A stretch of DNA of 64,000 nucleotides, taken from NCBI GenBank assembly GCA_049695995.1, contig JBAVTF010000115.1:1669-65668 (forward strand), written 5' to 3'. A program made the translations under genes and the position numbers. This DNA is from Pirellulales bacterium (GTDB lineage: Bacteria > Planctomycetota > Planctomycetia > Pirellulales > UBA1268). The notes below the pieces were generated by a model, which searched no databases, was not told the DNA's origin, and saw only the letters and a program-made list of their open reading frames with translations. This document shows, in pieces, positions 1 through 64,000 of the stretch; positions within the stretch are counted from its first letter, which is position 1; each line of letters opens with the position of its first letter.

Positions 1-572
1 CGACCGTGGGGCTGCCGCCGGCGATGGACCGACTCACTGCAGAGAACCCCGGTTATCATCTCGCCGTCTCGCTCCATGCCGCCGACGACGAGCTGCGGAC
101 GCGACTCGTTCCCGTGAACAAGGCGATCGGCGTGGAGGCGGTGATGGCCGCAGCCGACCGCTACTGGGAAGCCTCGGGCCGCCGGCTCACGTTCGAGTAC
201 GTCCTGCTCGGCGAAGTGAACGACTCGCCGGACCACGCCCGCCGGCTCGCCCGGCTCATCGGCGGCCGCGCGGCCCTGCTCAACGTGATCCCCTACAACC
301 CCGTCGCCGGCATGCCGTGGAAGGAGCCCACGAACGATGCCCGAGAGCGGTTCATCGGCGTGCTCGATTCAGCCGGCATCAACGTGCAGATCCGTCGCCG
401 CAAGGGAGCTCGGATCAACGCGGCCTGCGGACAGCTTCGTCGGCTGGCGGCCCAGGCAACGAGTGATCGGCCGCCGGCCAGTCAATCGCCAGTGGCTCAG
501 ACGAAGGAGCCGAACAGCAGCACGGCGGCGAGCACGACGCCGAGGATGCCCCCCAGCCACACCGCCCAGTGA
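1..572 (+). CDS. rlmN: Dual-specificity rRNA/tRNA m2A methyltransferase RlmN, C-terminal part (5' end lies outside the window)
   Basis: The ORF is open to the left window edge. It carries a radical-SAM RlmN/Cfr C-terminal pattern (LLNVIPYNP ... INVQIRRRKGARINAACGQL). A low-complexity tail follows, so the true stop is somewhat uncertain. Confidence 0.8.
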   Translation, partial: TVGLPPAMDRLTAENPGYHLAVSLHAADDELRTRLVPVNKAIGVEAVMAAADRYWEASGRRLTFEYVLLGEVNDSPDHARRLARLIGGRAALLNVIPYNPVAGMPWKEPTNDARERFIGVLDSAGINVQIRRRKGARINAACGQLRRLAAQATSDRPPASQSPVAQTKEPNSSTAASTTPRMPPSHTAQ

Positions 573-721
573 ACGGTGGCCAGGCCGATCGCAGCCGGAT
601 CCTCATGGCGAGTGGCGGCAAACACGAGGCTCGCCAGGGCAAGAAGCGGAAGCCCGAAGAACACGCCCGGCACCCGGTCGGCCAGTTGTGCGAACAGCAT
701 CGTCGGCATCACGTCGAACAT
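497..721 (-). CDS. Small hydrophobic membrane protein (about 2 TM), hypothetical
   Basis: This 74-aa ORF has two hydrophobic stretches (VFFGLPLLALASLVFAA and VWLGGILGVVLAAVLLFG). It lies directly downstream of the 763..1488 gene on the same strand and overlaps the rlmN tail. Confidence 0.35.
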   Translation of the reverse strand: MFDVMPTMLFAQLADRVPGVFFGLPLLALASLVFAATRHEDPAAIGLATVHWAVWLGGILGVVLAAVLLFGSFV

Positions 722-762
722 CGAAACGTTTCCCTTTCCCTGGGTGCGCGGCAGTGCCGCCG

Positions 763-1488
763 CTAGGTCTTCGTGGCAGCCGGCTGCCCGCCGCTCCCTG
801 CCGCTCCGTCCGTGGCCTGTTCGCCGGACGCTTCTCCATCCTGTTTTTTTGATTTCTTCGACTTGGAATCCGGCACCTCACGGAGCGGACCGGCCCACGC
901 GTCGTAGACGACGAGCAGGTTGAGCATGCCCGCGAGCACGGTGTAGAGCGTGCCAATGTCGAAGCTGCGGCCGAGCCGCTCGTGCCAGATCGAGAGCTGG
1001 TCGATCGTGCACTGTTTGAACGGTGGCCGGTCGACGAAGGCTTTGCGTTCGAGGCTCGGTTCAGCGGCGAGCACGCGTTCGGCGTAGGCAGCCGAGACGA
1101 ACTGCCCCTGGCGGAGCGGCGGCGCAAACCATGAACTCGTGAGGTAGGGCTGGCGGGCGGCGCCCGAGAGCCGCATCGACTGGAGGACGGCAGGTACGGC
1201 GACGGCGCCGATGCCGGCCTGGCCGAGGAATGCCAGCCGCGTCTCGCCCGGTCGCCAGGAGGCATAGACGACCCGGCCATCGCCGAGCCAGAGGCCGACG
1301 ATCAACGCCGTGAGCAGGCCCCCCATGAACAGGCCGCCCTTCGTGGTGCGACGCTGGTAGAGCTGGCCGAGGCCGGGCACGAGCCAGGAGAGCACGGCCG
1401 CGAGGGCGGGATTACGGAGGTCGATCGTCGAGCCGTCGTCCGGCGAGATGGCGACGAACCGCGGCGGTGCGGAATCCTGGCGAGCCAC
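763..1488 (-). CDS. Conserved membrane protein (TM2-like N-terminal helices), hypothetical
   Basis: This 241-aa ORF has a GTG start and a TM-pair motif (NPALAAVLSWLVPGLGQLYQRR..GGLFMGGLLTALIVGLWL). It ends in a Lys/Ser-rich acidic tail. Confidence 0.6.
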   Translation of the reverse strand: MARQDSAPPRFVAISPDDGSTIDLRNPALAAVLSWLVPGLGQLYQRRTTKGGLFMGGLLTALIVGLWLGDGRVVYASWRPGETRLAFLGQAGIGAVAVPAVLQSMRLSGAARQPYLTSSWFAPPLRQGQFVSAAYAERVLAAEPSLERKAFVDRPPFKQCTIDQLSIWHERLGRSFDIGTLYTVLAGMLNLLVVYDAWAGPLREVPDSKSKKSKKQDGEASGEQATDGAAGSGGQPAATKT

Positions 1489-1640
1489 GATTGAGTACCC
1501 ATGGAGGACGACCGACGCAGTCTATGGCATGTCCTGGCGGCCTGGAATGACCCGCCCGCACGAGGGCGTTTGCCGCCGCTTTCCATCTGCTACGATCCCA
1601 GCCATTCGCGTTTGCGGACACTTCGCAGATCAGGATCGTG

Positions 1641-1976
1641 ATGCATCGCAGACTGTTCGTTGTCGCTGCTGCCCTCGTCGTGGGCGGCTGCTCGTCCAAG
1701 AAAGCCAGGTCCGGGCTCGACCGCCTGCCTGCCGGCCCCGCCGGGGCTCGCAAGCGGATGAAGGGTCCGCAGACGATGGGCAACCTGCTCGTCGCCAGCT
1801 ACATCGACGACCTCAAGAGCCCGCAGGCGCAGAAGCGGCTGCGGGCGGCCGAGGAACTCGGCAACATGGGCGACGGCGCGAAGACCGCCCTGCCCGCGTT
1901 GCAGAAGCTCACGTCCGACAAGGACCCGAAGGTGAGCGCCGCGGCGAAGCAGGCGATCGCGTCGATCAAGAAGTAG
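1641..1976 (+). CDS. Lipoprotein with HEAT-like repeats
   Basis: The signal peptide has a lipobox (AALVVGGC). HEAT/PBS-lyase-like repeats are visible (RLRAAEELGNMGDGAKTALPALQKLTSDKDPKVSAAAKQAI). Confidence 0.65.
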   Translation: MHRRLFVVAAALVVGGCSSKKARSGLDRLPAGPAGARKRMKGPQTMGNLLVASYIDDLKSPQAQKRLRAAEELGNMGDGAKTALPALQKLTSDKDPKVSAAAKQAIASIKK

Positions 1977-1985
1977 AGAGGCTCG

Positions 1986-2876
1986 TCAGCCCCAGAACCG
2001 GCGAACGACCTGGAACCGCGGGGCTGTGGCTGCGGCGGGGGACGTGGCTGCCGACTCGGTGTGCTGCTGCTCGTCGATCCAGGTCGGAGCCAGCTCGCGC
2101 CAGACCCGTTCGACGGTGGCCGCATCGACTCGCTCGGCGGAGTCGCCTGCCGCGGCGACGAGGGCCAGTCGGGCGAGCGTGACCACCGTGCGGGGCACGC
2201 CGCCGGCAAACCGGGTCAGCGTCGCCACGGCCTCGGGCGAAAAAGTGTCGTCGGCGCCGCCGACGCGGCGGAGTTCGTGGACGAGGAAGGCGGCCACCTC
2301 GGCCTCACTCCATGGCGTCAGCTCGATCCGCACGGCCGCCCGATGCCGTACGGCAGCCGGCACGGCGGCAAGGCCTGCCGGTGAGGCGGTGGCGACCACG
2401 AGCGTGCGGGCAAAACGGGGCTCGACTGCGGCGACGATCCGCTCGATCCCCCCGACTGCATCGACAGGGCCGAGATCGACGTCGTCGAAAATGAGTACCG
2501 TCGTCCGTTCCATGAGCGTGTTTTCGCGGAGCCTGTCCTCGAGCTTCTGCCAGGCTCGCAGCGGTTCCGCGCGGCTGAGCGGATCGAGTGGCAGGCGTTC
2601 CAGCAGCAGATCGAGCCACTCGCCAGCCGGCAGGCCTCGCAGGGACAGCACCGCCACCTCGGCTCCCAGCCCGCCGAGGCGGCGGGCGGCGACGGCGGCC
2701 AAGTGGCTCTTGCCCATGCCGGCGTCGCCGACGACGAGGCATGACCGCTGCCGCTCCTCGATCACCCACTCCAGTCGCGCGAGCGCCTCGTCCTGCGAGG
2801 CTCCGCAGTAAAAGGCCTCGGGCTCGAGGCTACCGACGAACGGCGGGTCGGTGTGCGTGAGGCGATCGCGTACCAT
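1986..2876 (-). CDS. AAA-type P-loop ATPase (ExeA-like)
   Basis: Walker A is VVGDAGMGKSHL and Walker B-like is VLIFDDVD. I moved the start to the ATG at 2876 (MVRDRL...), which leaves room for the divergent rsmE promoter. Confidence 0.65.
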   Translation of the reverse strand: MVRDRLTHTDPPFVGSLEPEAFYCGASQDEALARLEWVIEERQRSCLVVGDAGMGKSHLAAVAARRLGGLGAEVAVLSLRGLPAGEWLDLLLERLPLDPLSRAEPLRAWQKLEDRLRENTLMERTTVLIFDDVDLGPVDAVGGIERIVAAVEPRFARTLVVATASPAGLAAVPAAVRHRAAVRIELTPWSEAEVAAFLVHELRRVGGADDTFSPEAVATLTRFAGGVPRTVVTLARLALVAAAGDSAERVDAATVERVWRELAPTWIDEQQHTESAATSPAAATAPRFQVVRRFWG

Positions 2877-2983
2877 GGCCGAAGTGTAGCGACGGAGGAT
2901 CCACCGGTCAGGATGAACTTCGCCGTGAAAACAGGGTTTTTCGAGCCGCGGTTGCATCCAGATCCGACACAGTGCTTCGATTC

Positions 2984-3694
2984 ATGAGCGAACGGTTTTT
3001 CATTCCGAGTCCGCCAGTGGGCGGCCGCGTGGTACTCACCGCCGACGAGGCGCGGCACCTCATTCGCGTCCTGAGAGCCCGCGTGGGTGACGATGTAGTC
3101 GTGTTTGCCGGCGAGGGAGTCGAGTGGCCCGCGCGCGTCACACGCCTCGCCCGCGACGAGGCCGAGCTCGAGACGGGGGCGGCGCGGCAGGATCCGCCGC
3201 TCGTCAGCCCCTCGCTGTCGATCGCCGTGGCGCTGCCGAAAGGGGAGCGGCAGAAGTGGCTCGTCGAGAAGCTGACGGAGCTCGGCGTGGCCCAACTCAT
3301 CCCCCTGGAGACCGAGCGGGGCGTGGCGGAGGCAACGCCGGCGGCCCGTGAGCGGCTGAGGCGCGGCGTGATCGAGGCCTGCAAGCAATGCGGCCGCAAC
3401 ACGCTGATGGCAATCGGTGAGCCGCGAACAGTGGCCGCGGTGCTCGCCGACATGCCGTCTGGCAGCAGCGCGGTCATCGCCGATCCGGGCGGCCCACCGC
3501 TCGACCCTCGCGGTCTCGCCGCCGGTGCGACGAACCTCCTCGCGCTCGTCGGTCCCGAAGGGGGCTTCACCGCGGCGGAGATCGCCGCGGCCGAGCAGGT
3601 CAGTGCGATCCGCGTCAGCCTCGGCCCGCACATCCTCCGGATCGAGACGGCCGCGATCGCCCTCGCCGCGCGGCTGGCCCAGGCACGTTTTTAA
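2984..3694 (+). CDS. rsmE: 16S rRNA m3U1498 methyltransferase RsmE
   Basis: The N-terminus is M.ERFF, and the C-terminal SPOUT motif is LVGPEGGFTAAEI...LGPHILRIETAA. The length is about 236 aa. Confidence 0.85.
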   Translation: MSERFFIPSPPVGGRVVLTADEARHLIRVLRARVGDDVVVFAGEGVEWPARVTRLARDEAELETGAARQDPPLVSPSLSIAVALPKGERQKWLVEKLTELGVAQLIPLETERGVAEATPAARERLRRGVIEACKQCGRNTLMAIGEPRTVAAVLADMPSGSSAVIADPGGPPLDPRGLAAGATNLLALVGPEGGFTAAEIAAAEQVSAIRVSLGPHILRIETAAIALAARLAQARF

Positions 3695-4488
3695 TCGCAG
3701 CAGGGGCAGCGCTGCGGCACGTCGATCACGAGCGTCGCCGCGTACGCCGTTTTTTCGTACCCCTCCCCCTTCTCGTCTGGCTTCACGAGGTGTGTCACGA
3801 CGAGGATCACGTTGCCATCCTTGGGCGTGTAGCTGCACCGCCCCTCGGCGTCGGTTCGGCGTTCATGCGCTGTATCGAACCCCTCTGACAGTGTCGTGCC
3901 CCGCGGGACGAACGACACCACCTGGTCGGCTAACGGCCGCCCCTTGAACAGGAGTTTCACGGTGATCGGCTTGTCCGGCCCGCAGCCGATCACGGGATGA
4001 CTCTCCAGCACGAATTCCAACGGGTGGCCGAGCGGACCTGGAAGCGGGCCTTGCGGCTTCGCCGGTGCGTCAAGCGACTCCGAGGCGAGGAAGTAGGTCT
4101 TGCCCCCCTTGAATCCCATGGCCCCGTGTCGCACACCCTGCCGAAAGTGGCCGACGCAGTGCAGCCCCTCGACGGCGGGCACGAATCGCCCCGACCAAAA
4201 GCCCTCCTTCGGGGCGTAACCGAGATCGACCATGTCGGGCACGAGGTCGGTGGTCCGGCCATCGGGGCCGACCACCTCGATCCGCACCTCGTCGAGTGAG
4301 CCGACCTTACTCGCGATCTTGAAGTCGCGGTGGTCGTTGCCATGGTTGCCAAGGAACAGGCCAACGTGCACGACGTCGTCGGGCCGCACGAGTCGCGGCG
4401 CTGCCTCGAGCCACGTGTCGTGAGCCCATACGGGAAGCGGGCTGATCGTCAGGCAGATCCCCGCCAGCATGAAATGGAATGCATGCAT
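3691..4488 (-). CDS. DUF4198-family periplasmic protein with a C-terminal CPCCD cysteine cluster
   Basis: A signal peptide is followed by AHDTWLE. The overall pattern is a DUF4198 (NikM-like periplasmic) beta-sandwich. The protein ends in ...VIDVPQRCPCCD. It lies 22 nt downstream of the DUF1559 gene. Confidence 0.7.
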   Translation of the reverse strand: MHAFHFMLAGICLTISPLPVWAHDTWLEAAPRLVRPDDVVHVGLFLGNHGNDHRDFKIASKVGSLDEVRIEVVGPDGRTTDLVPDMVDLGYAPKEGFWSGRFVPAVEGLHCVGHFRQGVRHGAMGFKGGKTYFLASESLDAPAKPQGPLPGPLGHPLEFVLESHPVIGCGPDKPITVKLLFKGRPLADQVVSFVPRGTTLSEGFDTAHERRTDAEGRCSYTPKDGNVILVVTHLVKPDEKGEGYEKTAYAATLVIDVPQRCPCCD

Positions 4489-4510
4489 CGAAACGTTCTT
4501 TCTCTGTGAG

Positions 4511-5623
4511 TTAGTCAAGGTTCACCACCTCTCCGCCGTTGATGCTGTGGAGTGCCCGGTGCACGGCCAGATCGATTTCGTCAGTGAGAAACGCCACGTG
4601 GCCGTCGGCGAAGAGCACATTGGCCCCGCCGCGATGCCAACTCCGGGGGCCGAAGAAGCCGGACCAGTGGACGACGTAGTCGGGGATCTGGCTGTTGGGG
4701 GGCAGGAAGCCGTTCGTGAGGCTGTTGCCCGCCGTGGTGGCGGCCCAGGCGAGTCCCCGGCCGCGCATCGACGGGCTGCTCGCGCCCCGCCAACTCGTAA
4801 TCGACCGCCACTGGTTGACGAGCGAATCGATGCTCTCCGTAGTGGGCGTGGCTCCGCTTGGAGGCACGAGCGTGCCGCTGTTCCAGCCCGTGGAGCCGTT
4901 GAGTGTGTACTGATATGGAAACGGAGGCGGCGACCCGGCGGGAAAGGTCGTGTCGTTGCCGATGCTGCGCACCGCTTCGCTACTGATCACGCTCTTCGAC
5001 GTGCCGTCGCTGATCTGCGAGATCCGGACCTTCGAGTTTTCGTACACGATCCCGTCGGTGGGTTTGGCGAAGTTCCAGAGCATTCCGCCCTGCCCGTTGG
5101 CCGTGGCGCTCCCGATGCTCACCATGTAGTTGTTGCCGCCGTAGCTGAAACTGCCAGACGTTTGCACAGCCGGCGCCCCATCACTGGGGCAGAGCAGCAC
5201 CTGGATCGGCGTGGCGAACGCGGTGACGAAAGCCGGATTGGGCTCCTGCGAGGAGAACGTGCCGCGAAACGCCGCCTGCTTGAAGTCGAAGGTGTCGGCC
5301 AGCGTCGCCTCCTCCATGTAGGGCAACACCCGCGCGTGCAGCGACCAGCCTCCCCCAGCCGACCAGGCGGCGGTGCCTGATGGCCGCACATCGGTCGATG
5401 GAAAGTGTCGCCGACCACTTTCAAAGTTCAGCAGTCCGAGTCCGAACTGCCTCAGGTTGCTCGTGCAGCTCATGCGTCGGGCCGCCTCGCGGGCCGACTG
5501 CACTGCAGGAAGGAGGAGACCGATCAAAGTGCCGATGATTGCGATGACGACCAGCAGCTCGACGAGCGTGAAGGCTCGCCTGAGCCGCGGGCCGGCAGGC
5601 CTCGCGGGGGTCTGGGTATGCAT
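4511..5623 (-). CDS. DUF1559 domain protein with a prepilin-type N-terminal cleavage/methylation motif
   Basis: The N-terminal motif is RRAFTLVELLVVIAIIGTLIGLLLPAVQSAREAARR, and the C-terminal motif is NVLFADGHVAF (H-X9-DG like). I set the start at ATG 5623 (MHTQTPARP...) rather than at the ORF-track start of 5941. Confidence 0.85.
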   Translation of the reverse strand: MHTQTPARPAGPRLRRAFTLVELLVVIAIIGTLIGLLLPAVQSAREAARRMSCTSNLRQFGLGLLNFESGRRHFPSTDVRPSGTAAWSAGGGWSLHARVLPYMEEATLADTFDFKQAAFRGTFSSQEPNPAFVTAFATPIQVLLCPSDGAPAVQTSGSFSYGGNNYMVSIGSATANGQGGMLWNFAKPTDGIVYENSKVRISQISDGTSKSVISSEAVRSIGNDTTFPAGSPPPFPYQYTLNGSTGWNSGTLVPPSGATPTTESIDSLVNQWRSITSWRGASSPSMRGRGLAWAATTAGNSLTNGFLPPNSQIPDYVVHWSGFFGPRSWHRGGANVLFADGHVAFLTDEIDLAVHRALHSINGGEVVNLD

Positions 5624-5780
5624 GGAGGGAGCGAGTCCGTGTGTGGATGTGGATGTGGAGTGGTGCCTGAGCAGCCGCGGTCGCGCACGGCTGCAGCCGT
5701 GAGGAGGCGGCGAAACAGCGCACAGGCGCGGGCGACCGCAGTGGCCGCACGTGCCCTCTGAGGGCCGGCAGAATGCCGCG

Positions 5781-6419
5781 TCAGGCGGCCCGGGGCGGCG
5801 GCAGGGCAGGGGCCGCAGAGATGCTGTCGGCGGCATGATCGCCGCAGATGCAGACTTCGACGAAAGGCGATTGCAGCGAGAGTTCGACCCGTGGTGGCGG
5901 CAGTGAACCACTGGCCGCGAGCCATTGGGTGACAATGCCACCGCAGGCGAGCATCGCCTGGAGCGTCACGGTGCGGAGTCGCGATGGCGCGGGTGACGCG
6001 GGCGGCGTGGCCTCTTTCTCTTCACGCGCACCGGCGCTGCAGCAGGTCGGCTTCTTCGTGGCCTTGGCGGCGCAGCATCCGCCGGCCGGCGCTGTCGGGG
6101 CGGCATCGGCCGCGACCCGGCGTTCGAGCGCGACGAGCACGGCTGGTTCGACGCCGTGGGCCTTCGCCCAGGCGAGCCGCTCGGCAGGCGTGTGGCAGCA
6201 GCAGTTTGCGAAGCACTGCTCGGCCGTCGCGCAGCCGCACGGTTTATCCATGCAGGGGAACGGCCAGGAGCGGTCCTTGGCGGCGAGCCGCGTGTCGGCC
6301 ACCGCGTCACCGCGCGGCGCCAGCATGCCCAGGGGCAGCGGCAGGCCGCTGGCGAGGAGCGCATAGCCGGCGATCGCCAGCCATGTCGTCGCCCGCTGCA
6401 GCCATGCAGGACTGTTCAT
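5781..6419 (-). CDS. Cysteine-rich membrane-anchored protein, hypothetical
   Basis: An N-terminal TM segment (WLAIAGYALLASGL) is followed by Cys clusters (PCMDKPCGCATAEQCFANCCCH, GGCCAAKATKKPTCCSAG, VCICGDH). The ATG is at 6419. It is the first gene of a three-gene minus-strand cluster. Confidence 0.5.
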   Translation of the reverse strand: MNSPAWLQRATTWLAIAGYALLASGLPLPLGMLAPRGDAVADTRLAAKDRSWPFPCMDKPCGCATAEQCFANCCCHTPAERLAWAKAHGVEPAVLVALERRVAADAAPTAPAGGCCAAKATKKPTCCSAGAREEKEATPPASPAPSRLRTVTLQAMLACGGIVTQWLAASGSLPPPRVELSLQSPFVEVCICGDHAADSISAAPALPPPRAA

Positions 6420-6515
6420 GCAGGACAGGCTACGACCATAGCCAATCCCGGTCAAACGCCGGCCCGCCTATCGCGGTGCGACCGAGCGATTGAAAAGACC
6501 GGTCGTTTCTGGTCG

Positions 6516-6543
6516 TTGATAGAATAATATACGCACGTACACT
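6516..6543 (+). promoter_or_regulatory. Candidate sigma70-like promoter (TTGATA-16 nt-TACACT) upstream of the Uma2 gene
   Basis: An AT-rich patch in otherwise GC-rich DNA contains TTGATA (6516-6521), a 16-nt spacer and TACACT (6538-6543). It sits about 25 nt before ATG 6568. The only support is resemblance to the consensus. Confidence 0.2.
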
Positions 6544-6567
6544 TTTCTGGTCACTTGTGGCGGGCGG

Positions 6568-7140
6568 ATGCTTGTCGGCGGAGGTGATCCGATGACGACC
6601 GCCAGCATGGTCACGACGGCCGAGCTGCTTTTTCAGGTGGCACCGGGCCTCGGCCGCTGCGAGCTCGTCGGCGGAGAGTTGCGCATGAGGTCACCGGCGG
6701 GTTCACGGCATGGGGCCGTCACGCTCCGCATCGCGACGCTGCTGGCCAACCATGTCGATGCCCACGGCCTCGGCCAGGTGTTCGCGGCTGAAACCGGCTT
6801 CATCTTGGCCCGCAATCCCGACACCGTGCGGGCGCCTGACGTCGCCTTTGTCAGCCGATACCGCCTCGAGACCGGTCTGCCGACCGGCTATTTCCCTGGC
6901 CCTCCCGATCTGGCTGTGGAAGTGCTGTCGCCCGACGACCGCCCCGCAGCCGTCGCGGCGAAGACCGCCGATTGGCTCGCCGCCGGCACGCGGCTCGTGT
7001 GGATTGTCGACCCCGCGACGCAATCGCTCGCAGCCCATGCTGCGGACGGAACCATCACCCGGTTCATGGCTTCTGACAAAGTGCCTGCCGGCGACGTCGT
7101 GCCCGGTTTTTCGCTGGCACTCGACCGCATCTTCAGCTGA
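6568..7140 (+). CDS. Uma2-family (DUF820) putative endonuclease
   Basis: The typical Uma2 pattern is present (ELVGGEL..SPAG..HG...VFAAETGF........RAPDVAFV......PDLAVEVLSP......K...W...G....WIVDP). Confidence 0.8.
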   Translation: MLVGGGDPMTTASMVTTAELLFQVAPGLGRCELVGGELRMRSPAGSRHGAVTLRIATLLANHVDAHGLGQVFAAETGFILARNPDTVRAPDVAFVSRYRLETGLPTGYFPGPPDLAVEVLSPDDRPAAVAAKTADWLAAGTRLVWIVDPATQSLAAHAADGTITRFMASDKVPAGDVVPGFSLALDRIFS

Positions 7141-7192
7141 CGCGTGCAGCGGCGCCACGGAGCGGCACCGTCGTCACAGAGCCCAGATGGAG

Positions 7193-7975
7193 TCACATGG
7201 CCCGGACGTAGTCGATCGCCGCCGCGAGCTCCTCGCGGGCGGTTCGCTCCTCGACCGGCTCGAGGCCGATCCAGCCGCGATAGGCCCGTTCCTCGAGGGC
7301 GGCGAACACCACCGGCAGATCGACCTGGCCAGTGCCGAGCGCGACCGCCCGACCACGGCCGGCGAAGGCGCCGGCCACCGCGTCGGTGGCGTGCACGCTC
7401 TCGATGTGCGGGCCGAGTGTGTCGACGGCCGCGACGGGATCGTGGCCATGCACGACGAGGGCACCCGTCACGAGGTCACAACTGACCGCTGCCTCCGGCA
7501 CGCTGGCGATGAGTCGCGCCAGATCGGTGGGGCTCGCGCGGCCCACCTCGGCGCAGAGCGTGGCCCCGACCCGCTGGCCCCACAGGCCGATGTCGGTGAG
7601 CACGTCCACGAGCAGTTGCCACTGCGGGCCTTCAGCCTCTGGTGGGATGTCGCCCAGGTGGTTGAGCACGATGCGGGCGCCGAACGCGTGGGCCAGATCG
7701 AGGGCCCGCTTCGTGGCGGCGATTCGACCCTCGAGCCGGTCGGCATCGGCATAGCCACCGCGGGTGCGGAACGTGACCGCCGACACGACGATCCCTTCGT
7801 CGCCGAGCCATTTGCGGATCTGTCGCAGGCCGGTCTGCGTGAGCTGGTCGGGGGCGAGGCCGCCGCGGGCGTCGAGTTCCACCGCCGCGAGGCCGAGATC
7901 GCGGGCCCGGCGCAGGGCTGTTCGCAGGTCGCGGGAGAGCGACACGGCGGCGGCGGAAAGGCGAGAGGTGTCCAA
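7193..7975 (-). CDS. Sugar phosphate isomerase/epimerase (xylose isomerase-like TIM barrel)
   Basis: This 260-aa ORF shows a TIM-barrel AP-endonuclease-2/xylose-isomerase-like pattern (GLAAVELD..., HLGDIP, LCAEV, GWIGLEP). The start is probably TTG and is uncertain. Confidence 0.65.
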   Translation of the reverse strand: MDTSRLSAAAVSLSRDLRTALRRARDLGLAAVELDARGGLAPDQLTQTGLRQIRKWLGDEGIVVSAVTFRTRGGYADADRLEGRIAATKRALDLAHAFGARIVLNHLGDIPPEAEGPQWQLLVDVLTDIGLWGQRVGATLCAEVGRASPTDLARLIASVPEAAVSCDLVTGALVVHGHDPVAAVDTLGPHIESVHATDAVAGAFAGRGRAVALGTGQVDLPVVFAALEERAYRGWIGLEPVEERTAREELAAAIDYVRAM

Positions 7976-8038
7976 GACTGTGACCTAGCGTGATCCACAA
8001 AACCGAGATCAGACCCGAGAGCATAGTATTCTGTCGCT

Positions 8039-8851
8039 ATGCCCTCGCTCGCCCAGGTCACTGCCGAACTCGAAAGAATCGCCCCGCTGCGGCTGGCGGC
8101 CGAGTGGGACGCCGTCGGCCTGCTCGTGGCACCGCGGCGGGACGCCATCGGCCGGGTGCTGACCTGTCTGTCGCTGACGCCCGCGGTAGCCGCCGAGGCC
8201 GTCCAGGAGCGGGCCGATCTCGTCGTCACGCACCATCCGCTGCCGTTTCGACCCGTGGGACGGATCACCGGCGACACTGGCACAGGCCGGGTGCTGCTCG
8301 ACCTCGTGCACGGCGGGTGCGGTGTCTGGAGCAGTCACACGGCCTGGGACTCGGCAGCCGGCGGAATCAATGATCAGCTGGCCGCGCTCATCCGACTGGC
8401 GCACGTGTCACCGATCGAGCCTGATGCCGAACTGCCCCTCGCGGGTTTCGGCCGTGCCGGCACGGCCCCCGATGGCGCGAGCGTCGCCGACGTGGGCCGG
8501 CGCATCGCCGCCGCGCTGAATGTGACGGTCGTAGAGATTGTCGGCGATGCCGATCGGCCCGCTGGTCGTGTTGGGATCGTCTGCGGCTCCGGGGGCAGTG
8601 CGGTTGCGGCGGTGCGCCGCGGCGGCTGCCAGACGCTGCTCACGGGCGAGCTCAAGCTGCACGAGGCGCTTGAGGCCGAAGCCGCCGGCCTGGCCGTGAT
8701 TGCCGTGGGGCACCACGCCAGCGAGCACTTTGCCATGCAGACCCTCGCCGAGCGGCTGGCCACGGCGATTCCGGGCCTCGTCTGCCAGGCGAGCCGCGCT
8801 GACCGCGATCCATTTACCGCCGTGGCGGTCTCCGACCGACCGGCGCTTTGA
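8039..8851 (+). CDS. Nif3-like dinuclear metal centre protein (YbgI family)
   Basis: Visible motifs are ADLVVTHHPLPF, SHTAWD and AVGHHASEH. The length of 270 aa is typical. Confidence 0.85.
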   Translation: MPSLAQVTAELERIAPLRLAAEWDAVGLLVAPRRDAIGRVLTCLSLTPAVAAEAVQERADLVVTHHPLPFRPVGRITGDTGTGRVLLDLVHGGCGVWSSHTAWDSAAGGINDQLAALIRLAHVSPIEPDAELPLAGFGRAGTAPDGASVADVGRRIAAALNVTVVEIVGDADRPAGRVGIVCGSGGSAVAAVRRGGCQTLLTGELKLHEALEAEAAGLAVIAVGHHASEHFAMQTLAERLATAIPGLVCQASRADRDPFTAVAVSDRPAL

Positions 8852-8922
8852 TCCGGGGTTTTTGCGCGCTATCCTCTAGCTGTGGTTCAGGCGTCGCCCT
8901 CCCAATGACCCAAGGCGGTTTT

Positions 8923-9657
8923 ATGGCCCGGTTTCTCACCGCCCTGCCGGTCTACAACGAGGTCGCTCACGTAGGGGGTGTGCTCGACGAGGTGCTCGCC
9001 ATTACGCCCGACGTTCTCGTGGTGGATGACGGCTCCACCGACGGCACGTCCGACCTGCTCGCCGCCCGTCGCGACGTGCGGGTCGTGCGGCATGCGGCCA
9101 ATGCCGGCTACGGCGCCGCACTGGCGACGGCATTTCGCGAGACGCTGGCCGGCCCCTGGGACGGACTCGTGACGATCGACTGCGACGGCCAGCATCAGCC
9201 GCGGCTGATCCCGGAATTCGTGGCGGCATGCACCGACGGCACCGCCGATCTCGTAAGCGGAAGCCGATACCTCCAGCGTTTCCCCGGCGACAGCGAGCCG
9301 CCGGCGGCGCGGCGGCGGATCAATGCCGAGATCACGGCCGAGATCAACGGGCGGCTCGGGCTGACCCTGACTGACGCCTTCTGCGGGTTCAAGGCCTACT
9401 CGCGACGGGCTCTTGAATCGCTGGCCATCACAGAGACCGGCTACGCGATGCCCCTCGAGGTCTGGGTGCAGGCCGCGGCAGCCGGGCTGCGGATCGTGGA
9501 GTTGCCCGTGCCGCTGCTGTATCTCGATCTGGCGCGGAGTTTCGGGGGCGCACTGGACGATGCCGCGACCCGTCTGGCCTATTATCGCCGCGTGCTCGAC
9601 CGGGCCGAGGCGGCTGTCGCCATCGATGCGGTCGTCGGCACACACGCGGCGTCCTAA
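8923..9657 (+). CDS. Family 2 glycosyltransferase (Dpm1/polyprenol-phosphate glycosyltransferase-like)
   Basis: The pattern is LPVYNE...VVDDGSTDGT...ANAGYGAA...DCDGQH. The start could be ATG 8923 or ATG 8905. Confidence 0.8.
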   Translation: MARFLTALPVYNEVAHVGGVLDEVLAITPDVLVVDDGSTDGTSDLLAARRDVRVVRHAANAGYGAALATAFRETLAGPWDGLVTIDCDGQHQPRLIPEFVAACTDGTADLVSGSRYLQRFPGDSEPPAARRRINAEITAEINGRLGLTLTDAFCGFKAYSRRALESLAITETGYAMPLEVWVQAAAAGLRIVELPVPLLYLDLARSFGGALDDAATRLAYYRRVLDRAEAAVAIDAVVGTHAAS

Positions 9658-9715
9658 AGGCCGCTGGGCATTCCGCAGCCCCAATCCGCAGCCCCGAGGG
9701 GTCTCGTTTCACGCA

Positions 9716-11377
9716 ATGCCTCCGTTTCGCCGCACCCATCGGGCTCCGGATGCGACCGGGGCGAAGATCATCGACCCGCCCGTGCGGGGTTCGGCCGACG
9801 GCTTGGGTGGATCGATCGAGGCCCTCGTCGACAACAACCGACTCCTGCGGGCCGCGTTCGACACGCGGATCGGAGACCTCAAGCTCTGGGAACTCGTCGC
9901 GGCGACCCGCCGCGAGGTGCTCACGGTGGCCGCGGAATACTCGCGCAGCTACCGCGACATCGTGCGGCCTGACAACGTGGCCGAGTGGATCGCACGGCCG
10001 ATCATCATGGGGGGGCACCAGCCCGATCTCTTCCATCCGGGCGTGTGGCTCAAGAATGCCGCGCTCGATGCCTATGCGCGGCAGGTGGGCGGCACGGCCC
10101 TCAACATCGTGGTCGATTCCGACCGCTGCGCCCGCGCGACCATCGCCGTGCCCGTGGGCACGCCGCGGGAGGCGCGGCTCGAGCACGTGCCCTTCGATGC
10201 CATGGCGCCGGAGATGGCCTGGGAGGAGCGGGGCATCCTCGACGAAGACTGCTTCGACTCGTTCGGCGACCGGGCGAGCGATCTGCTCGCACCGCTGGTC
10301 CCCGATCCCATCCTCAGGCGGTGGTGGCCGCTGGCGATCGAGCGGGCCTGCGAGTCGCACCGGCTCGGGCTGGCGATCGCGCAGGCGCGTCACATCCTGG
10401 AGGAGCGGTTCGGCCTCGAGACGCTCGAGTTGCCCGTGAGCGAGATGATGCGACTGCCCACCGTGATGGTGTTCATGGGCTGGCTGCTCGCCCACGCCCG
10501 GCCGCTTCACGAGGCCTACAACGCGTCGCTGGCCGCCTATCGCCGCGAGCACCGCGTGCGCGGCCGGGGTCGGCCGATGCCCGACCTGGCCGTTCGCCAC
10601 GATGCGTCCGGGGAATGGCTCGAGGTGCCGTGGTGGCTCTGGTCGCGGGACGATACCCGCCGCCGGAGGGTCTTCGCCCACACCACGCCCGACGTGCTCG
10701 CGCTCTCCGACATGGAGACCCTGCGCGTCGAACTGCCGATCGCCCCGGACATTTCCCCGTCGAAGTGGATCGACGCCCTCTCGCGGATGGAGGAGCACGG
10801 CCTGCGGCTGCGGCCCCGGGCCATTCTCACCACGCTCGTCTCACGGGTGCTCGTGGCCGACGTGTTCGTGCATGGCATTGGCGGCGCCGCCTACGACCGG
10901 ATCACCGACGACATCGTGCGGCGGCTCACCGGTTGCGATCCGCCGCGGCACGCCGTCGTGTCGGGCACGCTGCGGTTGCCGATCGAGCGGGCGTTTCCCG
11001 GGTTCGACGCCGATGATCCGGAGGCCAAGCTGGCGGCCCTGCAGCGCCAGATTCGCGACATCGAGTTTCATCCGGAGACGTTCCTCGAGCCGCTCGCCGC
11101 GCAGTCGCACGAGGTCCGCGATCTCGCGCTGGAAAAGCGCCGCTGGGTCGACACGTTTCCGACGCCGGCCCTCGCGAAGCGGCGGTGTCGCGAGATCCGC
11201 GCGGCCAACGAGCGGATGGTGTTTCACGCCCGCGATGTCAAAGACGGCCTGCTTGCCCGCGTCGGCCCGCTTGCCGCCGCAGTGCGGGCTCGAAAGCTGT
11301 TGGCGGCGCGTGACTATCCCTGGTGTTTTTACGCGGAAAAGACGCTGAAAAGTTTCCTGCTACTGGAATCCGGCTGA
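9716..11377 (+). CDS. Hypothetical 553-aa protein, possible distant BshC-like (cysteine-ligase family) protein
   Basis: The ATG at 9716 follows the GT2 stop. Two motifs parallel BshC. IMGGHQPDLFHPGVWLKN matches V.GGQQAGLLTGPLYT..K. RPRAILTTLVSR.LVADVFVHGIGGAAYD matches RPL.QE.L.PT.AFIAGPGE.NYW. The length is similar to BshC (about 540 aa). Confidence 0.55.
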   Translation: MPPFRRTHRAPDATGAKIIDPPVRGSADGLGGSIEALVDNNRLLRAAFDTRIGDLKLWELVAATRREVLTVAAEYSRSYRDIVRPDNVAEWIARPIIMGGHQPDLFHPGVWLKNAALDAYARQVGGTALNIVVDSDRCARATIAVPVGTPREARLEHVPFDAMAPEMAWEERGILDEDCFDSFGDRASDLLAPLVPDPILRRWWPLAIERACESHRLGLAIAQARHILEERFGLETLELPVSEMMRLPTVMVFMGWLLAHARPLHEAYNASLAAYRREHRVRGRGRPMPDLAVRHDASGEWLEVPWWLWSRDDTRRRRVFAHTTPDVLALSDMETLRVELPIAPDISPSKWIDALSRMEEHGLRLRPRAILTTLVSRVLVADVFVHGIGGAAYDRITDDIVRRLTGCDPPRHAVVSGTLRLPIERAFPGFDADDPEAKLAALQRQIRDIEFHPETFLEPLAAQSHEVRDLALEKRRWVDTFPTPALAKRRCREIRAANERMVFHARDVKDGLLARVGPLAAAVRARKLLAARDYPWCFYAEKTLKSFLLLESG

Positions 11378-11437
11378 AAATCCGCCTATCTTGTCGCGCA
11401 ACGGACTGATTCGATTGCCCCAGGGAAAGGAGGCACC

Positions 11438-13039
11438 ATGCAGCGGAGTCAACGCACGCATTCGAGGGCCGATGCGACGGCGGTCAAGCGGCCGAAGTCG
11501 AAGCCACAACTGAAGATCCGTGCCGGAACCGGCGGCACGGCAGCGGCAGGGACGGTCGGCCCTGCCCGTGACCAAGCGGGTGCGAAGACCTCCGAAAAAA
11601 TCCGCCTGGCCGCGAGTACGATTGCCGACGCGGAAAGTGTCGCCTCCATCGAGATCCGCCCGTCCGGCACGGTCGTCAGCCGGCGGCCCATCGCAGCCCC
11701 CCAGCGGACGCCCGTGCTTCACGTGCCGGTGCAGTCTGCGGTGCCTGCGGCTCCCCCTGCATGGATGCTCGAGGAATGTCACGTCGCTCCGGCTCGCGCC
11801 GGCGATCAGAGCGAGATTTTGCAGCTGCTGGCGGGGCTGCCGGCTCCCCCCTCGCGGGCCGAGTTTCACGCGGCAGTCGATCATCCGGATCACGACTCCG
11901 CCAATCGGCTCGTCGCTCGGCTGGCCGGCCGCATCGTCGGGCATGTCGAGGTCGTGCCGCGCGACATCAAGCTCGGGGCCATGGTGCCGGGCACGGCCGA
12001 TGGTGCCACTGTCCGCGGCGCCGTCATCGACCGCGTCGCTGTGCTGCCCGAATGCCGCGGCGCGGGCCACGGCCAGCGGCTCGTGCGGGCGGCGGAAGAC
12101 CGCATGCGGCAACTCGGCGCGGTCGTCGCTTTCTCCCGCACGCGGATCGCCCCTTCGTTTCGCGAACTGGGCTGGAGCGTGCTTGGACGTGACTGTGCGA
12201 CGCCGGGCCGTCCTGCGGAAATCCTCTCACGACTGCTCGAGGGAGCGCAGCGCGGTGGCGAGCCCGTGACGATGCGGCAGTGGCGGCATGTCGAGCTGCC
12301 GGCGATTCTGCGCATCTACCGGCAGAACGCCGCCCGGTTCGTCGGTCCGCTCGACCGCAACGAGAACTACTCCCGCTGGCTGGTGAGCCGCGGGGCGTTC
12401 GACTCGATCCTCGTCGCCTTGGTGGGCCAGGATCGCTACGAGCTGCATGAGACGACGGCCCGGATCGTGGGCTATTGCGTGCAGGCTGGTCACCGCGTGC
12501 TCGAGATCATGGCCGACCCCGAGTTTCCGGGGCTCGAGCGGGAGATCCTCGCCCGTGTGTGCAGCGAGGCGATCGAGAACGACCGCCAGGAGATCGTCTA
12601 CGAATCGCATGCCTCCGACCCGCTGCATGCGGCCGTCACCGGCGGCGACAGCCTGGTGCAGAGCGGCGATCGGATGATCGTGGCCAAGGTGCTGCGGCCG
12701 GCCGAACTGCTCGAGGCGCTCGTGCCGGCGGTGGCTGCCCGGGCTGCCGAGGCGGGCATCCGCGAAACGGTCGAACTGGGCCTCGAGGCCCCTGGCTTCC
12801 GCGGCTCGGTGGTGGTCGCCGACGGCAAGGCCGTCGCGCATGCGGGCCGGGTGGGACGCAGCTATCTGAAGCTCGCCGACGACGAACTGGCGCGGCTCCT
12901 CCTCGGCCAGTGCGATCCGGTGGAGGCTGCGGCTGCGGGTCGACTCGAGGCCTCGACCCAGATCGCGCTCAAGCTTGCCGCGCAGCTCTTTCCGCGGACG
13001 CCGCTCTGGTGCCCGATGTGGGACGACCTTCCCGCGTGA
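11438..13039 (+). CDS. GNAT N-acetyltransferase, Eis-like (GNAT plus SCP2-like C-terminal domain), with a 100-aa low-complexity N-terminus
   Basis: A strong SD (GGAAAGGAGG) lies 4 nt before the ATG. The GNAT core is RVAVLPECRGAGHGQRLVRAAE. The C-terminal pattern (LLLGQCDP...AAGRLEAS...LF) resembles the Eis sterol-carrier domain. An alternative start is ATG 11765. Confidence 0.7.
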   Translation: MQRSQRTHSRADATAVKRPKSKPQLKIRAGTGGTAAAGTVGPARDQAGAKTSEKIRLAASTIADAESVASIEIRPSGTVVSRRPIAAPQRTPVLHVPVQSAVPAAPPAWMLEECHVAPARAGDQSEILQLLAGLPAPPSRAEFHAAVDHPDHDSANRLVARLAGRIVGHVEVVPRDIKLGAMVPGTADGATVRGAVIDRVAVLPECRGAGHGQRLVRAAEDRMRQLGAVVAFSRTRIAPSFRELGWSVLGRDCATPGRPAEILSRLLEGAQRGGEPVTMRQWRHVELPAILRIYRQNAARFVGPLDRNENYSRWLVSRGAFDSILVALVGQDRYELHETTARIVGYCVQAGHRVLEIMADPEFPGLEREILARVCSEAIENDRQEIVYESHASDPLHAAVTGGDSLVQSGDRMIVAKVLRPAELLEALVPAVAARAAEAGIRETVELGLEAPGFRGSVVVADGKAVAHAGRVGRSYLKLADDELARLLLGQCDPVEAAAAGRLEASTQIALKLAAQLFPRTPLWCPMWDDLPA

Positions 13040-13044
13040 CCTGC

Positions 13045-14790
13045 CTACCGGCCGCGGGCGCCGGCGAGCCACTCGTCGGCCCAGGTGCGGACGGCCTCGA
13101 CGCCCTTGCGGTGGCAGAAGTCACCGAGCGTCTCGCCTGACTTCCGCTCCGTCTTATAGCAGGCGAGTACGGCGGTGAGCTCACCGCACAGGTTCTCGAA
13201 CGGCACCACGTCCTTGTATTGCGTGTTGAGCCGATCGCCGAGCAGTCGGCCGCCGAGGAAGATCGTGTACTTACCGGCCGTGCGGCCCACGATGCCGATG
13301 TCGGAGTTGTAGGGCCGGGCGCAGGCGTTGGGGCAGCCGGTCATCCGGAGTGTGAAGGCGTCGTGCGTGAGTCCTAGCTTGGCCACCTCCGGCTCAAGCG
13401 AATCGATGAGACCGGGCAGCACCCGCTCGCTCTCCGCGACCGCGAGTCCGCAGGTGGGCAGGGCCACGCAGGCCATGCTCCAGCGACGGAGCGTGCTGAT
13501 CTCCTCCGATGTCTTCACCCCACAGGCGTGGAGGATGTCGGCGATCCGCACGCGGTCGGTCGCCGCGAGGTCGGTGAAGAGCAGGCTCTGGTGCGACGTG
13601 ATCCGCACGCCGGGCTGGATCTCCCGGAGGATCCGTCGGATGGCCGTCTTGAGGCGGAAGTCGCCGGTATCGTGAACGCGGCCGTTCTCCACGTTGAAGC
13701 CGTAGAAGAATTTCCCGTCGCCCTGCTCGAACCAGCCGATGTGGTCGTCGAAGCCATGCACGTCGGCCGGATGGCAGGGGGCGAGCGGCTTGCCGAAGTA
13801 CTCCTCCACCTTGGCCCGGAAGTTCTCCAGACCCATCGTGTGGATCGTGTACTTGAGCCGGGCCGTCTTGCGGTCGGAACGGTTGCCGAAGTCGCGTTGC
13901 ACCTTCACGATCGCCTCGGCGATCGGCAGCACGTCTTCCGGGGTCACAAAGCCGAGCCGCTTCGCGAGCGCCGGAAACGTCTTGGCGGCGCTCGGCGTCA
14001 CGCCCATGCCGCCGCCGGCCAGCACGTTGTAGCCGAGGATCTTTCCCTGCTCGTGCACGACGATGAAGCCCAGGTCGTTGGCGTAGACATCGACGCAGTT
14101 GTCCTCGGGCAGCGCAAAGGCTGTCTTGAACTTCCGGGGGAGGTAGGTCGGGCCGTAGATGGGCTCGATCACATCCGGGCCGCCGGCCACCCGTGATTGC
14201 TCGCCGGTGTCGGGGTCGGTGAGCCAGATCTCGTAATAGGCCCGCGTCCGGGGAGCGAGGTGCTTGGCGAGCTCGTCGAGCTTGGCCTGCATCTGCTCGC
14301 GGACCGTGTCGCCCTTGATCGGTGCCGGGCAGCACATGATGTTGCGCTCGACGTCGCCGCAGGCGGCGAGCGTGGTCATCTGGTTGGCGTGCACCCGCTG
14401 CATGAAGTCCTTGAGTTCACCCTTGACGACGCCGTGGTGCTGGATGGCCTGTCGCGTCGTGAGCCGGATGGTGCCGTTGCCCAGCTCGTCGCCCATGTCG
14501 ATCGCCGACAGCAGCTGCTCGGCGGTGAGCTTCCCGCCCGGTACGCAGGTGCGGATCATGAACGAGATCTGCCGCTCGCTCTTCTTGCCGTCCACGGCCT
14601 TGCGGGTCTCGCGGTCGTCCTGCTGATAGGTGCCGTGGTTCTTGAGCAGCTGGACCGACGGCTTGCCAAACCCCGGCAGCCCGTCGGCGAGTTCCTTGGC
14701 GATGTCGCCCCGGAGGAAGTTGCTGGCGGTCTTGGCGACCTCCACGGCGGACGGTTTGGGGGCGGCACCGGCGGGCGTTTCGTCGGACAT
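13045..14790 (-). CDS. cysI: Assimilatory sulfite reductase hemoprotein (CysI/Sir family)
   Basis: The similarity pattern to CysI runs end to end (NFLRGDIAKEL, HGTYQQDDRE, YLPRKFKT). The siroheme-4Fe4S Cys motifs are MACVALPTCGLAVAESER and TGCPNACARP. Confidence 0.9.
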   Translation of the reverse strand: MSDETPAGAAPKPSAVEVAKTASNFLRGDIAKELADGLPGFGKPSVQLLKNHGTYQQDDRETRKAVDGKKSERQISFMIRTCVPGGKLTAEQLLSAIDMGDELGNGTIRLTTRQAIQHHGVVKGELKDFMQRVHANQMTTLAACGDVERNIMCCPAPIKGDTVREQMQAKLDELAKHLAPRTRAYYEIWLTDPDTGEQSRVAGGPDVIEPIYGPTYLPRKFKTAFALPEDNCVDVYANDLGFIVVHEQGKILGYNVLAGGGMGVTPSAAKTFPALAKRLGFVTPEDVLPIAEAIVKVQRDFGNRSDRKTARLKYTIHTMGLENFRAKVEEYFGKPLAPCHPADVHGFDDHIGWFEQGDGKFFYGFNVENGRVHDTGDFRLKTAIRRILREIQPGVRITSHQSLLFTDLAATDRVRIADILHACGVKTSEEISTLRRWSMACVALPTCGLAVAESERVLPGLIDSLEPEVAKLGLTHDAFTLRMTGCPNACARPYNSDIGIVGRTAGKYTIFLGGRLLGDRLNTQYKDVVPFENLCGELTAVLACYKTERKSGETLGDFCHRKGVEAVRTWADEWLAGARGR

Positions 14791-14923
14791 GGCGGGCGGG
14801 GTTTTCTTGCGGGAAGATTGGGAAAATCAGCCTCTTAAAGGATAGTAGATCGACACTTCGGCGGCGATACGGACTCCAGGCCCGAAACCGGGCAGACAAA
14901 ACCCCGGGTGTCGCGGCCCCTCG

Positions 14924-15496
14924 GTGCATGGGCCGGCGAGAATCGGCGGCGGAGATTCACGGGTGGCATCGACGCTTGCAGACGCGCTGGCCGCAGGTGA
15001 CCCCGAGGCGTTCGCCGCGCTCTACGACCGGCTGGCAGTGCGTCTGTTCAACACGGCCCGCACGCTGACGTCGGCAGCCGATGCCGAGGACATTGTGCAC
15101 GACCTGTTCGTGGAACTGGCGAGATCGCGGAAGCGGCTGTGCGGTGTGATCGATCTGGAGGCCTACGTGTTCACGATGCTCAGGCATGCCGTCAGCCGCC
15201 GCCGTCGGCGGTTCGCCATCGATCGCAAGGCCGTCGGCCGGATCGCCGCTGAGCGGCTGCGGGCTGGCGGGTCAGGTGAGTCGCCACCGCGGCTTCCCGA
15301 TGACGAGCTCGCGGCAGCCGTGGCCGCGCTCCCTGTCGAGCAGCGGGAGGTCATAGCCTTGAAAATCGACGGCGGGCTCACATTCGCCGAGATCGCGGCC
15401 GTGATGCACACGAGCCTCAACACGGCGGCAAGCCGCTACCGCTATGCGTTGGAGAAACTGCGAGCCTCTCTCGCGACGGAGGAGCTACCGCGATGA
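14924..15496 (+). CDS. ECF-type RNA polymerase sigma factor
   Basis: Region 2 is AFAALYDRL...EDIVHDLFVEL. Region 4 HTH is LTFAEIAAVMHTSLNTAASRYRYALEKLR. The start is GTG. Confidence 0.8.
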   Translation: MHGPARIGGGDSRVASTLADALAAGDPEAFAALYDRLAVRLFNTARTLTSAADAEDIVHDLFVELARSRKRLCGVIDLEAYVFTMLRHAVSRRRRRFAIDRKAVGRIAAERLRAGGSGESPPRLPDDELAAAVAALPVEQREVIALKIDGGLTFAEIAAVMHTSLNTAASRYRYALEKLRASLATEELPR

Positions 15497-15960
15497 CTGA
15501 CCGACTCGATCCTCACTTGGCCGCGATCGAGCAGCGCCTGGAACGCGCGTCGCTGCAGACAGCAACGCCGGACCTACGACGACGCGTGCTCGCGTCCGTC
15601 GCTGATGTCCTGCACGAAAACGTCCACGAAAAGGAAAAGGTGCCAGCCACCAAATCTGGGTGGCTTGAGGGAGGAGGCTTGCTATCTTCTCCAGATGTGG
15701 TGGCTGGCACCTTTTTCTTGGCTGCTACGGCTGCGGTTCTCTGGCTCGTCGTGGGCTCGCCGCCACTGCCATTCGCGCCGCTGACGCTCGAAGACCGCGC
15801 CCGGATCGCGGGGGTAAATCACGAGCTGCTCGGTGTGTTCCTGGCCGACGGCGACGTCGCCGACCCCCGACCGCGATCAATGCGTGCCAGCAACGCTCCA
15901 CCGCACCCGGACACACTTCGCGTGATCGACGGACACCGACTCCTTCAGGAGACCCTTTGA
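15493..15960 (+). CDS. Putative anti-sigma factor (single-pass membrane protein)
   Basis: Its start overlaps the sigma factor stop (ATGA). It has one TM segment (VVAGTFFLAATAAVLWLVVG). This position is typical for a cognate anti-sigma factor. Confidence 0.5.
   Translation: MTDRLDPHLAAIEQRLERASLQTATPDLRRRVLASVADVLHENVHEKEKVPATKSGWLEGGGLLSSPDVVAGTFFLAATAAVLWLVVGSPPLPFAPLTLEDRARIAGVNHELLGVFLADGDVADPRPRSMRASNAPPHPDTLRVIDGHRLLQETL
15631..15719. repeat. Near-perfect 29-nt inverted repeat (31-nt spacer) inside the anti-sigma CDS
   Basis: Arm 15631-15659 pairs with arm 15691-15719. I counted 27 Watson-Crick pairs, 1 G-T pair and 1 mismatch by hand. Confidence 0.9.
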
Positions 15961-17645
15961 TGGGGCATGTCATGTTCTATCTGGCCGTGATCGCGGCCTG
16001 CCTGCTCTGGTCGGCCGCGTTCGTCGCCGCCGCGGCCCGCACGGAGCGTCCCCGGCTCCGCCGGCTCCTCGCGGCCGTGGCCGTCATCATTCCGCCGCTT
16101 GCCCTGGGGCCGTGGGTGGGGCTCACGGGCGTGCTCGCCTTCGGCGCGAAACTCACGACAAACTGGTTCTTGCCCACACTGTTTGCATTCGTGTCGGCGA
16201 TCGTCGGCGGACTGTGGATTCGCAGTGCCGGCCTGATACCGGCGGTGTCCGGGAGGCCTTTCGCGGCGACGTGGCCGGCCGTCGGGCTGGCGGCGATGTT
16301 CGTTATGGCGAAGGCGATCGCGTTCGGCACGCTGCTCTTCATCGACAACGCCGTCGCCGCGAAAGGCCGTGCACTCCGCGTCGAGGCGGCGCAGCTCATG
16401 CAGGCGAACCTGCCGCTGGCAACCGCGCCTGATGGCGATGCGGCACCACTCTACCTGCGGGCTTTCGAGGCGATCGCAGCTGATCCGTCGCTCGGCGGTA
16501 AAGACTCACCATTGTCACAGCCCGTCACGGCCGACGTCACCTCGCCCCGAGTCACCGAACTCCTCGCCCGCCATGCCGCCACGCTCGAACTGCTACGGCA
16601 GGCCACCGACCGGCCCGGGTGCCGCTTCCAGCGCGACTGGACTCGGCCATCGATCTCCATGGTGTTGCCTGAGGTGCAAGAGATGCGGCAGGCCGCGCGG
16701 CTTCTCGCGCTCGCTGCCCGCCGCGCGATGGCCGACGGTGACGCGGCCGCCGCGCTGCGTGATGTCGTACGAATCCATCGCGTCGGCATACACGCCTCCG
16801 GCGAACCGATCCTGATCTGCGGCCTCGTCGGTCAGGCGATCGACACGCTCGCCCTCCAGACCCTCGCCGGCGTGCTCCCGAGGCTCGAGCAGCAGGACCT
16901 GCCGCTTCTCGACCAGCCCGCCGTAAGCGATTTCCTGGGAACGCCGCTCTCGTACCAGAGACACTTTCTCGGGGAGGAGGCGTTCGGGCTCGCCACGTTC
17001 GGCGATCTCGCGGATGGTCGTCATGGGATATACAACCTGGTCCTGCTCAACGCGTTGGGCGATCGTTCCGGTTCTTCGGCAAGCGAATGGTTCCTGGCCG
17101 AACCGGTCTCGTTTCTCTACCGTTGCTTCCTGCTCCCGGCCGACCTGGCCGTTTACCGGGCCCACATGGAAGGTCACCAACGATTCATTGCCCGCAGCGT
17201 GACCGGCAGGTCCCCTTCCGAATTCGCCACTCAACGAGGGGAGGTCGCCGATGAGTCCAGCCTGCGCCGTGCGGGACTCATCACGTCGGCCATGGCACCG
17301 GCCCTTGCGAACGCCCTGCAGTCTGAAATGAAAGGCCGGGCCCTCCACCGCGCGGCGGAAGTTCTCGTGGCGGCCACCCGCGCGCGACTGGCGGGGGGCA
17401 CGCTTCCCGACACGGTCGATGCACTCGTGCCCGGGCGTCTGCCGGTCGTGCCCCGCGACCCCTTCGCGGACGGGAAACCACTGATCGCGAGGCGGGTCGG
17501 TAGCGTCTGGTCCGTCTACTCGGTCGGCCCCGACGGCGAGGACGACGGCGGGCCGCCGGCCGCGGGCGTCCAGCCGCCGGAGGGCAACGACGATGTCGGC
17601 CTGCGGATGCAGGTGTCGGCCGGCACGCCATTCGATGCGCCGTAA
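15960..17645 (+). CDS. Polytopic membrane protein with a large extracytoplasmic domain, hypothetical
   Basis: The ATG overlaps the upstream stop (TGATG). The first 130 aa hold 4-5 TM helices, and about 430 aa of soluble domain follow. It is the third gene of the ECF operon. Confidence 0.55.
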   Translation: MGHVMFYLAVIAACLLWSAAFVAAAARTERPRLRRLLAAVAVIIPPLALGPWVGLTGVLAFGAKLTTNWFLPTLFAFVSAIVGGLWIRSAGLIPAVSGRPFAATWPAVGLAAMFVMAKAIAFGTLLFIDNAVAAKGRALRVEAAQLMQANLPLATAPDGDAAPLYLRAFEAIAADPSLGGKDSPLSQPVTADVTSPRVTELLARHAATLELLRQATDRPGCRFQRDWTRPSISMVLPEVQEMRQAARLLALAARRAMADGDAAAALRDVVRIHRVGIHASGEPILICGLVGQAIDTLALQTLAGVLPRLEQQDLPLLDQPAVSDFLGTPLSYQRHFLGEEAFGLATFGDLADGRHGIYNLVLLNALGDRSGSSASEWFLAEPVSFLYRCFLLPADLAVYRAHMEGHQRFIARSVTGRSPSEFATQRGEVADESSLRRAGLITSAMAPALANALQSEMKGRALHRAAEVLVAATRARLAGGTLPDTVDALVPGRLPVVPRDPFADGKPLIARRVGSVWSVYSVGPDGEDDGGPPAAGVQPPEGNDDVGLRMQVSAGTPFDAP

Positions 17646-17770
17646 ACCCATGCCTTGCCGACGTTTACGCCGCGATCAGAAGTGCCGAGAGAATGCACGG
17701 GGCGGAATCCCGATATAGAATTGCGGGCGACCGGTTGATCCGGTGCCCTCCCGCCTTCGCGAGGTTCGCC

Positions 17771-20920
<3,150 letters not shown>

Positions 20921-20981
20921 AGCGATGACCGATCCCCCGGCTTGCGCCTCGGGGCTTGGATGAGGAACATCTGGAGGAGAG

Positions 20982-22436
20982 ATGAGCGGCATACCGTCAC
21001 GAATTGGTGAGCTCGTCCTACCCGCCCGCCGGTCGTTTCTGCGGGATGCCGGCCTTGGCTTCGGCGGCCTGGCGCTCGCGTCGCTCCTCGGCGAGGAGTC
21101 CCGGGGGAACACGGCCACGGGAGTCTCGGCGCCCCGTGCGCTACCCCATCACCCGCCGAAGGCGAAGCGGGTGATCTGGCTGTTCATGACGGGAGCCCCG
21201 TCGCAGGTCGATACCTGGGACTACAAGCCCGAACTCCAGGCCCGCAGTGGCCAGCCCCTGCCCGGAGCCGACAGCCAGGTGGGCTTCTTTCAGACCAGCG
21301 GCAAGTGTCTGGCGAGCCCGTTCAAGTGGGCCCAGCATGGCAACTCTGGCACGTGGGTGAGCGACCTGTTTCCGCACCTCTCGAAGCACGTGGATGACAT
21401 GTGCTTCATCCACTCGATGCATCTGCGAGCCAACAACCACGCCCCGGCCGCGATGGAGCTGATGAGCGGATTCAGCAGGCCGGGCATGCCGAGCATGGGG
21501 GCCTGGCTCGACTACGGCCTCGGCAGCATGAACCGCGATCTGCCCAGCTTCGTGGTGATGCACGAGCGGAAGCCCCGTGGCGACGACCAGATCTGGTCGG
21601 CCGGCTTCCTGCCGAAGAGCCACCAGGCCCTCGCCATCGACGCCCGCCGGCCGGTGGCGATCGACAACCTGGCGCTTCGCGCGGGGCATACCCTCGATTC
21701 GCAGCGGGCGCAGCTTGATCTCTTGGCCGCGCTCAATGCCGAGCACGCGTCGCTCCGGCCAACGCAGGCCGACCTCGCCGCCCGCATCTCGAGCTTCGAG
21801 CTGGCCTACCGAATGCAAACCGCCGCCCCAGAGGCGATCGATCTCACGCAGGAGTCGAAGCTCACGCACGAGCTCTACGGGACGAACGACCCCAACTGCC
21901 AGGTGTTCGCGAAGCAGTGCCTCACGGCGCGGCGGCTTCTGGAACGGGGCGTGCGGTTCATCCAGATCTTCGCCGGAAAGAATGCGGGCGGTGATGGGGC
22001 GGTGGACGACGTGCCGTGGGACGGCCACTCCAACATCGAGACCAACCACCGCCGGTGCGGCCTGGCCACCGATCGGCCGGCTGCCGCGCTCCTCTCCGAC
22101 CTCAAGAGCCGTGGCATGCTCGACGATACGCTCGTGATTTGGGGGGGCGAGTTCGGCCGCACGAGCGACTCACAGGGGGGCAAAGGCCGCGACCACAATC
22201 CCGGCGGGTTCACGATCTGGGTGGCCGGCGGTGGCGTGAAGCCGGGCTATCACTACGGCTCGACCGATCCCTTCGGCTACAAGGCCGTGGAGAACAAGGT
22301 GCACGTCAACGACCTGCACGCCACGCTCCTGCACCTGCTCGGCATCGACCACGAGCAGCTCACCTACCGCCACAACGGCCGCAACTTCCGGCTCACCGAC
22401 GTGGGTGGCCACGTGATCCACGATCTGATCGCGTGA
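20982..22436 (+). CDS. DUF1501 (sulfatase-like) protein with a Tat signal
   Basis: An SD (GGAGGAG) precedes the ATG. The twin-arginine signal is RRSFLRDAGLGFGGLALA. The C-terminal region (GGEFGRT...GRDHN) is typical of DUF1501. Confidence 0.9.
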   Translation: MSGIPSRIGELVLPARRSFLRDAGLGFGGLALASLLGEESRGNTATGVSAPRALPHHPPKAKRVIWLFMTGAPSQVDTWDYKPELQARSGQPLPGADSQVGFFQTSGKCLASPFKWAQHGNSGTWVSDLFPHLSKHVDDMCFIHSMHLRANNHAPAAMELMSGFSRPGMPSMGAWLDYGLGSMNRDLPSFVVMHERKPRGDDQIWSAGFLPKSHQALAIDARRPVAIDNLALRAGHTLDSQRAQLDLLAALNAEHASLRPTQADLAARISSFELAYRMQTAAPEAIDLTQESKLTHELYGTNDPNCQVFAKQCLTARRLLERGVRFIQIFAGKNAGGDGAVDDVPWDGHSNIETNHRRCGLATDRPAAALLSDLKSRGMLDDTLVIWGGEFGRTSDSQGGKGRDHNPGGFTIWVAGGGVKPGYHYGSTDPFGYKAVENKVHVNDLHATLLHLLGIDHEQLTYRHNGRNFRLTDVGGHVIHDLIA

Positions 22437-22454
22437 GTTGCCCGGTCACGCACG

Positions 22455-22475
22455 GTAGCCCGGTTACGCCGTGAC
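22455..22475 (+). repeat. Palindromic boundary motif copy a (GTAGCCCGGTTACGCCGTGAC)
   Basis: It matches copy b at 19 of 21 positions. A half-copy (CCCGGTCACGC) precedes it at 22441-22451. Confidence 0.85.
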
Positions 22476-22494
22476 ATGCCCACAGGTGAGCCGC

Positions 22495-23430
22495 ATGCGA
22501 TTACCCCTCCGAATTGCGAGCGTCGTCGCCCTTCTGCTGCTCGCCGCGGTCGTGCTGGGCGACGAGCCGTTTCCGGTGGAACTCGTGGACTTCGGGCCGC
22601 CGTCGGGGCATCCGCTCTTCGCTGGGAGCGGCCCTACTGCCTGGGATCGGGATCTCCGCGAGCGGGGCTGGATCATGCGGGAGGGAAACCGCTGGTCGCT
22701 CTGGTACACCGGCTCGAACCCCGACCGTGATCCGGTGCGGCGGCTGGGCCTGGCCACGAGCACCGACGGCCTCAACTGGACGCGTTCGAGTGCGAATCCC
22801 CTCGTGCGAGACGCCTGGGTCGAGGATGTCTGTGTGGTGCGGCATGCCGGTCGGTATCTCATGTTTGCCGAGGGAGAGCAGGACATCGCCCACCTACTCG
22901 CGTCGTTCGACCGCGTGCACTGGCGGCGGTGCGGACCGCTCGAGATCCGTCGCGCCGCAGGCGGTCCGATCCCTGACGGGCCGCGGGGCACGCCCGCGGT
23001 GTGGCTCGAGCGTGGCGTCTGGCATCTCTTCTACGAGCGGATGGACGAGGGCGTCTGGCTGGCGACGTCCACCGACGGCCGCGTGTTCACCAACGTCGAT
23101 GACCAGCCAGTGCTCGCTTGCGGCCCCGAGCCCTACGACCGCCACGCGATCGCCGTCGATCAGATCGTGCGGCATGCCGGCCGCTACTACGCCTACTACC
23201 ATTCCAGTCCGCGGGAGGATCGCGCCACCTGGCAGACGTGCCTCGCCACGAGCACCGATCTCGTGCACTGGACGAAGTACCTCGGCAACCCGATCCTGCC
23301 GGTCGACCCCGAGGCGCCGAAGCGATCGAGCGCGACGCTCGTGCATGACGGCCACAGATTCCGTCTCTACACGACCCATCCCGATGTGCGTGTTCGGTTC
23401 GGCATCAGCCCCAAGTCGGCGGCACAGTAG
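22495..23430 (+). CDS. Five-bladed beta-propeller glycosidase-like protein (GH43/GH130 clan), secreted
   Basis: A signal peptide (MRLPLRIASVVALLLLAAVVLG) is present. Blade motifs repeat (W.L.YTG....LGLATSTDGLNW / VWLATSTDGRVF / CLATSTDLVHW). Confidence 0.6.
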   Translation: MRLPLRIASVVALLLLAAVVLGDEPFPVELVDFGPPSGHPLFAGSGPTAWDRDLRERGWIMREGNRWSLWYTGSNPDRDPVRRLGLATSTDGLNWTRSSANPLVRDAWVEDVCVVRHAGRYLMFAEGEQDIAHLLASFDRVHWRRCGPLEIRRAAGGPIPDGPRGTPAVWLERGVWHLFYERMDEGVWLATSTDGRVFTNVDDQPVLACGPEPYDRHAIAVDQIVRHAGRYYAYYHSSPREDRATWQTCLATSTDLVHWTKYLGNPILPVDPEAPKRSSATLVHDGHRFRLYTTHPDVRVRFGISPKSAAQ

Positions 23431-23448
23431 CCCGGTCACGCTGTGACC
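23427..23448 (+). repeat. Palindromic boundary motif copy b (GTAGCCCGGTCACGCTGTGACC)
   Basis: The core is GGTCAC-GCT-GTGACC, a perfect 6-bp inverted repeat. The motif contains the TAG stop of the upstream gene and is followed by an A6 run. Confidence 0.85.
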
Positions 23449-23466
23449 GAAAAAACAGCCAGCATG

Positions 23467-24555
23467 TCACGGCGTGACTCGCCCACTCGGCAGATCGAAA
23501 TCCCCAGTCATGTCGCGCCAGATACAGTGGATGTGGTTGGCGGGATTGCCTTCGGCGTCGGGCTGGACGTTCACGAACTCGATCAGAAACGTCGGCCCCG
23601 TCACGCGGTAGGCGTGGCCGATGCCCGGCTCGAGGGCGCCGAACCAGGCGAACCGGACGGCGTTCCAGCCCTCCGGCGTTCCCTCGATCAGTCGCAGCCG
23701 CTCCGCGGCTATCTCGGCAGGCATCCATGTGCAGTAGGCATCGACGAGCCGCCGGAGCACCGCCTGCTGCTCCGCCGAGAGGTCTCCACAGCGGATGCCG
23801 GTGGCCGGCTCCAGCGGCGGCTGCGGCTCACCCGCGGCGCGAATTTCCTTTGGCGCCTCGGCGGTCACGGCCTCGGCCCGCTGGGCGGCGGTGAGCGATC
23901 GCACGAGTTCGAAGGCGAGCATCTCTTCATCGCGGAGCACCCGCTGGCCGGGCTCCGGCAGGGCCGCATACGACGTCTTCACCTCCGCCGGATTGGCCCC
24001 TATGAACTGCGGCGTGGAATCGACCACGGCCCCGTCGCGAATCGAGAAGTTGAACGACAGGTGATGCCCCTCGATGGACAGGCTCCAGACGCCGCTGTCG
24101 GCGGGTGTGCCGAAGATGGTGAAGAAGTAGCGCTTCGGGTCGCGGATGTTCTTCGCCCGGTCCCCCTCCAGTCGCCGTAGGATCTCCTCCAGGCTCATAA
24201 TGATGAGTGACTTGTCGTAGCCGGTCTGGGAGAGAGCTGAGCGGAGGAGCGTCAGGGCGGCCTGCTCCTGGGCTGGCGTCATGTCGCGGAGCTGCACGCC
24301 CTTGCGCGCGGCCTTGGGCACGAAGTGCCAGTCGGTGCGGGTTGCCTCGCCGAAGGGCCGCAAGCCACGGGCTTTCTGGTCGGCATCGAGTGTGTCGAGC
24401 CAGGCGGTCGCAGCCTGCGACAGCGACATGGCCGTGGGCTGCCGCAATGCTGCAGCGCGCGTCGTCGCCACGGCGGCGCTGACGATCCCGATCATTGCCA
24501 GAGCCGCTGTCAGCCGGCGGCTGTCATGGAAGACATACGGCATCCCAAACGACAT
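23467..24555 (-). CDS. DUF3500 domain protein, secreted
   Basis: A signal peptide is present. The characteristic pattern is WHFVP...G..L..M...Q......LL...L...GY....IM.LE..L and SIEGHHLS.NF. The start could be ATG 24555 or ATG 24543. Confidence 0.7.
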   Translation of the reverse strand: MSFGMPYVFHDSRRLTAALAMIGIVSAAVATTRAAALRQPTAMSLSQAATAWLDTLDADQKARGLRPFGEATRTDWHFVPKAARKGVQLRDMTPAQEQAALTLLRSALSQTGYDKSLIIMSLEEILRRLEGDRAKNIRDPKRYFFTIFGTPADSGVWSLSIEGHHLSFNFSIRDGAVVDSTPQFIGANPAEVKTSYAALPEPGQRVLRDEEMLAFELVRSLTAAQRAEAVTAEAPKEIRAAGEPQPPLEPATGIRCGDLSAEQQAVLRRLVDAYCTWMPAEIAAERLRLIEGTPEGWNAVRFAWFGALEPGIGHAYRVTGPTFLIEFVNVQPDAEGNPANHIHCIWRDMTGDFDLPSGRVTP

Positions 24556-24577
24556 CCTTGCTCTCCGCGTAAAAGGG

Positions 24578-25288
24578 TCAGTCGTGTTCCCGGGCGGGAT
24601 CACGGTCGTGATGGACCTGATCGACATGCACGTGCACGTCGGAATGCTCTTGAAAATACTTCCTCCAGCCGTCGTCCGACACCCCGGCACCATCAAGATA
24701 CAGGTTCCAGAGGCCCGGGAGCCGGGCAATCGCATCGAGCCCGTCGTCACCGAGCGGAACGTCGATCAGATGCAGCGACCGCAGTTGCACGAGTTCGGCG
24801 ACGGCGCGGCCGACATCGGCTCCGGCGAGGTGCGGGCCGCCAAGCCGCAGGCTCCGGAGCCGGGGAAGCGTTGCGAGCGCACGGATGCCGGCTGGCGTGC
24901 AGGCCGCCTGCGGCACATTGAGGTCGCGTAGGCGACCGCAGCGACCGAGTTCCCGGAAGCCGGCATCGGAGAGCGGTGATTCGCGGAGCACGAGCCGTTC
25001 GAGATCGGGCAGTGTCGCGAGCACCTTGGCCCGCGTGTCGTCGGCGACGCCGGCGTTGAGAACGAGCTCCCGCAGTCCTGCGAGGCCGCGGAGCGATTCC
25101 CACTCGGTGACGGAGAGCGGCTGATCCGCCGTGATCCTCGCTCCCTTGCCGGTCCGCACGGCGGCCACCTGGGTGGAGATCGACACGGACGCTGTGCGTG
25201 GCGGCTCGCGGCTTCCGCCATCCGGCGCGGCCGGATGACAGCCGGGGCAGCATGCCACCGCGAGCAGAACGAGGCAGACGATTCTCAT
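24578..25288 (-). CDS. Leucine-rich-repeat lipoprotein with a His-rich C-terminal tail
   Basis: The N-terminus is MRIVCLVLLAVACCPGC, and LRR units repeat (LRELVL, LERLVL, LRDLNV, LRSLRL, LRSLHL, LWNLYL). The tail is HSDVHVHVDQVHHDRDPAREHD. Its ATG overlaps the AraC stop (ATGA). Confidence 0.65.
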   Translation of the reverse strand: MRIVCLVLLAVACCPGCHPAAPDGGSREPPRTASVSISTQVAAVRTGKGARITADQPLSVTEWESLRGLAGLRELVLNAGVADDTRAKVLATLPDLERLVLRESPLSDAGFRELGRCGRLRDLNVPQAACTPAGIRALATLPRLRSLRLGGPHLAGADVGRAVAELVQLRSLHLIDVPLGDDGLDAIARLPGLWNLYLDGAGVSDDGWRKYFQEHSDVHVHVDQVHHDRDPAREHD

Positions 25289-26061
25289 GAGCGATTGCGG
25301 CAGGGGCGACGCGCCGGCGATCCCGGTGAGTGATGGGCGGCGCGATACTGCGACGGCGTCTGGCCCATGATTCGGCGGAACGTCCGGGTGAAATGGGCGT
25401 GGTCGTGGAAGCCACAGGCGACGGCGACGGTGGCGATCGGATCGTGGGTCTCCGCGAGCCGGCGGCAGGCGGCCTCGACTCGCACCCGAAGGAAATACTG
25501 CCGGGGCGACGTCTCGACCAGCTGGCGAAACAGCCGGTCGAAAGTGCTCGGCGACATCCCGGCAATCCGAGCCCAGTCCCGGCTCGACAGGTTCTCGCCG
25601 TAGCGCTCGTGCATCCGCTCGATGACGCGGGCCACCGGCTCCACGCCGCCGGGCCGTTCCCGCAGTTGCTCGATGCGCCGCGAGATGCCGGCCACGCCGA
25701 TCACGCAGCCAGCGCGGTCGTGCAGCGGCACCTTCGTCGTCATGACGAGCCGCGGCGTTCCCTGCCGCGCTGGTGCGCTCTCGATTCGGTTGATGATCGG
25801 AATGCCAGTCCGGATCACCTCGGCATCGTCGCGGGCATACTCGTCGGCTCGGCGGCGTCCGAAGAACTCCCGATCCGTGCGGCCGACCGCGTCGGCCTCG
25901 CTCGTCACGCCGCAGAACTCGCATCCCAGGCGGTTGAGGGCGGTGAATCGTCCCCGGCGGTCCTTCGCGAAGAACGACACGTCGGGCAGGAGCGCGAAGA
26001 GCTGCACGAGGTCGCCACCGGCGACCCGCGACCAGAAGGCTTGTTGAAGTCGGGCTGACAC
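25285..26061 (-). CDS. AraC-family transcriptional regulator with an N-terminal PAS-like sensor domain
   Basis: The C-terminal HTH is IAGMSPSTFDRLFRQ...CGFHDHAHFTRTFRRIMGQTPSQYR. A PAS-like segment lies upstream (FFAKDRRGRFTALN...). The start is uncertain, and I chose GTG 26061. Confidence 0.7.
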   Translation of the reverse strand: MSARLQQAFWSRVAGGDLVQLFALLPDVSFFAKDRRGRFTALNRLGCEFCGVTSEADAVGRTDREFFGRRRADEYARDDAEVIRTGIPIINRIESAPARQGTPRLVMTTKVPLHDRAGCVIGVAGISRRIEQLRERPGGVEPVARVIERMHERYGENLSSRDWARIAGMSPSTFDRLFRQLVETSPRQYFLRVRVEAACRRLAETHDPIATVAVACGFHDHAHFTRTFRRIMGQTPSQYRAAHHSPGSPARRPCRNRS

Positions 26062-26160
26062 GAGAGTGGATTGTGCAAGCTGGTGCCAGCGCGATGCAAG
26101 ACAGCCGCAGCCGCGCGGCGTAGGGTAGTCAGTGGATCGTGTCCGCGGAGAACCCCTGTA

Positions 26161-27303
26161 ATGGCCGACATTCCCGACCCCTTTCGCGAGCCCCGGCGGA
26201 CCGCGGGCGTTCTTGGCCTGCCCACCGACCGCGAAACGATCCCGCTGATCCTGCGGCACGAGGATGTCCGGAAGGCAGCGAAGGACTGGCAAACGTACAG
26301 TTCCGCCGCCCCGTTCCGCGTACCGATTCCGTCCGAGGAGCACCTGCGGAGCGTACGGCAGCTGCCGATCGAGACCGACCCGCCCGAACACACGGAGTAT
26401 CGAGAGCTTGTCGAGCCGTTCTTCCTGCGGGCCAAGCAGCCGGCGTTCATCGCCCGCATCGAGGCGATCGTCGATCAGCTGCTGGCGGAGGCGGTCGGTC
26501 GCGACTCGATCGAGGCGGTTGGTGCACTCGCGTTGCCACTCCAGTCACGGGCGCTCACGGTCCTGCTCGGCGTGCCCGAGAAGGAGGCCGAGAGATTCAT
26601 CGGCTGGGGCGTGCACGTGTTTCATGGTGAGCACGGCGTGCGGCAGGCGGCCGAGCTGGAGCGGTACTTGAACGAGCAGTTCGAGCTGGCGGCGGCGCAT
26701 CCAGGTGATGACTTCTACGGCCTCCTGACGAAGGCCATGTTTCGCGGACGGCCACTCACGCGGGCGGAGCAGCTGGGCTTTGCGAACCTCATGTTCGCCG
26801 GCGGCCGTGACACGGTGATTCACTCCGTGGCCTGTGCGATTGGCTACCTGGCGGAGCATCCGGACGCGCTCGACTTCCTGCGGGCCGATCCCGCTCGGAT
26901 CGTGCATGCCAGCGAGGAGTTTTTCCGCGTGTTCATGCCGCTCACGCACATCGGCCGCGTCTGCCCGGTGGATACCGAGGTGCATGGCATGACGGTCAAG
27001 GCCGGCGACCGGGCGAGTCTCTGCTGGGCGTCGGCAAACCTCGACCAGACGGTCTTCGACGCGGCCGACGAGGTACGGCTCGACCGGCGGCCGAATCCGC
27101 ACGTCTCGTTCGGATTCGGTGGGCACCTTTGTCTCGGGGCAGCCCATGCCCGCACGGTCATGCGGGCGTTGCTGGCCCGGCTGTGTGCCCGCGTCGAGCG
27201 AATCGAACTGATCTCGAAGACGGATCGCGTCGAGCACACGACCGCCTACGACCGGCCGCTCGGCTACGAGTCGCTCGTCGTCCGGCTGCACGCCGGCTCG
27301 TAG
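26161..27303 (+). CDS. Cytochrome P450
   Basis: The heme-binding loop is FGFGGHLCLGAAHAR. An EXXR-like element and the I-helix motif FAGGRDTV are present. The gene is divergent from the AraC gene. Confidence 0.9.
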   Translation: MADIPDPFREPRRTAGVLGLPTDRETIPLILRHEDVRKAAKDWQTYSSAAPFRVPIPSEEHLRSVRQLPIETDPPEHTEYRELVEPFFLRAKQPAFIARIEAIVDQLLAEAVGRDSIEAVGALALPLQSRALTVLLGVPEKEAERFIGWGVHVFHGEHGVRQAAELERYLNEQFELAAAHPGDDFYGLLTKAMFRGRPLTRAEQLGFANLMFAGGRDTVIHSVACAIGYLAEHPDALDFLRADPARIVHASEEFFRVFMPLTHIGRVCPVDTEVHGMTVKAGDRASLCWASANLDQTVFDAADEVRLDRRPNPHVSFGFGGHLCLGAAHARTVMRALLARLCARVERIELISKTDRVEHTTAYDRPLGYESLVVRLHAGS

Positions 27304-27326
27304 GCCCGTCACTCCGTGACGGGCCC
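27300..27326 (+). repeat. Palindromic boundary motif copy c (GTAGGCCCGTCACTCCGTGACGGGCCC)
   Basis: GGCCCGTCAC-TCC-GTGACGGGCC forms a perfect 10-bp inverted repeat with a 3-nt spacer. The motif contains the P450 TAG stop and matches copy d at 25 of 27 positions. Confidence 0.9.
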
Positions 27327-27621
27327 TTGCCCGTTGCGGAGCCGCTTCAGTCGCCAGCGACCGGCCGGCGGTGTTCGCGCCGGCTGCCGGTGCCGTGAAT
27401 TCCGTCGTACTCCACGACCTGCCTCCCGTCGAATGCAGGCAGTACGTGTCGCGGTAGCGGTCGCAAGCCCGGCCAGCCTGGCGATGGATGCCACCCGCTG
27501 GCGATGCAGGTGTCTACGCGGGCGACGCGCGGGCATCGCTTCTCAAGTCAGGGACCCGCAGTATTCTAAGCGGCGTTAACTAAGTTCCGAGCACAATGCC
27601 GTCAGCGGGAGGGTCGCAGCC

Positions 27622-28842
27622 ATGAATGCGCTGGTGAATGATCGCGGCTCGGGATGGCCCGTGCGGATGGCGCGCTTCGTTGGCTGCGTCTGCCTGCACG
27701 CAGCAGCCTTCGCCTCAACGAAAGATGCCGAGCCAATGCACGCGCCCTTTCATGCTCCCACGCAACGTCCCTTCGGCACCCTGCCGGATGGCCGCCCCGT
27801 ATCGCTCTTTATGCTCGAAGTGCCTGGCGGCTGGCGGGCCGAGATTACTGACTACGGGGCGATTCTCACGGAGTTTCACGTGCCGGTCGGCTTAGGATCC
27901 GACGGGAAGCCGGTCGATGTCGTCCTAGGATGCGACACGCTCGCTGGTTATCTCGCAGGCCATCCTTATTTCGGCGCCACGTGCGGCCGCGTTTCGAATC
28001 GCATCGCGGGGGGTGCGTTTGAGTTGGACGGAAAGCGATACACACTCGCAAAGAACAATGGGGCAAACCACCTGCACGGTGGTCTCGTTGGCTTCGACAA
28101 AAAGCTGTGGAAGGCGACGCCCCGGCTGGCCGAACGCGGCCCTGCCGTCGATTTCGAAATCGTGTCGCCGGCCGGCGACGAGGGCTATCCCGGCGCGGTC
28201 ACGGCGCGGGTCACCTACACCCTCACGCTCGACGGCGAACTATGGGTCGAGATGTCGGCCACGACCGACGCGCCGACGATCGTGAATATGGTGCACCATT
28301 CCTATTGGAACCTCGCCGGTCACGCTGCGGGCACGATCCGCGGCCATGAGCTCGCGGTGGCCGCCGATGCCTATCTACCGGTCGATGCCGGTGGCATTCC
28401 CACGGGCGGCTTGGCAACGGTCGCCGGCACGCCGTTCGACCTCCGGCCCGAGCGGCGGCCCGCGGTTATCCTGGGCACGGCGATCGACGGCCTGCCCCCG
28501 AGCGGCGACGGCAGGAATCCAGGTGGCATCGACCACAACTTCGTGGTCCGTGGCTGGCAGCCCGATGGCAACCTGCGGTCGGTGGCCGTCCTTCGCGATC
28601 CGGCGAGCGGCCGAACGCTCGAGATTCTCAGCGACCAGCCGGGCATCCAGATCTACACCGGCAACTTTCTTGACGGCAGTGTGAAGGGCAAGGATGGCGT
28701 GGCCTACGCCAAGCAAGCCGCCATCTGCCTGGAGACACAGAAGTATCCCGATGCCATCCATCATCCGGAGTGGCCGAGCACCCGGCTCGACCCGGGGCAG
28801 ACCTATCGCCACACGATGGTCCATCGGTTTGGCGTGCGGTGA
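27622..28842 (+). CDS. galM: Aldose 1-epimerase (galactose mutarotase)
   Basis: Visible motifs are ITDYGAIL, GATCGRVSNRIAGG.F.LDGK.Y.L..NNG.NHLHGG and HHSYWNL. The start is uncertain, with alternatives at 27667 and 27736. Confidence 0.85.
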   Translation: MNALVNDRGSGWPVRMARFVGCVCLHAAAFASTKDAEPMHAPFHAPTQRPFGTLPDGRPVSLFMLEVPGGWRAEITDYGAILTEFHVPVGLGSDGKPVDVVLGCDTLAGYLAGHPYFGATCGRVSNRIAGGAFELDGKRYTLAKNNGANHLHGGLVGFDKKLWKATPRLAERGPAVDFEIVSPAGDEGYPGAVTARVTYTLTLDGELWVEMSATTDAPTIVNMVHHSYWNLAGHAAGTIRGHELAVAADAYLPVDAGGIPTGGLATVAGTPFDLRPERRPAVILGTAIDGLPPSGDGRNPGGIDHNFVVRGWQPDGNLRSVAVLRDPASGRTLEILSDQPGIQIYTGNFLDGSVKGKDGVAYAKQAAICLETQKYPDAIHHPEWPSTRLDPGQTYRHTMVHRFGVR

Positions 28843-28853
28843 GTCATCCTGCC

Positions 28854-30023
28854 ATGAGTCATGCGGACAATCGCGTCGAATCGACGCTCCTGCGGCGGAT
28901 CAACGAGCGGCGGCTGCTCGAGGCTATTCAGCGGCACGGTCCGTCGTCACGGGCCGCGCTCACGCGGTTGTCGGGGCTCACGGCACCCACCGTCTCCAAA
29001 GCAGTCGATTCGCTGCTCAAGCGGGGCCTGGTGGAGGAGCGCGAGCCCGTCGAGCAGGCGTTGGGGCGGCCCGGACGGCTCGTGCGGATGGCCGCGGACT
29101 CGGCGTTCGTGCTCGGCGTGGTGATCGATGCGGGCACGTGCTGCGTGGTAGCTGCCGGCCTGGAAGGCGCGGTCACCGAGGAGCGGACCGTCCGGTTTCC
29201 GACGCCGGCGAGCTACGCCGCGCTGCTCGACGCGGTGGAAGCGGCGTGCCGGACCTTGATCCAGAGGCGCGATGCCGCCGTCCACGGGATCGGCGTGAGC
29301 GTGCCGGGACTCGTGAACGAGCGGCTCGAGGAGATCGTCTTCTCGCCCAACCTGCATCTGCTCGACAAGCACAATCCCGCGCATGACCTGGAGCAGCGGC
29401 TCGGCCTGCGGTGCGTGCTGGTGCAGGGGAGCGACGCGCTGGTGCTCGGCGAGCGGATGGTCGGCGATGCGCGGGATCTCGACGACTTCGCGGTGCTCGA
29501 CGCGGCCTTGGGTCTCGGCCTGGGCGTGATGAGCGGTGGCCGTCTGCTCGCGGGCCATAGCGGCATGGCGGGGGAGGTGGGGCACATCACCGCCGTGGCC
29601 GACGGCGTGCGGTGCGGCTGCGGCAATCGCGGCTGTCTCGAAACGCTCGCCACCGACGCCGCCCTGCTGCGGCTGCTCGCCGAGAAGCTGGGCCGGCCGG
29701 CCGACATCGACGAGGTGGCGACGTTGCTCGATGACCGCCCCGGCGATTTCCAGCACGAGATCCGCACGGTCACCGAATACCTGGCGATCACGATCGCCGC
29801 CGTCATCAACATCTTCAATCCGACGACGCTCTTCGTGCGCGGGCGACTGCTGGCGGGCTCGCCCGAGCGATTCGCCCGGGTGCTCGAACGGGTGAAGCAA
29901 CGAACGCTCACCGCATCGCTCGCCGAGTGTGCGATCGTGGCCACGAAGTCGAGCAAGCGACAGGGGGCCATTGCCGGCATCGTTCACCATCTGACGAACT
30001 CGTGGGCCCCATCGATCCGCTGA
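28854..30023 (+). CDS. ROK-family transcriptional regulator (NagC/XylR-like)
   Basis: An N-terminal wHTH (RRINERRLLEAIQRHGPSSRAALTRLSGLTAPTVSKAVDSLL) is followed by a ROK sugar-kinase fold with the zinc motif GHI.....G..CGCGNRGCLE. Confidence 0.8.
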   Translation: MSHADNRVESTLLRRINERRLLEAIQRHGPSSRAALTRLSGLTAPTVSKAVDSLLKRGLVEEREPVEQALGRPGRLVRMAADSAFVLGVVIDAGTCCVVAAGLEGAVTEERTVRFPTPASYAALLDAVEAACRTLIQRRDAAVHGIGVSVPGLVNERLEEIVFSPNLHLLDKHNPAHDLEQRLGLRCVLVQGSDALVLGERMVGDARDLDDFAVLDAALGLGLGVMSGGRLLAGHSGMAGEVGHITAVADGVRCGCGNRGCLETLATDAALLRLLAEKLGRPADIDEVATLLDDRPGDFQHEIRTVTEYLAITIAAVINIFNPTTLFVRGRLLAGSPERFARVLERVKQRTLTASLAECAIVATKSSKRQGAIAGIVHHLTNSWAPSIR

Positions 30024-30045
30024 GCCTGTCTCATTCGGAGCGTTC

Positions 30046-30451
30046 ATGACGACCACACCCCGCTGTGTTTCGCTCACTGGCCGCACGGCGGTCGAGCAGC
30101 GGCTCAGGTCGGTGGACATCATCGTGCGCAACGGCCACCTCCCCAGCCGCTCAAGCCGATCGAGGAATATGACTGGGACTTCTACTTGCAAATGCTCGAC
30201 TTCTTCGTGAAGAGCCCCTCGCTCTTGGTTCGCCGGGCGTTGCCGGGCATGAAAGCGCGGCGGCACGTCAGTTCATCAATATCACGAGCGAAGTGTTTCA
30301 TCTCGGCGTCGCCCCCTTCGGCATCACGGTCAACATGATCGCTCCGGGGTGGATCCCAGTGGAGCGGCATGAGAACGACCCCTAGGCCGACAAGGATGCC
30401 TTCGTGACCGGCCAGACGATCGCCGTCAACGGCGGCCGCACCTGCTGGTAG
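30046..30451 (+). pseudogene. Decayed short-chain dehydrogenase/reductase (SDR) gene remnant
   Basis: SDR-like pieces lie in different frames. These are VDIIVRNGH (cf. LDILVNNAG), PIEEYDWDFYLQMLDFFVKSPSLLVRRALPGMKARRHG and LGVAPFGITVNMIAPGWIPVE. An in-frame TAG follows, and then FVTGQTIAVNGG. The N-terminal Rossmann motif is missing. Confidence 0.55.
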
Positions 30452-30484
30452 TGCGGGTCACGCGCCTGCGTCGTCGAGGCGACG

Positions 30485-32518
30485 TCAATCGCTTTTCTTC
30501 GCAGCAACGCGGAAACCGAAGTGTCGGTTCGCTTTTTCTACGACTCCCCGCACCCGGAATCCGGAATTCGGCGGCGGAGCCCCCTCCCACCAGAAGCCAC
30601 CGCGAATGATGCCGTGGCTGTGCGAAAAGTTCCCTTTTGGCTCCACCCATTCCGCTACGTTGCCGCTCATGCAGTGACAGCCATACGCACTGGTTGCATT
30701 CGGAAACAGGTCGACCGGGGCGAGGTTGTCCCAGGAATCACCCCCCCAGCCCCAGTTGGCGATGTTGGGAAGCTCCAGCGATTTGCGATCCATCTGCGCC
30801 TGTCCCAGAGCCTTCCAGCGGTACGGATTCTCGTTCGAACGGGTCGCAAATGCCCAATAGCCGCCACCCGCGGCAAACGCCGGGTCGTAGTAGGCCGCCT
30901 TGTACCACTCGTCTTCGTTCGGCAGAAAGAAGCGTGCATTCTTTTCACGGGGCACGCGCTGGTCGTGCATGCCGTTCAGGGCGTAGGCGCCCGTCTCGGT
31001 GCTGGCGTTGCCTTGGCCGTTGTGGAGCCAGTTGCAGAATCGGGCTGCAGACGTCCAGCTCACGCAACCGATCGGCCTTCGGGGATCCAGCATCACTGCC
31101 GCGGCCGTATGGGCGGCGGGCGCTTCGCCGATGACGTGGTACGAGTAGCCGCCGTCGGTTCCAAACCGCTCGATGGCAACGATGCTCGAATCATTCGTCA
31201 TTTTCTCCTTGTACAAGCCGTAAGGGTCACTTTTGGCGACATGATTGAGAAACACGCAATATTGCTCGATCGTGATTTCGTAACGCCCGATCATGTACTC
31301 GTAATCGACCCTGCCGAAGCCGTTGGCATCGGCAGGGTTGCCGGCGTCGCCGACCGTCACGAAGTCGACGACCACGTCGCGGCCTGCGTCTCCCGTGAAC
31401 GCGGGCTTTCCTCGCCTGGAATCGACCGTGACGCGATTGGTGAATCCCAACAACGACACCGCGGCGAGCAGTAGGCTCACTGCCGCTGCAGCAGTGAGCG
31501 GCACACGCCAGGGATTCTTCAGAGAATGTCTGATCGCCGCCGCAAACTCGGCGGCGGACCCAAACCGCTGGCCCGGGTCCTTGCACAGCGCCTTCCGGCA
31601 AGCGAACACGAGTCTTTTCGGTACATCCTTGGAGAGCGTCGCACCACGGTCGATCTCGCGATGCAGCGCCCGCGGTTCGGTGGCGGAGTAGGGCGGCTTG
31701 CCGGACGTTGCCTCGTGGAGCACCACCGCGAGGCTGTAGATGTCGCTCTGGGGAACGGCGGGCTGTCCGGCAAGCTGTTCAGGGGCCATGTACAGCAGGG
31801 TGCCTACGCTCGAGGCACTCGCCCCCTCGATCAGCGCTGACTGCGCGATTCCGAAGTCCGCCAGGAGAGCCCGGCCATGAGTGTCAATGAGGATATTCGC
31901 CGGCTTCACGTCTCGGTGGACGATCCCGAAACGGTGGGCGTGATCCAACGCCTCTGCGATCGAGACGATCCAGCGACACGCCTGAGCAGCGGGAATCTTG
32001 CCGTTCTTCAGCCGATCGGCGAGTGATCCGTCCTCTACATACTCGGTGACGAAGTAACAAGTCCCTTCATCCAGCCGGACATCGTAGACGGGAAGAATCG
32101 CCGGATGTTTGAGTTGGGCGACTCGGCGGGCTTCTGCAAGAAATTCCTCCGCTGTGCCGACCGCAGTTCGCTTGGGAATCTTGACGGCGATGATCCGCTG
32201 CAGGTCGGTATCGAAGGCCCTCCAGACCTGGGCAAAGCCCCCTTCGGCGACGAGGTCATCGAGGCGGTAGCGGCCGTTGAGCGCCCACCCCTGAAGCGGC
32301 TGGATGGCGATGGCCGGTGGAGCACCCGCCGGCGGCTGCGGGTCATTGAGCCAATCGGTCACCTTCATGGCGGCGATCCGTCTGGTCAACTCCTCCGCAA
32401 GATGCGGACAGTCTTTGCACAGCTCCCTGGCCGGTGTGTCTTGCCCTAGTTCGTACAGCTCCTCCCAATGAATGAGCAACTCCGCCAGCAACTCCTCATC
32501 GTCGGGCATCATCATCAT
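30485..32518 (-). CDS. Ser/Thr protein kinase fused to a C-terminal FGE/SUMF1-type (formylglycine-generating enzyme family) domain
   Basis: The kinase motifs are AVKIPK, HRDVKPANILID, LADFGIA and YMAPE. One TM segment follows. The SUMF1-like region is YEITIEQYCVFLN...CVSWTSAARFCNWL...LPNEDEWYKAAY...GNVAEWVE...RGGFWW. The gene starts in an (ATG)4 run. Confidence 0.85.
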   Translation of the reverse strand: MMMMPDDEELLAELLIHWEELYELGQDTPARELCKDCPHLAEELTRRIAAMKVTDWLNDPQPPAGAPPAIAIQPLQGWALNGRYRLDDLVAEGGFAQVWRAFDTDLQRIIAVKIPKRTAVGTAEEFLAEARRVAQLKHPAILPVYDVRLDEGTCYFVTEYVEDGSLADRLKNGKIPAAQACRWIVSIAEALDHAHRFGIVHRDVKPANILIDTHGRALLADFGIAQSALIEGASASSVGTLLYMAPEQLAGQPAVPQSDIYSLAVVLHEATSGKPPYSATEPRALHREIDRGATLSKDVPKRLVFACRKALCKDPGQRFGSAAEFAAAIRHSLKNPWRVPLTAAAAVSLLLAAVSLLGFTNRVTVDSRRGKPAFTGDAGRDVVVDFVTVGDAGNPADANGFGRVDYEYMIGRYEITIEQYCVFLNHVAKSDPYGLYKEKMTNDSSIVAIERFGTDGGYSYHVIGEAPAAHTAAAVMLDPRRPIGCVSWTSAARFCNWLHNGQGNASTETGAYALNGMHDQRVPREKNARFFLPNEDEWYKAAYYDPAFAAGGGYWAFATRSNENPYRWKALGQAQMDRKSLELPNIANWGWGGDSWDNLAPVDLFPNATSAYGCHCMSGNVAEWVEPKGNFSHSHGIIRGGFWWEGAPPPNSGFRVRGVVEKANRHFGFRVAAKKSD

Positions 32519-33110
32519 TGCTATTTCCGTTGAGCGCGAGACGAGCAGACTGCCAGCGGCGTTTGACCGTACGCACGTTGACGCCGAGCACGTGGGCCGC
32601 CTCTTCCTGGGTCAGTGCGTCATAGAAGAGCAGGCTGACGACTTCGCGTTCGTCATCCGGAAGCATCTCGACAAGCGTGTGGAACCGAGTCCATTGCGCC
32701 AGGTCCTCTGGCTCGTCGGCCGCCGCATGCAGCGATCCCCCGGACTCGTCCGGGGCCTGCAGGTCGGTGTGATGGTTGGCCGCGATTCCCTCCGCGCCGA
32801 AGTGCTTGCGGGCGGTGTCGATGAGTTCCCGGCGAATCTGTAGGGCGGCAAGATTGAAAAAGTGCCGCACCGACTCGACTTTCGTCCGCTCCAGCGCCTT
32901 CTGGAGCCGCAGCATGCTGTTCTGGAATATGTCGTCGGTCTGTTCCCAGCGCCGCAGGGTGCCGGACCCGTGGAACATCTTTCTCGTAAGCCGAAACAGT
33001 CGGTCGCATGCATGATCGAACAGCGCCTCCTTCGAGGCCTCATCGCCGGTGCACGCCCTCTCGATCAGCCCCTGGATGTGGGTGTCGGTGCCGACGGTCC
33101 GTCCTGCCAT
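32496..33110 (-). CDS. ECF sigma factor (planctomycete kinase-associated type)
   Basis: The pattern is ...LFRLTRKMF...WEQTDDIFQNSMLRL...LPDDEREVVSLLFYDALTQEEAAHVLGVNVRTVKRRWQSAR. Its 3' end overlaps the kinase start by 23 nt. Confidence 0.85.
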   Translation of the reverse strand: MAGRTVGTDTHIQGLIERACTGDEASKEALFDHACDRLFRLTRKMFHGSGTLRRWEQTDDIFQNSMLRLQKALERTKVESVRHFFNLAALQIRRELIDTARKHFGAEGIAANHHTDLQAPDESGGSLHAAADEPEDLAQWTRFHTLVEMLPDDEREVVSLLFYDALTQEEAAHVLGVNVRTVKRRWQSARLALNGNSNDDDARR

Positions 33111-33354
33111 GCCCGAAGTTCTCTGGGGGAGCCCCTCACAGGGGGCCCCTAGAGAATACAGGCCGAAAAAACGGCGGTCAGCACCACCGGGCAGCTATGC
33201 GAGAGGAAACATGATCGGGGGACACAACGCCTCCGTTGTCCCCTTTTGTGCCTGGCTTCCGTATGGCAACGAGGAGCCGGTTCTGTGTGACGGCTGGCGT
33301 GTCGTTCGCCGTCGTCACGAGCCCCATCAGCACTCGCACAGGAGGTGTCGTCGT

Positions 33355-34119
33355 ATGAAAGTCTCTCACCGTTTGCATGTCGCCGCGATTGGTCGTGGCA
33401 TCGCCTGCTCCCCGGCGACGGCCCTGCTGCTCTGGGCCATGACCGCATGTGGCGATGGGCTCACACCTGAAGTGACGGCGCCGGTCATGGAATTCAGAGC
33501 GAAAAGACTCGCCATCGAAGCCAGGGCAGCGGCGGACACGACGAAAGAACTTCAGGTGCTGACGAAAAAGCTGGAGAAACTCAGCAAAGGCGGCAACGGC
33601 AACCCGAAGGTGAGCGAGCAGGCGTCCGCAATTCTCAAAGAGGTCGAAGATCCGACGTTTCTGGTCGCGGGGATCAACAGGCTCATGAACAGTGTCGAGG
33701 GCGGGGTGACTGGGCAGCAAGCGCACGTCATCAATCTTGCATACCAGCAGCGACGGGTGACGGCCGACGATTGGATGAAACTGCCGGGCGATGCATTGAA
33801 GGTAAGCCTGGCCGGAGTAGACACGGCCATCGATGTGCAGCCCGGGGACTTCATTCTGGTCTGTCCTCATCCGGACCAGAAATGGCGAACAAGCAGAGGC
33901 TCTTCCTGGTCGACATTCGACGGGGATGGCAACGCCGCGCAGGTGCTCGTCGCCACGATCACGAGCGAAAACAATCCGCAGAAGGTCTCATTGACGCGGG
34001 ACAACGGCGTGCTGTTCGAGTGCGGCGTGAAAGGGCACCTGCACCTGGGTTCAAAGGCTCCTCGACGTGGCAACGAGGGCAGCATCGAATGCAAAGTCTT
34101 CAAGATAACGCAACGCTGA
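33355..34119 (+). CDS. Hypothetical lipoprotein (lower-GC gene)
   Basis: An SD (CAGGAGG) lies 8 nt before ATG 33355. The signal peptide ends in WAMTAC. A coiled-coil-like N-terminal segment is present. I recognised no family. Confidence 0.5.
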   Translation: MKVSHRLHVAAIGRGIACSPATALLLWAMTACGDGLTPEVTAPVMEFRAKRLAIEARAAADTTKELQVLTKKLEKLSKGGNGNPKVSEQASAILKEVEDPTFLVAGINRLMNSVEGGVTGQQAHVINLAYQQRRVTADDWMKLPGDALKVSLAGVDTAIDVQPGDFILVCPHPDQKWRTSRGSSWSTFDGDGNAAQVLVATITSENNPQKVSLTRDNGVLFECGVKGHLHLGSKAPRRGNEGSIECKVFKITQR

Positions 34120-34162
34120 CCGGTGCCACTCGCTCGTGCCCGATGCCGGGAAAGGAGCCCGG

Positions 34163-35575
34163 TCACGCGTCGTAATACAAGCAGAACTCGTACGGGTGCG
34201 GGCGGAGCCGCATGGGGGCGATTTCCTTCTCGCGCTTCCACTTCAGCCAGGTGGCGATCACGTCGTCGGTGAAGACGTCGCCGCGGAGGAGGAAATCGCT
34301 GTCGCGCTCGAGCGCGTCGAGCGCCTCATCGAGCGAGCCCGGAGCCTTCGGCACGTTTGCCAGCTCTTCCGGCGGCATGTCGTAGATGTCGCGGTCGAGC
34401 GGCTCGCCGGGATGGATCTTGTTTTGGATGCCGTCGATCGCGGCCAGCAGAATCGCCGCAAACGTCAGGTAGGGATTGCAGGTGGGGTCGGGACAGCGGA
34501 ACTCCACTCGCTTCGTCTTCGGGCTCGCCGAATACATCGGGATCCGGCAGCTGGCCGAACGGTTGCGCTGCGAGTAGGCGAGATTCATCGGTGCCTCGTA
34601 GCCAGGTACGAGTCGCTTGTAGCTGTTGGTGGTGGGGTTGGAGATCGCGAGGATCGCCGGGGAGTGGCGGAGGATGCCGCCGATCGCATGGAGTGCCATG
34701 TCGGAGAGCCCGGCGTAGCCCGTGCCGGCGAAGAGCGGGTGGCCATCCTTCCAGAGCGAGAGATGGGTGTGCATCCCCGAGCCGCTGTCGCCGAAGATTG
34801 GTTTGGGCATGAACGTAGCTGTCTTGCCATGCCGCCGGGCCACGTTTCGCACGATGTACTTGTAGAGGCAGACCTGGTCGGCCATGCGGACGAGTTCCTG
34901 AAACCGCATGTCGATCTCGCACTGGCCCGCCGTGGCCACCTCGTGGTGCTGGGCCTCCACGTCGATGCCGCACTGGATCATCGTGAGCATCATCTCGTTG
35001 CGGAGATCCATGAGTTGGTCGGAAGGCGGGCAGGGGGCGTAGCCTTCCTTGTGCCGCAACTTGTAGCCAAGGTTCGGACCCTCGGCCCGGCCGCGGTTCC
35101 ACTCGGCCTCGACCGAGTCGAGATGGAAGAAGCCCTCGTGGGCGTTCTGGTCGAACCGCACGTCGTCGAACACGAAGAACTCGGCCTCAGGGCCGATGAA
35201 GCAGGTGTCGGCGATGCCGGTGCTCTTGAGGTAGTTCACCGCCTTGCGGGCGATGTTGCGGGGGTCGCGGGAGTAGTCCTCCCGCGTGATCGGGTCCTGC
35301 ACCATGCAGATCATCACGAGTGTGGGGATCTGCGCGAACGGATCGACGACGGCGGTGTCGGGCACTGGCACGAGGAGCATGTCGCTCTCGTTGACCGCCT
35401 GCCAGCCGCGGATGCTCGAGCCGTCGAAGCCGAGGCCGTCGGAAAACGTGTCTTCCTCGAGCTTGCCGACCGGGATCGTGTAGTGCTGCCAGGCCCCGAG
35501 AAAATCGGTGAACCTGAGATCGACCGCCTTCACTTCCTTCTCGCGGCACATCGCGAGCACTTCACGGGGCGTCAT
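34163..35575 (-). CDS. glnA: Glutamine synthetase type I
   Basis: Visible motifs are [34 protein letters not shown] and [13 protein letters not shown]. The length is 470 aa from ATG 35575. Confidence 0.95.
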
Positions 35576-35797
35576 GGGATTCTCCTGGGAAGTACCAATC
35601 GTACCTCCCCTCGGGCGATCACACGACGCCGGGCGGTCGCCGGCCGGGCCGTAGGCGATCCTGTCAGGCACGGTTCAGGTGGAGCGGACCCCGGGTTTGG
35701 GCACCCTGATACGGTGGAGTTTTTTGGGTGGGAGGCACCCGATCAGGAGCAGCATGATGGACGGGAAAGGGCGATTATACGGTTGCCGGAACAAGTA

Positions 35798-36667
35798 TCA
35801 CGTAGCACCAGGCTTTCGTGCATCGACATCTGCCGCCGGCTTTTTCGCGATCAAACTGATGACCACGTGCTTGCCCCCTTCCCGCATCACTCCCAGAAAG
35901 ATGCGATACGTTTTTTCCCCCTTCAGTGTGCCCGAGACCTCGATGCCGCGATTGCCCGTCTCGTCGCCGATGATGATGAACTCCTTGTCCCACTCCACCA
36001 CGGCATTCTTGAATCGCGGCAGATAGTTCTCGGTGTATTTGTCGTGAATGCTCTCGAGGCCGTGGATGGCGATCGTGAGTGGGCTCGTCAATGCCATCAT
36101 GTTGTGCACGCGTCCTTTGATGGCATGATCCGCAAACGCCTTCGCAGTCGCGATATACCGCTCGGAGTCAGCTCGCACGACGGCGTCGAGAGCGTCCTGG
36201 GGCAACGCACGCATCGCGGCAGCCCGTTCGCCGTCGCCTGTGCGTTCGATGACGCCTCCCGGGACGGCAGCGGAATCTTCGACGACCCATGTGGCACCGC
36301 CTTGACCGTCTTCCAGGAAGAGTAGATCGAACCGTCCCACCGCGGCTTTCTCATCGGTCAGGAACCACCGCTCGCGCCAGCATTGGGCCCCGACACGTCC
36401 GGCCGGGGCTTGCACGACGAACATCTCCTCTTTTGCGGGCTTGGTCATGCCCAGGAGCACGGCTTGCACGAAGACGCCGTCGTGGGCGTCGTGGATCAGC
36501 GTGGCATTCGCGAGCGTGCCTTTGTGGATCGTGCCATCGGGCAGCAGGGCCTCGTGGTTGTCCTTGCGGATGGCCTGACCCGGCGTCGCGGCGGGCTGTG
36601 CGGTGGCAATGCCGGCAGCGGCAGCCAGCCAGCCGCACACGAGCGTGGAAAGTGTGGAACGGCGCAT
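35798..36667 (-). CDS. Hypothetical secreted protein
   Basis: A signal peptide (MRRSTLSTLVCGWLAAAAGIATAQP) is present. I recognised no family. It lies 33 nt downstream of the ankyrin gene on the same strand. Confidence 0.5.
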   Translation of the reverse strand: MRRSTLSTLVCGWLAAAAGIATAQPAATPGQAIRKDNHEALLPDGTIHKGTLANATLIHDAHDGVFVQAVLLGMTKPAKEEMFVVQAPAGRVGAQCWRERWFLTDEKAAVGRFDLLFLEDGQGGATWVVEDSAAVPGGVIERTGDGERAAAMRALPQDALDAVVRADSERYIATAKAFADHAIKGRVHNMMALTSPLTIAIHGLESIHDKYTENYLPRFKNAVVEWDKEFIIIGDETGNRGIEVSGTLKGEKTYRIFLGVMREGGKHVVISLIAKKPAADVDARKPGAT

Positions 36668-36700
36668 GAGCAAGGGATATCCTGCGGGTGATGGAAGCAC

Positions 36701-37654
36701 TCACCGCTGCTTGGGGCGGTTGGCTTCGCGTTCGAGGCGATCAAGTTCACGGATCGCCTGGCCGGCTTCGGAGTTGGGGGCATGTTCGATGACGGTGATG
36801 CCGGGCGGGCTGCCTTCAAACCCGGGCGGAGTGGGCTTCGGCTTGTCGGCCTCGATGATGTCCTGGTGTGTCAGCAGGCCACGTTTGACGAGTTCGTCGA
36901 CGATGGCCTCGAAGCTCTTCTCGTGACCCTTCCAGACCCCGGCAGTCCCGTATTGCCTCAAGCCCCAGACAAAATCATGGCCGCTTTTGTCTTTGATCGT
37001 CGGATTAGCGCCGTGATTCAGCAGAAACCAGGCCATGTTGTAATCGCACCCCCTACCCGCATCGGCGAGCGGCGTGTACCCGGCGACGCTGGTGCGGTCG
37101 ATGTCGGCGCCATGATCGAGCAGCGCAGCGGCCACGGGGATTGAGCTTGCTTGAACGGCAAAGAACAGGAGCGATCGACTGTCGAACGGGCCGGGAAACG
37201 GAACGTAGTCGGGATCCAAGCTCTGTCGCAAAGCGGCCGTGATGAACGCGGGGTCTTCGGAGGCCAGAGCCTTTTCGAGGACCGTGACAATACGCACTTC
37301 TTGAGGCGCCTGGGCAGGATCGCAGACGGGAGCATTAATGTCGGCTCCGCGCTCGAGGAGCCCTTCAAAGCCCGCCGTGTTGCCCCTTGCCAGGGCCCAG
37401 TAGAGAAGCCGGCACCCATGTCGGCCAACGGCATTCACATCGGCCCCGGCCTGCACGGCGGCGGCGATGGCGATTCGGTCGCCGCGCTCTACGGCAACGG
37501 CGAGTCGCGTGACGACCGGATCGGCTGAGAATGTATCTCCCCTGATGCGTTCGGGTGGTGCCTCCCACAGCGCATCGCGGACATCGTTGCAACCGGTCAG
37601 CCAAGCCAGGGCCGGGACCATTATCATCATCATCATAGCGAGCGAGTGTCTCAT
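36701..37654 (-). CDS. Ankyrin-repeat lipoprotein
   Basis: The signal peptide with lipobox is MMMMIMVPALAWLTGC. Ankyrin units repeat (GADVNAVGRHGCRLLYWALARGN, LLERGADINA, LLDHGADIDRTSVAGYTPLADA, LLNHGANPTIKD). Confidence 0.7.
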   Translation of the reverse strand: MRHSLAMMMMIMVPALAWLTGCNDVRDALWEAPPERIRGDTFSADPVVTRLAVAVERGDRIAIAAAVQAGADVNAVGRHGCRLLYWALARGNTAGFEGLLERGADINAPVCDPAQAPQEVRIVTVLEKALASEDPAFITAALRQSLDPDYVPFPGPFDSRSLLFFAVQASSIPVAAALLDHGADIDRTSVAGYTPLADAGRGCDYNMAWFLLNHGANPTIKDKSGHDFVWGLRQYGTAGVWKGHEKSFEAIVDELVKRGLLTHQDIIEADKPKPTPPGFEGSPPGITVIEHAPNSEAGQAIRELDRLEREANRPKQR

Positions 37655-38115
37655 GTCTGCGAAAGAGCGTGATCAGCGGGGAAGGCCGTCGAGCGAATGG
37701 GTGTTGAGTGACCGAGGCGGATGCACGAAGATCTCGCCTTGAGCCGAGCAAAATTGTTGCAATGCTGGCGGATCGAATAGTTCGAGGCCGTTTTGGATGG
37801 TCCGTAGCACGCTCAATGGATCCCCAAACGTGATGTGGGTGCGAATGGACCCTGGAGTGCCCTTTTCATAGGGGTGCCGGACCTGCGGTGGCGAGCGCGG
37901 GCCATGGAACCTCCTTCGGCCTTCAGGCGGGAGAAGAGGCCGGATATGTGGCGGGCTGTGGATCGTGGTGTGAAATCAATCGCCGGTCATCGCATCCCGA
38001 AGGAGGCGACGATCCAGGAGTCACGAGGGGGGTTCTACTCATCTAGGGGAGGGGGTGTCAAGTATCGCCCCGGCACCCGTCGGCGGTTTCCCTCGTCTGC
38101 GTGCATCGCGAGTCG

Positions 38116-38499
38116 TCAGCGCCACTCGCGGGTCGCAATCCAATTGGTGGCATCGTAAGTCAGAACGACGTGAGTTGACTCACCGGCTTCCGTGATCACG
38201 ATGGAGAGTCGCGTAGCCGCCATGACGTTCGCTGCATCACTCGCCGTCACTGCATACTCGCCTGCGGTGATTCGCCGGGCGAAGCCGCGGCCGCCGGAGA
38301 CCTCGCCGGACTCGTGGTCGAGCCATGCGAGCCGGTGCGGCGGAAGTTCGACGGCAGTGACTGGTGGTCCGCCTGGCACCGGCAGCTCGGCGAGCCTCCA
38401 GGTGCGGCAGGCGTCGCCCGCCTCGAGCAACAAGTCGTAGTGCCGCCCGGCGGGATCGTCTAGGGCGCCGGTGTGTTCGAGGATCGCGAACCGTGGCAT
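38116..38499 (-). CDS. LigD_N-like (DNA polymerase ligase N-terminal / 3'-phosphoesterase-like) small protein
   Basis: The pattern is MPRFAILEH........HYDLLLE.G....TWRL........A..L..HR..WLD.E.GEVSGGRG, as in stand-alone LigD_N domain proteins. It lies 8 nt downstream of thrS. Confidence 0.6.
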   Translation of the reverse strand: MPRFAILEHTGALDDPAGRHYDLLLEAGDACRTWRLAELPVPGGPPVTAVELPPHRLAWLDHESGEVSGGRGFARRITAGEYAVTASDAANVMAATRLSIVITEAGESTHVVLTYDATNWIATREWR

Positions 38500-38507
38500 C
38501 GCAGGTG

Positions 38508-40523
38508 TCAGTAGTCGGCGCCGCCTTCGCCAACGGCAGAGCTGCTCGGCATCGCCAGGGGCTTCGGCTTGTGGCGGACCGCCCGGCGGGCGTTCTCGTC
38601 TCGCAGCCGTTCGATCGCCGCGTCGAGGCTCATCGCCCCGAGGTCGCCGTCCACCCGATCGCGGAGGCTCACCGTGCCGGCCGCCTCGTCCCGCGGGCCG
38701 CAGACCACCATCATCGGAATCAGCTCCAGCTGCGCCGTGCGGATCTTCGCGCCGAGTTTTTCCGCGGCGAGATCGAGGCCCGTCCGCAGGCCGGCGGCTT
38801 CGAGCTTCGCCTTCACCTGCTGGGCATAGCCTTCGCTCTTTTCGCTCACCGGGATCACGCGGACCTGCTCGGGCGCCAGCCAGAGCGGGAACGCCCCGGC
38901 GAAGTGCTCGATGAGCACGCCCACGAACCGCTCCATGCTGCCCAGGGGCGCACGGTGGATCATCACCGGTCTGTGCTTCGCGTTATCGGCACCGATGTAG
39001 TCGAGGTCGAACCGCTCGCCGCTCGGCAGGTTGTAGTCGAGCTGCACCGTGCCGAGTTGCCACTCGCGGCCAAGTGAGTCGTTCACCACGAAGTCGATCT
39101 TCGGCCCGTAGAAGGCGGCCTCGCCCGGCTCGGGCTCGCAGCCGGGCAAGTTCATCCGCCGCGCCACCCGCTCGATCGCGGCCTCGGCCTCCGCCCATCG
39201 CTCCGGCGGACCCACGTACTTGTCGCTCGCGGGATCGCGGAACCCGAGCCGCACGCGGAAGTTGTCGAAGGCCAGGCTCTCGAGCACCTTGAGCGTGAAG
39301 TCGATGCAGCCTTCCACTTCCTGCTCCACCTGCTCCGGCGTACAGAAGATGTGGGCGTCGTCCTGCGTGAAGCCGCGGACCCGGGTCATGCCGCCGAGCT
39401 CGCCCGACTGCTCGTAGCGATAGACCGTGCCGAACTCCGCCAGCCGCAGCGGCAGGTCCTTATAGCTGTGGGGCCGCGCCTTGTAGATCATCGTGTGGTG
39501 CGGGCAGTTCATCGGCTTGAGCAGATACTGCTCGTCGTCGCTCATCACGATCGGCTTGAACTGGCTGTCGGCGTAATACGGATAGTGGCCCGAGATCTTG
39601 TAGAGATCGACCTTGCCGATGTGGGGCGTGTAGACCGGCTGGTAGCCGCGGGCCGCCAGTTCGTCGCGGACGAAGCTCTCGAGCGTGCTCCGCAGGGTCG
39701 CCCCCTTGGGCATCCAAAGCACAAGGCCCGAGCCGACGAGCGGGCTCGTCGTAAAGAGATCGAGCTGCTTGCCGAGCACGCGGTGGTCGCGGCGGCGGGC
39801 CTCTTCCAGCGCCGCCAGATGGGCGTCGAGATCCTCCTGCGAGAACCATGCCGTGCCGTAGAGCCGCTGGAGCTGGGCGTTGTTCGCGTCCCCCTTCCAG
39901 TAGGCACCGGCGATGTTCGTGAGCTTGAAGGCGCCGATGCAGCCGGGACTCGGCACGTGCGGGCCGCGGCAGAGATCGACGAACTCGCCCTGGCGGTAGA
40001 AGGAGAGCGTGGGATGCTCGGCGAGGCCCGTCTCGATGTGCTCCACCTTGAGCGGCTGGGCGAGGTCGCGGACGATCTCGACGGCCTTGGTTCGCGGCAC
40101 CTCCACCCGCTCGAAGGCCTCGTCGGCCTCGATGATCCGCTTCATCTCGGCCTCGATCGCCGGCAGATCCTCGTCGGTGATCGGGCGGGAGGCCCGCATG
40201 TCGTAATAGAAGCCTTCACCCACGGTCGGGCCGAAGGCGAGTTCGACCCCTTCGAAGAGCCGCATCACGGCCCGGGCCATCACGTGGGCCGCCGAGTGCC
40301 GCATCACGGGCAGGGCCCGGGCGTCGCCAGCGAAGAGCGGCTCGACGGTCACTTCGCCGGCGGCGGGTAGCGGGGCATCGAGGCCCACGGTCTTCCCATC
40401 GAGCATGGCCGCGATGGGCCGCTTCTTCTTGTTGCCGCCGGTGGCCTCGGCCACGACGTCGGCCACGCGGGCCGTCTGGGGAAACTCACGAACGGATCCA
40501 TCGGCCAGGCGGACGTGGGGCAT
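38508..40523 (-). CDS. thrS: Threonine--tRNA ligase
   Basis: A TGS-like N-terminus is followed by the editing-domain motif HSAAHVMA. The class II core contains [19 protein letters not shown] and others. I set the start at ATG 40523 ([10 protein letters not shown]). Confidence 0.95.
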
Positions 40524-40686
40524 GGTGATGTGGGGTGGTGTGGGGTGCCCGAAAAAATGCGTGCGAAACCGGAGCGTAGCGGCCGCGGTACGGGGGGGCA
40601 AGGTTACAGGTCGTGCATGGTGCAGGCCGGCAGCACCGGCGAGCGTGCTGCTCCACGGGGTGATGCTGTAGGCTTGCCCACCCAGC

Positions 40687-42198
40687 ATGCACGCTCCACA
40701 CGACTGCTCCGCCGACCTTCACGGGCAGGACACCGATCTCTGGATCGTCGGTGTCCTGTTTCCGCACCTGAAGATGCGGAGCTTCATCGACGTCGGCGCC
40801 GAGAAGGGCGGGTTCGCGAAGGCGCTCTTCCGGATGGGATTCGAGCGGGGAGTGCTCTGTGAACCGCTGCCGTCCCACGTTCAGGAACTCAGCCAACGGT
40901 TCGCTGCTCCGCATGCCACGATCCTCCCATACGCGATCGACCGCGAGGACCGGACCACACAGTTTCACGTCGCATGCGACGCTGCCGGAAACGAGCTCGA
41001 TTACTTCCATTCGCTCAACCGCGTTCCCGATCACGACTACTTTCGGCATGGTCGGCACCTGGACGTCCGCTGCCGCTCCCTCGAGAGCCTGCTGGCCTCC
41101 GGCGAGGTCGACGCCGACATTGGCCTACTCAAGATCGACACCGAGGGCAACGACCTCCGTGTGCTCCAGGGACTCGGTCCCCTGCGGCCCGAACTGATCA
41201 TGTGCGAGTTCGTGCCGCCGGCCGTCTACCCGCACTGGCCGCTCTCATTCGCCGAGAACCTCATTCCAGAGGCGAGCAGACGGGGCTATCGCCACGTCGT
41301 CGCGATCCAGCGGACCCACGGTGTCGCCGGGGAATGGGTGCGGATCGATCCTGCCAGCTTCACGGCCAACGACTGGGGAAACCTCGTCCTCATTCGCGAG
41401 GATGTATTCGCGGCCGCCGCGGCAGATCTCCAGGCCCGAATTCGCGGCCGCGCCGACCGCTTCCGCAGTGAGCAACCGATCGCCGTCCGGCACGACCCGC
41501 GGTATGGCGTCGCCTGTGCTGATTGGCTGCAGCGGCAGGTCGAGGGATTTTCACGAACGGCGGACCGCTCGGTGGCGATCGACGTCGGTGCTCACGAGGG
41601 AACCTTCTTCCAGCTATTGCTGCAGGCAAACCTCGTATCCCGTCTCGTACTCTTCGAGCCACAGCCGGCCAATGCCGCGCGGCTGCGGCAGCGGTTTGTG
41701 GATCCGCGGGTGACCGTAGAGGAAGTGGCCGTCGGAGCCACGACGGGCAGCGCGGAGTTTCTCTTCGGAGACGACACCGCCACCGGCTCGCTCCTGCAGC
41801 CGACGGGACCGACGCCGGCCGCCACGCAGGCATGCCTGGTGCCGACGACGTCCCTCGACGACTACGCCACCGCGCACGGCCTCCTCGACAAGGTCAACGT
41901 CCTGAAGATCGACACGCAGGGAACCGATGCCGCGGTGTTGCACGGCGCGGAAAGACTGCTCCGTGAAAGCCAGCCGCTTCTGATCGTGGAGCTGATCTTC
42001 GCGCCGCTGTACGAGGATCAGGGCGATCCTGCCGCGCTCATCCTCTGGCTGGCGGAGCGTGGCTACCGGCTTGCGGGCTTCTTCGACGAGCACTTCAGCC
42101 GGGAGGGCTGGCTCGCCTGGACCGACGCCTGTTTCGTGCCTGTCGCACGGCTGCCGGCGTATCGTCCGCCGTTCGTGCTGCGCGGAGCCGCCAGCTGA
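40687..42198 (+). CDS. Tandem FkbM-family methyltransferase (two FkbM domains in one protein)
   Basis: Domain 1 shows [11 protein letters not shown]...[14 protein letters not shown]. Domain 2 shows [11 protein letters not shown]...[14 protein letters not shown]. The start is ATG 40687 or ATG 40774. Confidence 0.75.
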
Positions 42199-42956
42199 TG
42201 GGCGCGATCCACTTCTCCATCGACCCGGTCCTCGCCGCTCTCCTCGCGAAGCGGCTCGAGCTTACAGTCTTCATCGAAACCGGCACGTTCAAGGGCGACT
42301 CCGTGGCCGCGGTGCGGCCCTCTTTTGAGGAGCTGCACACCTGCGAGCTCTCACCGGAACTGCACGCGGCCGCGACGCAACGGTTCGCGAACGATCCCGC
42401 GGTGCACTGTCACCTTGGCTCATCTCCGGACCGTCTGCGTGCGCTGGCCGCCATCCATGCCCGTCACCCGGTCATGTACTGGCTCGATGCCCATTGGTGC
42501 TCCGCCGCCCAGACTGCGGGCGAGGAGTCGCAGTGTCCGTTGCTCGAGGAGCTGGAGGCGATCGCCCCATTGCACCCCGAGTCGATCGTGTGGATCGACG
42601 ATGCGAGGTATTTCATGGCCCCACCCACCGCTCCGCTCGAAGCCAGGGGCTGGCCGACGTTCCAGCAGGTGCTCGATTGCCTCCAGTCGCTCTCGACGCA
42701 ACACCACCTCGTGTTCGCCAACGACACGATCCTCTTTCATCCGGCCAGGATCGCCGGCGAGGTCGCCACCTATCTGCACACGCAGGGCGCCGACTGGCTG
42801 GCGATCGCCCATGCCTCGCGACTCACGGACGAACTGAGGGCCACCTGTGAGCAGTTGCGGATCGCGTGCGAGCAACGGCACGAGCGGCCGGCAGGGCGAA
42901 GTCAGTTCCGGAAGTGGTTTCGCGCGGTCCGCAGGCGGCCCGTGCCTACTCCATGA
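42198..42956 (+). CDS. Hypothetical protein, possibly SAM-dependent methyltransferase-like
   Basis: Its start overlaps the upstream stop (TGATG). The N-terminal motif FIETGTFKGDS resembles methyltransferase motif I. The family is not securely recognised. Confidence 0.45.
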   Translation: MGAIHFSIDPVLAALLAKRLELTVFIETGTFKGDSVAAVRPSFEELHTCELSPELHAAATQRFANDPAVHCHLGSSPDRLRALAAIHARHPVMYWLDAHWCSAAQTAGEESQCPLLEELEAIAPLHPESIVWIDDARYFMAPPTAPLEARGWPTFQQVLDCLQSLSTQHHLVFANDTILFHPARIAGEVATYLHTQGADWLAIAHASRLTDELRATCEQLRIACEQRHERPAGRSQFRKWFRAVRRRPVPTP

Positions 42957-43137
42957 GGCCTTCCTCAGCCCCTCCCTGAGCCCGTCCGCCGCTCAGTTCC
43001 CCGTTTGCTGGCCGCATGCCCGTTATGGACGACCGGTCGTGACGACCCGTGTGGCCCGATCCGCATTTCACGGGAGGGGTACCGTCGTCGCTTGACTGGC
43101 CCCGATTCACGCGCGAGACTCTGAGTGCCGACTTTGC

Positions 43138-43211
43138 GGGCGATTAGCTCAGTTGGTTAGAGCACCAGCTCGACAAGCTGGGGGTCATAGGTTCGAGTCC
43201 TATATCGCCCA
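43138..43211 (+). tRNA. tRNA-Val (anticodon GAC), no encoded CCA
   Basis: I folded the cloverleaf by hand. The acceptor stem is GGGCGAT/ATCGCCC. The D arm is GCTC-AGTTGGTTA-GAGC. The anticodon arm is CCAGC-TCGACAA-GCTGG. The variable loop is GGGTC. The T arm is ATAGG-TTCGAGT-CCTAT. The discriminator is A. Position 33 reads C instead of the usual U. Confidence 0.85.
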
Positions 43212-43223
43212 TTTGGATGCGTT

Positions 43224-44180
43224 TCACAGTCGGCTGCGGCGGTACCAGTCGCAGAATCGGGCCATTCCCTCGCGAAACGACGTCGCAGGATCGTAGTCGA
43301 GCAGCCGCCGAGCCTTCGACACGTCGGCGTTGGTGATCTCGACGTCGCCCGGCTGGGGTGGAGCCTGCTCGATCACGAGCTCCTTCCCGGTCACCTCCTG
43401 CACCACGTCGAGCGCCTCGTTGAGCGAGACGGTGGCCGAGTTGCCGAGATTCACGATCTCGTAGCCCAACGGCCGGTCGATCGCGTTGACGAACCCGCGG
43501 ACGAAGTCACGGATGTAGGTGTAATCGCGGCGGGTCGTGCCATCGCCGAACTTGCGAATCGGACGGCCGTGCAGGGCTGACTCCACGAACAGCCAGGGCG
43601 CCATGTCGGGCCGGCCGCGCGGCCCGTAGACCGTGAACGGTCGGATCACCGTGACCGACAATCCGTGGAGGTGATGGAACGTATGGGCCATCACTTCGGT
43701 CGCCTTCTTCGTGGCTGCGTAGGGGGAGATCGGCCGGTCGGTGGCGGAGTCGTCCTCGCGGAAGGGAACCGCCCGCGAGTTACCGTAGACCGACGACGAC
43801 GAGGCGATCACGACGTTTTCGAGGCCCGCTCCGACGCAGGCCGAAAGCAGCGTGAGCGTGCCGTCGCAGTTGGCCCGCTGATAGAGAAACGGATCGGCGA
43901 TCGATGGCCGCACGCCGGCCCGCGCCGCGAGATGGGCCAGGTGGGTGAACCGCCGCGTGGCAAACAACTCCGCGACGAGCCGCCCGTCGCACATGTCACC
44001 CTCGACGAACGAAAACCGTGGATGACGCTCAAGGATGGACAGGTTTTCTCGCTTGTAGGCGACGGGGTAGTAGTCGTTCAGCTCGTCGAGGCCGACCACT
44101 TCGTCGCCCCGCTCGAGCAACGCCTCCGCGATATGCGAGCCGATAAATCCCGCCGCCCCGGTCACGAGAATCCGCTTCAC
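43224..44180 (-). CDS. NAD-dependent nucleotide-sugar epimerase (UDP-glucuronate/UDP-glucose 4-epimerase-like)
   Basis: A GTG start is preceded by GGAGG. The Rossmann motif is ILVTGAAGFIGSH, the catalytic motif is YAATK, and the length is 318 aa. Confidence 0.85.
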   Translation of the reverse strand: MKRILVTGAAGFIGSHIAEALLERGDEVVGLDELNDYYPVAYKRENLSILERHPRFSFVEGDMCDGRLVAELFATRRFTHLAHLAARAGVRPSIADPFLYQRANCDGTLTLLSACVGAGLENVVIASSSSVYGNSRAVPFREDDSATDRPISPYAATKKATEVMAHTFHHLHGLSVTVIRPFTVYGPRGRPDMAPWLFVESALHGRPIRKFGDGTTRRDYTYIRDFVRGFVNAIDRPLGYEIVNLGNSATVSLNEALDVVQEVTGKELVIEQAPPQPGDVEITNADVSKARRLLDYDPATSFREGMARFCDWYRRSRL

Positions 44181-44238
44181 TTCTGAGCCTCCATGCCGAT
44201 GCCACGATCCACGTACCCGCCACAGCTTATGAGTCGGT

Positions 44239-44259
44239 GTGCAGACTACCAGTCTGCAC
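44239..44259. repeat. Perfect 9-bp inverted repeat with a 3-nt spacer (GTGCAGACT-ACC-AGTCTGCAC) in a divergent promoter region
   Basis: I read it directly from the sequence. It lies between the epimerase start (44180, minus strand) and the GT4 start (44345, plus strand). Confidence 0.9.
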
Positions 44260-44265
44260 CTGCCT

Positions 44266-44292
44266 GTAGGCTGGTCACTCCGTGACGGGCCC
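44266..44292 (+). repeat. Palindromic boundary motif copy d (GTAGGCTGGTCACTCCGTGACGGGCCC)
   Basis: It matches copy c (27300-27326) at 25 of 27 positions. Here the GTCAC-TCC-GTGAC core is retained but the outer stem is weakened. Confidence 0.85.
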
Positions 44293-44344
44293 ACTGGCGT
44301 ACGTCGGGCCCAGCGGGCTGTATCTTGGCAGACGAGTCCCACCC

Positions 44345-45466
44345 ATGTCGCTCTCGATCTGTCTCTTCACCGATGTCTGCCTGCCCACACTTGGCGGGGC
44401 GCAGACCGTGCTCGACCAACTCTGTCGGCAACTCGTGCGGTTCGGCCACCGGCCCGTCGTCGTCGCGCCGCCGGCCCGTGACCCGTTCGACGACCGGCAG
44501 TTCGGCTACCCCGTCATCCGCCACCGCCGCCAGTGGTCGAAGCGATTCGCAGTGCGCACGGTTCTGCCCCGGCTCCTGGCCCTGCACGCCCGCCATCGGT
44601 TCGACGTCGTGCACTGCCACGCCGCCTATCCGCAGGCCTATGTGGCTCTGACCATGCGGCAGCTGACCGGCATTCCGTATGTGGTGCGGCCGCACGGCGC
44701 TGATGTGCTGCCCGACGACGCGATCCGCCGTGTGCCACGGCTGGCGCACCGGATGACACGGGCGCTGACTGCGGCCGATGCCGTCGTCGCGCAGGGCGAA
44801 TCGCTCCGTGACGTGATCTGCGGCATCGGCGTCGCGGCCGAGCGGATCGTGACGATCAACAACGGCGTCAATGTCGCCGCCTTCGCGACGGCCGAGCCGT
44901 TTCCGCATCTGCGGCGCTATATCCTCGGCCTCGGGAGCCTCGTCCGACACAAGGGCTTCGACCTGCTCGTGGACGCCTACGCCCAGCTCCGCGATCCAGC
45001 CGTCGATCTCCTGATTGCGGGTGACGGCAGTGAGTCGGCCGCGCTGGCCTCCCAGATCGCACGCCTCGGGCTCCACGATCGCGTGCAGTTGCTCGGGCCC
45101 GTCACGGGCGACCGTAAGGTGAGCCTGTATCGCTCGGCAGCGTTCTTCGTCTGCCCCTCGCGGCGCGAGCCGTTTGCCAACGTGATCCTCGAGGCCCTGG
45201 CGTCGGGGCTTCCGGTCGTGGCCACGGATGTCGGCGGTAATCGCGAACTGGTGCAGCCCGAGGTCAACGGCCTGCTCTGTCAGCCAGAGTCTCCAGCCGC
45301 ACTCGCGACGGCAATGCAGCGGCTGCTCGATGAGCCCTCATTCGTTGCCCGGCTGCGGGCCGACGCTGCGGCGTCGATCGCCGATCACGACTGGTCGCAG
45401 GTGGCGGAGCGATACGTCGATGTCTATCGCCGGACCGTGGGCTCGACTCGGTCATCGCGGGCATGA
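44345..45466 (+). CDS. Family 4 glycosyltransferase (GT-B, Glycos_transf_1)
   Basis: The N-terminus is ICLFTDVCLPTLGGAQ. The C-terminal E-X7-E region is PSRREPFANVILEALASGLPVVATDVGGNRELV. Confidence 0.85.
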   Translation: MSLSICLFTDVCLPTLGGAQTVLDQLCRQLVRFGHRPVVVAPPARDPFDDRQFGYPVIRHRRQWSKRFAVRTVLPRLLALHARHRFDVVHCHAAYPQAYVALTMRQLTGIPYVVRPHGADVLPDDAIRRVPRLAHRMTRALTAADAVVAQGESLRDVICGIGVAAERIVTINNGVNVAAFATAEPFPHLRRYILGLGSLVRHKGFDLLVDAYAQLRDPAVDLLIAGDGSESAALASQIARLGLHDRVQLLGPVTGDRKVSLYRSAAFFVCPSRREPFANVILEALASGLPVVATDVGGNRELVQPEVNGLLCQPESPAALATAMQRLLDEPSFVARLRADAAASIADHDWSQVAERYVDVYRRTVGSTRSSRA

Positions 45467-45473
45467 GCCGCCG

Positions 45474-46592
45474 TCAGGCGGCGCGGGCGACGGGCGTATT
45501 GTGCTCCGCCAGGGAGCCCTCCAGATGCTCGCGGCACACCTGCTCGAGCTGTCGGCAGAGCGTCTCGGCCCGGGCCATCCCGTCGTGGTAGCGGCGCCAT
45601 GCCTGCCACGGCCGCAGCCGCAGGAGGTCGCCGCACACGAGCCGCTGAAAACGGTGCTTCACTTTGTGCAGAAAGAACCGCTCGAGTGCCGCGGCGATCG
45701 TATCAGCCGTCACTGGCCCCTGTTCGATCGCCGAGAGAAAGTTCCAGCAGCAGTGCATCACCGCGATGTCGTCGAGGTCGGGCTGACCGGCGTACAGGTG
45801 CTGCCAGCGGGCATTGAACGCATCGGGCAGCCGGCGAAATGCCCAGCCCTCGGCCGCCAGCATCTGGATCGTGACGGCCAGCGCTGCCTGATCGCTCTGA
45901 TGGATCCACTTCCGCGTCTCGTGCCGCTCGTCGTAGAGCGAGGCGATCCGCAGGATGTTCGCCTGCCACCGCTCCCGCAGACCGCAAGCCCAAGGCGCGA
46001 AGACGACGCCACCGTTGTAGTAGGGGAGCATCGCCTCGATCTGCCCATCACCCGCCTCGTAGCCCATCATCCGCTGTGGATAGCGCGGCAGATCCAGCTC
46101 GCAGACGAGCGGCTGAATCGTCGGTGGGAGCGGGAGATCAAAGGCGGTGTAGATCGTCGCCCAATCCTTCACGGCGACGTTTGGTGCGTCGTCGGGGCAG
46201 GCCGCGACGCAGTCGCCGAAGGAGGCGAGCGGCGCGAGGTCGGAGAGGATCGCTGTGTCGACGTCGAGCAGCAGGAACCGGTCGGTCTCGGGCTCGATCT
46301 CCAGCCCGCGAAACTTGTTGCCCACGTGGTGGTCGTGCCGGAGCCGGAGCGGCGCGTGGATCGTGATCCGGGCGTCGCAGCGGGCGGCGAGCCGACGGAC
46401 GCTCGCCGGCGGCGAACCGATGCAGGCGAGATGGAGCGGGAACGATCGACTCGTGCCGGCGTTCTCCAGCCAGCTGGTGAGAAACACGAGCGTGCGGGCC
46501 TCGAACACGGTGTCGTCCCTGCCGGAAAAGTCCGGCACCGTGATCACGTCGAATGGTCGGTCGGTGTCGGCAGTCTGCTGGGGCGGAGGCAT
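45474..46592 (-). CDS. Putative GT-A nucleotide-sugar transferase (GT8-like), hypothetical
   Basis: A DXD-like motif (FLLLDVDTAI) and YYNGGVVF resemble GT8 and related transferases. The assignment is weak. The ATG is at 46592. Confidence 0.45.
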   Translation of the reverse strand: MPPPQQTADTDRPFDVITVPDFSGRDDTVFEARTLVFLTSWLENAGTSRSFPLHLACIGSPPASVRRLAARCDARITIHAPLRLRHDHHVGNKFRGLEIEPETDRFLLLDVDTAILSDLAPLASFGDCVAACPDDAPNVAVKDWATIYTAFDLPLPPTIQPLVCELDLPRYPQRMMGYEAGDGQIEAMLPYYNGGVVFAPWACGLRERWQANILRIASLYDERHETRKWIHQSDQAALAVTIQMLAAEGWAFRRLPDAFNARWQHLYAGQPDLDDIAVMHCCWNFLSAIEQGPVTADTIAAALERFFLHKVKHRFQRLVCGDLLRLRPWQAWRRYHDGMARAETLCRQLEQVCREHLEGSLAEHNTPVARAA

Positions 46593-46778
46593 GGCACGAC
46601 CGCGGGAGCGTCGGGGCAGAGGGGGATATGCGGCGGACGCTACAGCCTCGCCGCATCGAGAACAACGGCGGTTTGCCCCGCTGTTCTCCTTCGCCTTGGC
46701 AACTGCTCTCGCCGCCGTTGCCACCTTTTGGTATCTCTCGCCGGTTGCCCGGCTTGCCCTGTTTCGTCCGAGTGATCC

Positions 46779-47618
46779 ATGACACAGCCGATCGTGTTCA
46801 TCGCGAGTCTCGGGCATTCCGGATCGACGCTGCTCGACCTCGTGCTCGGCGGGCATTCGCGGCTCGTGGGACTGGGCGAGGTGGCGTCGGTGCTGACTTC
46901 GGGCAGCGACGGCGAGCCTTCGTTCACCGGCGATTGTTCCTGCGGGCAGGATGCCGCGTCGTGCCCACTCTGGAGCGAGGTGGCCCGCCGGGTCCAGGCC
47001 GAGCCGCGCGCGCCAGTCGCCCGCCGGTACCGAATCGTGTTCGAGACCGCCGCGGCCGTCTTCGGCCCCGACGTCATTCCGGTCGATTCCTCAAAATACC
47101 TCCCCTGGCTCAGGCTGCTCCGCGGCGAGGTCGGCGTCGACCTAAGGGTATTGTTCCTGCTCAAGGATGTGCGGAGTTTTACGTCTTCTGAGGTGGAGGC
47201 GGCTGTCCGCAAGCGTGGCGAGGGGCAGCGGCGGCGGCGGCTGTCACCGCTCGGCGCGTTTGCCTACTGGCACCGGCACAATCGGGCCGTCGAGCAGTTC
47301 CTGCGGGATAGCCAGCTGCCGACGTTTCAGCTGGGCTATGAGGAGCTGTGTCTGGCAGCTGAGCCGATCGTGCGAAAGATTTGTCACTTCCTCGAGCTCG
47401 CCTTCGAGCCGGCGATGCTGGAACGCTCCTCCTCGCGAAGCCACGTGCTCCGAGGCAACCGAATGCGGCGGCAGCCGGAGAAGGCCGGGCTCGCCTACGA
47501 CCACCGTTGGTTCGTGCGGCGCGACTGGTTGCTGCCGTCCCTGCTCTGCCCGCAGATCATGCGCTACAACCGCGACCATGTGTATTCCAACGGCATCGAC
47601 GCCACGTGGAGCCGCTGA
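46779..47618 (+). CDS. Sulfotransferase family protein
   Basis: The N-terminal PAPS 5'-phosphosulfate-binding-like loop is FIASLGHSGSTLL, and a 3'-PB-like segment (LFLLKDVRSF) is present. The length is 279 aa. Confidence 0.65.
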   Translation: MTQPIVFIASLGHSGSTLLDLVLGGHSRLVGLGEVASVLTSGSDGEPSFTGDCSCGQDAASCPLWSEVARRVQAEPRAPVARRYRIVFETAAAVFGPDVIPVDSSKYLPWLRLLRGEVGVDLRVLFLLKDVRSFTSSEVEAAVRKRGEGQRRRRLSPLGAFAYWHRHNRAVEQFLRDSQLPTFQLGYEELCLAAEPIVRKICHFLELAFEPAMLERSSSRSHVLRGNRMRRQPEKAGLAYDHRWFVRRDWLLPSLLCPQIMRYNRDHVYSNGIDATWSR

Positions 47619-47620
47619 CG

Positions 47621-48349
47621 ATGATTTACGTCGTGCTCGGCATGCACAAATCGGGCACCACGCTCGTGTCGGAGCTGCTGCATCATGCCGGCATCGACAT
47701 GGTGGATACGGCGAGCCCTGACGCCGGCTACGACGAGGGCAATAAGTGGGAGCGGGAATCGACCAAGCAGGTGAATCACGCGATCCTCGGCTCGGCCGGG
47801 GCCTTTAGTCTCGAGACGGTTGGCCACACGCGACGGTTCGGGGACGCCGAGCGGGCAAGCCTGCGGGACGTCATTGCCGCCTGCTCAGCCCGGCATCCCG
47901 ACTGGGGGTTCAAGGATCCACGCACCTGTCTCACCTACGACTTGTGGGCGGGTGAACTGCCACCGCACCGGATCGTCGCCGTCTTCCGCCGGCCGGAGGA
48001 GGCCTGGGCCCACTACTGGGCATCGTCCAGGGGCCGCCGCCGGCTGACCGTCTTTCGGCACTGTCTGCCGCGGTGGTGCGACTCCAACGCGGCCATTCTC
48101 TCGGCACTCGACCGGACAACACAGCCGTTCATCGTGATCGACTACGCAACGCTCATGACCGACCCTGCTGAGCTCGCCCGGCTGGAGCGGTTCGTGGATC
48201 GCCCGCTGGTCGATCGCCGCGATCCGCGGATGCGCCGCAGTCGGGCGACGCGGTCGGTGGGCTACCGGCTCGCGCGGATGTGGCATCGCCTCTGGGGCGG
48301 AGCGAGCCCAGAAGCGATCGCGGATCGGCTCGACGGGCTGCGGGCCTGA
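47621..48349 (+). CDS. Sulfotransferase family protein (second, tandem)
   Basis: It starts 3 nt after the previous stop. The canonical 5'-PSB loop is VLGMHKSGTTLV, and the 3'-PB-like segment is VAVFRRPEE. Confidence 0.7.
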   Translation: MIYVVLGMHKSGTTLVSELLHHAGIDMVDTASPDAGYDEGNKWERESTKQVNHAILGSAGAFSLETVGHTRRFGDAERASLRDVIAACSARHPDWGFKDPRTCLTYDLWAGELPPHRIVAVFRRPEEAWAHYWASSRGRRRLTVFRHCLPRWCDSNAAILSALDRTTQPFIVIDYATLMTDPAELARLERFVDRPLVDRRDPRMRRSRATRSVGYRLARMWHRLWGGASPEAIADRLDGLRA

Positions 48350-48354
48350 ACGAT

Positions 48355-49152
48355 TCAGGAGCCGATGTCGCCGAGCGCGCGGGCCATCCTCTGAATCCAG
48401 GACGGTTTCTTCCCGACCACGAGCCGTTGGCGGCTCACCGAGAAGCCGGCTGGCAGTCCCCGGCCGCGGCTGAGGCTGGCGGCGCAGTTGGCCGTGAGTA
48501 CGCCGCGGCTCGTGCTCTCGCCGAAGACCACGGCATTGTGGTCGAGCACGTAGAGCCGCTGGTCGGCGGGCAGTGTCCGGGCGAGCAGCAGCGTATCCAT
48601 CTCCTTCGCCGACTCGATCACCTCGGGAAAGCCCATGAAGAGATCCCGCAGCACCCGCACCCGCAGGAACTGATGGAGCCAGATCTGGGCATAGGAGGTG
48701 CGGCGGAGGAACGTCTGCCGGCCGATCCGCAGCTGCTCCGGCGAAACGTGTGCCGGATCGAAGAGCTTGCGGGTTCGGGCGAAGGACAGCCCGCAGATGC
48801 CTGGATCGGTGACGCTCCGCACCGCCTGCACCACGCCGTCGGCCGCCTGCCGGTCGAGCCACATCACGTATTTGTCGTCGATACACCAATAGACCCAGGC
48901 GTCGTCGGCGAGCCCCTCGAGGAGACCCAGCACCGCGGCCCGGAATCGGCCCCGCCCTTCCCCCTCGGCCGTTGGCACGAGTTCCACGCCGCCTGGGTGT
49001 CGCGGTGCCATCTCGCGGGCAGCTGCGCCATCGGGAAGACGAAACACGAACGGATGGTCGGGCCACACCGCGGCATAGCGGTCGATCATGTGCTCGGCGA
49101 GCGGCACGTACTTCTGGCACGTGAGCACGATGGCCGGGATGACGGGGTGCAT
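48355..49152 (-). CDS. Hypothetical protein (last gene of the glycan locus)
   Basis: The ATG is at 49152 (MHPVIPAIVLTCQKY...), giving 265 aa. I recognised no family. Its stop is convergent with sulfotransferase 2. Confidence 0.4.
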   Translation of the reverse strand: MHPVIPAIVLTCQKYVPLAEHMIDRYAAVWPDHPFVFRLPDGAAAREMAPRHPGGVELVPTAEGEGRGRFRAAVLGLLEGLADDAWVYWCIDDKYVMWLDRQAADGVVQAVRSVTDPGICGLSFARTRKLFDPAHVSPEQLRIGRQTFLRRTSYAQIWLHQFLRVRVLRDLFMGFPEVIESAKEMDTLLLARTLPADQRLYVLDHNAVVFGESTSRGVLTANCAASLSRGRGLPAGFSVSRQRLVVGKKPSWIQRMARALGDIGS

Positions 49153-49374
49153 GTGTGGAAGAACCTGTGTGGGCCGGAGACGACGAACGGTAGGGAGTTT
49201 GGGCGGCCGGTGCAGGGCCAGTCGCACCGCAAGCCGCCGCGGGATCCGAACCGTTTCCTCACGCGATCCGTACATCACCCTAACGGCCGTGGGGCAGACT
49301 GCGCAGGCCCTGCGTTGCGGCAGGGCACCCCGGCCGAGGGGCAACGGAGGTCCCGGAACATCCGGGAAGGACCC

Positions 49375-49662
49375 ATGGATCGCGAAAACTTGCGGGTGCT
49401 CTGCGAACGGTTCGCCGGCCGCCGGGGGCAGATCATGACCGGCCGCGTGAGCGTGGAGGTACGCGAGCCCACCACCGACCCGGTGCCGGAGATCATCCGC
49501 AGCTTCCGCCTTGCCGAAATCTCCGAGTCGGAGAAGAACGCGCTCCTCGCGCTTGTCTGCGACCTCGACGACGGGGAGGATGTGTGCGCCGAGACGGCCT
49601 GCATCCGCGACCCCTACGCCGACGAGCGTGACGCCGAGAGCGACGACGACGAACTTGGCTGA
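49375..49662 (+). CDS. Small acidic protein, hypothetical
   Basis: An SD-like GGAAGG lies 4 nt before ATG 49375. The 95-aa product has an acidic C-terminus (DPYADERDAESDDDELG). Its stop overlaps the candidate TTG start of the nuclease gene. Confidence 0.35.
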   Translation: MDRENLRVLCERFAGRRGQIMTGRVSVEVREPTTDPVPEIIRSFRLAEISESEKNALLALVCDLDDGEDVCAETACIRDPYADERDAESDDDELG

Positions 49663-50230
49663 CCCGTTCCGGGGCCGGAAGCCCTTCCGGCTACCGCCGC
49701 CTCCCCGTGGCCTGCCGAAGCGGCTCCGGCCCTGGTATGCCGTGGCCGCCGCGATTGTCTCGCTGGTGGCGAGCATCGTCGTGCCGATGTGCCCGCTGCA
49801 CGACTCGGCCGGCCGACCCGTCTGGCGGGTCGAAGCGGTGCACGACGGCGACACGGTCACGTGCATTGATCCCGAGGGGCGATCGCACAAGATCCGCCTG
49901 CAAGGCATCGACGCCCCCGAATTCCGACAGCCCTACGGCGACTGGTCGCGGGAACAGTTGCGGGCCAAGGTGGCGGGCCGTCCGGTGCGGGTGGAGGGAG
50001 ACGCGATCGACCAGCATGGCCGGCTGCTCGGCACGCTCTGGATCGACGAGCGGAATCTCAACCGCGAGCTCGTCGCGGAGGGGGCGGCCTGGGTCTTCGG
50101 TGGTTTCTCGCCCGACGAGGATCTCGTCGCAGCCGAGGAGACCGCCCGCCGCGGCCGTCTGGGGCTTTGGGCGGAGCCTCATCCGACCGAGCCCGCCGAA
50201 TGGCGGCGGCTGCACCCGCCCCACCGCTGA
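49655..50230 (+). CDS. Thermonuclease (staphylococcal nuclease, SNase-like), membrane-anchored or secreted
   Basis: The SNase motifs are VHDGDTV, IRLQGIDAPE and NRELVAEGAAW, with GLWA further on. An N-terminal Arg-rich segment and a TM segment (YAVAAAIVSLVASIVV) are present. The start is uncertain, with TTG 49655 or GTG 49742. Confidence 0.7.
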   Translation: MADPFRGRKPFRLPPPPRGLPKRLRPWYAVAAAIVSLVASIVVPMCPLHDSAGRPVWRVEAVHDGDTVTCIDPEGRSHKIRLQGIDAPEFRQPYGDWSREQLRAKVAGRPVRVEGDAIDQHGRLLGTLWIDERNLNRELVAEGAAWVFGGFSPDEDLVAAEETARRGRLGLWAEPHPTEPAEWRRLHPPHR

Positions 50231-50292
50231 ACGCTCCGGTTTCTCGCGAGGCTCCACTTTCAGGGTTCGCCCCTGTCGTTTAGGGTCTCCAT

Positions 50293-51585
50293 ATGGAGAG
50301 CCCGCGCGACATCGTCATTACCGGGGTTGGGGTCGTCAGCCCGATCGGCATCGGTGTCGAACCCTTCTGGGCGGCGCTCGCCGCTGGCGAGAGTGGCATC
50401 CGGCCCATCAGCCTGTTCGACGCCAGTTCGCTGAAGGTGCGGTTCGGCGGTCAGATCGCGGACTTCGAGCCGAAGCTGTTCGTGCGGCCGCGGAAGAGCC
50501 TGAAGGTGATGAGCCGCGAGATTCAGCTCGGGTTTGCGGCGGCCGACCTGGCGATTGCCGACGCGGCGATCCCCGCGGCGGGCGTGGCACCGGAGCGGTT
50601 TGGCGTCGTGTTCGGCGGCGACATGATCTACGCGGATCTCGAGGATCTGGAGACGGCCTATCGGCGGGCCGCCGTCACCGGCAGCTTCGACTTCCCGCGC
50701 TGGGCCGAGGCAATCCACGAGGAGGTGCATCCACTCTGGCTGCTCAAGCACCTGCCCAACATGACGGCGTCACATATCGCCATCGCCCACGATGCCCGCG
50801 GACCGAACAACTCGATCGTCCTGGGCGACGTGTCGAGCCTGCTGGCCGTCGCCGAGGCGGCGAGCATGATCCAGCGCGGCTGGGCCGATGCGATGCTCGC
50901 CGGTGGCACCGGCTGCCGGCTCCACCCGACCGCGCTTGTCGCCCGTGGTGATGTGTTGCTCTCCCACCGGGCCGACGACTGCCGCCGGGCAGCACGCCCC
51001 TTCGACCGCGACCGCGACGGCATGGTCAACGGTGAGGGGGCCGCCGTGCTCGTGCTGGAATCGCGCGAACACGCCGAGCGGCGCGGAGCCCGCATTCGGG
51101 GCCGCATCCTGGCCACGGCCTCACGGTGTGAGCCGGCCCTGCGCCGCGGACTGTCAGGCCGTTCGCTCGTGCAGGCGATCACGTCGGCCTGCCGCGGGGC
51201 GGGCCTCGCTCCCGGTGACGTCGGCCACGTCAACGCCCATGGCGTCGGCACGATCGACATGGATCGGATCGAGGCCCAGGCGATCCAGACGGCACTGGGC
51301 GATGTGCCGGTGACGGCGCCAAAGTCGGCCTTCGGCCACATGGGGGCCGGTGGCGGTGCCGTGGAGCTGGCTGCGAGCGTGCTGGGTCTCGAGCGAGGGC
51401 TCGTGCCGCCAACGCTCAACTACGAGCATCCCGACCCGGCCTGCCCGGTGAACGTGGTGCATGGCGGGCCGCTGGCGGGGAGGCCATCCACAGCCGTCGC
51501 GATCAACCTCTGCTCGACCGGTCAGGCAGCGGCCGTCGTGATTGCCGGTCACCACGAGCCGAGGAAGCCGAACGACAGGCCCTGA
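50293..51585 (+). CDS. Beta-ketoacyl synthase family protein (FabF-like) lacking the active-site cysteine (Asp179)
   Basis: The KAS II pattern runs the full length (VITGVGVVSPIG, NAHGVGT, KSAFGHMGAGGG). In a gap-free hand alignment with E. coli FabF, [13 protein letters not shown] aligns with GPNNSIVLGDVSS. Confidence 0.85.
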   Translation: MESPRDIVITGVGVVSPIGIGVEPFWAALAAGESGIRPISLFDASSLKVRFGGQIADFEPKLFVRPRKSLKVMSREIQLGFAAADLAIADAAIPAAGVAPERFGVVFGGDMIYADLEDLETAYRRAAVTGSFDFPRWAEAIHEEVHPLWLLKHLPNMTASHIAIAHDARGPNNSIVLGDVSSLLAVAEAASMIQRGWADAMLAGGTGCRLHPTALVARGDVLLSHRADDCRRAARPFDRDRDGMVNGEGAAVLVLESREHAERRGARIRGRILATASRCEPALRRGLSGRSLVQAITSACRGAGLAPGDVGHVNAHGVGTIDMDRIEAQAIQTALGDVPVTAPKSAFGHMGAGGGAVELAASVLGLERGLVPPTLNYEHPDPACPVNVVHGGPLAGRPSTAVAINLCSTGQAAAVVIAGHHEPRKPNDRP

Positions 51586-52988
51586 TAGAAGGTCTGGCCG
51601 CCGGCGTCGATGTCCTCGAACTGGCGGTTGTTGAGGCTGAACTGCCTGGTGGCCGTGGCCATGCCACCCACCCAGAGGAAGTCATAGCCGGCCTGGAGCG
51701 AGAAGTTCGGCGTGATGTTCCAGCCGAGTAGGATCGTCAGGTCGCCGAGGAACCCGGCCCCCGTCTGCGACCCGCTCTCCATCGTGTCGGTCACCCCACG
51801 CGGCTCGATCGTGGGATCGGTGTTGATGCCGGTTCCCTGCTGATGCGTGCTGGCGAAGTTGATCGCCGGGGCGACGCGGCCGCGGAGGCCCCAGTAGAAG
51901 AACTCGTTCTGGCTGATCAACTCGGTGCCGAAGTTCATGCCGAGCAGCCAGTTCGTGGCGGTGATGTCATAGACGCCGCCAAACTCGGCCGGGGGCGTGG
52001 GGGGCGGATTGAGCTGGGAGCTCTGCATGTTCCAGAACTCGTTGATGTGTGCGAGACGGAGACCCACGATCAGCCCGGGCAGGAAGCCACGCTCGGCGTG
52101 TCGCGTCCAATCCCCGCCGGGCGACATGATCATCTGATCGCGGCCGAGACGACGGCGAATCCTGTAGTTGAATTCCCAGCTGTTGAAGTCGGACTTCAGC
52201 GATGTCGTGTAGCGATCGCCGCCGTTGAAGCCCGGAGCGGTGTAATTGAGAGGTGTGACCAGCACGCCGTCCTTCTCGGCGTTCCAGCCGTCGTTGGCTG
52301 CCCACTGCATGCCGCCGTAGTAGATGAATTCGAGGGCCCGGTCGCGGCCGACGTCGTCGGGACCGAGTGACCGGCCCAACGTAATCCGGGCTCCCGGGGC
52401 GAGGTCAAACGGCTGGCCGTAGGCCGTGTAGTTAATCGTTTTGCGACCGGGTGCCACCACGTCGACGTCCTGCACCACGACTTCGTTGTTGTTGCGGCTG
52501 CGGTCCATCCACATCGACTCGACGCCGGCATACCAGCCTCCGCTCCAGAACCAGCGGCCGGAGCTGGCCTCGAACGGCATCTCGTCGAGCGAGAAGTCGT
52601 CGATCCGCAGGGCGTCGGCCGCCCGCGGTGATACCTCCACCAACTCCGCCGGCGGCGCGGCCACCGGCACGTCGGACAGAATGCTCCCGGGCACCGGGGC
52701 GGGCGCTGGCAGCGGCTGCGATGGCACCGCAGCGTCACTGACTTGCTCTTCCAGTAGGAACGGCCCACCGGAGACCACGCCCTCGTCCTCCGCCAGCACC
52801 AGCGGGGGCAGGGCTTCCTGGGCCTGGAGCGCGAGCAGTGGTCCGCACCAGACCACGACAGCGAGGCGAGCCGCGAGGCGGAATGTGGTGCGTCGGTTCA
52901 CGGTGACTCGCCGATGACTATGGGAACGGATGGGGAGCGGCCCTCCGACCGCTCCAACCCGCACCTTCATCGTCATCCATACGACCAC
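51549..52988 (-). CDS. Putative outer-membrane beta-barrel protein
   Basis: A signal-like N-terminus (LAARLAVVVWCGPLLALQAQ) is present. The second half has alternating beta-strand character. The C-terminus is GLSFGFLGSW, with an aromatic terminal residue. The start is uncertain. Confidence 0.55.
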   Translation of the reverse strand: MVVWMTMKVRVGAVGGPLPIRSHSHRRVTVNRRTTFRLAARLAVVVWCGPLLALQAQEALPPLVLAEDEGVVSGGPFLLEEQVSDAAVPSQPLPAPAPVPGSILSDVPVAAPPAELVEVSPRAADALRIDDFSLDEMPFEASSGRWFWSGGWYAGVESMWMDRSRNNNEVVVQDVDVVAPGRKTINYTAYGQPFDLAPGARITLGRSLGPDDVGRDRALEFIYYGGMQWAANDGWNAEKDGVLVTPLNYTAPGFNGGDRYTTSLKSDFNSWEFNYRIRRRLGRDQMIMSPGGDWTRHAERGFLPGLIVGLRLAHINEFWNMQSSQLNPPPTPPAEFGGVYDITATNWLLGMNFGTELISQNEFFYWGLRGRVAPAINFASTHQQGTGINTDPTIEPRGVTDTMESGSQTGAGFLGDLTILLGWNITPNFSLQAGYDFLWVGGMATATRQFSLNNRQFEDIDAGGQTFYQGLSFGFLGSW

Positions 52989-53168
52989 TCCCGCAGGAAT
53001 TTCCGGCAGTAAGGCCCGGCCTTGCCCAGATTGCCGACGGTGGCGTGGTCAGCACTGCGTGCATGCTCGGCATAGTTGCGACAAACCGACACCGTGGGGG
53101 GATGGGTCGATTCCGCAGCCCGGGCAGTCGAAGACAAGCGTACGGAACGGGCGTTCCGGGAGATCGTG

Positions 53169-53438
53169 ATGCTTCCCAAAAGTCACCACCTGCTGCTGGC
53201 CGGACTGCTGCTCTTTTTCGTGGGCGTGCAGTTCCGAGTCGTCGAGTCGTTTACGCTCAACGAGCGGTCAAGCCGGTTCGTCGCCACCCAGATGGGAAAT
53301 GGCGGCCCCCAGCAGGCCTTGTGGCAAAACGCTCCGCTGCGAAAGGTCGTGCAGCCGCCGCGGTGGCTGGGATTGGCGCTGATGAGCGCTGGCGCCGTGC
53401 TCACGTTCAAGAGCGTGAGCATGTTCCGGAGCGAGTGA
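53169..53438 (+). CDS. Small membrane protein, hypothetical
   Basis: This 89-aa ORF starts at ATG 53169 and has two TM segments (LLLAGLLLFFVGV and WLGLALMSAGAVL). Confidence 0.4.
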   Translation: MLPKSHHLLLAGLLLFFVGVQFRVVESFTLNERSSRFVATQMGNGGPQQALWQNAPLRKVVQPPRWLGLALMSAGAVLTFKSVSMFRSE

Positions 53439-53443
53439 CAGGC

Positions 53444-54178
53444 CTACGCGGCTTCGACGCCCGGGCTTTCGCCGAAGTAGTACTTCTTCGCGTCGGGATT
53501 GGTGAGCACTTCCTGGGCGGTGCCGTGGCAGAGCACCTTGCCCGCGCGGATCACGTAGCTACGGTCGGTGATCGCGAGCGTCTCCCGCTCGCGGTGGTCG
53601 GTGATCAGGATCGAGATGCCACCATCCCGCAGGCTCATGATGATCTTCTGGATCGAGTGGATCGTCACCGGGTCGATCCCGGTAAACGGCTCGTCCAGCA
53701 GAATGATTCGCGGCTCTGTCACGAGGCAGCGGGCGATCTCCAGCCGCCGCTTCTCACCACCCGAAATGTAGTGAGCCTTCGAGCGGCGGATCTTCACGAT
53801 GTCGAACTGCTCGAGCAGTTCCTCGCACCGCCGCCGCCGCTCCTTCGAGGCCATGCCCACGAGCTCCATGATCGCCAGCAGGTTCTGCTCGACGGTGAGC
53901 TTGCGGAACACGCTCTGTTCCTGGGCGAGGTAGCCCATGCCGCCGTCGCGTGCCCGCTTGAACATCGGCCAGTCTGTGATCACCTCGTCGTTGAGGAGCA
54001 CGCGACCCGAGTCGGGGATCACCATGCCGCAGGTCATGCGGAAGCTCGTCGTCTTGCCGGCGCCGTTGGGCCCCAAAAGGCCCACGATCTCGCCGGTCTC
54101 AACGTGGAAATCGACCCCGTCGACGACGCGACGGCGACCGTAGTTCTTGACGAGCCCTTCGACCGAAAGCAGTGGCAT
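53444..54178 (-). CDS. lptB: LPS export ABC transporter ATP-binding protein LptB
   Basis: Walker A is GPNGAGKTT. The signature motif is ISGGEKRRLEIAR. Walker B is IILLDEP, and the H-loop is ITDH. The LptB-type C-terminus is NPDAKKYYFGE. Confidence 0.9.
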   Translation of the reverse strand: MPLLSVEGLVKNYGRRRVVDGVDFHVETGEIVGLLGPNGAGKTTSFRMTCGMVIPDSGRVLLNDEVITDWPMFKRARDGGMGYLAQEQSVFRKLTVEQNLLAIMELVGMASKERRRRCEELLEQFDIVKIRRSKAHYISGGEKRRLEIARCLVTEPRIILLDEPFTGIDPVTIHSIQKIIMSLRDGGISILITDHRERETLAITDRSYVIRAGKVLCHGTAQEVLTNPDAKKYYFGESPGVEAA

Positions 54179-54221
54179 GCGATCCTCCGTGTCGCCGTGC
54201 GGCACGGAGGCCGGGGGCCGC

Positions 54222-55973
54222 TCACCGCACGAAGCCCATCCTCCCGAAGTTGGGCCATGAGGGCAATCGCACTTCCAGGCCGCCAATTCGCAGCGGAATG
54301 CTCCAGGGTGCCGGGATGGCATGGGGCCAGAAGATCGCCACCGCCCGGCCGATGATGAGCCGGCGGTCGACGTGGTGGAGTCGCTCCCAGGCCCGGCTGT
54401 CCTTGCTGGCCGACGAGTTGTCTCCCAGCATGAAATACTGCCCTGCCTCGAGCGGGAACCCGAGGTATTCCTCTTCCGGCGTGCGTCCCGCCATGGCCGA
54501 TGCCGCTCCGGACGCGATGTAGTACACGTCGCGCAGGATCCGCAGCTGGCTCACGGTCACGTCGGCGCCCGTGGCCGTGATGCCTGCGGGGGAGAGATCA
54601 CCCGGTTCGGGATCGCGCGGCGTGCCGGATCGCAAGACCGGCCGCGTCTCGAATGCATCGGGCAGCGACCGGGTCCAGCCGGTCGGGCCGGTGAAGGCCA
54701 CGGCCTTGCCATCGATGAACAGCCGCAGCTCATCGTCGACGTTCGTGAGCAGCATCCGCCAGCGGCCGCGGCCGCGCACCGGTGTGGCGCCAGAGACAGG
54801 CTCGAGCGGTGGTCCGCTCCCGGGGACCGCCCCGGGCACGAGCGTGGCTTGGCCATCGGCAAGGTCGATCGTGCACGTGTGCCGCACGCCGGCCTCGACC
54901 AGGTCGATCGTCACCGTACCAGTGCCGGCACGGCTCTCGAGCGTGCACTCCACCGCGAGGTCGCCCACCCACCGCGGCCCGAGCGACTCGGCGTTGTACG
55001 GCTGGAAGTCACCGATCAACAGCGGTTTGGCCCGCTCGCTGACCGCCTTGCCCTGCTTTACATCCCGCCAGGTGTCGAACGATGGGATCAGATGCCGGTA
55101 CCGCAGCGTTGCCGAACTACCGGCCTTACACGCAACGGTAAACGAGCGGCCCGCGTCGGCCGTGGACCAACGGCAGGGGGCGTCCGCCGCAGCGGTCCAG
55201 TCGGTCCAGGCCTGCGGCCAGCCGGCCTTCTGCAACTCGGGCGACACGTGCCGCGAGTCATGCACGAGCTGGAGCATCGCCAGAAGCGCAGCGTCGGGCT
55301 TGCGGGCGATCACGGGATCGGCGTCGCCGTGGCTTGTCCAGATGTCGCCCGCCGAGATGAAGACGTTCTCGCCCGGCAGACCGACGAGCCGCTTGATGTA
55401 ATTGGTCTTAGCATCCTCGGGATACTTGAACACGACCACGTCCCACCGCTTGGGCTCGGCGAAGTCGTAGGCCAGCTTGTCCACCAGGATGCGGTCACCG
55501 CTGAACGACGGATACCGCGGGTCGTAGCGGCGGGCGTCGTCGGGGCCAACCGTCAGCGACATGAGATTGCCGCAGTTGGGACAGCGGGCCCGCGATACGA
55601 GCTTGTCGGCGAGGTTCCGCCGGAGGGAGGCGATCCGGACCGGGTCGCGGTTGTCGCTTTCGAGCAGGGCGAGCTCCGCCCGCTTCCGCTGCGAGTCGTC
55701 GTCTTCCTCGGCGCTGCAGCCCACGCGGAAGTCGCGGCCGCAGGCATCGCAGACGAGATCCTTGTGGCGGCCCATGAGCGTGGGGGCCATCGAGCCGGTC
55801 GGGATCACGAACGCCTCCGCCTCGAAGGCGCGGAACAGCAGGGCGAGCGTAAAGGCCACGACGATCGACTCGACCGTCTCGCGGCCCCAGCCGCGCGGAT
55901 CCTGCACGCGATCGCCGGCGCGATGCCCCTTCGGGAGCGACGCGTCGGCCTCCTGCTTCGCATCTGATTTCAT
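54222..55973 (-). CDS. lepB: Signal peptidase I with an inserted CxxC...CxxC zinc-ribbon-like segment
   Basis: Box B is IPTGSMAPTL, box D is YIKRLVGLPGE and box E is YFMLGDNSSASKDSR. CDACG and CPNCG lie between boxes B and C. Confidence 0.85.
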   Translation of the reverse strand: MKSDAKQEADASLPKGHRAGDRVQDPRGWGRETVESIVVAFTLALLFRAFEAEAFVIPTGSMAPTLMGRHKDLVCDACGRDFRVGCSAEEDDDSQRKRAELALLESDNRDPVRIASLRRNLADKLVSRARCPNCGNLMSLTVGPDDARRYDPRYPSFSGDRILVDKLAYDFAEPKRWDVVVFKYPEDAKTNYIKRLVGLPGENVFISAGDIWTSHGDADPVIARKPDAALLAMLQLVHDSRHVSPELQKAGWPQAWTDWTAAADAPCRWSTADAGRSFTVACKAGSSATLRYRHLIPSFDTWRDVKQGKAVSERAKPLLIGDFQPYNAESLGPRWVGDLAVECTLESRAGTGTVTIDLVEAGVRHTCTIDLADGQATLVPGAVPGSGPPLEPVSGATPVRGRGRWRMLLTNVDDELRLFIDGKAVAFTGPTGWTRSLPDAFETRPVLRSGTPRDPEPGDLSPAGITATGADVTVSQLRILRDVYYIASGAASAMAGRTPEEEYLGFPLEAGQYFMLGDNSSASKDSRAWERLHHVDRRLIIGRAVAIFWPHAIPAPWSIPLRIGGLEVRLPSWPNFGRMGFVR

Positions 55974-56058
55974 CGCAAACCTCCGGCCTTACGCCCGCGT
56001 GGAAAACAGAGCATACCCGCCTACTCCTTCGCAGATCGACGTCCTGTGGCGAAAGTAC

Positions 56059-56191
56059 GGGGCTGCCCCTGCCCCGTCGCCGGACGCTCGCTGCGGACAT
56101 CCTGTCCTTTGCTCTCTCGGATGCCGTCTTCGCTCCGCCATCCTGGCTGCGCTCGGCGGCATACGCCGGCTCCCGGGGCATGGGCAGCCCC
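56059..56191 (+). repeat. 133-nt hairpin-closed intergenic element, copy 1
   Basis: The 5' arm GGGGCTGCCCCTGCCCCG pairs with the 3' arm CGGGGCATGGGCAGCCCC. By hand alignment it is roughly 89% identical to copy 2. Confidence 0.9.
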
Positions 56192-56773
56192 TCACGGCGT
56201 TGTGGTCGGCAGCAGGCTGCGGATTTCGGCTTCGACGTCGGCGTAGGTGAACGGCCGGCCGAGTCGGCGGGCTGCGTCGTCGTCGTCGAACCGGCGGGCC
56301 AGGGTGCCGTCGGCCTTCCAGACGTAGACGGCCGGGATGCTCACGAGGTCGAGCTTCTTGTAGAGCGAATCGGCGTCTTCCTTCGTCAGCATGTTCAAGA
56401 TTTCGCCGGCGTTAACTTTTTCGAGGAACGACCGCACGGGCGGCAGAACCTCTTCGGGCGTGCCGATGCCCTCGTAGTCGAACGAGAGCGAGAGGCAGGC
56501 GACCCGGTCACGATATTTCTCCGCCAGGGCGACGAGGCCGGGGAATTCCTTCACGCAAGGGGGGCACGACGTGCTCCAGCAGTCGAGCACGACGATCCGC
56601 CCGCGCCGGGCCTCGACGGCCGCCATCAGGCCGGCGTGATCGACGAGTGCGACGTCGATGGCCTGTGCGGCGGCCGGCGGGGCTGGTGGTGGTGGCGAGC
56701 AGCCCGCGATCAGGCAGAATGCGATGCCAGCCGTGACGATCAGATGCGAGACGATGCCGCGATTCGAGCACAT
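56192..56773 (-). CDS. TlpA-like thiol:disulfide oxidoreductase lipoprotein (thioredoxin fold, CPPC)
   Basis: The lipobox is CLIAGCS. The active site is LDCWSTSCPPCVKEFPGL. ATG 56773 overlaps the divergent SpoU start by 20 nt. Confidence 0.7.
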   Translation of the reverse strand: MCSNRGIVSHLIVTAGIAFCLIAGCSPPPPAPPAAAQAIDVALVDHAGLMAAVEARRGRIVVLDCWSTSCPPCVKEFPGLVALAEKYRDRVACLSLSFDYEGIGTPEEVLPPVRSFLEKVNAGEILNMLTKEDADSLYKKLDLVSIPAVYVWKADGTLARRFDDDDAARRLGRPFTYADVEAEIRSLLPTTTP

Positions 56774-57272
56774 CAGGCACAAGCCTCCCGAGAGTCTGCC
56801 GACGCCGCGCGAGCTCATCGTCGCCTGTGCGGCGATGCGCAGCCACGTCAACCTGTCGCACATCGTACGGACCTGCGGCTGTTTCGGCATCCGCCGGGTG
56901 ATCGCCTGCGGCGCAGCCCGGCTGCACGAGCGGATCGCCCGCGATGGTGCCGAGTCGGTGGCGCTCGACGTGCATCGTAGCCTGCCGCCGGTGCTCGACC
57001 GGCTCAAGGCCGAGGGTTACCAGCTCGTGGGCCTCGAGCAGACGACCAACTCGGAGCGGCTGTTCTCGTTCTCGTTCGCGGCACGCACGGTGCTCGTGAT
57101 CGGCAACGAGCGGACGGGACTGGAGCCCGATGAACTCGCACGGCTCGACCGCGTGGCCGAGATTCCGATGGCCGGCATGCCCCACAGCCTCAACGCGGCC
57201 ACGTCCACGGCGATCGCGGTCTACGAATACTGCCGCCAGCATCCGGCGGCAGCCGCAGGGCACGCGCCATGA
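56754..57272 (+). CDS. SpoU/TrmH-family RNA 2'-O-methyltransferase
   Basis: The SPOUT motifs are NLSHIVRTCGCFG, VLVIGNERTGL and IPMAGMPHSLNAATSTAIAVYE. Confidence 0.75.
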   Translation: MPRFEHIRHKPPESLPTPRELIVACAAMRSHVNLSHIVRTCGCFGIRRVIACGAARLHERIARDGAESVALDVHRSLPPVLDRLKAEGYQLVGLEQTTNSERLFSFSFAARTVLVIGNERTGLEPDELARLDRVAEIPMAGMPHSLNAATSTAIAVYEYCRQHPAAAAGHAP

Positions 57273-58183
57273 CGCTCGTCATCGGCACCGATGAGGCAGG
57301 CTACGGCCCCAACCTCGGGCCGCTCGTCGTCGCGGCCACGGCCTGGCGGGTCGATGCGGTTCCCGACGATGTCGAGCAGCGGTTCGCCGCGGTCGCGGCC
57401 CATGCCGCCGGCCTGTGGGGCGACTCGAAGCAGATCTATAAGGGAGGCGACGGGTTTGCGGCGCTCGAGCGCGGCGCGCTGGCCGGCCTCTCGCTGGCCG
57501 CCGGCAGTCAGCCCGCACGGTGGAGTGATCTGGCGCGTGTCATTGGCTGCCCGCCGGATTGCGAACTGCCGGAACAGACGTCGCTGGACGCAGTCACACT
57601 GCCCGTCGCGGCGGACCACCACGACGATCTGACTGCCAGCCTTGCCTCCCGGTTGGCGGCCCACGGCGTGGCGCTCACGGCGGTGCGGTGCGGCATCGTG
57701 ACGCCGGCGGCATTCAATCGCCTCCTCGACACAGGCCTCAACAAGTCGGATCTGCTGTCGCAGGTCACACTCGAGCTTGCGGCAGGACTGCTCGCCGGCG
57801 GCGAGCCCACTGTCATATGGTGCGACCGTCACGGCGGTCGCAAGCGGTATGCGCCGCTCGTCGCCCGGCACTTTTCCGCGCCGCTCGTGCAGGCTCGTGA
57901 AGAGACGTCCGCCCGCTCTGCCTACGCCGTCCCGGCGGCACACCTGCAGATCGAGTTCAGCGTGGGAGGCGAATCGCGGACGCCGGTGGCCCTGGCGAGC
58001 ATGACGGCCAAGTACGTGCGGGAGCTGACAATGCGGGCCTTCAACGACCACTGGGGTCGGCTCGTGCCCGGCCTCGAGCCGACGGCCGGGTACCCAGTCG
58101 ATGCGGCGCGGTGGCGTCGCCAGGCAGCGGTGGCGGTGGAACAGGCGGGTATCGGCTGGGATGCCATCTGGCGTCAGGCATGA
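57269..58183 (+). CDS. Divergent RNase HII-family (RNase H2-like) protein, 304 aa
   Basis: The motifs are GTDEAGYGPNLGPLVVAA (cf. G.DE.GRGPL.GP.V.AA), GDSKQI, ALASMTAKYVRE and GYPVD. The protein is about 90 aa longer than a typical RNase HII. Its start overlaps the SpoU stop (ATGA). Confidence 0.5.
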   Translation: MTLVIGTDEAGYGPNLGPLVVAATAWRVDAVPDDVEQRFAAVAAHAAGLWGDSKQIYKGGDGFAALERGALAGLSLAAGSQPARWSDLARVIGCPPDCELPEQTSLDAVTLPVAADHHDDLTASLASRLAAHGVALTAVRCGIVTPAAFNRLLDTGLNKSDLLSQVTLELAAGLLAGGEPTVIWCDRHGGRKRYAPLVARHFSAPLVQAREETSARSAYAVPAAHLQIEFSVGGESRTPVALASMTAKYVRELTMRAFNDHWGRLVPGLEPTAGYPVDAARWRRQAAVAVEQAGIGWDAIWRQA

Positions 58184-58234
58184 TGCCTGCTCCGGCGCTT
58201 GCTCGGCCTCCCGTCGCGCCGCACAATCTCGCCC

Positions 58235-58720
58235 ATGCCGCCGACACAACTCTACATCGTTCGCCACGCCGTCGCCGAAGACATCTCGGAGACGGGGGAT
58301 GATGCCTCGCGCCGGCTGACGAAGAAGGGCCGCAAGGCCTTCGTGCGGCTCGTGCGACAGCTCCGAGCCGCCGGGATGGAGGTCGATCTCATCGCTGCCT
58401 CCCCATTGGTACGCACGCGGGAGACGGCCGCCGCGCTGGCCGAAGAGGTCGGGGGCCGGCCGCCGGTCGAGGTGGTCGATGCCCTCGCGCCTGGTTCCGA
58501 TTGGCAGGCCATGGTGGAGTGGACCGCACGCCAGGATGCCGACCGAGTCGCCTGGGTGGGGCATGCGCCGTGCGTCGGGCACCTCGTGGCCTTGGCGATC
58601 GGTGCCGCCGGGGCCGGGGTGGTGATGGAGAAGGGGGCCGTGGCATCGATCCGCCTGCCGGCCGGCATCGGCCAGCCGGGCGACCTCGAGTGGCTGGCAA
58701 CGCCCGACCTCGTCGATTGA
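58235..58720 (+). CDS. sixA: Phosphohistidine phosphatase SixA (histidine phosphatase family)
   Basis: The motifs are LYIVRHAVAE (RH catalytic motif), ASPLVRTRETA and VGHAP. The length is 161 aa. Confidence 0.7.
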   Translation: MPPTQLYIVRHAVAEDISETGDDASRRLTKKGRKAFVRLVRQLRAAGMEVDLIAASPLVRTRETAAALAEEVGGRPPVEVVDALAPGSDWQAMVEWTARQDADRVAWVGHAPCVGHLVALAIGAAGAGVVMEKGAVASIRLPAGIGQPGDLEWLATPDLVD

Positions 58721-58821
58721 CGCGACCTCCCGGCCTGGTGTCGGCCTAGACTCCACCCCCTCCGGGCTGGCGTCTACAATGCTCGGCTGAGAGTGCCTTC
58801 CGTTTCATTCGGAGTCGAGCC

Positions 58822-60309
58822 ATGTCCATTGTCGCCGATCGTCGTGTTGCCGTTTGGGCACGTCCGTTTTCACTGCTCGCAACCGGCCTCGTGACCGTGG
58901 GCGTAGGGTGCGCGCCGGCTGGTCCGGGCGGAGCGCCTGCGGGCAACGTAGTGGAGACGATCGAAGTGATCTCCACCGACGAGCCGAAGCCGGCCAACCC
59001 AGCCGTGGCCGAGACGGCGGCGGCCGTGCGGAAGGCGGTCGAGGAGACGAAGGAGGCGATCGCCGACGCCGACAAGCGGATCGCCGAGGCGGCCGAGTCG
59101 CTCGAACGCAAAACGCCGCCGGCCGAGCCGGAGAAGATCGCCGCCGCGCGTGAAAAGGTGCAACTCGGCGACCCGTCGCTCACCGCGGGCGTGCCCGCCA
59201 AAGGCGCTGGCGGCCCGATCACGCTCCCCGAGATCGAGGCCTGGCTCGACGATCCGCGGAATTTCGTGGAGCTCGAGCCGGTGCTGCCGCTCGGCCTCTC
59301 ACAGGGCGCCGCCCAGATCACGGGCCTCGACAAAAACCCACTCACGCGAGCCAAGATCGAACTTGGTCGGCAGCTCTACTTCGATCCGCGGCTCTCGGCC
59401 GACTCCACGGTCAGCTGTGCCAGCTGCCACAACCCAATCGAGGGCTATACCGCCCACACGACGACCGGCGTGGGCATCCGCGGCCAGAAGGGGGGCCGCA
59501 ATTCGCCCGTCTCGTTCAATCGCATCCTCTCGGGCCCGCAATTCTGGGATGGCCGAGCCGACTCGCTCGAGGCTCAGGCGGTGGGGCCGATCGCCAATCC
59601 GATCGAGATGGGCTTCACCCACGAGGGTGTCGTGAAGCGGCTCGGCGAGATGCCCGTCTACAAGCAGCAGTTTGAGAAGATCTTCGGGGAACTCACGATC
59701 GACCGCGTCGGCCAGGCGATCGCCGCGTTCGAGCGGGTGCTCGTCACGGCGCCGTCCCCCTACGACTACGGCGAGCAACTGCGGGCCTTCGCGGGCCTCG
59801 ACCCAGACGACATCGCCGACGATCCGGAACTGTCTGCCAAGTATGCGGCCGCGAAGGAGGCCGCTGCGGCCCATCCGATGAGCGAGTCGGCCCAGCGGGG
59901 CCGTGACATCTTCTTCGGCGAGAAAGGGAACTGCACCGCCTGCCACGTCGGGGCCAATCTCGCCGACGAGAAGTACCACAATCTCGGCATCGGCATGGAA
60001 AAGGAAAGCCCCGACCTCGGCCGGTTCGTGGTCACGAAGGACGAGAAGGACACCGGCGCCTTCAAGACGCCGACGGTGCGCAACGTCGCCCTCACTGCTC
60101 CCTACATGCACGACGGATCGATGGCGACGCTCGAGGAAGTCGTCGAGTGGTATGACAAGGGGGGCCACCCCAACCCGCACCTGAGCGACAAGATCAAGCC
60201 GCTCAAATTGACGCCGCAGGAGAAGTCCGACCTCGTCGAGTTCATGAAGGCCTGCACAGGTCCAACGCCGACCGTCGAAACCAGCCGCCTGCCCGCCGAC
60301 GGCACCTAG
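58822..60309 (+). CDS. Di-heme cytochrome c peroxidase (CcpA/MauG family)
   Basis: The two heme motifs are CASCHN and CTACHV. The family patterns FWDGRA, FKTPTVRNVALTAPYMHDGS and L..VV.WY are present. Confidence 0.9.
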   Translation: MSIVADRRVAVWARPFSLLATGLVTVGVGCAPAGPGGAPAGNVVETIEVISTDEPKPANPAVAETAAAVRKAVEETKEAIADADKRIAEAAESLERKTPPAEPEKIAAAREKVQLGDPSLTAGVPAKGAGGPITLPEIEAWLDDPRNFVELEPVLPLGLSQGAAQITGLDKNPLTRAKIELGRQLYFDPRLSADSTVSCASCHNPIEGYTAHTTTGVGIRGQKGGRNSPVSFNRILSGPQFWDGRADSLEAQAVGPIANPIEMGFTHEGVVKRLGEMPVYKQQFEKIFGELTIDRVGQAIAAFERVLVTAPSPYDYGEQLRAFAGLDPDDIADDPELSAKYAAAKEAAAAHPMSESAQRGRDIFFGEKGNCTACHVGANLADEKYHNLGIGMEKESPDLGRFVVTKDEKDTGAFKTPTVRNVALTAPYMHDGSMATLEEVVEWYDKGGHPNPHLSDKIKPLKLTPQEKSDLVEFMKACTGPTPTVETSRLPADGT

Positions 60310-60428
60310 GTCGCCCGTCCCGTCTCACCGTAGTCCGCACACTCGCGCCGTAGTCCGCATGCGGCCCACGGGCAGAACACCGCAGGCCCGTCTATTCCTT
60401 CGCGGGTCGACCTCCTGCGTGGGGGTCC

Positions 60429-60561
60429 GGGGCTGCCCACGCCCCGTCGCCGGACGCTCGCTACGAACATCCTGTTCTTCGCTCGCTCGGATGCCGCCGT
60501 CGCTTCGGCATCCTGCCTGCGCTTGGCGGCATACGCCGGCTCCTGGGGCATGGGCAGCCCC
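60429..60561 (+). repeat. 133-nt hairpin-closed intergenic element, copy 2
   Basis: The ends are GGGGCTGCCCACGCCCCG...TGGGGCATGGGCAGCCCC. The central hairpin GGATGCCG-N9-CGGCATCC is perfect in this copy. Confidence 0.9.
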
Positions 60562-60681
60562 GCACCTCCTGTACTCTGAGCCCCCAAGCACCGGCGATCA
60601 CTACAAAGACGCGCGATGGATTCCGTCGCCACCCGGTAGGCGTCATACTCGGGGGCTCGCCGTAGGCCCTCCGACGCACAC

Positions 60682-61704
60682 ATGACCCGCACCACGCTCC
60701 CGCTGTCCGCCGCCACGCTGCCGCTGTATGCGGGCGTCGATCTCGGTGGCACGAATATCAAGGCGGCGCTCGTCGATGACGCGGGGCGGATCGTCGCCTT
60801 TCACACCGAGCCGACGCATGCCACCCGCGGACCGGAGGATGCTGCCGCCCGCATGGGCCGAGCGGTGCACGCGCTCGCCGCCCAGGCCGGCATCGCCACG
60901 GCCGACGTGGCGGCCGTCGGGCTCGGCTCGCCCGGACCGCTCGACATTCCGGCGGGCACGATCGTGCGGGCCGGCAACCTGCCTGGCTGGGACGACTTTC
61001 CGATCCGGGACCGCGTGGCTGCCCACTGCGGCCGGCCGGTGACGTTCGCCAACGACGCAAATGCGGCGGCGTATGGCGAGTTCTGGGTCGGCTCCGGTCG
61101 CGAGGAGACGAGCCTCGTCATGCTCACGCTGGGCACGGGCGTCGGCGGGGGAATCATCATCGGCGACTTGAACGTGGAGGGCGCCCACAGCCACGGGTCG
61201 GAGTGCGGTCACATGATCGTCGATCCGTCGCCCGAGGCCCGCGTGTGCCCCTGCGGCCAGCCGGGGCACCTGGAGGCCTACGCCAGTGCCACGGCGGTCG
61301 TGCGGCGGGCCGACGAGGCGATCCGGGCCGATGGCTGCGGGTCGCTGGCTCGGGCAGTGGCCGCGGGCGAACCGCTCACCCCGATTCTCGTAGGCCGAGA
61401 ATGTGCCGCGGGCGATCCGGTGGCGACGGCGATCGTGGCCGAGACGGCCCGCTGGCTCGGCATCGGCATCGTCACGCTCATGCATACGATCGACCCCGAA
61501 GCCGTGATCATCGGCGGCGCCATGACGTTCGGGGGTGAGGCCGATCCGGTGGGCCGGCTGTTCATCGAGGCCGTTCGCTCCGAGGTCCGCTTCCGCACGT
61601 TTCCGCTTCTGGCCGCCCGCACGGTGATCCGCTACGCCAGCCTCGGGGGTGACGCGGGGGCCATCGGCGCCGCCGGCCTCGCGCGGCTCTCCCATCGCGG
61701 GTAA
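60682..61704 (+). CDS. glk: ROK-family glucokinase
   Basis: The ATP-binding motif is GVDLGGTNIK, and the ROK zinc motif is GHM......CPCGQPGHLE. There is no N-terminal HTH. Confidence 0.8.
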   Translation: MTRTTLPLSAATLPLYAGVDLGGTNIKAALVDDAGRIVAFHTEPTHATRGPEDAAARMGRAVHALAAQAGIATADVAAVGLGSPGPLDIPAGTIVRAGNLPGWDDFPIRDRVAAHCGRPVTFANDANAAAYGEFWVGSGREETSLVMLTLGTGVGGGIIIGDLNVEGAHSHGSECGHMIVDPSPEARVCPCGQPGHLEAYASATAVVRRADEAIRADGCGSLARAVAAGEPLTPILVGRECAAGDPVATAIVAETARWLGIGIVTLMHTIDPEAVIIGGAMTFGGEADPVGRLFIEAVRSEVRFRTFPLLAARTVIRYASLGGDAGAIGAAGLARLSHRG

Positions 61705-61713
61705 GATTCGTTC

Positions 61714-63531
61714 ATGCCTATCGACTGCAAACACATCCGTAATTTCTCGATCATCGCCCACATCGACCACGGCAAGAGCACGCTCGCCGACCGGCTCTTG
61801 GAGCGCACCGGCACGGTGGACAAGCGGCAGCTCAAGGACCAGATGCTCGACGACATGGAGCTCGAGCGGCAGCGGGGCATCACGATCAAGGCCCGGGCCG
61901 TGCGGATGGAATGCCGCCACCAGGGCGAGCTCTACGAGCTGAACCTGATCGATACGCCCGGCCACGTCGATTTCCACTACGAAGTCTCGCGCAGCCTCGC
62001 CTGCTGCGAAGGCGCCGTCCTGCTGGTCGATGCCTTCCAGGGGGTCGAGGCCCAGACGGTTGCCAACGCCTACGCGGCGATCAACCAAAACCTCGCCATC
62101 GTGCCGGTGATCAACAAGGTCGACCTCGTGCATGCTCGCGTGGACGAGGTGCTTCAAGAGATGGAGCAGAGCCTCGCCATCGATCCTACGGAGGTGATCA
62201 GGGCCAGCGCCAAGACGGGCATCGGCATCGACGAGTTGCTGGCCGCGATCGTGGAGCGGATTCCGCCTCCGCAGGGCGATCCGCAGGCCACCTTGCGGGC
62301 GATGATCTTCGACAGCCACTACGACGCCTACCGCGGCGCCATCACCTACGTGCGGCTCCTCGACGGCACGATCAAGAAGGGGCAGAAGATCCGCTTCCTA
62401 CGGACGGGCGTGACCCACGACGTGCTCGAGCTGGGCCAGTTCGTGCCGCAGCGGCGGGCCTGCGACGAGCTCATGGCCGGCCAGGTGGGCTACCTCGTCT
62501 GCAACATCAAGGACGTCAAGCAGGTCCACATCGGCGACACGGTGACGATCCCGGGCGACCATGCCGCACCGGCGCTGGCGGGCTACAAGCCGCCGCAGCG
62601 GATGGTCTACTGCGGCCTCTATCCGAGCGAAGGGGAGAACTTCGAGGAGCTCCGCGACTCGCTGGAAAAGCTGGCGATCAACGACCCGTCGTTCGAATAC
62701 CAGCCGGAGAGCTCGGAGGCCCTCGGCTTCGGCTTCCGCTGCGGCTTCCTCGGACTGCTCCACATGGAGATCATCCAGCAGCGGCTCGAGCAGGAGGCCG
62801 ATCTCGATCTCGTGCAGACCGCGCCCAACGTCACGTATCAGATCCTCAAGACCGACGGCGAAACGATCGAGATCACCAACCCGCAGGACGTGCCCGACAC
62901 CGGCCAGATCGAGGAGTTTCGCCAGCCGATCGTGCGGACGAATTTCCTCACGCCGGTCGAGCACATCGGGCCGATCATGCAGCTCTGCACCGATCGCCGC
63001 GGTACCTATCTGAAGACGGAATACCTCTCGCCCACCCGGGCGATGCTCACCTTCGACCTGCCTCTGGCCGAGGTGATCTACGACATGCATGACAAGCTCA
63101 AGAGCGTGACCCGTGGCTACGGCACGATGGACTACGAGCTGATCGGGTATTTCCCTGCTGACCTCGTTCGGCTCGACATCCTCGTCGGCGGCAAGAAGGT
63201 CGACGCCCTGTCCATCATCTGCGACCGCCGGGATGCCGACCGCCGCGGCCGCGCGATCGTGAAGAAGCTCCGTGGCGAGATCGACCGCCACATGTTCGAG
63301 ATCGCCCTCCAGGCCGCGATCGGCACGAAGGTCATCGCCCGCGAGACGATCTCCGCGATGCGGAAGAACGTGACGGCCAAGTGTTATGGCGGTGACATCT
63401 CCCGGAAGAAGAAGCTGTGGGCGAAGCAGAAGGAGGGCAAGAAGCGGATGAAGAGCATCGGCTCGGTGGACATTCCGCAGAAGGCCTTCATGGCGGTGCT
63501 CGATACCGGCACCGAGCGGCAGCAGGGGTGA
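61714..63531 (+). CDS. lepA: Translation elongation factor 4 (LepA)
   Basis: The motifs are IRNFSIIAHIDHGKSTLADRLL, DTPGHVDF and NKVD. The LepA-specific C-terminal region is GGDISRKKKLWAKQKEGKKRMK. Confidence 0.97.
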   Translation: MPIDCKHIRNFSIIAHIDHGKSTLADRLLERTGTVDKRQLKDQMLDDMELERQRGITIKARAVRMECRHQGELYELNLIDTPGHVDFHYEVSRSLACCEGAVLLVDAFQGVEAQTVANAYAAINQNLAIVPVINKVDLVHARVDEVLQEMEQSLAIDPTEVIRASAKTGIGIDELLAAIVERIPPPQGDPQATLRAMIFDSHYDAYRGAITYVRLLDGTIKKGQKIRFLRTGVTHDVLELGQFVPQRRACDELMAGQVGYLVCNIKDVKQVHIGDTVTIPGDHAAPALAGYKPPQRMVYCGLYPSEGENFEELRDSLEKLAINDPSFEYQPESSEALGFGFRCGFLGLLHMEIIQQRLEQEADLDLVQTAPNVTYQILKTDGETIEITNPQDVPDTGQIEEFRQPIVRTNFLTPVEHIGPIMQLCTDRRGTYLKTEYLSPTRAMLTFDLPLAEVIYDMHDKLKSVTRGYGTMDYELIGYFPADLVRLDILVGGKKVDALSIICDRRDADRRGRAIVKKLRGEIDRHMFEIALQAAIGTKVIARETISAMRKNVTAKCYGGDISRKKKLWAKQKEGKKRMKSIGSVDIPQKAFMAVLDTGTERQQG

Positions 63532-63556
63532 GGGTTCGATGCCTCTGGGTTGGGTC

Positions 63557-63689
63557 GGGGTTGCCCCTGCCCCGAGAGCCGGACGCTCGCTACGAACATC
63601 CTGTTCTTCGCTCGCTCGGATCCCGCCTGCGCTTCGGCATCCTGCCTGCGCTTGGCGGGATACGCCGGCGACAGGGTACGGGCAACCCC
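63557..63689 (+). repeat. 133-nt hairpin-closed intergenic element, copy 3
   Basis: The ends are GGGGTTGCCCCTGCCCCG...AGGGTACGGGCAACCCC. The C-to-T change in the 5' arm is matched by a G-to-A change in the 3' arm. Confidence 0.9.
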
Positions 63690-63788
63690 TCCGCGTCTTG
63701 TGGTGCACGAGGGGAAGTGTGTTCGCCGTATATTGCCGTTCCTCGCAATCCTTCTATTCAATAAAGCACGCGATAGGACGTCACGATC

Positions 63789-64000
63789 ATGAACCGCAGT
63801 GGCTATCTCGGGATCGACGCAGGCACACAAGGCCTCTCGGTGATCTTCACCGACGACGAGATGCGGATCCTCGCTCATGGCGAGGGGGGCTACGAGATGG
63901 TGGCCGGCCTCGCCGCCGAGTGTTATGAGCAGCGGCCCGGTGATTGGGAGGCTGCGCTCCGCACCGCGATGGCCGACTTGCGGGCGAAGCTCACCGCGGC
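63789..64000 (+). CDS. FGGY-family carbohydrate kinase (xylulokinase-like), N-terminal part (3' end lies outside the window)
   Basis: The N-terminus is YLGIDAGTQGLSVIF, a typical FGGY phosphate-1 motif. The ORF runs to the window edge. Confidence 0.7.
   Translation, partial: MNRSGYLGIDAGTQGLSVIFTDDEMRILAHGEGGYEMVAGLAAECYEQRPGDWEAALRTAMADLRAKLTA

Follow-up and report, generated by a model that had tools for sequence, protein, structure and literature searches.

The 64,000-nucleotide stretch of Pirellulales DNA analysed here (the window) contains three copies of a 133-nt element that belongs to a large family of structured repeats. The element is best read as an unusually large and elaborate relative of the REP-type repeats, one of a family that has expanded in the genomes of Pirellulales. 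The specific explanation that we favour, with somewhat less than even confidence, is that it is an undescribed non-autonomous mobile structured intergenic repeat, related to REP, REPIN, BIME and MITE elements, which spreads via a single-stranded intermediate.

The three copies lie in the same orientation at 56059-56191, 60429-60561 and 63557-63689, as a sequence-only reading of this DNA had proposed, and the computed identity of their cores is 82-90% (89.5% between copies 1 and 2, 82.1% between copies 1 and 3, and 87.3% between copies 2 and 3). A covariance model (R1) built on 68 members of the family, when run against the 64-kb window, recovers exactly these three copies with scores of 133-153 bits, all on the minus strand, and each copy folds far better than shuffled sequence (z from -5.5 to -8.6). 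The features of the window are as follows.

56059..56191, minus strand: core of copy 1, 133 nt (R1 match of 133.5 bits over model positions 1-133; alignment; fold z -5.6)
56059..56076, minus strand: arm of the closing helix of copy 1 (helix 1), with its partner at 56174-56191
56174..56191, minus strand: other arm of the closing helix of copy 1 (helix 1 covariation)
56079..56083, minus strand: GCCGG arm of the invariant inner helix (helix 2), with its partner CCGGC at 56166-56170
56095..56107, minus strand: GGA-loop hairpin, read as GGACA-GGA-UGUCC (helix 7; divergent copies)
56121..56162, minus strand: helix 3 (arms 56121-56128 and 56155-56162) around the second GGA-loop hairpin (covariation)
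56137-56147, minus strand: second GGA-loop hairpin, read as GCCA-GGA-UGGC (helix 5)
56020..56058, minus strand: conserved 3' linker of copy 1, read as GUACUUUCGCCACAGGACGUCGAUCUGCGAAGGAGUAGG (alignment and flank comparison)
56192..56212, minus strand: conserved 5' flank of copy 1, family consensus ..TGCCAACCAAnACGCCGTGA (stacked flanks; differing end of the orthologue in locus L058; Pfam)
60429..60561, minus strand: core of copy 2 (R1 match of 152.7 bits)
60328..60428, minus strand: mosaic joined to copy 2, made of the linker (60390-60428), a G·U-rich hairpin (60363-60389) and two GTAG-footed REP-like units (60328-60364) (flank comparison and hairpin inspection)
63557..63689, minus strand: core of copy 3 (R1 match of 134.9 bits)
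63532..63556, minus strand: linker remnant adjoining copy 3, directly after the lepA stop codon

The weaker homology that had been noticed to the left of the copies is real and corresponds to a linker that the family conserves (56020-56058, 60390-60428 and the remnant at 63532-63556); the family linker homologous to 56020-56058 contains AGGAGG and GGAGGA. On the other side of copy 1, the thioredoxin-like gene (56192-57007) takes its final five codons and its TGA from the flank at 56192-56212. Copy 1 is located between the stop of this gene and the start of lepB, both of which had been labelled correctly according to Pfam, and its minus-strand reading is sense to both. Copy 2 is antisense to both its neighbours, the cytochrome c peroxidase and ROK kinase genes, and copy 3, downstream of lepA, is antisense to lepA. 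The sequence-only reading had given the reverse orientations and had drawn the fold on the less favourable strand; the minus strand is the better-folding and wobble-tolerant one.

A structure alignment of 68 distinct copies supports a fold of 46 pairs in seven helices with one branch point, in which a long closing helix is followed by an invariant GCCGG/CCGGC helix and then by two arms, each ending in a GGA-loop hairpin with a purine-rich G·A internal loop beneath it. Paired cells amount to 97.8%, compared with 89.3% in shuffles and 34-46% when partners are slid, and both-sided changes are present in 26 of the 46 pairs, a number reached by 0 of 500 shuffles; the covariation of the family is strong. 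The terminal helix, previously estimated at 17-18 bp, is real and covarying: it has 18 bp, is 3-5 bp longer in about 40% of copies (18-22 bp), and 15 of its 18 pairs vary on both sides among the 68 copies. The GCCGG/CCGGC pairing, also seen before, forms helix 2, which is 99.6% paired and never varies. Both-sided changes occur in 6 of 9 pairs of helix 3; pair 49-58 of helix 5 is GC in 34 copies and CG in 33, and pair 91-101 of helix 7 is GC in 38, AU in 24 and CG in 5. The central hairpin drawn as GGATGCCG-N9-CGGCATCC is not supported: two of its pairs are broken in 29-40 of the 68 copies, and the hairpin as a whole does no better than shuffles; the arrangement supported instead is an outer helix, ATGCCGYC/GGCGGCAT, around a small hairpin, GCC-ATCCT-GGC. 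An alternative CATCC:GGATG pairing is possible, and its sequence is invariant across copies.

The termini are the most variable part of the element and they covary, while the interior, which holds three more covarying helices, is the most conserved, although part of this interior conservation was imposed by the exact-match search pattern with which copies were collected, an ascertainment bias. Each core has two GGA loops about 40 nt apart, and GGA is kept even in divergent copies and in those from Eremiobacterota while the stems covary. Moreover, tandem G·A motifs are recurrent and the junction nucleotides are invariant. The most conserved part is the module at 56095-56107, whose hairpin has GCGAGC/GCGAGC on its flanks, with tandem G·A, and which is also present in the Eremiobacterota copies.

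The two strands of the element are far from equivalent. On the minus-strand reading G·U pairs number 79 versus 26 A·C, and with RNA parameters 107 of 108 copies are more stable in the minus-strand version, with DNA parameters 105 of 108. The G·U excess is found in every genomic context; it is equal in copies antisense to both neighbours (24 vs 5) and is therefore not maintained by local transcription. In fact, the strand asymmetry as a whole is independent of the local direction of transcription.

The family supposed from the three window copies proved to be large, with at least 107 loci in a scan of species-representative genomes, nearly all of them in Pirellulales/Planctomycetia MAGs, and three structurally equivalent copies in Eremiobacterota MAGs; a covariance-model search of the retrieved loci recovered about 120 full copies. 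Lakes and treatment plants yielded the host MAGs, several of which derive from a single lake sampled between 2002 and 2018. An alphaproteobacterial match (L014) was discarded as a chance hit, being inside a coding region and having no covariance-model match, and a single pattern match in viral contigs was unconfirmed by the covariance model. An origin as a coding remnant was ruled out by the lack of 3-base periodicity in the variation (0.088/0.115/0.115), and a 566-aa ORF that runs through a copy in locus L072 is spurious, because codon-position GC shifts frame across the element.

Elements sit at the 3' ends of genes, directly downstream of them and sometimes providing the stop codon, and they avoid divergent promoter regions: the intergenic regions with an element are convergent in 29 cases, divergent in 3 and tandem in 31, compared with 52, 73 and 223 for those without (p=1.8e-8). 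Among 71 classifiable copies, 23 are antisense to both neighbours, including copies 2 and 3 of the window. Elements occur as singlets and also in close pairs, 10 of 11 of which are inverted doublets in one fixed arrangement, with the 5' ends facing each other 25-90 nt apart and with palindromic outer flanks; these doublets constitute palindromic super-elements of 350-450 bp with REPs at their centre. REP-like hairpins show an approximately 8-fold enrichment within 220 nt of elements, their downstream orientation is fixed (18:1), and the GTAG foot of attached REPs is on the strand opposite to the best-folding strand of the core. Ordinary REPs in this material most commonly have a GGA/TCC triloop (51 of 119).

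The 5' feet of the element are GTGA in 37, GCTT in 17, GTTC in 12 and GCGA in 11 of 108 copies; flanks differ between subfamilies, and in the main subfamily both flanks are conserved. Orientation with respect to local GC skew shows a weak bias (66:44), and consecutive copies have the same orientation in 8 cases and the opposite one in 6, figures too weak for replication-strand bias to be kept as an argument. Many copies are located at contig ends.

Copies come and go between related genomes and are exchanged by recombination or gene conversion. The syntenic locus L058 is without copies 1 and 2: its thioredoxin-like orthologue ends differently, the whole 372-nt spacer of copy 2 is missing and the flanking genes overlap there in TGATG, and at the place of a 9-nt spacer in the window it carries an internally deleted copy of its own. 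A 95%-identical genome holds at the site of copy 3 a different family member with a REP/linker module, where synteny stops; in this same genome both elements coincide with a break in synteny. Between orthologous sites, copies differ in whole helix "alleles" that have been swapped, and one copy is a chimera. Misassembly at repeats could account for some of the rearrangements found at elements in MAGs. Direct repeats of 3-8 nt, as expected of target-site duplications, are present at the core boundaries of 0-2 of 108 copies, which is the shuffled expectation.

The sequence-only reading had left the choice between a structured RNA and a MITE- or REP-like family. Its more general part, a conserved structured repeat family, stands, because the family is large, covariation is strong, codon periodicity is absent and the element, as had also been claimed, is not a gene-specific leader. 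The REP-like side fits better because of the presence or absence of copies in relatives, the position at gene 3' ends, the inverted doublets and the adjacency of GTAG REPs; of the marks of a MITE the inverted termini are there and target-site duplications of at least 3 nt are not. An RNA gene is not demonstrated, since searches for an Rfam match, a promoter or a terminator found none, about one third of the copies are antisense to both neighbours and the strand asymmetry is independent of transcription. In fact, the Rfam scan of the window at gathering thresholds returned one tRNA only, and in a scan of 55.9-64 kb at E<=10 nothing overlaps the elements. The promoter scan found none at the elements, nor is a promoter conserved in their flanks; there is no terminator at the closing helix and no U tract on either side, and the sole "terminator" call, a small plus-strand hairpin inside copy 1, is within chance expectation.

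As for a mobilising enzyme, a motif scan for HUH/Y1 proteins over about 770 kb around copies was empty, and all-against-all clustering of the proteins near copies gave no recurrent family. In the loci examined there is no transposase of any kind beside or between copies and no related autonomous IS with the same termini; the genes between inverted copies (hisG, miaA, hydantoinase) are housekeeping genes. No transposase being found near the copies, such an enzyme is one that we purely infer.

The element resembles REP, REPIN (RAYT, TnpA-REP, Y1 HUH) and BIME sequences in being extragenic, high-copy and palindromic, in its concentration at the 3' ends of genes and where genes converge, in occurring as singlets and as inverted doublets of fixed arrangement, in having subfamilies with covarying stems and in the lack of target-site duplication; moreover, it is joined in mosaic to bona fide GTAG-footed REP hairpins. 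It differs from them in size and complexity, having 133 nt, four covarying helices and a branched junction where a REP is a single hairpin of 20-40 nt. Its foot (GTGA, GCGA, GCTT or GTTC) is without GTAG or CGTC, its interior, with two direct-repeat GGA hairpins, has a polarity that a simple palindrome lacks, it favours the strand opposite to the one on which adjacent REPs carry GTAG, and no RAYT gene flanked by the element was found in the 770 kb or so.

Neisseria Correia and enterobacterial ERIC/IRU elements are intergenic repeats of 100-160 nt with inverted termini, which form a long hairpin when co-transcribed. Size, intergenic position, inverted termini, insertion polymorphism between strains and an effect on neighbouring gene ends are shared with the element; these repeats keep their termini conserved and are flanked by target-site duplications (TA for Correia), whereas the element has no duplication, variable termini, a conserved core and strong strand asymmetry. 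The ends of IS200/IS605 and their gene-less derivatives, the PATEs, are similar in that they are strand-specific folded ssDNA signals with two similar imperfect hairpins in direct orientation, without an inverted-repeat requirement or target duplication, and the flanking tetranucleotides are subfamily-specific; in the element, by contrast, the ends are joined by a long helix, both flanks are conserved in the main subfamily and not the 5' target alone, no TnpA/TnpB is nearby and the GC-skew orientation bias is weak. Integron attC sites, whose cores R''/R' read RYYYAAC ... GTTRRRY and which stand at the ends of promoterless cassettes in an array, were rejected, the element having GGGG...CCCC ends with GTGA/GAAC flanks and housekeeping neighbours (lepB, lepA, rnhB-like, ROK and CCP genes).

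TIRtrons are RAYT-like TIRYT genes (subclass 2.1) with the TIR consensus GGGG[AT][CG]A[CG] (PMC3733652, PMC6006769). Their TIRs are, like the element, longer inverted repeats that start with a G run, are moderately abundant, often form dimers or clusters and occur in phyla outside Proteobacteria, but the termini of the main subfamily, GGGGCTGC / GGGGTTGC, fail the consensus, which only the CGGGTGAC subfamily approximates, and no TIRYT gene is found between the arms of the element. Both GTAG REPs and RAYTs have been described from Planctomycetes, REP units are often inverted dimers, and RAYT-like genes can have longer inverted repeats on their flanks (PMC3733652). Atypical secondary structures in high copy accompany a "class 3" Y1 family that is found mainly in Planctomycetes and Acidobacteria (PMC6006769); the CnGA structures of this family (Table S1 therein) bear no more than a vague likeness to the element, GAGAGCCGGCG vs CAGAGCCGCGACC, and were set aside.

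If the element is a mobile repeat, it would propagate through a single-stranded nucleic-acid intermediate, for the sake of which its strand-specific fold would be kept, and a structure-specific enzyme encoded elsewhere in the genome, most plausibly of HUH/Y1 type (RAYT- or IS200/IS605-like), would recognise this intermediate. Once inserted, the hairpin would be co-transcribed with the 3' end or the intercistronic region of its neighbours and may, by analogy with other REP-type elements, block 3' exonucleases or read-through. Against the mobile repeat, conservation is higher in the interior junctions and loops than at the termini, which is the pattern of a functional RNA and not of classical transposon ends, and one RAYT acting on one strand does not explain a core and REPs with opposite favoured strands. 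Moreover, an ssDNA transposon targeting the lagging strand is expected to have a strong GC-skew bias, and the one observed is weak.

This conservation pattern, together with the recurrent tandem G·A motifs and the tolerance of G·U on the minus strand only, would suit a CsrA (RsmA)-binding RNA module, a possible though unlikely explanation in which the GGA hairpins of the minus-strand transcript bind the CsrA dimer and either titrate CsrA or control the host mRNA; for copy 1, which is sense to its operon, the controlled mRNA would be the trx-lepB transcript. The two GGA-loop hairpins have a spacing compatible with bridging by a CsrA dimer, their loops stay constant in divergent and Eremiobacterota copies while stems covary, and composite copies add the AGGAGG/GGAGGA of the linker and GGA-loop REP hairpins. 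The CAGGAUG loop, present twice per copy, is identical to the CsrB repeat consensus, and CsrB, RsmY and RsmZ likewise repeat CAGGAUG/GGA in the loops of short hairpins. The loops also fit the rule "A(N)GGA in a hairpin" (PMC10729762), CsrA is reported to be conserved in Planctomycetes (PMC10729762, PMC4682653), and a CsrA homologue (PF02599, 63 bits) is encoded in one host MAG locus, hence in at least one host genome. However, unlike CsrB, RsmY and RsmZ, the element is mobile, dispersed and present in either orientation; it is not a single regulated gene with promoter and terminator. The 23 copies antisense to both neighbours, the lack of a promoter in the scans and the equal G·U excess of the antisense copies speak against the binding module, and no Csr/Rsm model of Rfam matches even at E<=10. 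GGA/TCC triloops are the most common loop of ordinary REPs here and are listed for REPs from other phyla too (PMC6006769 Table S1); the GGA loop may therefore be a DNA-level or enzyme-related feature. A combination of both ideas, in which a mobile RNA module with ready-made CsrA sites forms a genome-wide, transposon-borne network titrating or recruiting CsrA in Planctomycetota, with a variant in Eremiobacterota, we consider quite improbable.

The position of the elements, which are strongly enriched directly behind stop codons and between convergent genes but depleted in divergent regions, and the great stability of the hairpin in both orientations could also indicate a domesticated bidirectional 3'-end element, a terminator/insulator or mRNA-stabilising hairpin whose copies are selected by the host and whose mobility is incidental; REPs are known to play this role (PMC3733652). 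We regard this as rather unlikely, given that U tracts and a terminator call at the closing helix are lacking, that a plain barrier hairpin cannot account for the conserved junctions, GGA loops and strand asymmetry, and that the orthologous sites of relatives do without the element. Inverted termini, small size, non-coding nature, many copies and presence/absence polymorphism are all features of a conventional MITE of a DDE transposase as well, with the 18-bp closing helix as the transposase-bound terminal inverted repeats and the interior as passenger; this is hardly probable, because target-site duplications are no more frequent than in shuffles, the covarying termini are the most variable part and the interior, with its three further covarying helices, the most conserved, such a strand asymmetry is unexpected for double-strand cut-and-paste and no related IS is present in the loci examined. 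Least probable is that each copy is an independent small-RNA gene, or belongs to a novel class of self-processing RNA, and is driven by its own promoter: the conserved three-way-junction fold with its invariant junction nucleotides and the conservation of the module across phyla agree with it, but conserved promoters, terminators and Rfam matches were not found in the scans, the flanks differ between subfamilies and the element behaves as mobile, recombining DNA.

Interspersed structured repeats such as REP, REPIN, BIME, Correia and ERIC are known mainly from Proteobacteria and are simple hairpins; Pirellulales carry a far more elaborate version, with a branched 46-bp fold, covariation support and conserved junctions. 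Scattered over gene ends, the family reshapes the termini of genes and the spacers of operons, and breaks in synteny coincide with it. It also breaks metagenome assemblies, and the element yields false open reading frames, so annotators should mask the family. If an HUH-type enzyme moves the folded single strand, the known substrate range of these enzymes would be wider and a handle would be available on the poorly understood Y1 families of Planctomycetes. If the element acts as RNA via its GGA loops, mobile DNA would be linked to CsrA control. Outside Proteobacteria only the protein FliW is known as an antagonist of CsrA, and a transposon-borne CsrA network of the kind considered above would provide the first RNA antagonist or partner of CsrA there.

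The three copies in the window are real members of a large and apparently undescribed family of repeats. Their cores, claimed by the sequence-only reading and present in one orientation, are:

Core copy 1, 56059-56191, 133 nt
Core copy 2, 60429-60561, 133 nt
Core copy 3, 63557-63689, 133 nt

Pairwise identities are 89.5%, 82.1% and 87.3%, two within the claimed range of about 85-90% and one below it, and the weaker homology described over about 40 nt on the left is real. The next-best repeat families of the window are 30-40 nt long, at chance level, and none comes near the 133-nt element. Compared with its dinucleotide shuffles, every copy folds far better, whichever strand is taken (z -5.5 to -8.6). 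As in the earlier reading, no known RNA family was recognised: Rfam gave no match to the element, either over the whole window at gathering thresholds or over 55.9-64 kb at E<=10. The sole Rfam match in the window is a tRNA gene at 43138-43211 (RF00005, 71 bits).

A census had been proposed; an exact-pattern scan with GGACGCTCGCTNNNNACATCCTG in one genome per species (about 4 chance matches expected, by estimate) found at least 107 loci. Hosts of the matches listed are nearly all MAGs of Pirellulales/Planctomycetia, recovered from lakes, soils and treatment plants, and among these matches the JAPOJV bin72 and JBJTIE MAGs hold 19-23 loci apiece; an alphaproteobacterial match, inside a gene, is due to chance. 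A covariance model built from an alignment of 68 distinct copies detects no copies in the window beyond the three known ones, and about 120 full copies in the loci fetched from other genomes, many of them lacking the seed pattern. Many copies lie at contig ends, as expected because a repeat breaks assemblies. The Pirellulales element is also held by MAGs labelled 'Chitinophagaceae' or 'Candidatus Kuenenia stuttgartiensis', and these labels are probably wrong because the copies there have 65-73% G+C:

L005, L042, L043, L091, L098 (CAZPEM)
L007, L022, L028, L031, L069, L093, L099 (CAMDDA, CAMBSN, CAMDDJ)

Two Eremiobacterota MAGs contribute three matches, on contigs of 0.29-1.5 Mb, that are true relatives and reflect either cross-phylum transfer or deep conservation. 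These 150-nt relatives (L015 540-690, L066 7336-7486, L044 4380-4705) have the same architecture and a near-identical 40-nt module, CGAGCGAGCG-NAG-NACAGGAUGUN-CGGAGCGAGCGUCC; one locus carries an inverted doublet.

RNAalifold on the 68-copy alignment gives 46 pairs in 7 helices, which include:

Closing helix, 18 pairs
GCCGG/CCGGC helix, invariant
Helix 3, with a small hairpin at its tip
Second small hairpin, with GCGAGC/GCGAGC on its sides

The first two had been anticipated from the sequence, the terminal helix at 17-18 bp. Cells of the alignment that should pair do so in 97.8% of cases, vs 89.3% after shuffling, and in 34-46% when partners are slid by 1-3 columns. Covariation, for which a check had been advised, is found: both sides change in 26 of the 46 pairs, a number reached in none of 500 shuffles. 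Most clearly, one hairpin pair switches between GC (34) and CG (33), a pair of the other hairpin among GC (38), AU (24) and CG (5), and pairs of helix 3 among CG/UA/AU and CG/AU/GC. The central hairpin first drawn, GGATGCCG/CGGCATCC, fails the pair-counting test on the same alignment, and the proposed alternative CATCC:GGATG pairing is invariant across copies. In divergent and Eremiobacterota copies the stems differ and the plan is kept, with GGA nearly always in both hairpin loops. The junction strings GAGCCGGCGU, AGCG, CGAGCGAGCGAAG and AGCGAGCGUCC surpass the closing helix in conservation, an effect due in part to the search pattern. Tandem G·A oppositions, as read from the alignment, occur in the GCGAGC/GCGAGC segments and in the foot of the main subfamily (GUGA...GAAC). 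In some copies a nested small palindrome, CACCGATCCGC-NTTA-GCGGATTGGTCG, stands exactly in place of a GGA-loop hairpin, which points to these hairpins as insertion targets in their own right:

L006, 2274-2458
L072, 6831-7007
L028, 3502-3657

The fold is a property of one strand. On the minus strand of the window the helices contain 79 G·U vs 26 A·C oppositions (about 5:1 without one doubtful pair), and G·U is in excess whatever the genomic context, also where copies run antisense to both neighbours (24 vs 5). Moreover, of 108 copies, 107 are more stable in the minus-strand version under RNA parameters (by 9.5 kcal/mol on average) and 105 under DNA parameters; the constraint is thus intrinsic to the element and does not come from local transcription. 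Small GTAG REP hairpins of the same genomes have no strand asymmetry (12 vs 9). Copy 1 had been described as antisense and copies 2 and 3 as sense; on the better-folding minus strand this is reversed, copy 1 running in the sense of trx-lepB and the other two antisense to their neighbours.

Neighbouring genes in the window are ordinary ones and encode LepB, a thioredoxin-like protein, RNase HII, a histidine phosphatase, cytochrome c peroxidase, a ROK kinase and LepA. Across the family, the distribution over intergenic types is uneven (p=1.8e-8):

Intergenic regions with and without the element
Convergent: 29 with, 52 without
Divergent: 3 with, 73 without
Tandem: 31 with, 223 without

Copies adjoin stop codons in either orientation. 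At copy 1 the conserved 5' flank (..CCGACCACAACGCCGTGA) provides the final five codons and stop codon of the thioredoxin-like gene, whose orthologue in L058, a fetched locus, has a different ending. Downstream of copy 1 (minus strand, 55974-56019), GAAGGAG precedes a 14-codon ORF (ATGCTCTGT...CGATGA) whose stop and the start codon of lepB overlap in ATGA; the family does not conserve this ORF, and it is probably fortuitous.

L058 is syntenic to window 54.2-62.5 kb at 69-88% nucleotide identity. It is without copy 1 and without the whole 372-nt mosaic of copy 2, the two genes there overlapping in TGATG. Between the ROK gene and lepA, separated by 9 nt in the window, it holds a copy with an internal deletion. 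The right-hand part of the copy 2 spacer (60562-60681) is also missing from L058, therefore the inserted mosaic is larger than the core and left arm; this part contains an 8-nt inverted pair (GAGCCCCC 60578-60585, GGGGGCTC 60651-60658) and two GTAG motifs (60632-60644 and 60659-60669). The L095 genome, 95% identical to the window over 60611-63557, has at the copy 3 site a different family member with an extra REP/hairpin/linker block; synteny stops at both elements, a break for which misassembly at repeats is possible. In most orthologous-site pairs the flanks are 88-97% identical over aligned stretches. Core differences reach about 13% of positions among the closer pairs and more among the most divergent ones. 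They consist of whole helix variants exchanged for one another, and one copy is chimeric for two variants, a pattern that points to replacement or gene conversion among copies.

The main subfamily has a fixed order on the minus strand:

Conserved 5' flank, about 20 nt
Core
Linker GAACNCNCRCCACAGGAGGUCGACCCGCGGAGGAAUAGAC
G·U-rich hairpin
1-2 hairpins, then CUAC (GTAG-footed REPs on the opposite strand)

REP-like hairpins are enriched about 8-fold within 220 nt of cores, and downstream of the core their orientation is biased 18:1. The second subfamily (termini CGGGYGACCC) is arranged as inverted doublets: 10 of 11 close pairs have their 5' ends face to face, forming palindromes of 350-450 bp with outer repeats TCAACTCGCCCAANCCGGCTT and central REPs. 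In the window, two GTAG-footed REP hairpins (27293-27326 and 44259-44292; 85% identical, GTAGGCCCGTCAC-TCC-GTGACGGGCC) belong to the small REPs that accompany the 133-nt element in related genomes, so this genome has ordinary REPs away from elements too. An unrelated 29-nt inverted repeat at 15631-15719 (93% complementary, 31-nt spacer; arms AAGGAAAAGGTGCCAGCCACCAAATCTGG / CCAGATGTGGTGGCTGGCACCTTTTTCTT, unusually A+T-rich for the genome) could be a bidirectional terminator or another element.

GTAG REPs, inverted REP dimers and RAYTs are recorded in Planctomycetes, as are RAYT-like 'TIRYT' genes between longer G-rich inverted repeats (PMC3733652); Planctomycetes GTAG REPs with TCC loops are listed in Table S1 of a study that also describes a 'class 3' Y1 family, chiefly of Planctomycetes and Acidobacteria, with atypical high-copy structures on either side of its genes (PMC6006769). 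The 133-nt fold has no match among the REP, TIRtron and 'class 3' Y1-associated elements published there (PMC3733652, PMC6006769). Its main subfamily departs from the TIRtron consensus GGGG[AT][CG]A[CG], and no Y1/HUH gene or other recurrent protein family was found near copies in the fetched loci.

We tentatively favour a REPIN/MITE-like mobile structured repeat, whose copies would propagate through a single-stranded intermediate, most plausibly with an HUH-type enzyme as partner. This reading fits the mobility, the position at the 3' ends of genes, the doublets, the REPs that accompany the cores, the lack of duplications, and a fold confined to one strand whatever the transcription. Its chief rival is an RNA role, in which the two hairpins with GGA loops would act as CsrA sites. 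CAGGAUG is the repeat motif of CsrB, which speaks for this role together with a csrA gene in one host locus. CsrA is also reported to be conserved in Planctomycetes (PMC10729762, PMC4682653); however, many copies are antisense, no promoter was found, and GGA/TCC is the commonest loop of plain REPs too. The csrA homologue (80 aa, PF02599; L064 3732-4996, JBIIOK010000015.1) lies between two MpsC-family genes, with (Asn-Gly)n repeats in CsrA and one MpsC protein; a copy of the 133-nt element follows downstream on that strand after about 750 nt, immediately upstream of a gene for a response-regulator/PP2C phosphatase.

Other explanations are each less likely or rejected: a plain DDE-type MITE, for which target-site duplications had been named as the sign and none of at least 3 nt was found at element boundaries; a coding remnant, which codon-position bias would have revealed and for which codon periodicity of the variation is absent; a pure terminator or stabiliser; an independent sRNA gene; and an attC site. 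Of the earlier description as a structured RNA or MITE/REP-like family, the structured repeat family stands, and the element is placed with neither REPs nor MITEs: it departs from REPs in its size and lack of the GTAG tag, and from MITEs in the missing duplication. It is a new variant among the interspersed structured repeats of bacteria, with a function that is only proposed, and its significance would rise with confirmation of the RNA/CsrA role or of a new pairing of enzyme and substrate.

Follow-up and report, generated by a model that had tools for sequence, protein, structure and literature searches.

The folded repeat that directly follows lepA in the window, i.e., the whole 64,000-nucleotide stretch of Pirellulales DNA analyzed here, is probably (probability about 0.6) one of the non-coding mobile repeats of the REP/BIME/MITE type, whose fold is needed for its own spread. 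It belongs to a family whose folded unit of 133-175 nt is present in dozens of copies per genome in freshwater Pirellulales. The family is dispersed and probably selfish, and the element does not behave as a signal specific to lepA.

The lepA gene (EF4; positions 61714-63531, plus strand; Pfam GTP_EFTU, LepA_C and EFG_C) ends with a TGA stop codon at 63529-63531, and the repeat, here called copy 3, abuts this stop directly, beginning 1 nt after it. On the plus strand, positions 63532-63705 comprise a 25-nt leader, a 133-nt hairpin-closed core (63557-63689) and a 16-nt tail. The leader, GGGTTCGATGCCTCTGGGTTGGGTC (63532-63556), was delimited by alignment of the family flanks and by the orthologous leader in locus L088 of a sister genome. 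It diverges from the leader typical of the family, GGGTCGACCTCCTGTGGCGTGGGTTC; in long forms, that leader constitutes the 3' half of an upstream hairpin. The core is closed by a helix between the 5' arm GGGGTTGCCCCTGCCCC (63557-63573, with P1 at 63557-63566 and P2 at 63568-63572) and the 3' arm AGGGTACGGGCAACCCC (63673-63689). This helix consists of 10 bp (GGGGTTGCCC/GGGCAACCCC), a C·C mismatch, and 5 bp (TGCCC/AGGGT) that include the wobble G63569·T63677. The next helix, P3, pairs GCCGG (63578-63582), which is invariant family-wide, with CCGGC (63665-63669), a strand identified from the family alignment and covariation. Two arms follow. In arm B (63585-63615), GCTCGC at 63585-63590 pairs with GCTCGC at 63610-63615, leaving invariant central T·C/C·T mismatches that are tandem G·A on the complement, and the inner hairpin is GAACA-TCC-TGTTC (63594-63606). 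Arm A (63620-63661) is built from the helix ATCCCGCC/GGCGGGAT around the hairpin GGCA-TCC-TGCC (63636-63646), so that the loop TCC is common to both inner hairpins. The tail, TCCGCGTCTTGTGGTG (63690-63705), is the 3' extension of the family, with the consensus TCACGGCGTTGTGGTTGGCA.

The fold is very stable, with energies of -79 to -96 kcal/mol. The fold z-scores are -5.4 to -6.2 on the plus strand and -5.7 to -8.2 on the minus strand, and 0 of 200 shuffled sequences folded as well. A scan of positions 63300-64000 found neither a promoter nor a Rho-independent terminator at copy 3; there is no U-tract, and the tail reads TCCGCGTCTTGTGG. The combination that marks an intrinsic terminator, a GC-rich hairpin with a direct U-run, is thus not found at the element. 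Elsewhere in this part of the window, the motif CTACAAAGACGCGCGATGGA / AATAAAGCACGCGATAGGA is shared between positions 60606-60625 and 63760-63778, upstream of the genes for a ROK and an FGGY-like sugar kinase, respectively, and may be a common promoter or operator of these two genes.

The window holds three copies of the element, all in plus orientation (cores at 56059-56191, 60429-60561 and 63557-63689), and an nhmmer profile search detected no further copy within its 64 kb. Copy 1 (55995-56204) includes a degenerate upstream module, the core and a tail. It lies between two minus-strand genes, encoding an S26 signal peptidase and a thioredoxin-like protein, and is antisense to both. Copy 2 (60326-60575) is a long form located between the genes for a cytochrome c peroxidase and a ROK kinase, and upstream of its core are two hairpins (about 60326-60428), the first of them REP-like and tagged with GTAG. 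Unlike copy 1, copies 2 and 3 have the same sense as their neighboring genes. The upstream module of about 100 nt thus precedes copy 2 (60326-60428) and copy 1 (about 55995-56058) and is absent from copy 3; its first hairpin, REP-like and bearing the GTAG tag, has a TCC loop, and the loop of the other is TCTATTCC. Small REP-like hairpins with a GTAG tag (GTAGGCCCGTCAC-TCC-GTGACGGGCC) also occur at two places in the window, 27293-27326 and 44259-44292, with the same TCC triloop as the large element, and similar units (GTAGGCCCGTTGC-TCC-GCAACGGGCTAC) flank elements in other loci.

Comparison of the three copies bears out most of what the original prediction had described. In the closing helix of copy 3, a C to T change in the 5' arm is matched by a G to A change of its partner, so the first 10 bp stay paired: where copies 1 and 2 have C-G in the alignment, copy 3 has T63561-A63685. 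A further position, G-C in copies 1 and 2, had been predicted to become a G-T pair and is indeed the wobble G63569·T63677. Two mismatches, C63567·C63679 and C63573·A63673, were absent from that description. Copy 3 was correctly called the most diverged of the three because it is only 82% identical to copy 1 and 87% identical to copy 2 in gapped alignments. The likeness of its right flank to that of copy 1 is also confirmed, and extends to the whole family, across which the tail is a conserved extension of the form TCACGGCGT(T/A)(G/T)TGG.

The size of the family was estimated by scanning one genome per species with a 24-mer from the part of the core interior that is invariant (CGGACGCTCGCTNCGNACATCCTG). 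At least 106 matching stretches were found in at least 22 Planctomycetota MAGs, with at least 23 loci in a single MAG and many copies at contig ends. An nhmmer profile search over 764 kb fetched around the matches listed recovered about 158 copies. Among the matches listed, the hosts are nearly all freshwater Planctomycetota MAGs labeled Pirellulales, Planctomycetia or 'Planctomycetaceae'. The same high-GC element is also carried by a few bins labeled 'Candidatus Kuenenia' (CAMDDA, CAMBSN, CAMDDJ, CAYRNG and CAZXIG) or 'Chitinophagaceae' (CAZPEM). In the one pair compared, L105 (CAMDDA) and L082 (bin72), the flanks are about 91% identical, and because of this identity to other hosts the organism names of these bins are probably wrong.

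The family does not correspond to any described element in the collections searched. In a scan of the whole window against Rfam 15 at the gathering threshold, the element had no match, and the sole match in the window was a tRNA gene (43138-43211, plus strand, 71.4 bits). When copies 1, 2 and 3 were searched on both strands at E<=10, nothing relevant was returned, including CsrB/RsmY/RsmZ, TwoAYGGAY and HEARO. No match was found in viral contig, plasmid or phage collections, and no description of the repeat family was found in the searchable literature. Coding capacity is not indicated, as no GC3-supported open reading frame spans the element and its indels are not in multiples of three.

An alignment of 102 full-length copies (MAFFT; mean pairwise core identity 81%) provides the main evidence that the fold is conserved. 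RNAalifold predicted 38 pairs in 8 helices, and 27 of the 38 include a compensatory change. The unit is laid out as a closing helix of 10 + 5 bp, an invariant GCCGG/CCGGC helix, and two arms, each ending in a hairpin with a TCC loop (GGA on the complement). Standard pairs occupy 96.4% of cells, compared with 84.4% after shuffling (0 of 500 shuffles reached the observed value) and 34-46% in slid controls. Cells with double changes number 438, versus 125 in shuffled alignments and 23-44 in slid controls, and the covariation score of 0.31 likewise exceeds the values of 0.10 and 0.03-0.07 for the shuffled and slid alignments. Covariation includes the inner hairpins, where columns 63-74 are G-C in 56 copies, A-U in 31 and C-G in 12, and columns 108-117 are G-C in 51 and C-G in 50. 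Other parts do not vary: the junction GCCGGACGCTCGCT and the GCCGG/CCGGC helix (columns 48-50 with 139-141) are invariant, and the TCC triloop is kept in 102 of 102 copies in one inner hairpin and in 100 of 102 in the other.

It had originally been proposed that the secondary structure itself is under selection, with a larger alignment as the test. Because that alignment shows systematic covariation, with 27 of 38 pairs doubly changed and 438 double-change cells against 125 after shuffling, the test favors a conserved structure. Overall, the sequence data indicate selection on the structure, and the interpretation as a whole is partly supported. The replacement of C-G by T-A did not hold up as a change that arose in copy 3. 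At this pair (columns 26-161), 63 of the 102 copies carry C-G, 23 T-A, 9 C·A and 2 T·G; T-A is therefore a common allele, and it is already present in the L088 ortholog. The suggestion that the lepA 3' UTR is processed or terminated at the element also found no backing: nothing ties the element to lepA, as copies occur in all gene contexts, tandem copies lie in both orientations (22 versus 15), and the U-tract of a terminator is lacking.

The remaining question concerns the strand on which the structure is maintained. On the plus strand of the 102 copies, A·C/C·A cells (79) outnumber G·U/U·G cells (30). Parsimony on a neighbor-joining tree gave the same asymmetry, with 58 changes from Watson-Crick (WC) pairs to A·C versus 24 to G·U, and 15 returns from A·C to WC versus 2 from G·U. 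With RNA parameters, the complement is the more stable strand in 100 of 102 copies (mean -87.3 versus -78.5 kcal/mol), and with DNA parameters it is so in 98 of 102. Read on this strand, the invariant mismatches are tandem G·A pairs in GCGAGC/GCGAGC and the loops are GGA, and purines make up 72% of the unpaired positions. These observations suggest that the complement of the plus strand of the window is the strand under selection. The original reading of the G-T pair in copy 3 as a G-U pair tolerated in RNA thus stands only in part. The wobble is present, but wobbles appear to be tolerated on the opposite strand (58 versus 24 changes), and therefore its reading as plus-strand RNA is doubtful. 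A mutational bias is an unlikely cause of the A·C excess because the bias at unpaired sites is weak, an excess of G>A (2.25 per G site) over C>T (1.47 per C site), and the biases expected from replication or transcription run the opposite way. The GC skew in element orientation is weakly biased (44 versus 27 loci, p=0.014). The strand evidence conflicts in one respect: relative to the orientation that makes the GTAG-REP canonical, it is the opposite strand that the wobbles and folding energies favor. At the level of sequence, the data fit either RNA or single-stranded DNA as the selected strand.

Comparison with the sister genome (L088), in which the lepA and ROK genes are 95% identical to those of the window, provides further insight into the history of copy 3. 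In L088, the same leader directly follows the lepA stop codon, and the same core already possesses GGGGTTGCCC...GGGCAACCCC with the T-A pair. In arm A, the two orthologs are separated by two flips from one WC pair to another, and the junctions show several changes. Helix 2 has three defects (C·C, G·T and C·A) that occur on the window side only, and L088 has an additional upstream module of 94 nt, located between its lepA leader and the core. The copy after lepA thus appears to be an old insertion common to the sister genome, and its T-A pair is an inherited family allele. Beyond this site, synteny between L088 (6937-8000) and the window (about 60300-60611) breaks just beside the position of copy 2, where L088 has a Fic-domain-like gene (motif HPFADGNGRTGR) in place of the cytochrome c peroxidase gene and the element.

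At the lepA site, the orthologous cores are at least as diverged from each other as paralogs are. The core of copy 3 is 87% identical to its L088 ortholog and 88-89% identical to paralogs, compared with 95-97% for the lepA flank. In orthologous copies, paired and unpaired sites each differ by about 10%, and divergence is as fast as or faster than that of the flanking coding DNA. Six orthologous pairs contain 14 WC-to-WC double changes, which are clustered by arm, and fewer than one would be expected in six pairs from independent point mutation. Columns 108-117 alone flip between GC and CG in 4 of the 6 pairs. One-sided changes number 16, comprising 7 A·C, 4 G·U and 5 of other types. The pattern points to copies trading existing alleles with one another, through gene conversion or replacement, alongside ordinary decay.

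Presence and form of the element differ between syntenic relatives. In L053, the site of copy 2 is empty, with the peroxidase stop codon adjoining the ROK start, and the site of copy 1 is also without an element. L053 also carries a truncated, inverted copy between ROK and lepA, two genes that are 10 nt apart in the window. Similarly, a dimer in L082 is represented by a monomer at the same place in L105, and elements are frequently located at synteny breakpoints. No direct repeat indicating a target-site duplication was found at the core ends of the three window copies, whose true limits are obscured by leader and tail modules. The empty sites available for comparison are too diverged to delimit a target-site duplication or an exact insertion boundary.

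The element is associated with the 3' ends of genes. Gene context was assigned with a GC3-based gene caller validated on Pfam-supported genes. Among the 69 copies classified, 28 are convergent, 22 are tandem in the same sense as the plus orientation of the window, 15 are tandem and antisense, and only 4 are divergent, against 90 convergent and 89 divergent regions in the intergenic background. Thus, 65 of 69 copies face at least one gene 3' end, and divergent promoter regions are avoided. The median distance from the upstream stop codon to the copy is about 40 nt. The orientation to transcription is not fixed.

The family is also modular. In some of the genomes, copies form dimers: sixteen close pairs are tail-to-tail and none are head-to-head, and each combines two monomer types that have diverged. 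The upstream module of long forms, about 100 nt in length, contains a GTAG-tagged REP-like hairpin (GTAG-TCCGCATGC-TCC-GCATGCGG) and, after it, a hairpin that includes the leader as its 3' half. On the 3' side of the core, 30 of 106 copies (28%) have a GTAG at a distance of up to 35 nt, compared with a background of 5% (p about 1e-14), at variable positions; it is missing at most copies, including copy 3, which has GTCTTG. An additional module, GGCTTCAGCCTGTCATG, adjoins the outer end (TCAACTCGCCCAA) of dimer-type copies (outer flanks, L004, L067 and L096), and the family is therefore a mosaic, like BIMEs. Inside the loops of some copies, a hairpin of about 28-30 nt (CAATCCGCTAACGCGGATCGGTGCCCGC) constitutes a second small repeat nested in the first (L065, about 6880-6910; L006, about 2330-2360 and 2430-2460; L026, about 3560-3590). 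Two candidate vehicles were rejected. Dimers about 4.4 kb apart at three loci of one MAG resembled a composite transposon, but the intervening segments are unrelated, and a 1.96-kb difference beside the element between L055 and L002, considered as a transposase insert, encodes membrane proteins.

Among known systems, the closest parallels are with the RAYT-mobilized REP, REPIN and BIME sequences, including GTAG REPs and TIR repeats (Di Nocera et al., 2013, PMC3733652). Both groups are high-copy, extragenic, palindromic and located mostly downstream of genes, and they share inverted tail-to-tail dimers, mosaic clusters, and vertical persistence with turnover within genomes. The high copy number and inverted doublets of REPs and REPINs have their counterpart here in the at least 23 loci per MAG, the approximately 158 copies in 764 kb and the 16 tail-to-tail pairs. 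Moreover, the element is physically fused to GTAG-tagged hairpins, and its host phylum is reported to carry GTAG REPs and many Y1 transposases (PMC3733652). In contrast, a REP is a single palindrome of 20-40 nt, while the core of the element is 133 nt long and branched, with 8 helices, two inner hairpins and invariant loops. A GTAG is near only 28% of its copies, on the 3' side; its dimers are heterodimers, built from two diverged monomer types; and the DNA sampled yielded no RAYT/TIRYT gene with the element on its flanks.

Bacterial MITEs, of the kind derived from DDE-transposase elements, are non-coding elements of 70-300 nt with terminal inverted repeats, flanking target-site duplications and stable folds that reside in intergenic regions near coding sequences and show presence/absence polymorphism between strains. 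For bcr1 of Bacillus cereus, compensatory changes have been reported. The element resembles them in its length of 133-175 nt, lack of coding capacity, terminal inverted repeat of 10 + 5 bp, intergenic location, fold and presence/absence polymorphism. It differs in that covariation extends deep into the interior rather than being confined to the terminal repeats, and in being modular, with a leader, a REP module and a tail. Neither the sampled loci nor the plasmid and phage collections yielded a parent IS that shares its terminal repeats. The set of MITE-type elements used for this comparison (bcr1, ERIC, Correia/NEMIS, RUP and BOX) derives partly from the background given in PMC3733652. PATEs, palindrome-associated elements that derive from IS200/IS605, have strand-specific subterminal hairpins, insert 3' of a fixed tetranucleotide and show a strong bias in replication orientation. 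In the present family, the wobbles are strand-asymmetric, the GC skew is weakly biased (44 versus 27 loci, p=0.014), and no fixed flanking tetranucleotide was identified.

Because the copies lie at gene 3' ends, a role in the mRNA is a real rival to the mobile-repeat reading, albeit a rather doubtful one. The element would then be a host-level RNA, transcribed with the neighboring mRNAs and acting in cis through its fold, with mobility as a means of dispersal only. It could serve as a 3' exonuclease barrier or stabilizer, a decay or processing site, or a factor-dependent terminator, and such roles in mRNA have been reported for REP, ERIC, Correia and bcr1 elements. The facing of a gene 3' end by 65 of 69 classified copies, the short distance to the upstream stop (a median of about 40 nt, and 1 nt at lepA), the stability of -79 to -96 kcal/mol and the covariation of the inner hairpins are in agreement with this role, as is the purine content of the unpaired positions of the complement (72%), which is like that of many functional RNAs. 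Against it, tandem copies occur in both orientations (22 versus 15), copy 1 is antisense to both of its neighbors, and the strand that tolerates wobbles runs antisense to the orientation that upstream genes more often have. Furthermore, the element has no U-tract terminator, its orthologs diverge at or above the rate of the flanking coding DNA, and syntenic relatives lack it at the same sites. That the fold is a chance hairpin or an ordinary lepA terminator with a coincidental double substitution is refuted by family size and covariation and retains almost no probability. With only three copies, one double change could have been a coincidence, but more than 150 related copies show systematic covariation, z-scores are below -5, and there is no U-tract.

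Two other explanations assign the fold to protein binding. The complement presents two hairpins with an invariant GGA loop in the context CAGGAUG. Repeated GGA-loop hairpins are also a feature of the CsrB/RsmZ decoys and the TwoAYGGAY motif, and CAGGAUG with a GGA loop is the repeat unit of CsrB-type CsrA decoys. It is very improbable that these hairpins bind or titrate CsrA or another dimeric RNA-binding protein. The more general proposal that the complement is a mobile regulatory RNA, a compact four-helix module with tandem G·A motifs that recruits or titrates a protein such as CsrA near gene ends, is improbable, and presentation of CsrB-like CAGGAUG hairpins to CsrA, which motif resemblance suggests, seems similarly unlikely. 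If true, such a mobile CsrA-binding RNA module would wire many genes into one post-transcriptional circuit. The GGA loops are kept in 102 of 102 and 100 of 102 copies above covarying stems, long forms add further GGA and AGGAGG motifs on the complement, both stability (100 of 102 copies) and wobble asymmetry favor the complement, and CsrA (PF02599) is common in Planctomycetia. Unlike the CsrB/RsmZ RNAs, however, the element occurs in dozens of copies per genome, with no promoter of its own seen, no consistent linkage to csrA or orientation to transcription, and no match at E<=10 to CsrB, RsmY/Z, TwoAYGGAY or other Rfam families. A GGA loop also need not be a protein site, since GNA triloops are exceptionally stable in DNA hairpins as well. 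Genomic linkage to csrA was rejected: one csrA lies about 740 nt from an element in L058, but this adjacency is probably due to chance because no element lies within 3 kb of csrA at 12 loci representing two other genotypes. In these Planctomycetia, csrA (L058, 3732-4436, minus strand; L108-L119) is flanked by MpsC/DUF2294 genes, and the L058 CsrA and its neighbor both possess Gly-Asn dipeptide repeats (NGNGNGNGNG). It is also very improbable that the element is a duplex or cruciform DNA site bound by a chromosomal protein such as gyrase, IHF or a nucleoid protein, in which case compensation would arise mechanically, by intrastrand template switching in the palindrome, and not through selection. 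BIMEs have been proposed as DNA sites for chromosomal proteins, and the element family is similarly mosaic and modular, with dimers; in addition, 124 parsimony events are direct WC-to-WC double changes with unobserved intermediates. Such a site nonetheless predicts no strand asymmetry, whereas asymmetries of 58 versus 24 and 15 versus 2 are seen, and template switching alone leaves the invariant loops and junctions and the 96.4% pairing at about 81% identity unexplained.

Under the preferred reading, a non-autonomous mobile repeat, the fold would persist since only copies or lineages able to fold keep propagating. The folded single strand would most likely be the substrate of a transposase or recombinase acting in trans. 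The foremost candidate is an HUH/Y1 enzyme of the RAYT/TIRYT type, and mobilization as single-stranded DNA by a Y1 transposase is inferred. Gene conversion among copies would homogenize whole arms, and the lepA transcript would be affected, if at all, only incidentally. Planctomycetes are reported to carry GTAG REPs, and Rhodopirellula baltica to possess many Y1 transposases with flanking repeats (PMC3733652). A phmmer search with E. coli RayT against six-frame open reading frames of the window and the 106 loci (764 kb, about 1% of each genome) returned nothing at E<=10. No autonomous element or parent IS with the same ends was seen in the sampled loci either, and the segments between neighboring copies are unrelated. 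The element is much larger and more branched than a REP, and a protein-binding RNA would be just as good an explanation of its invariant loops and junction; a role at the mRNA level would likewise be in keeping with the preference for gene 3' ends.

In conclusion, the family provides a clean, quantified case of helix-preserving evolution in a bacterial repeat, from uncultured freshwater Planctomycetota. The strand asymmetry, if it holds, offers a way of asking whether selection acts on such repeats in the form of RNA or of single-stranded DNA. In these genomes, the family breaks MAG assemblies, marks synteny breakpoints and exposes probable mislabeling of bins, and it could act as a population marker in long lake time series.
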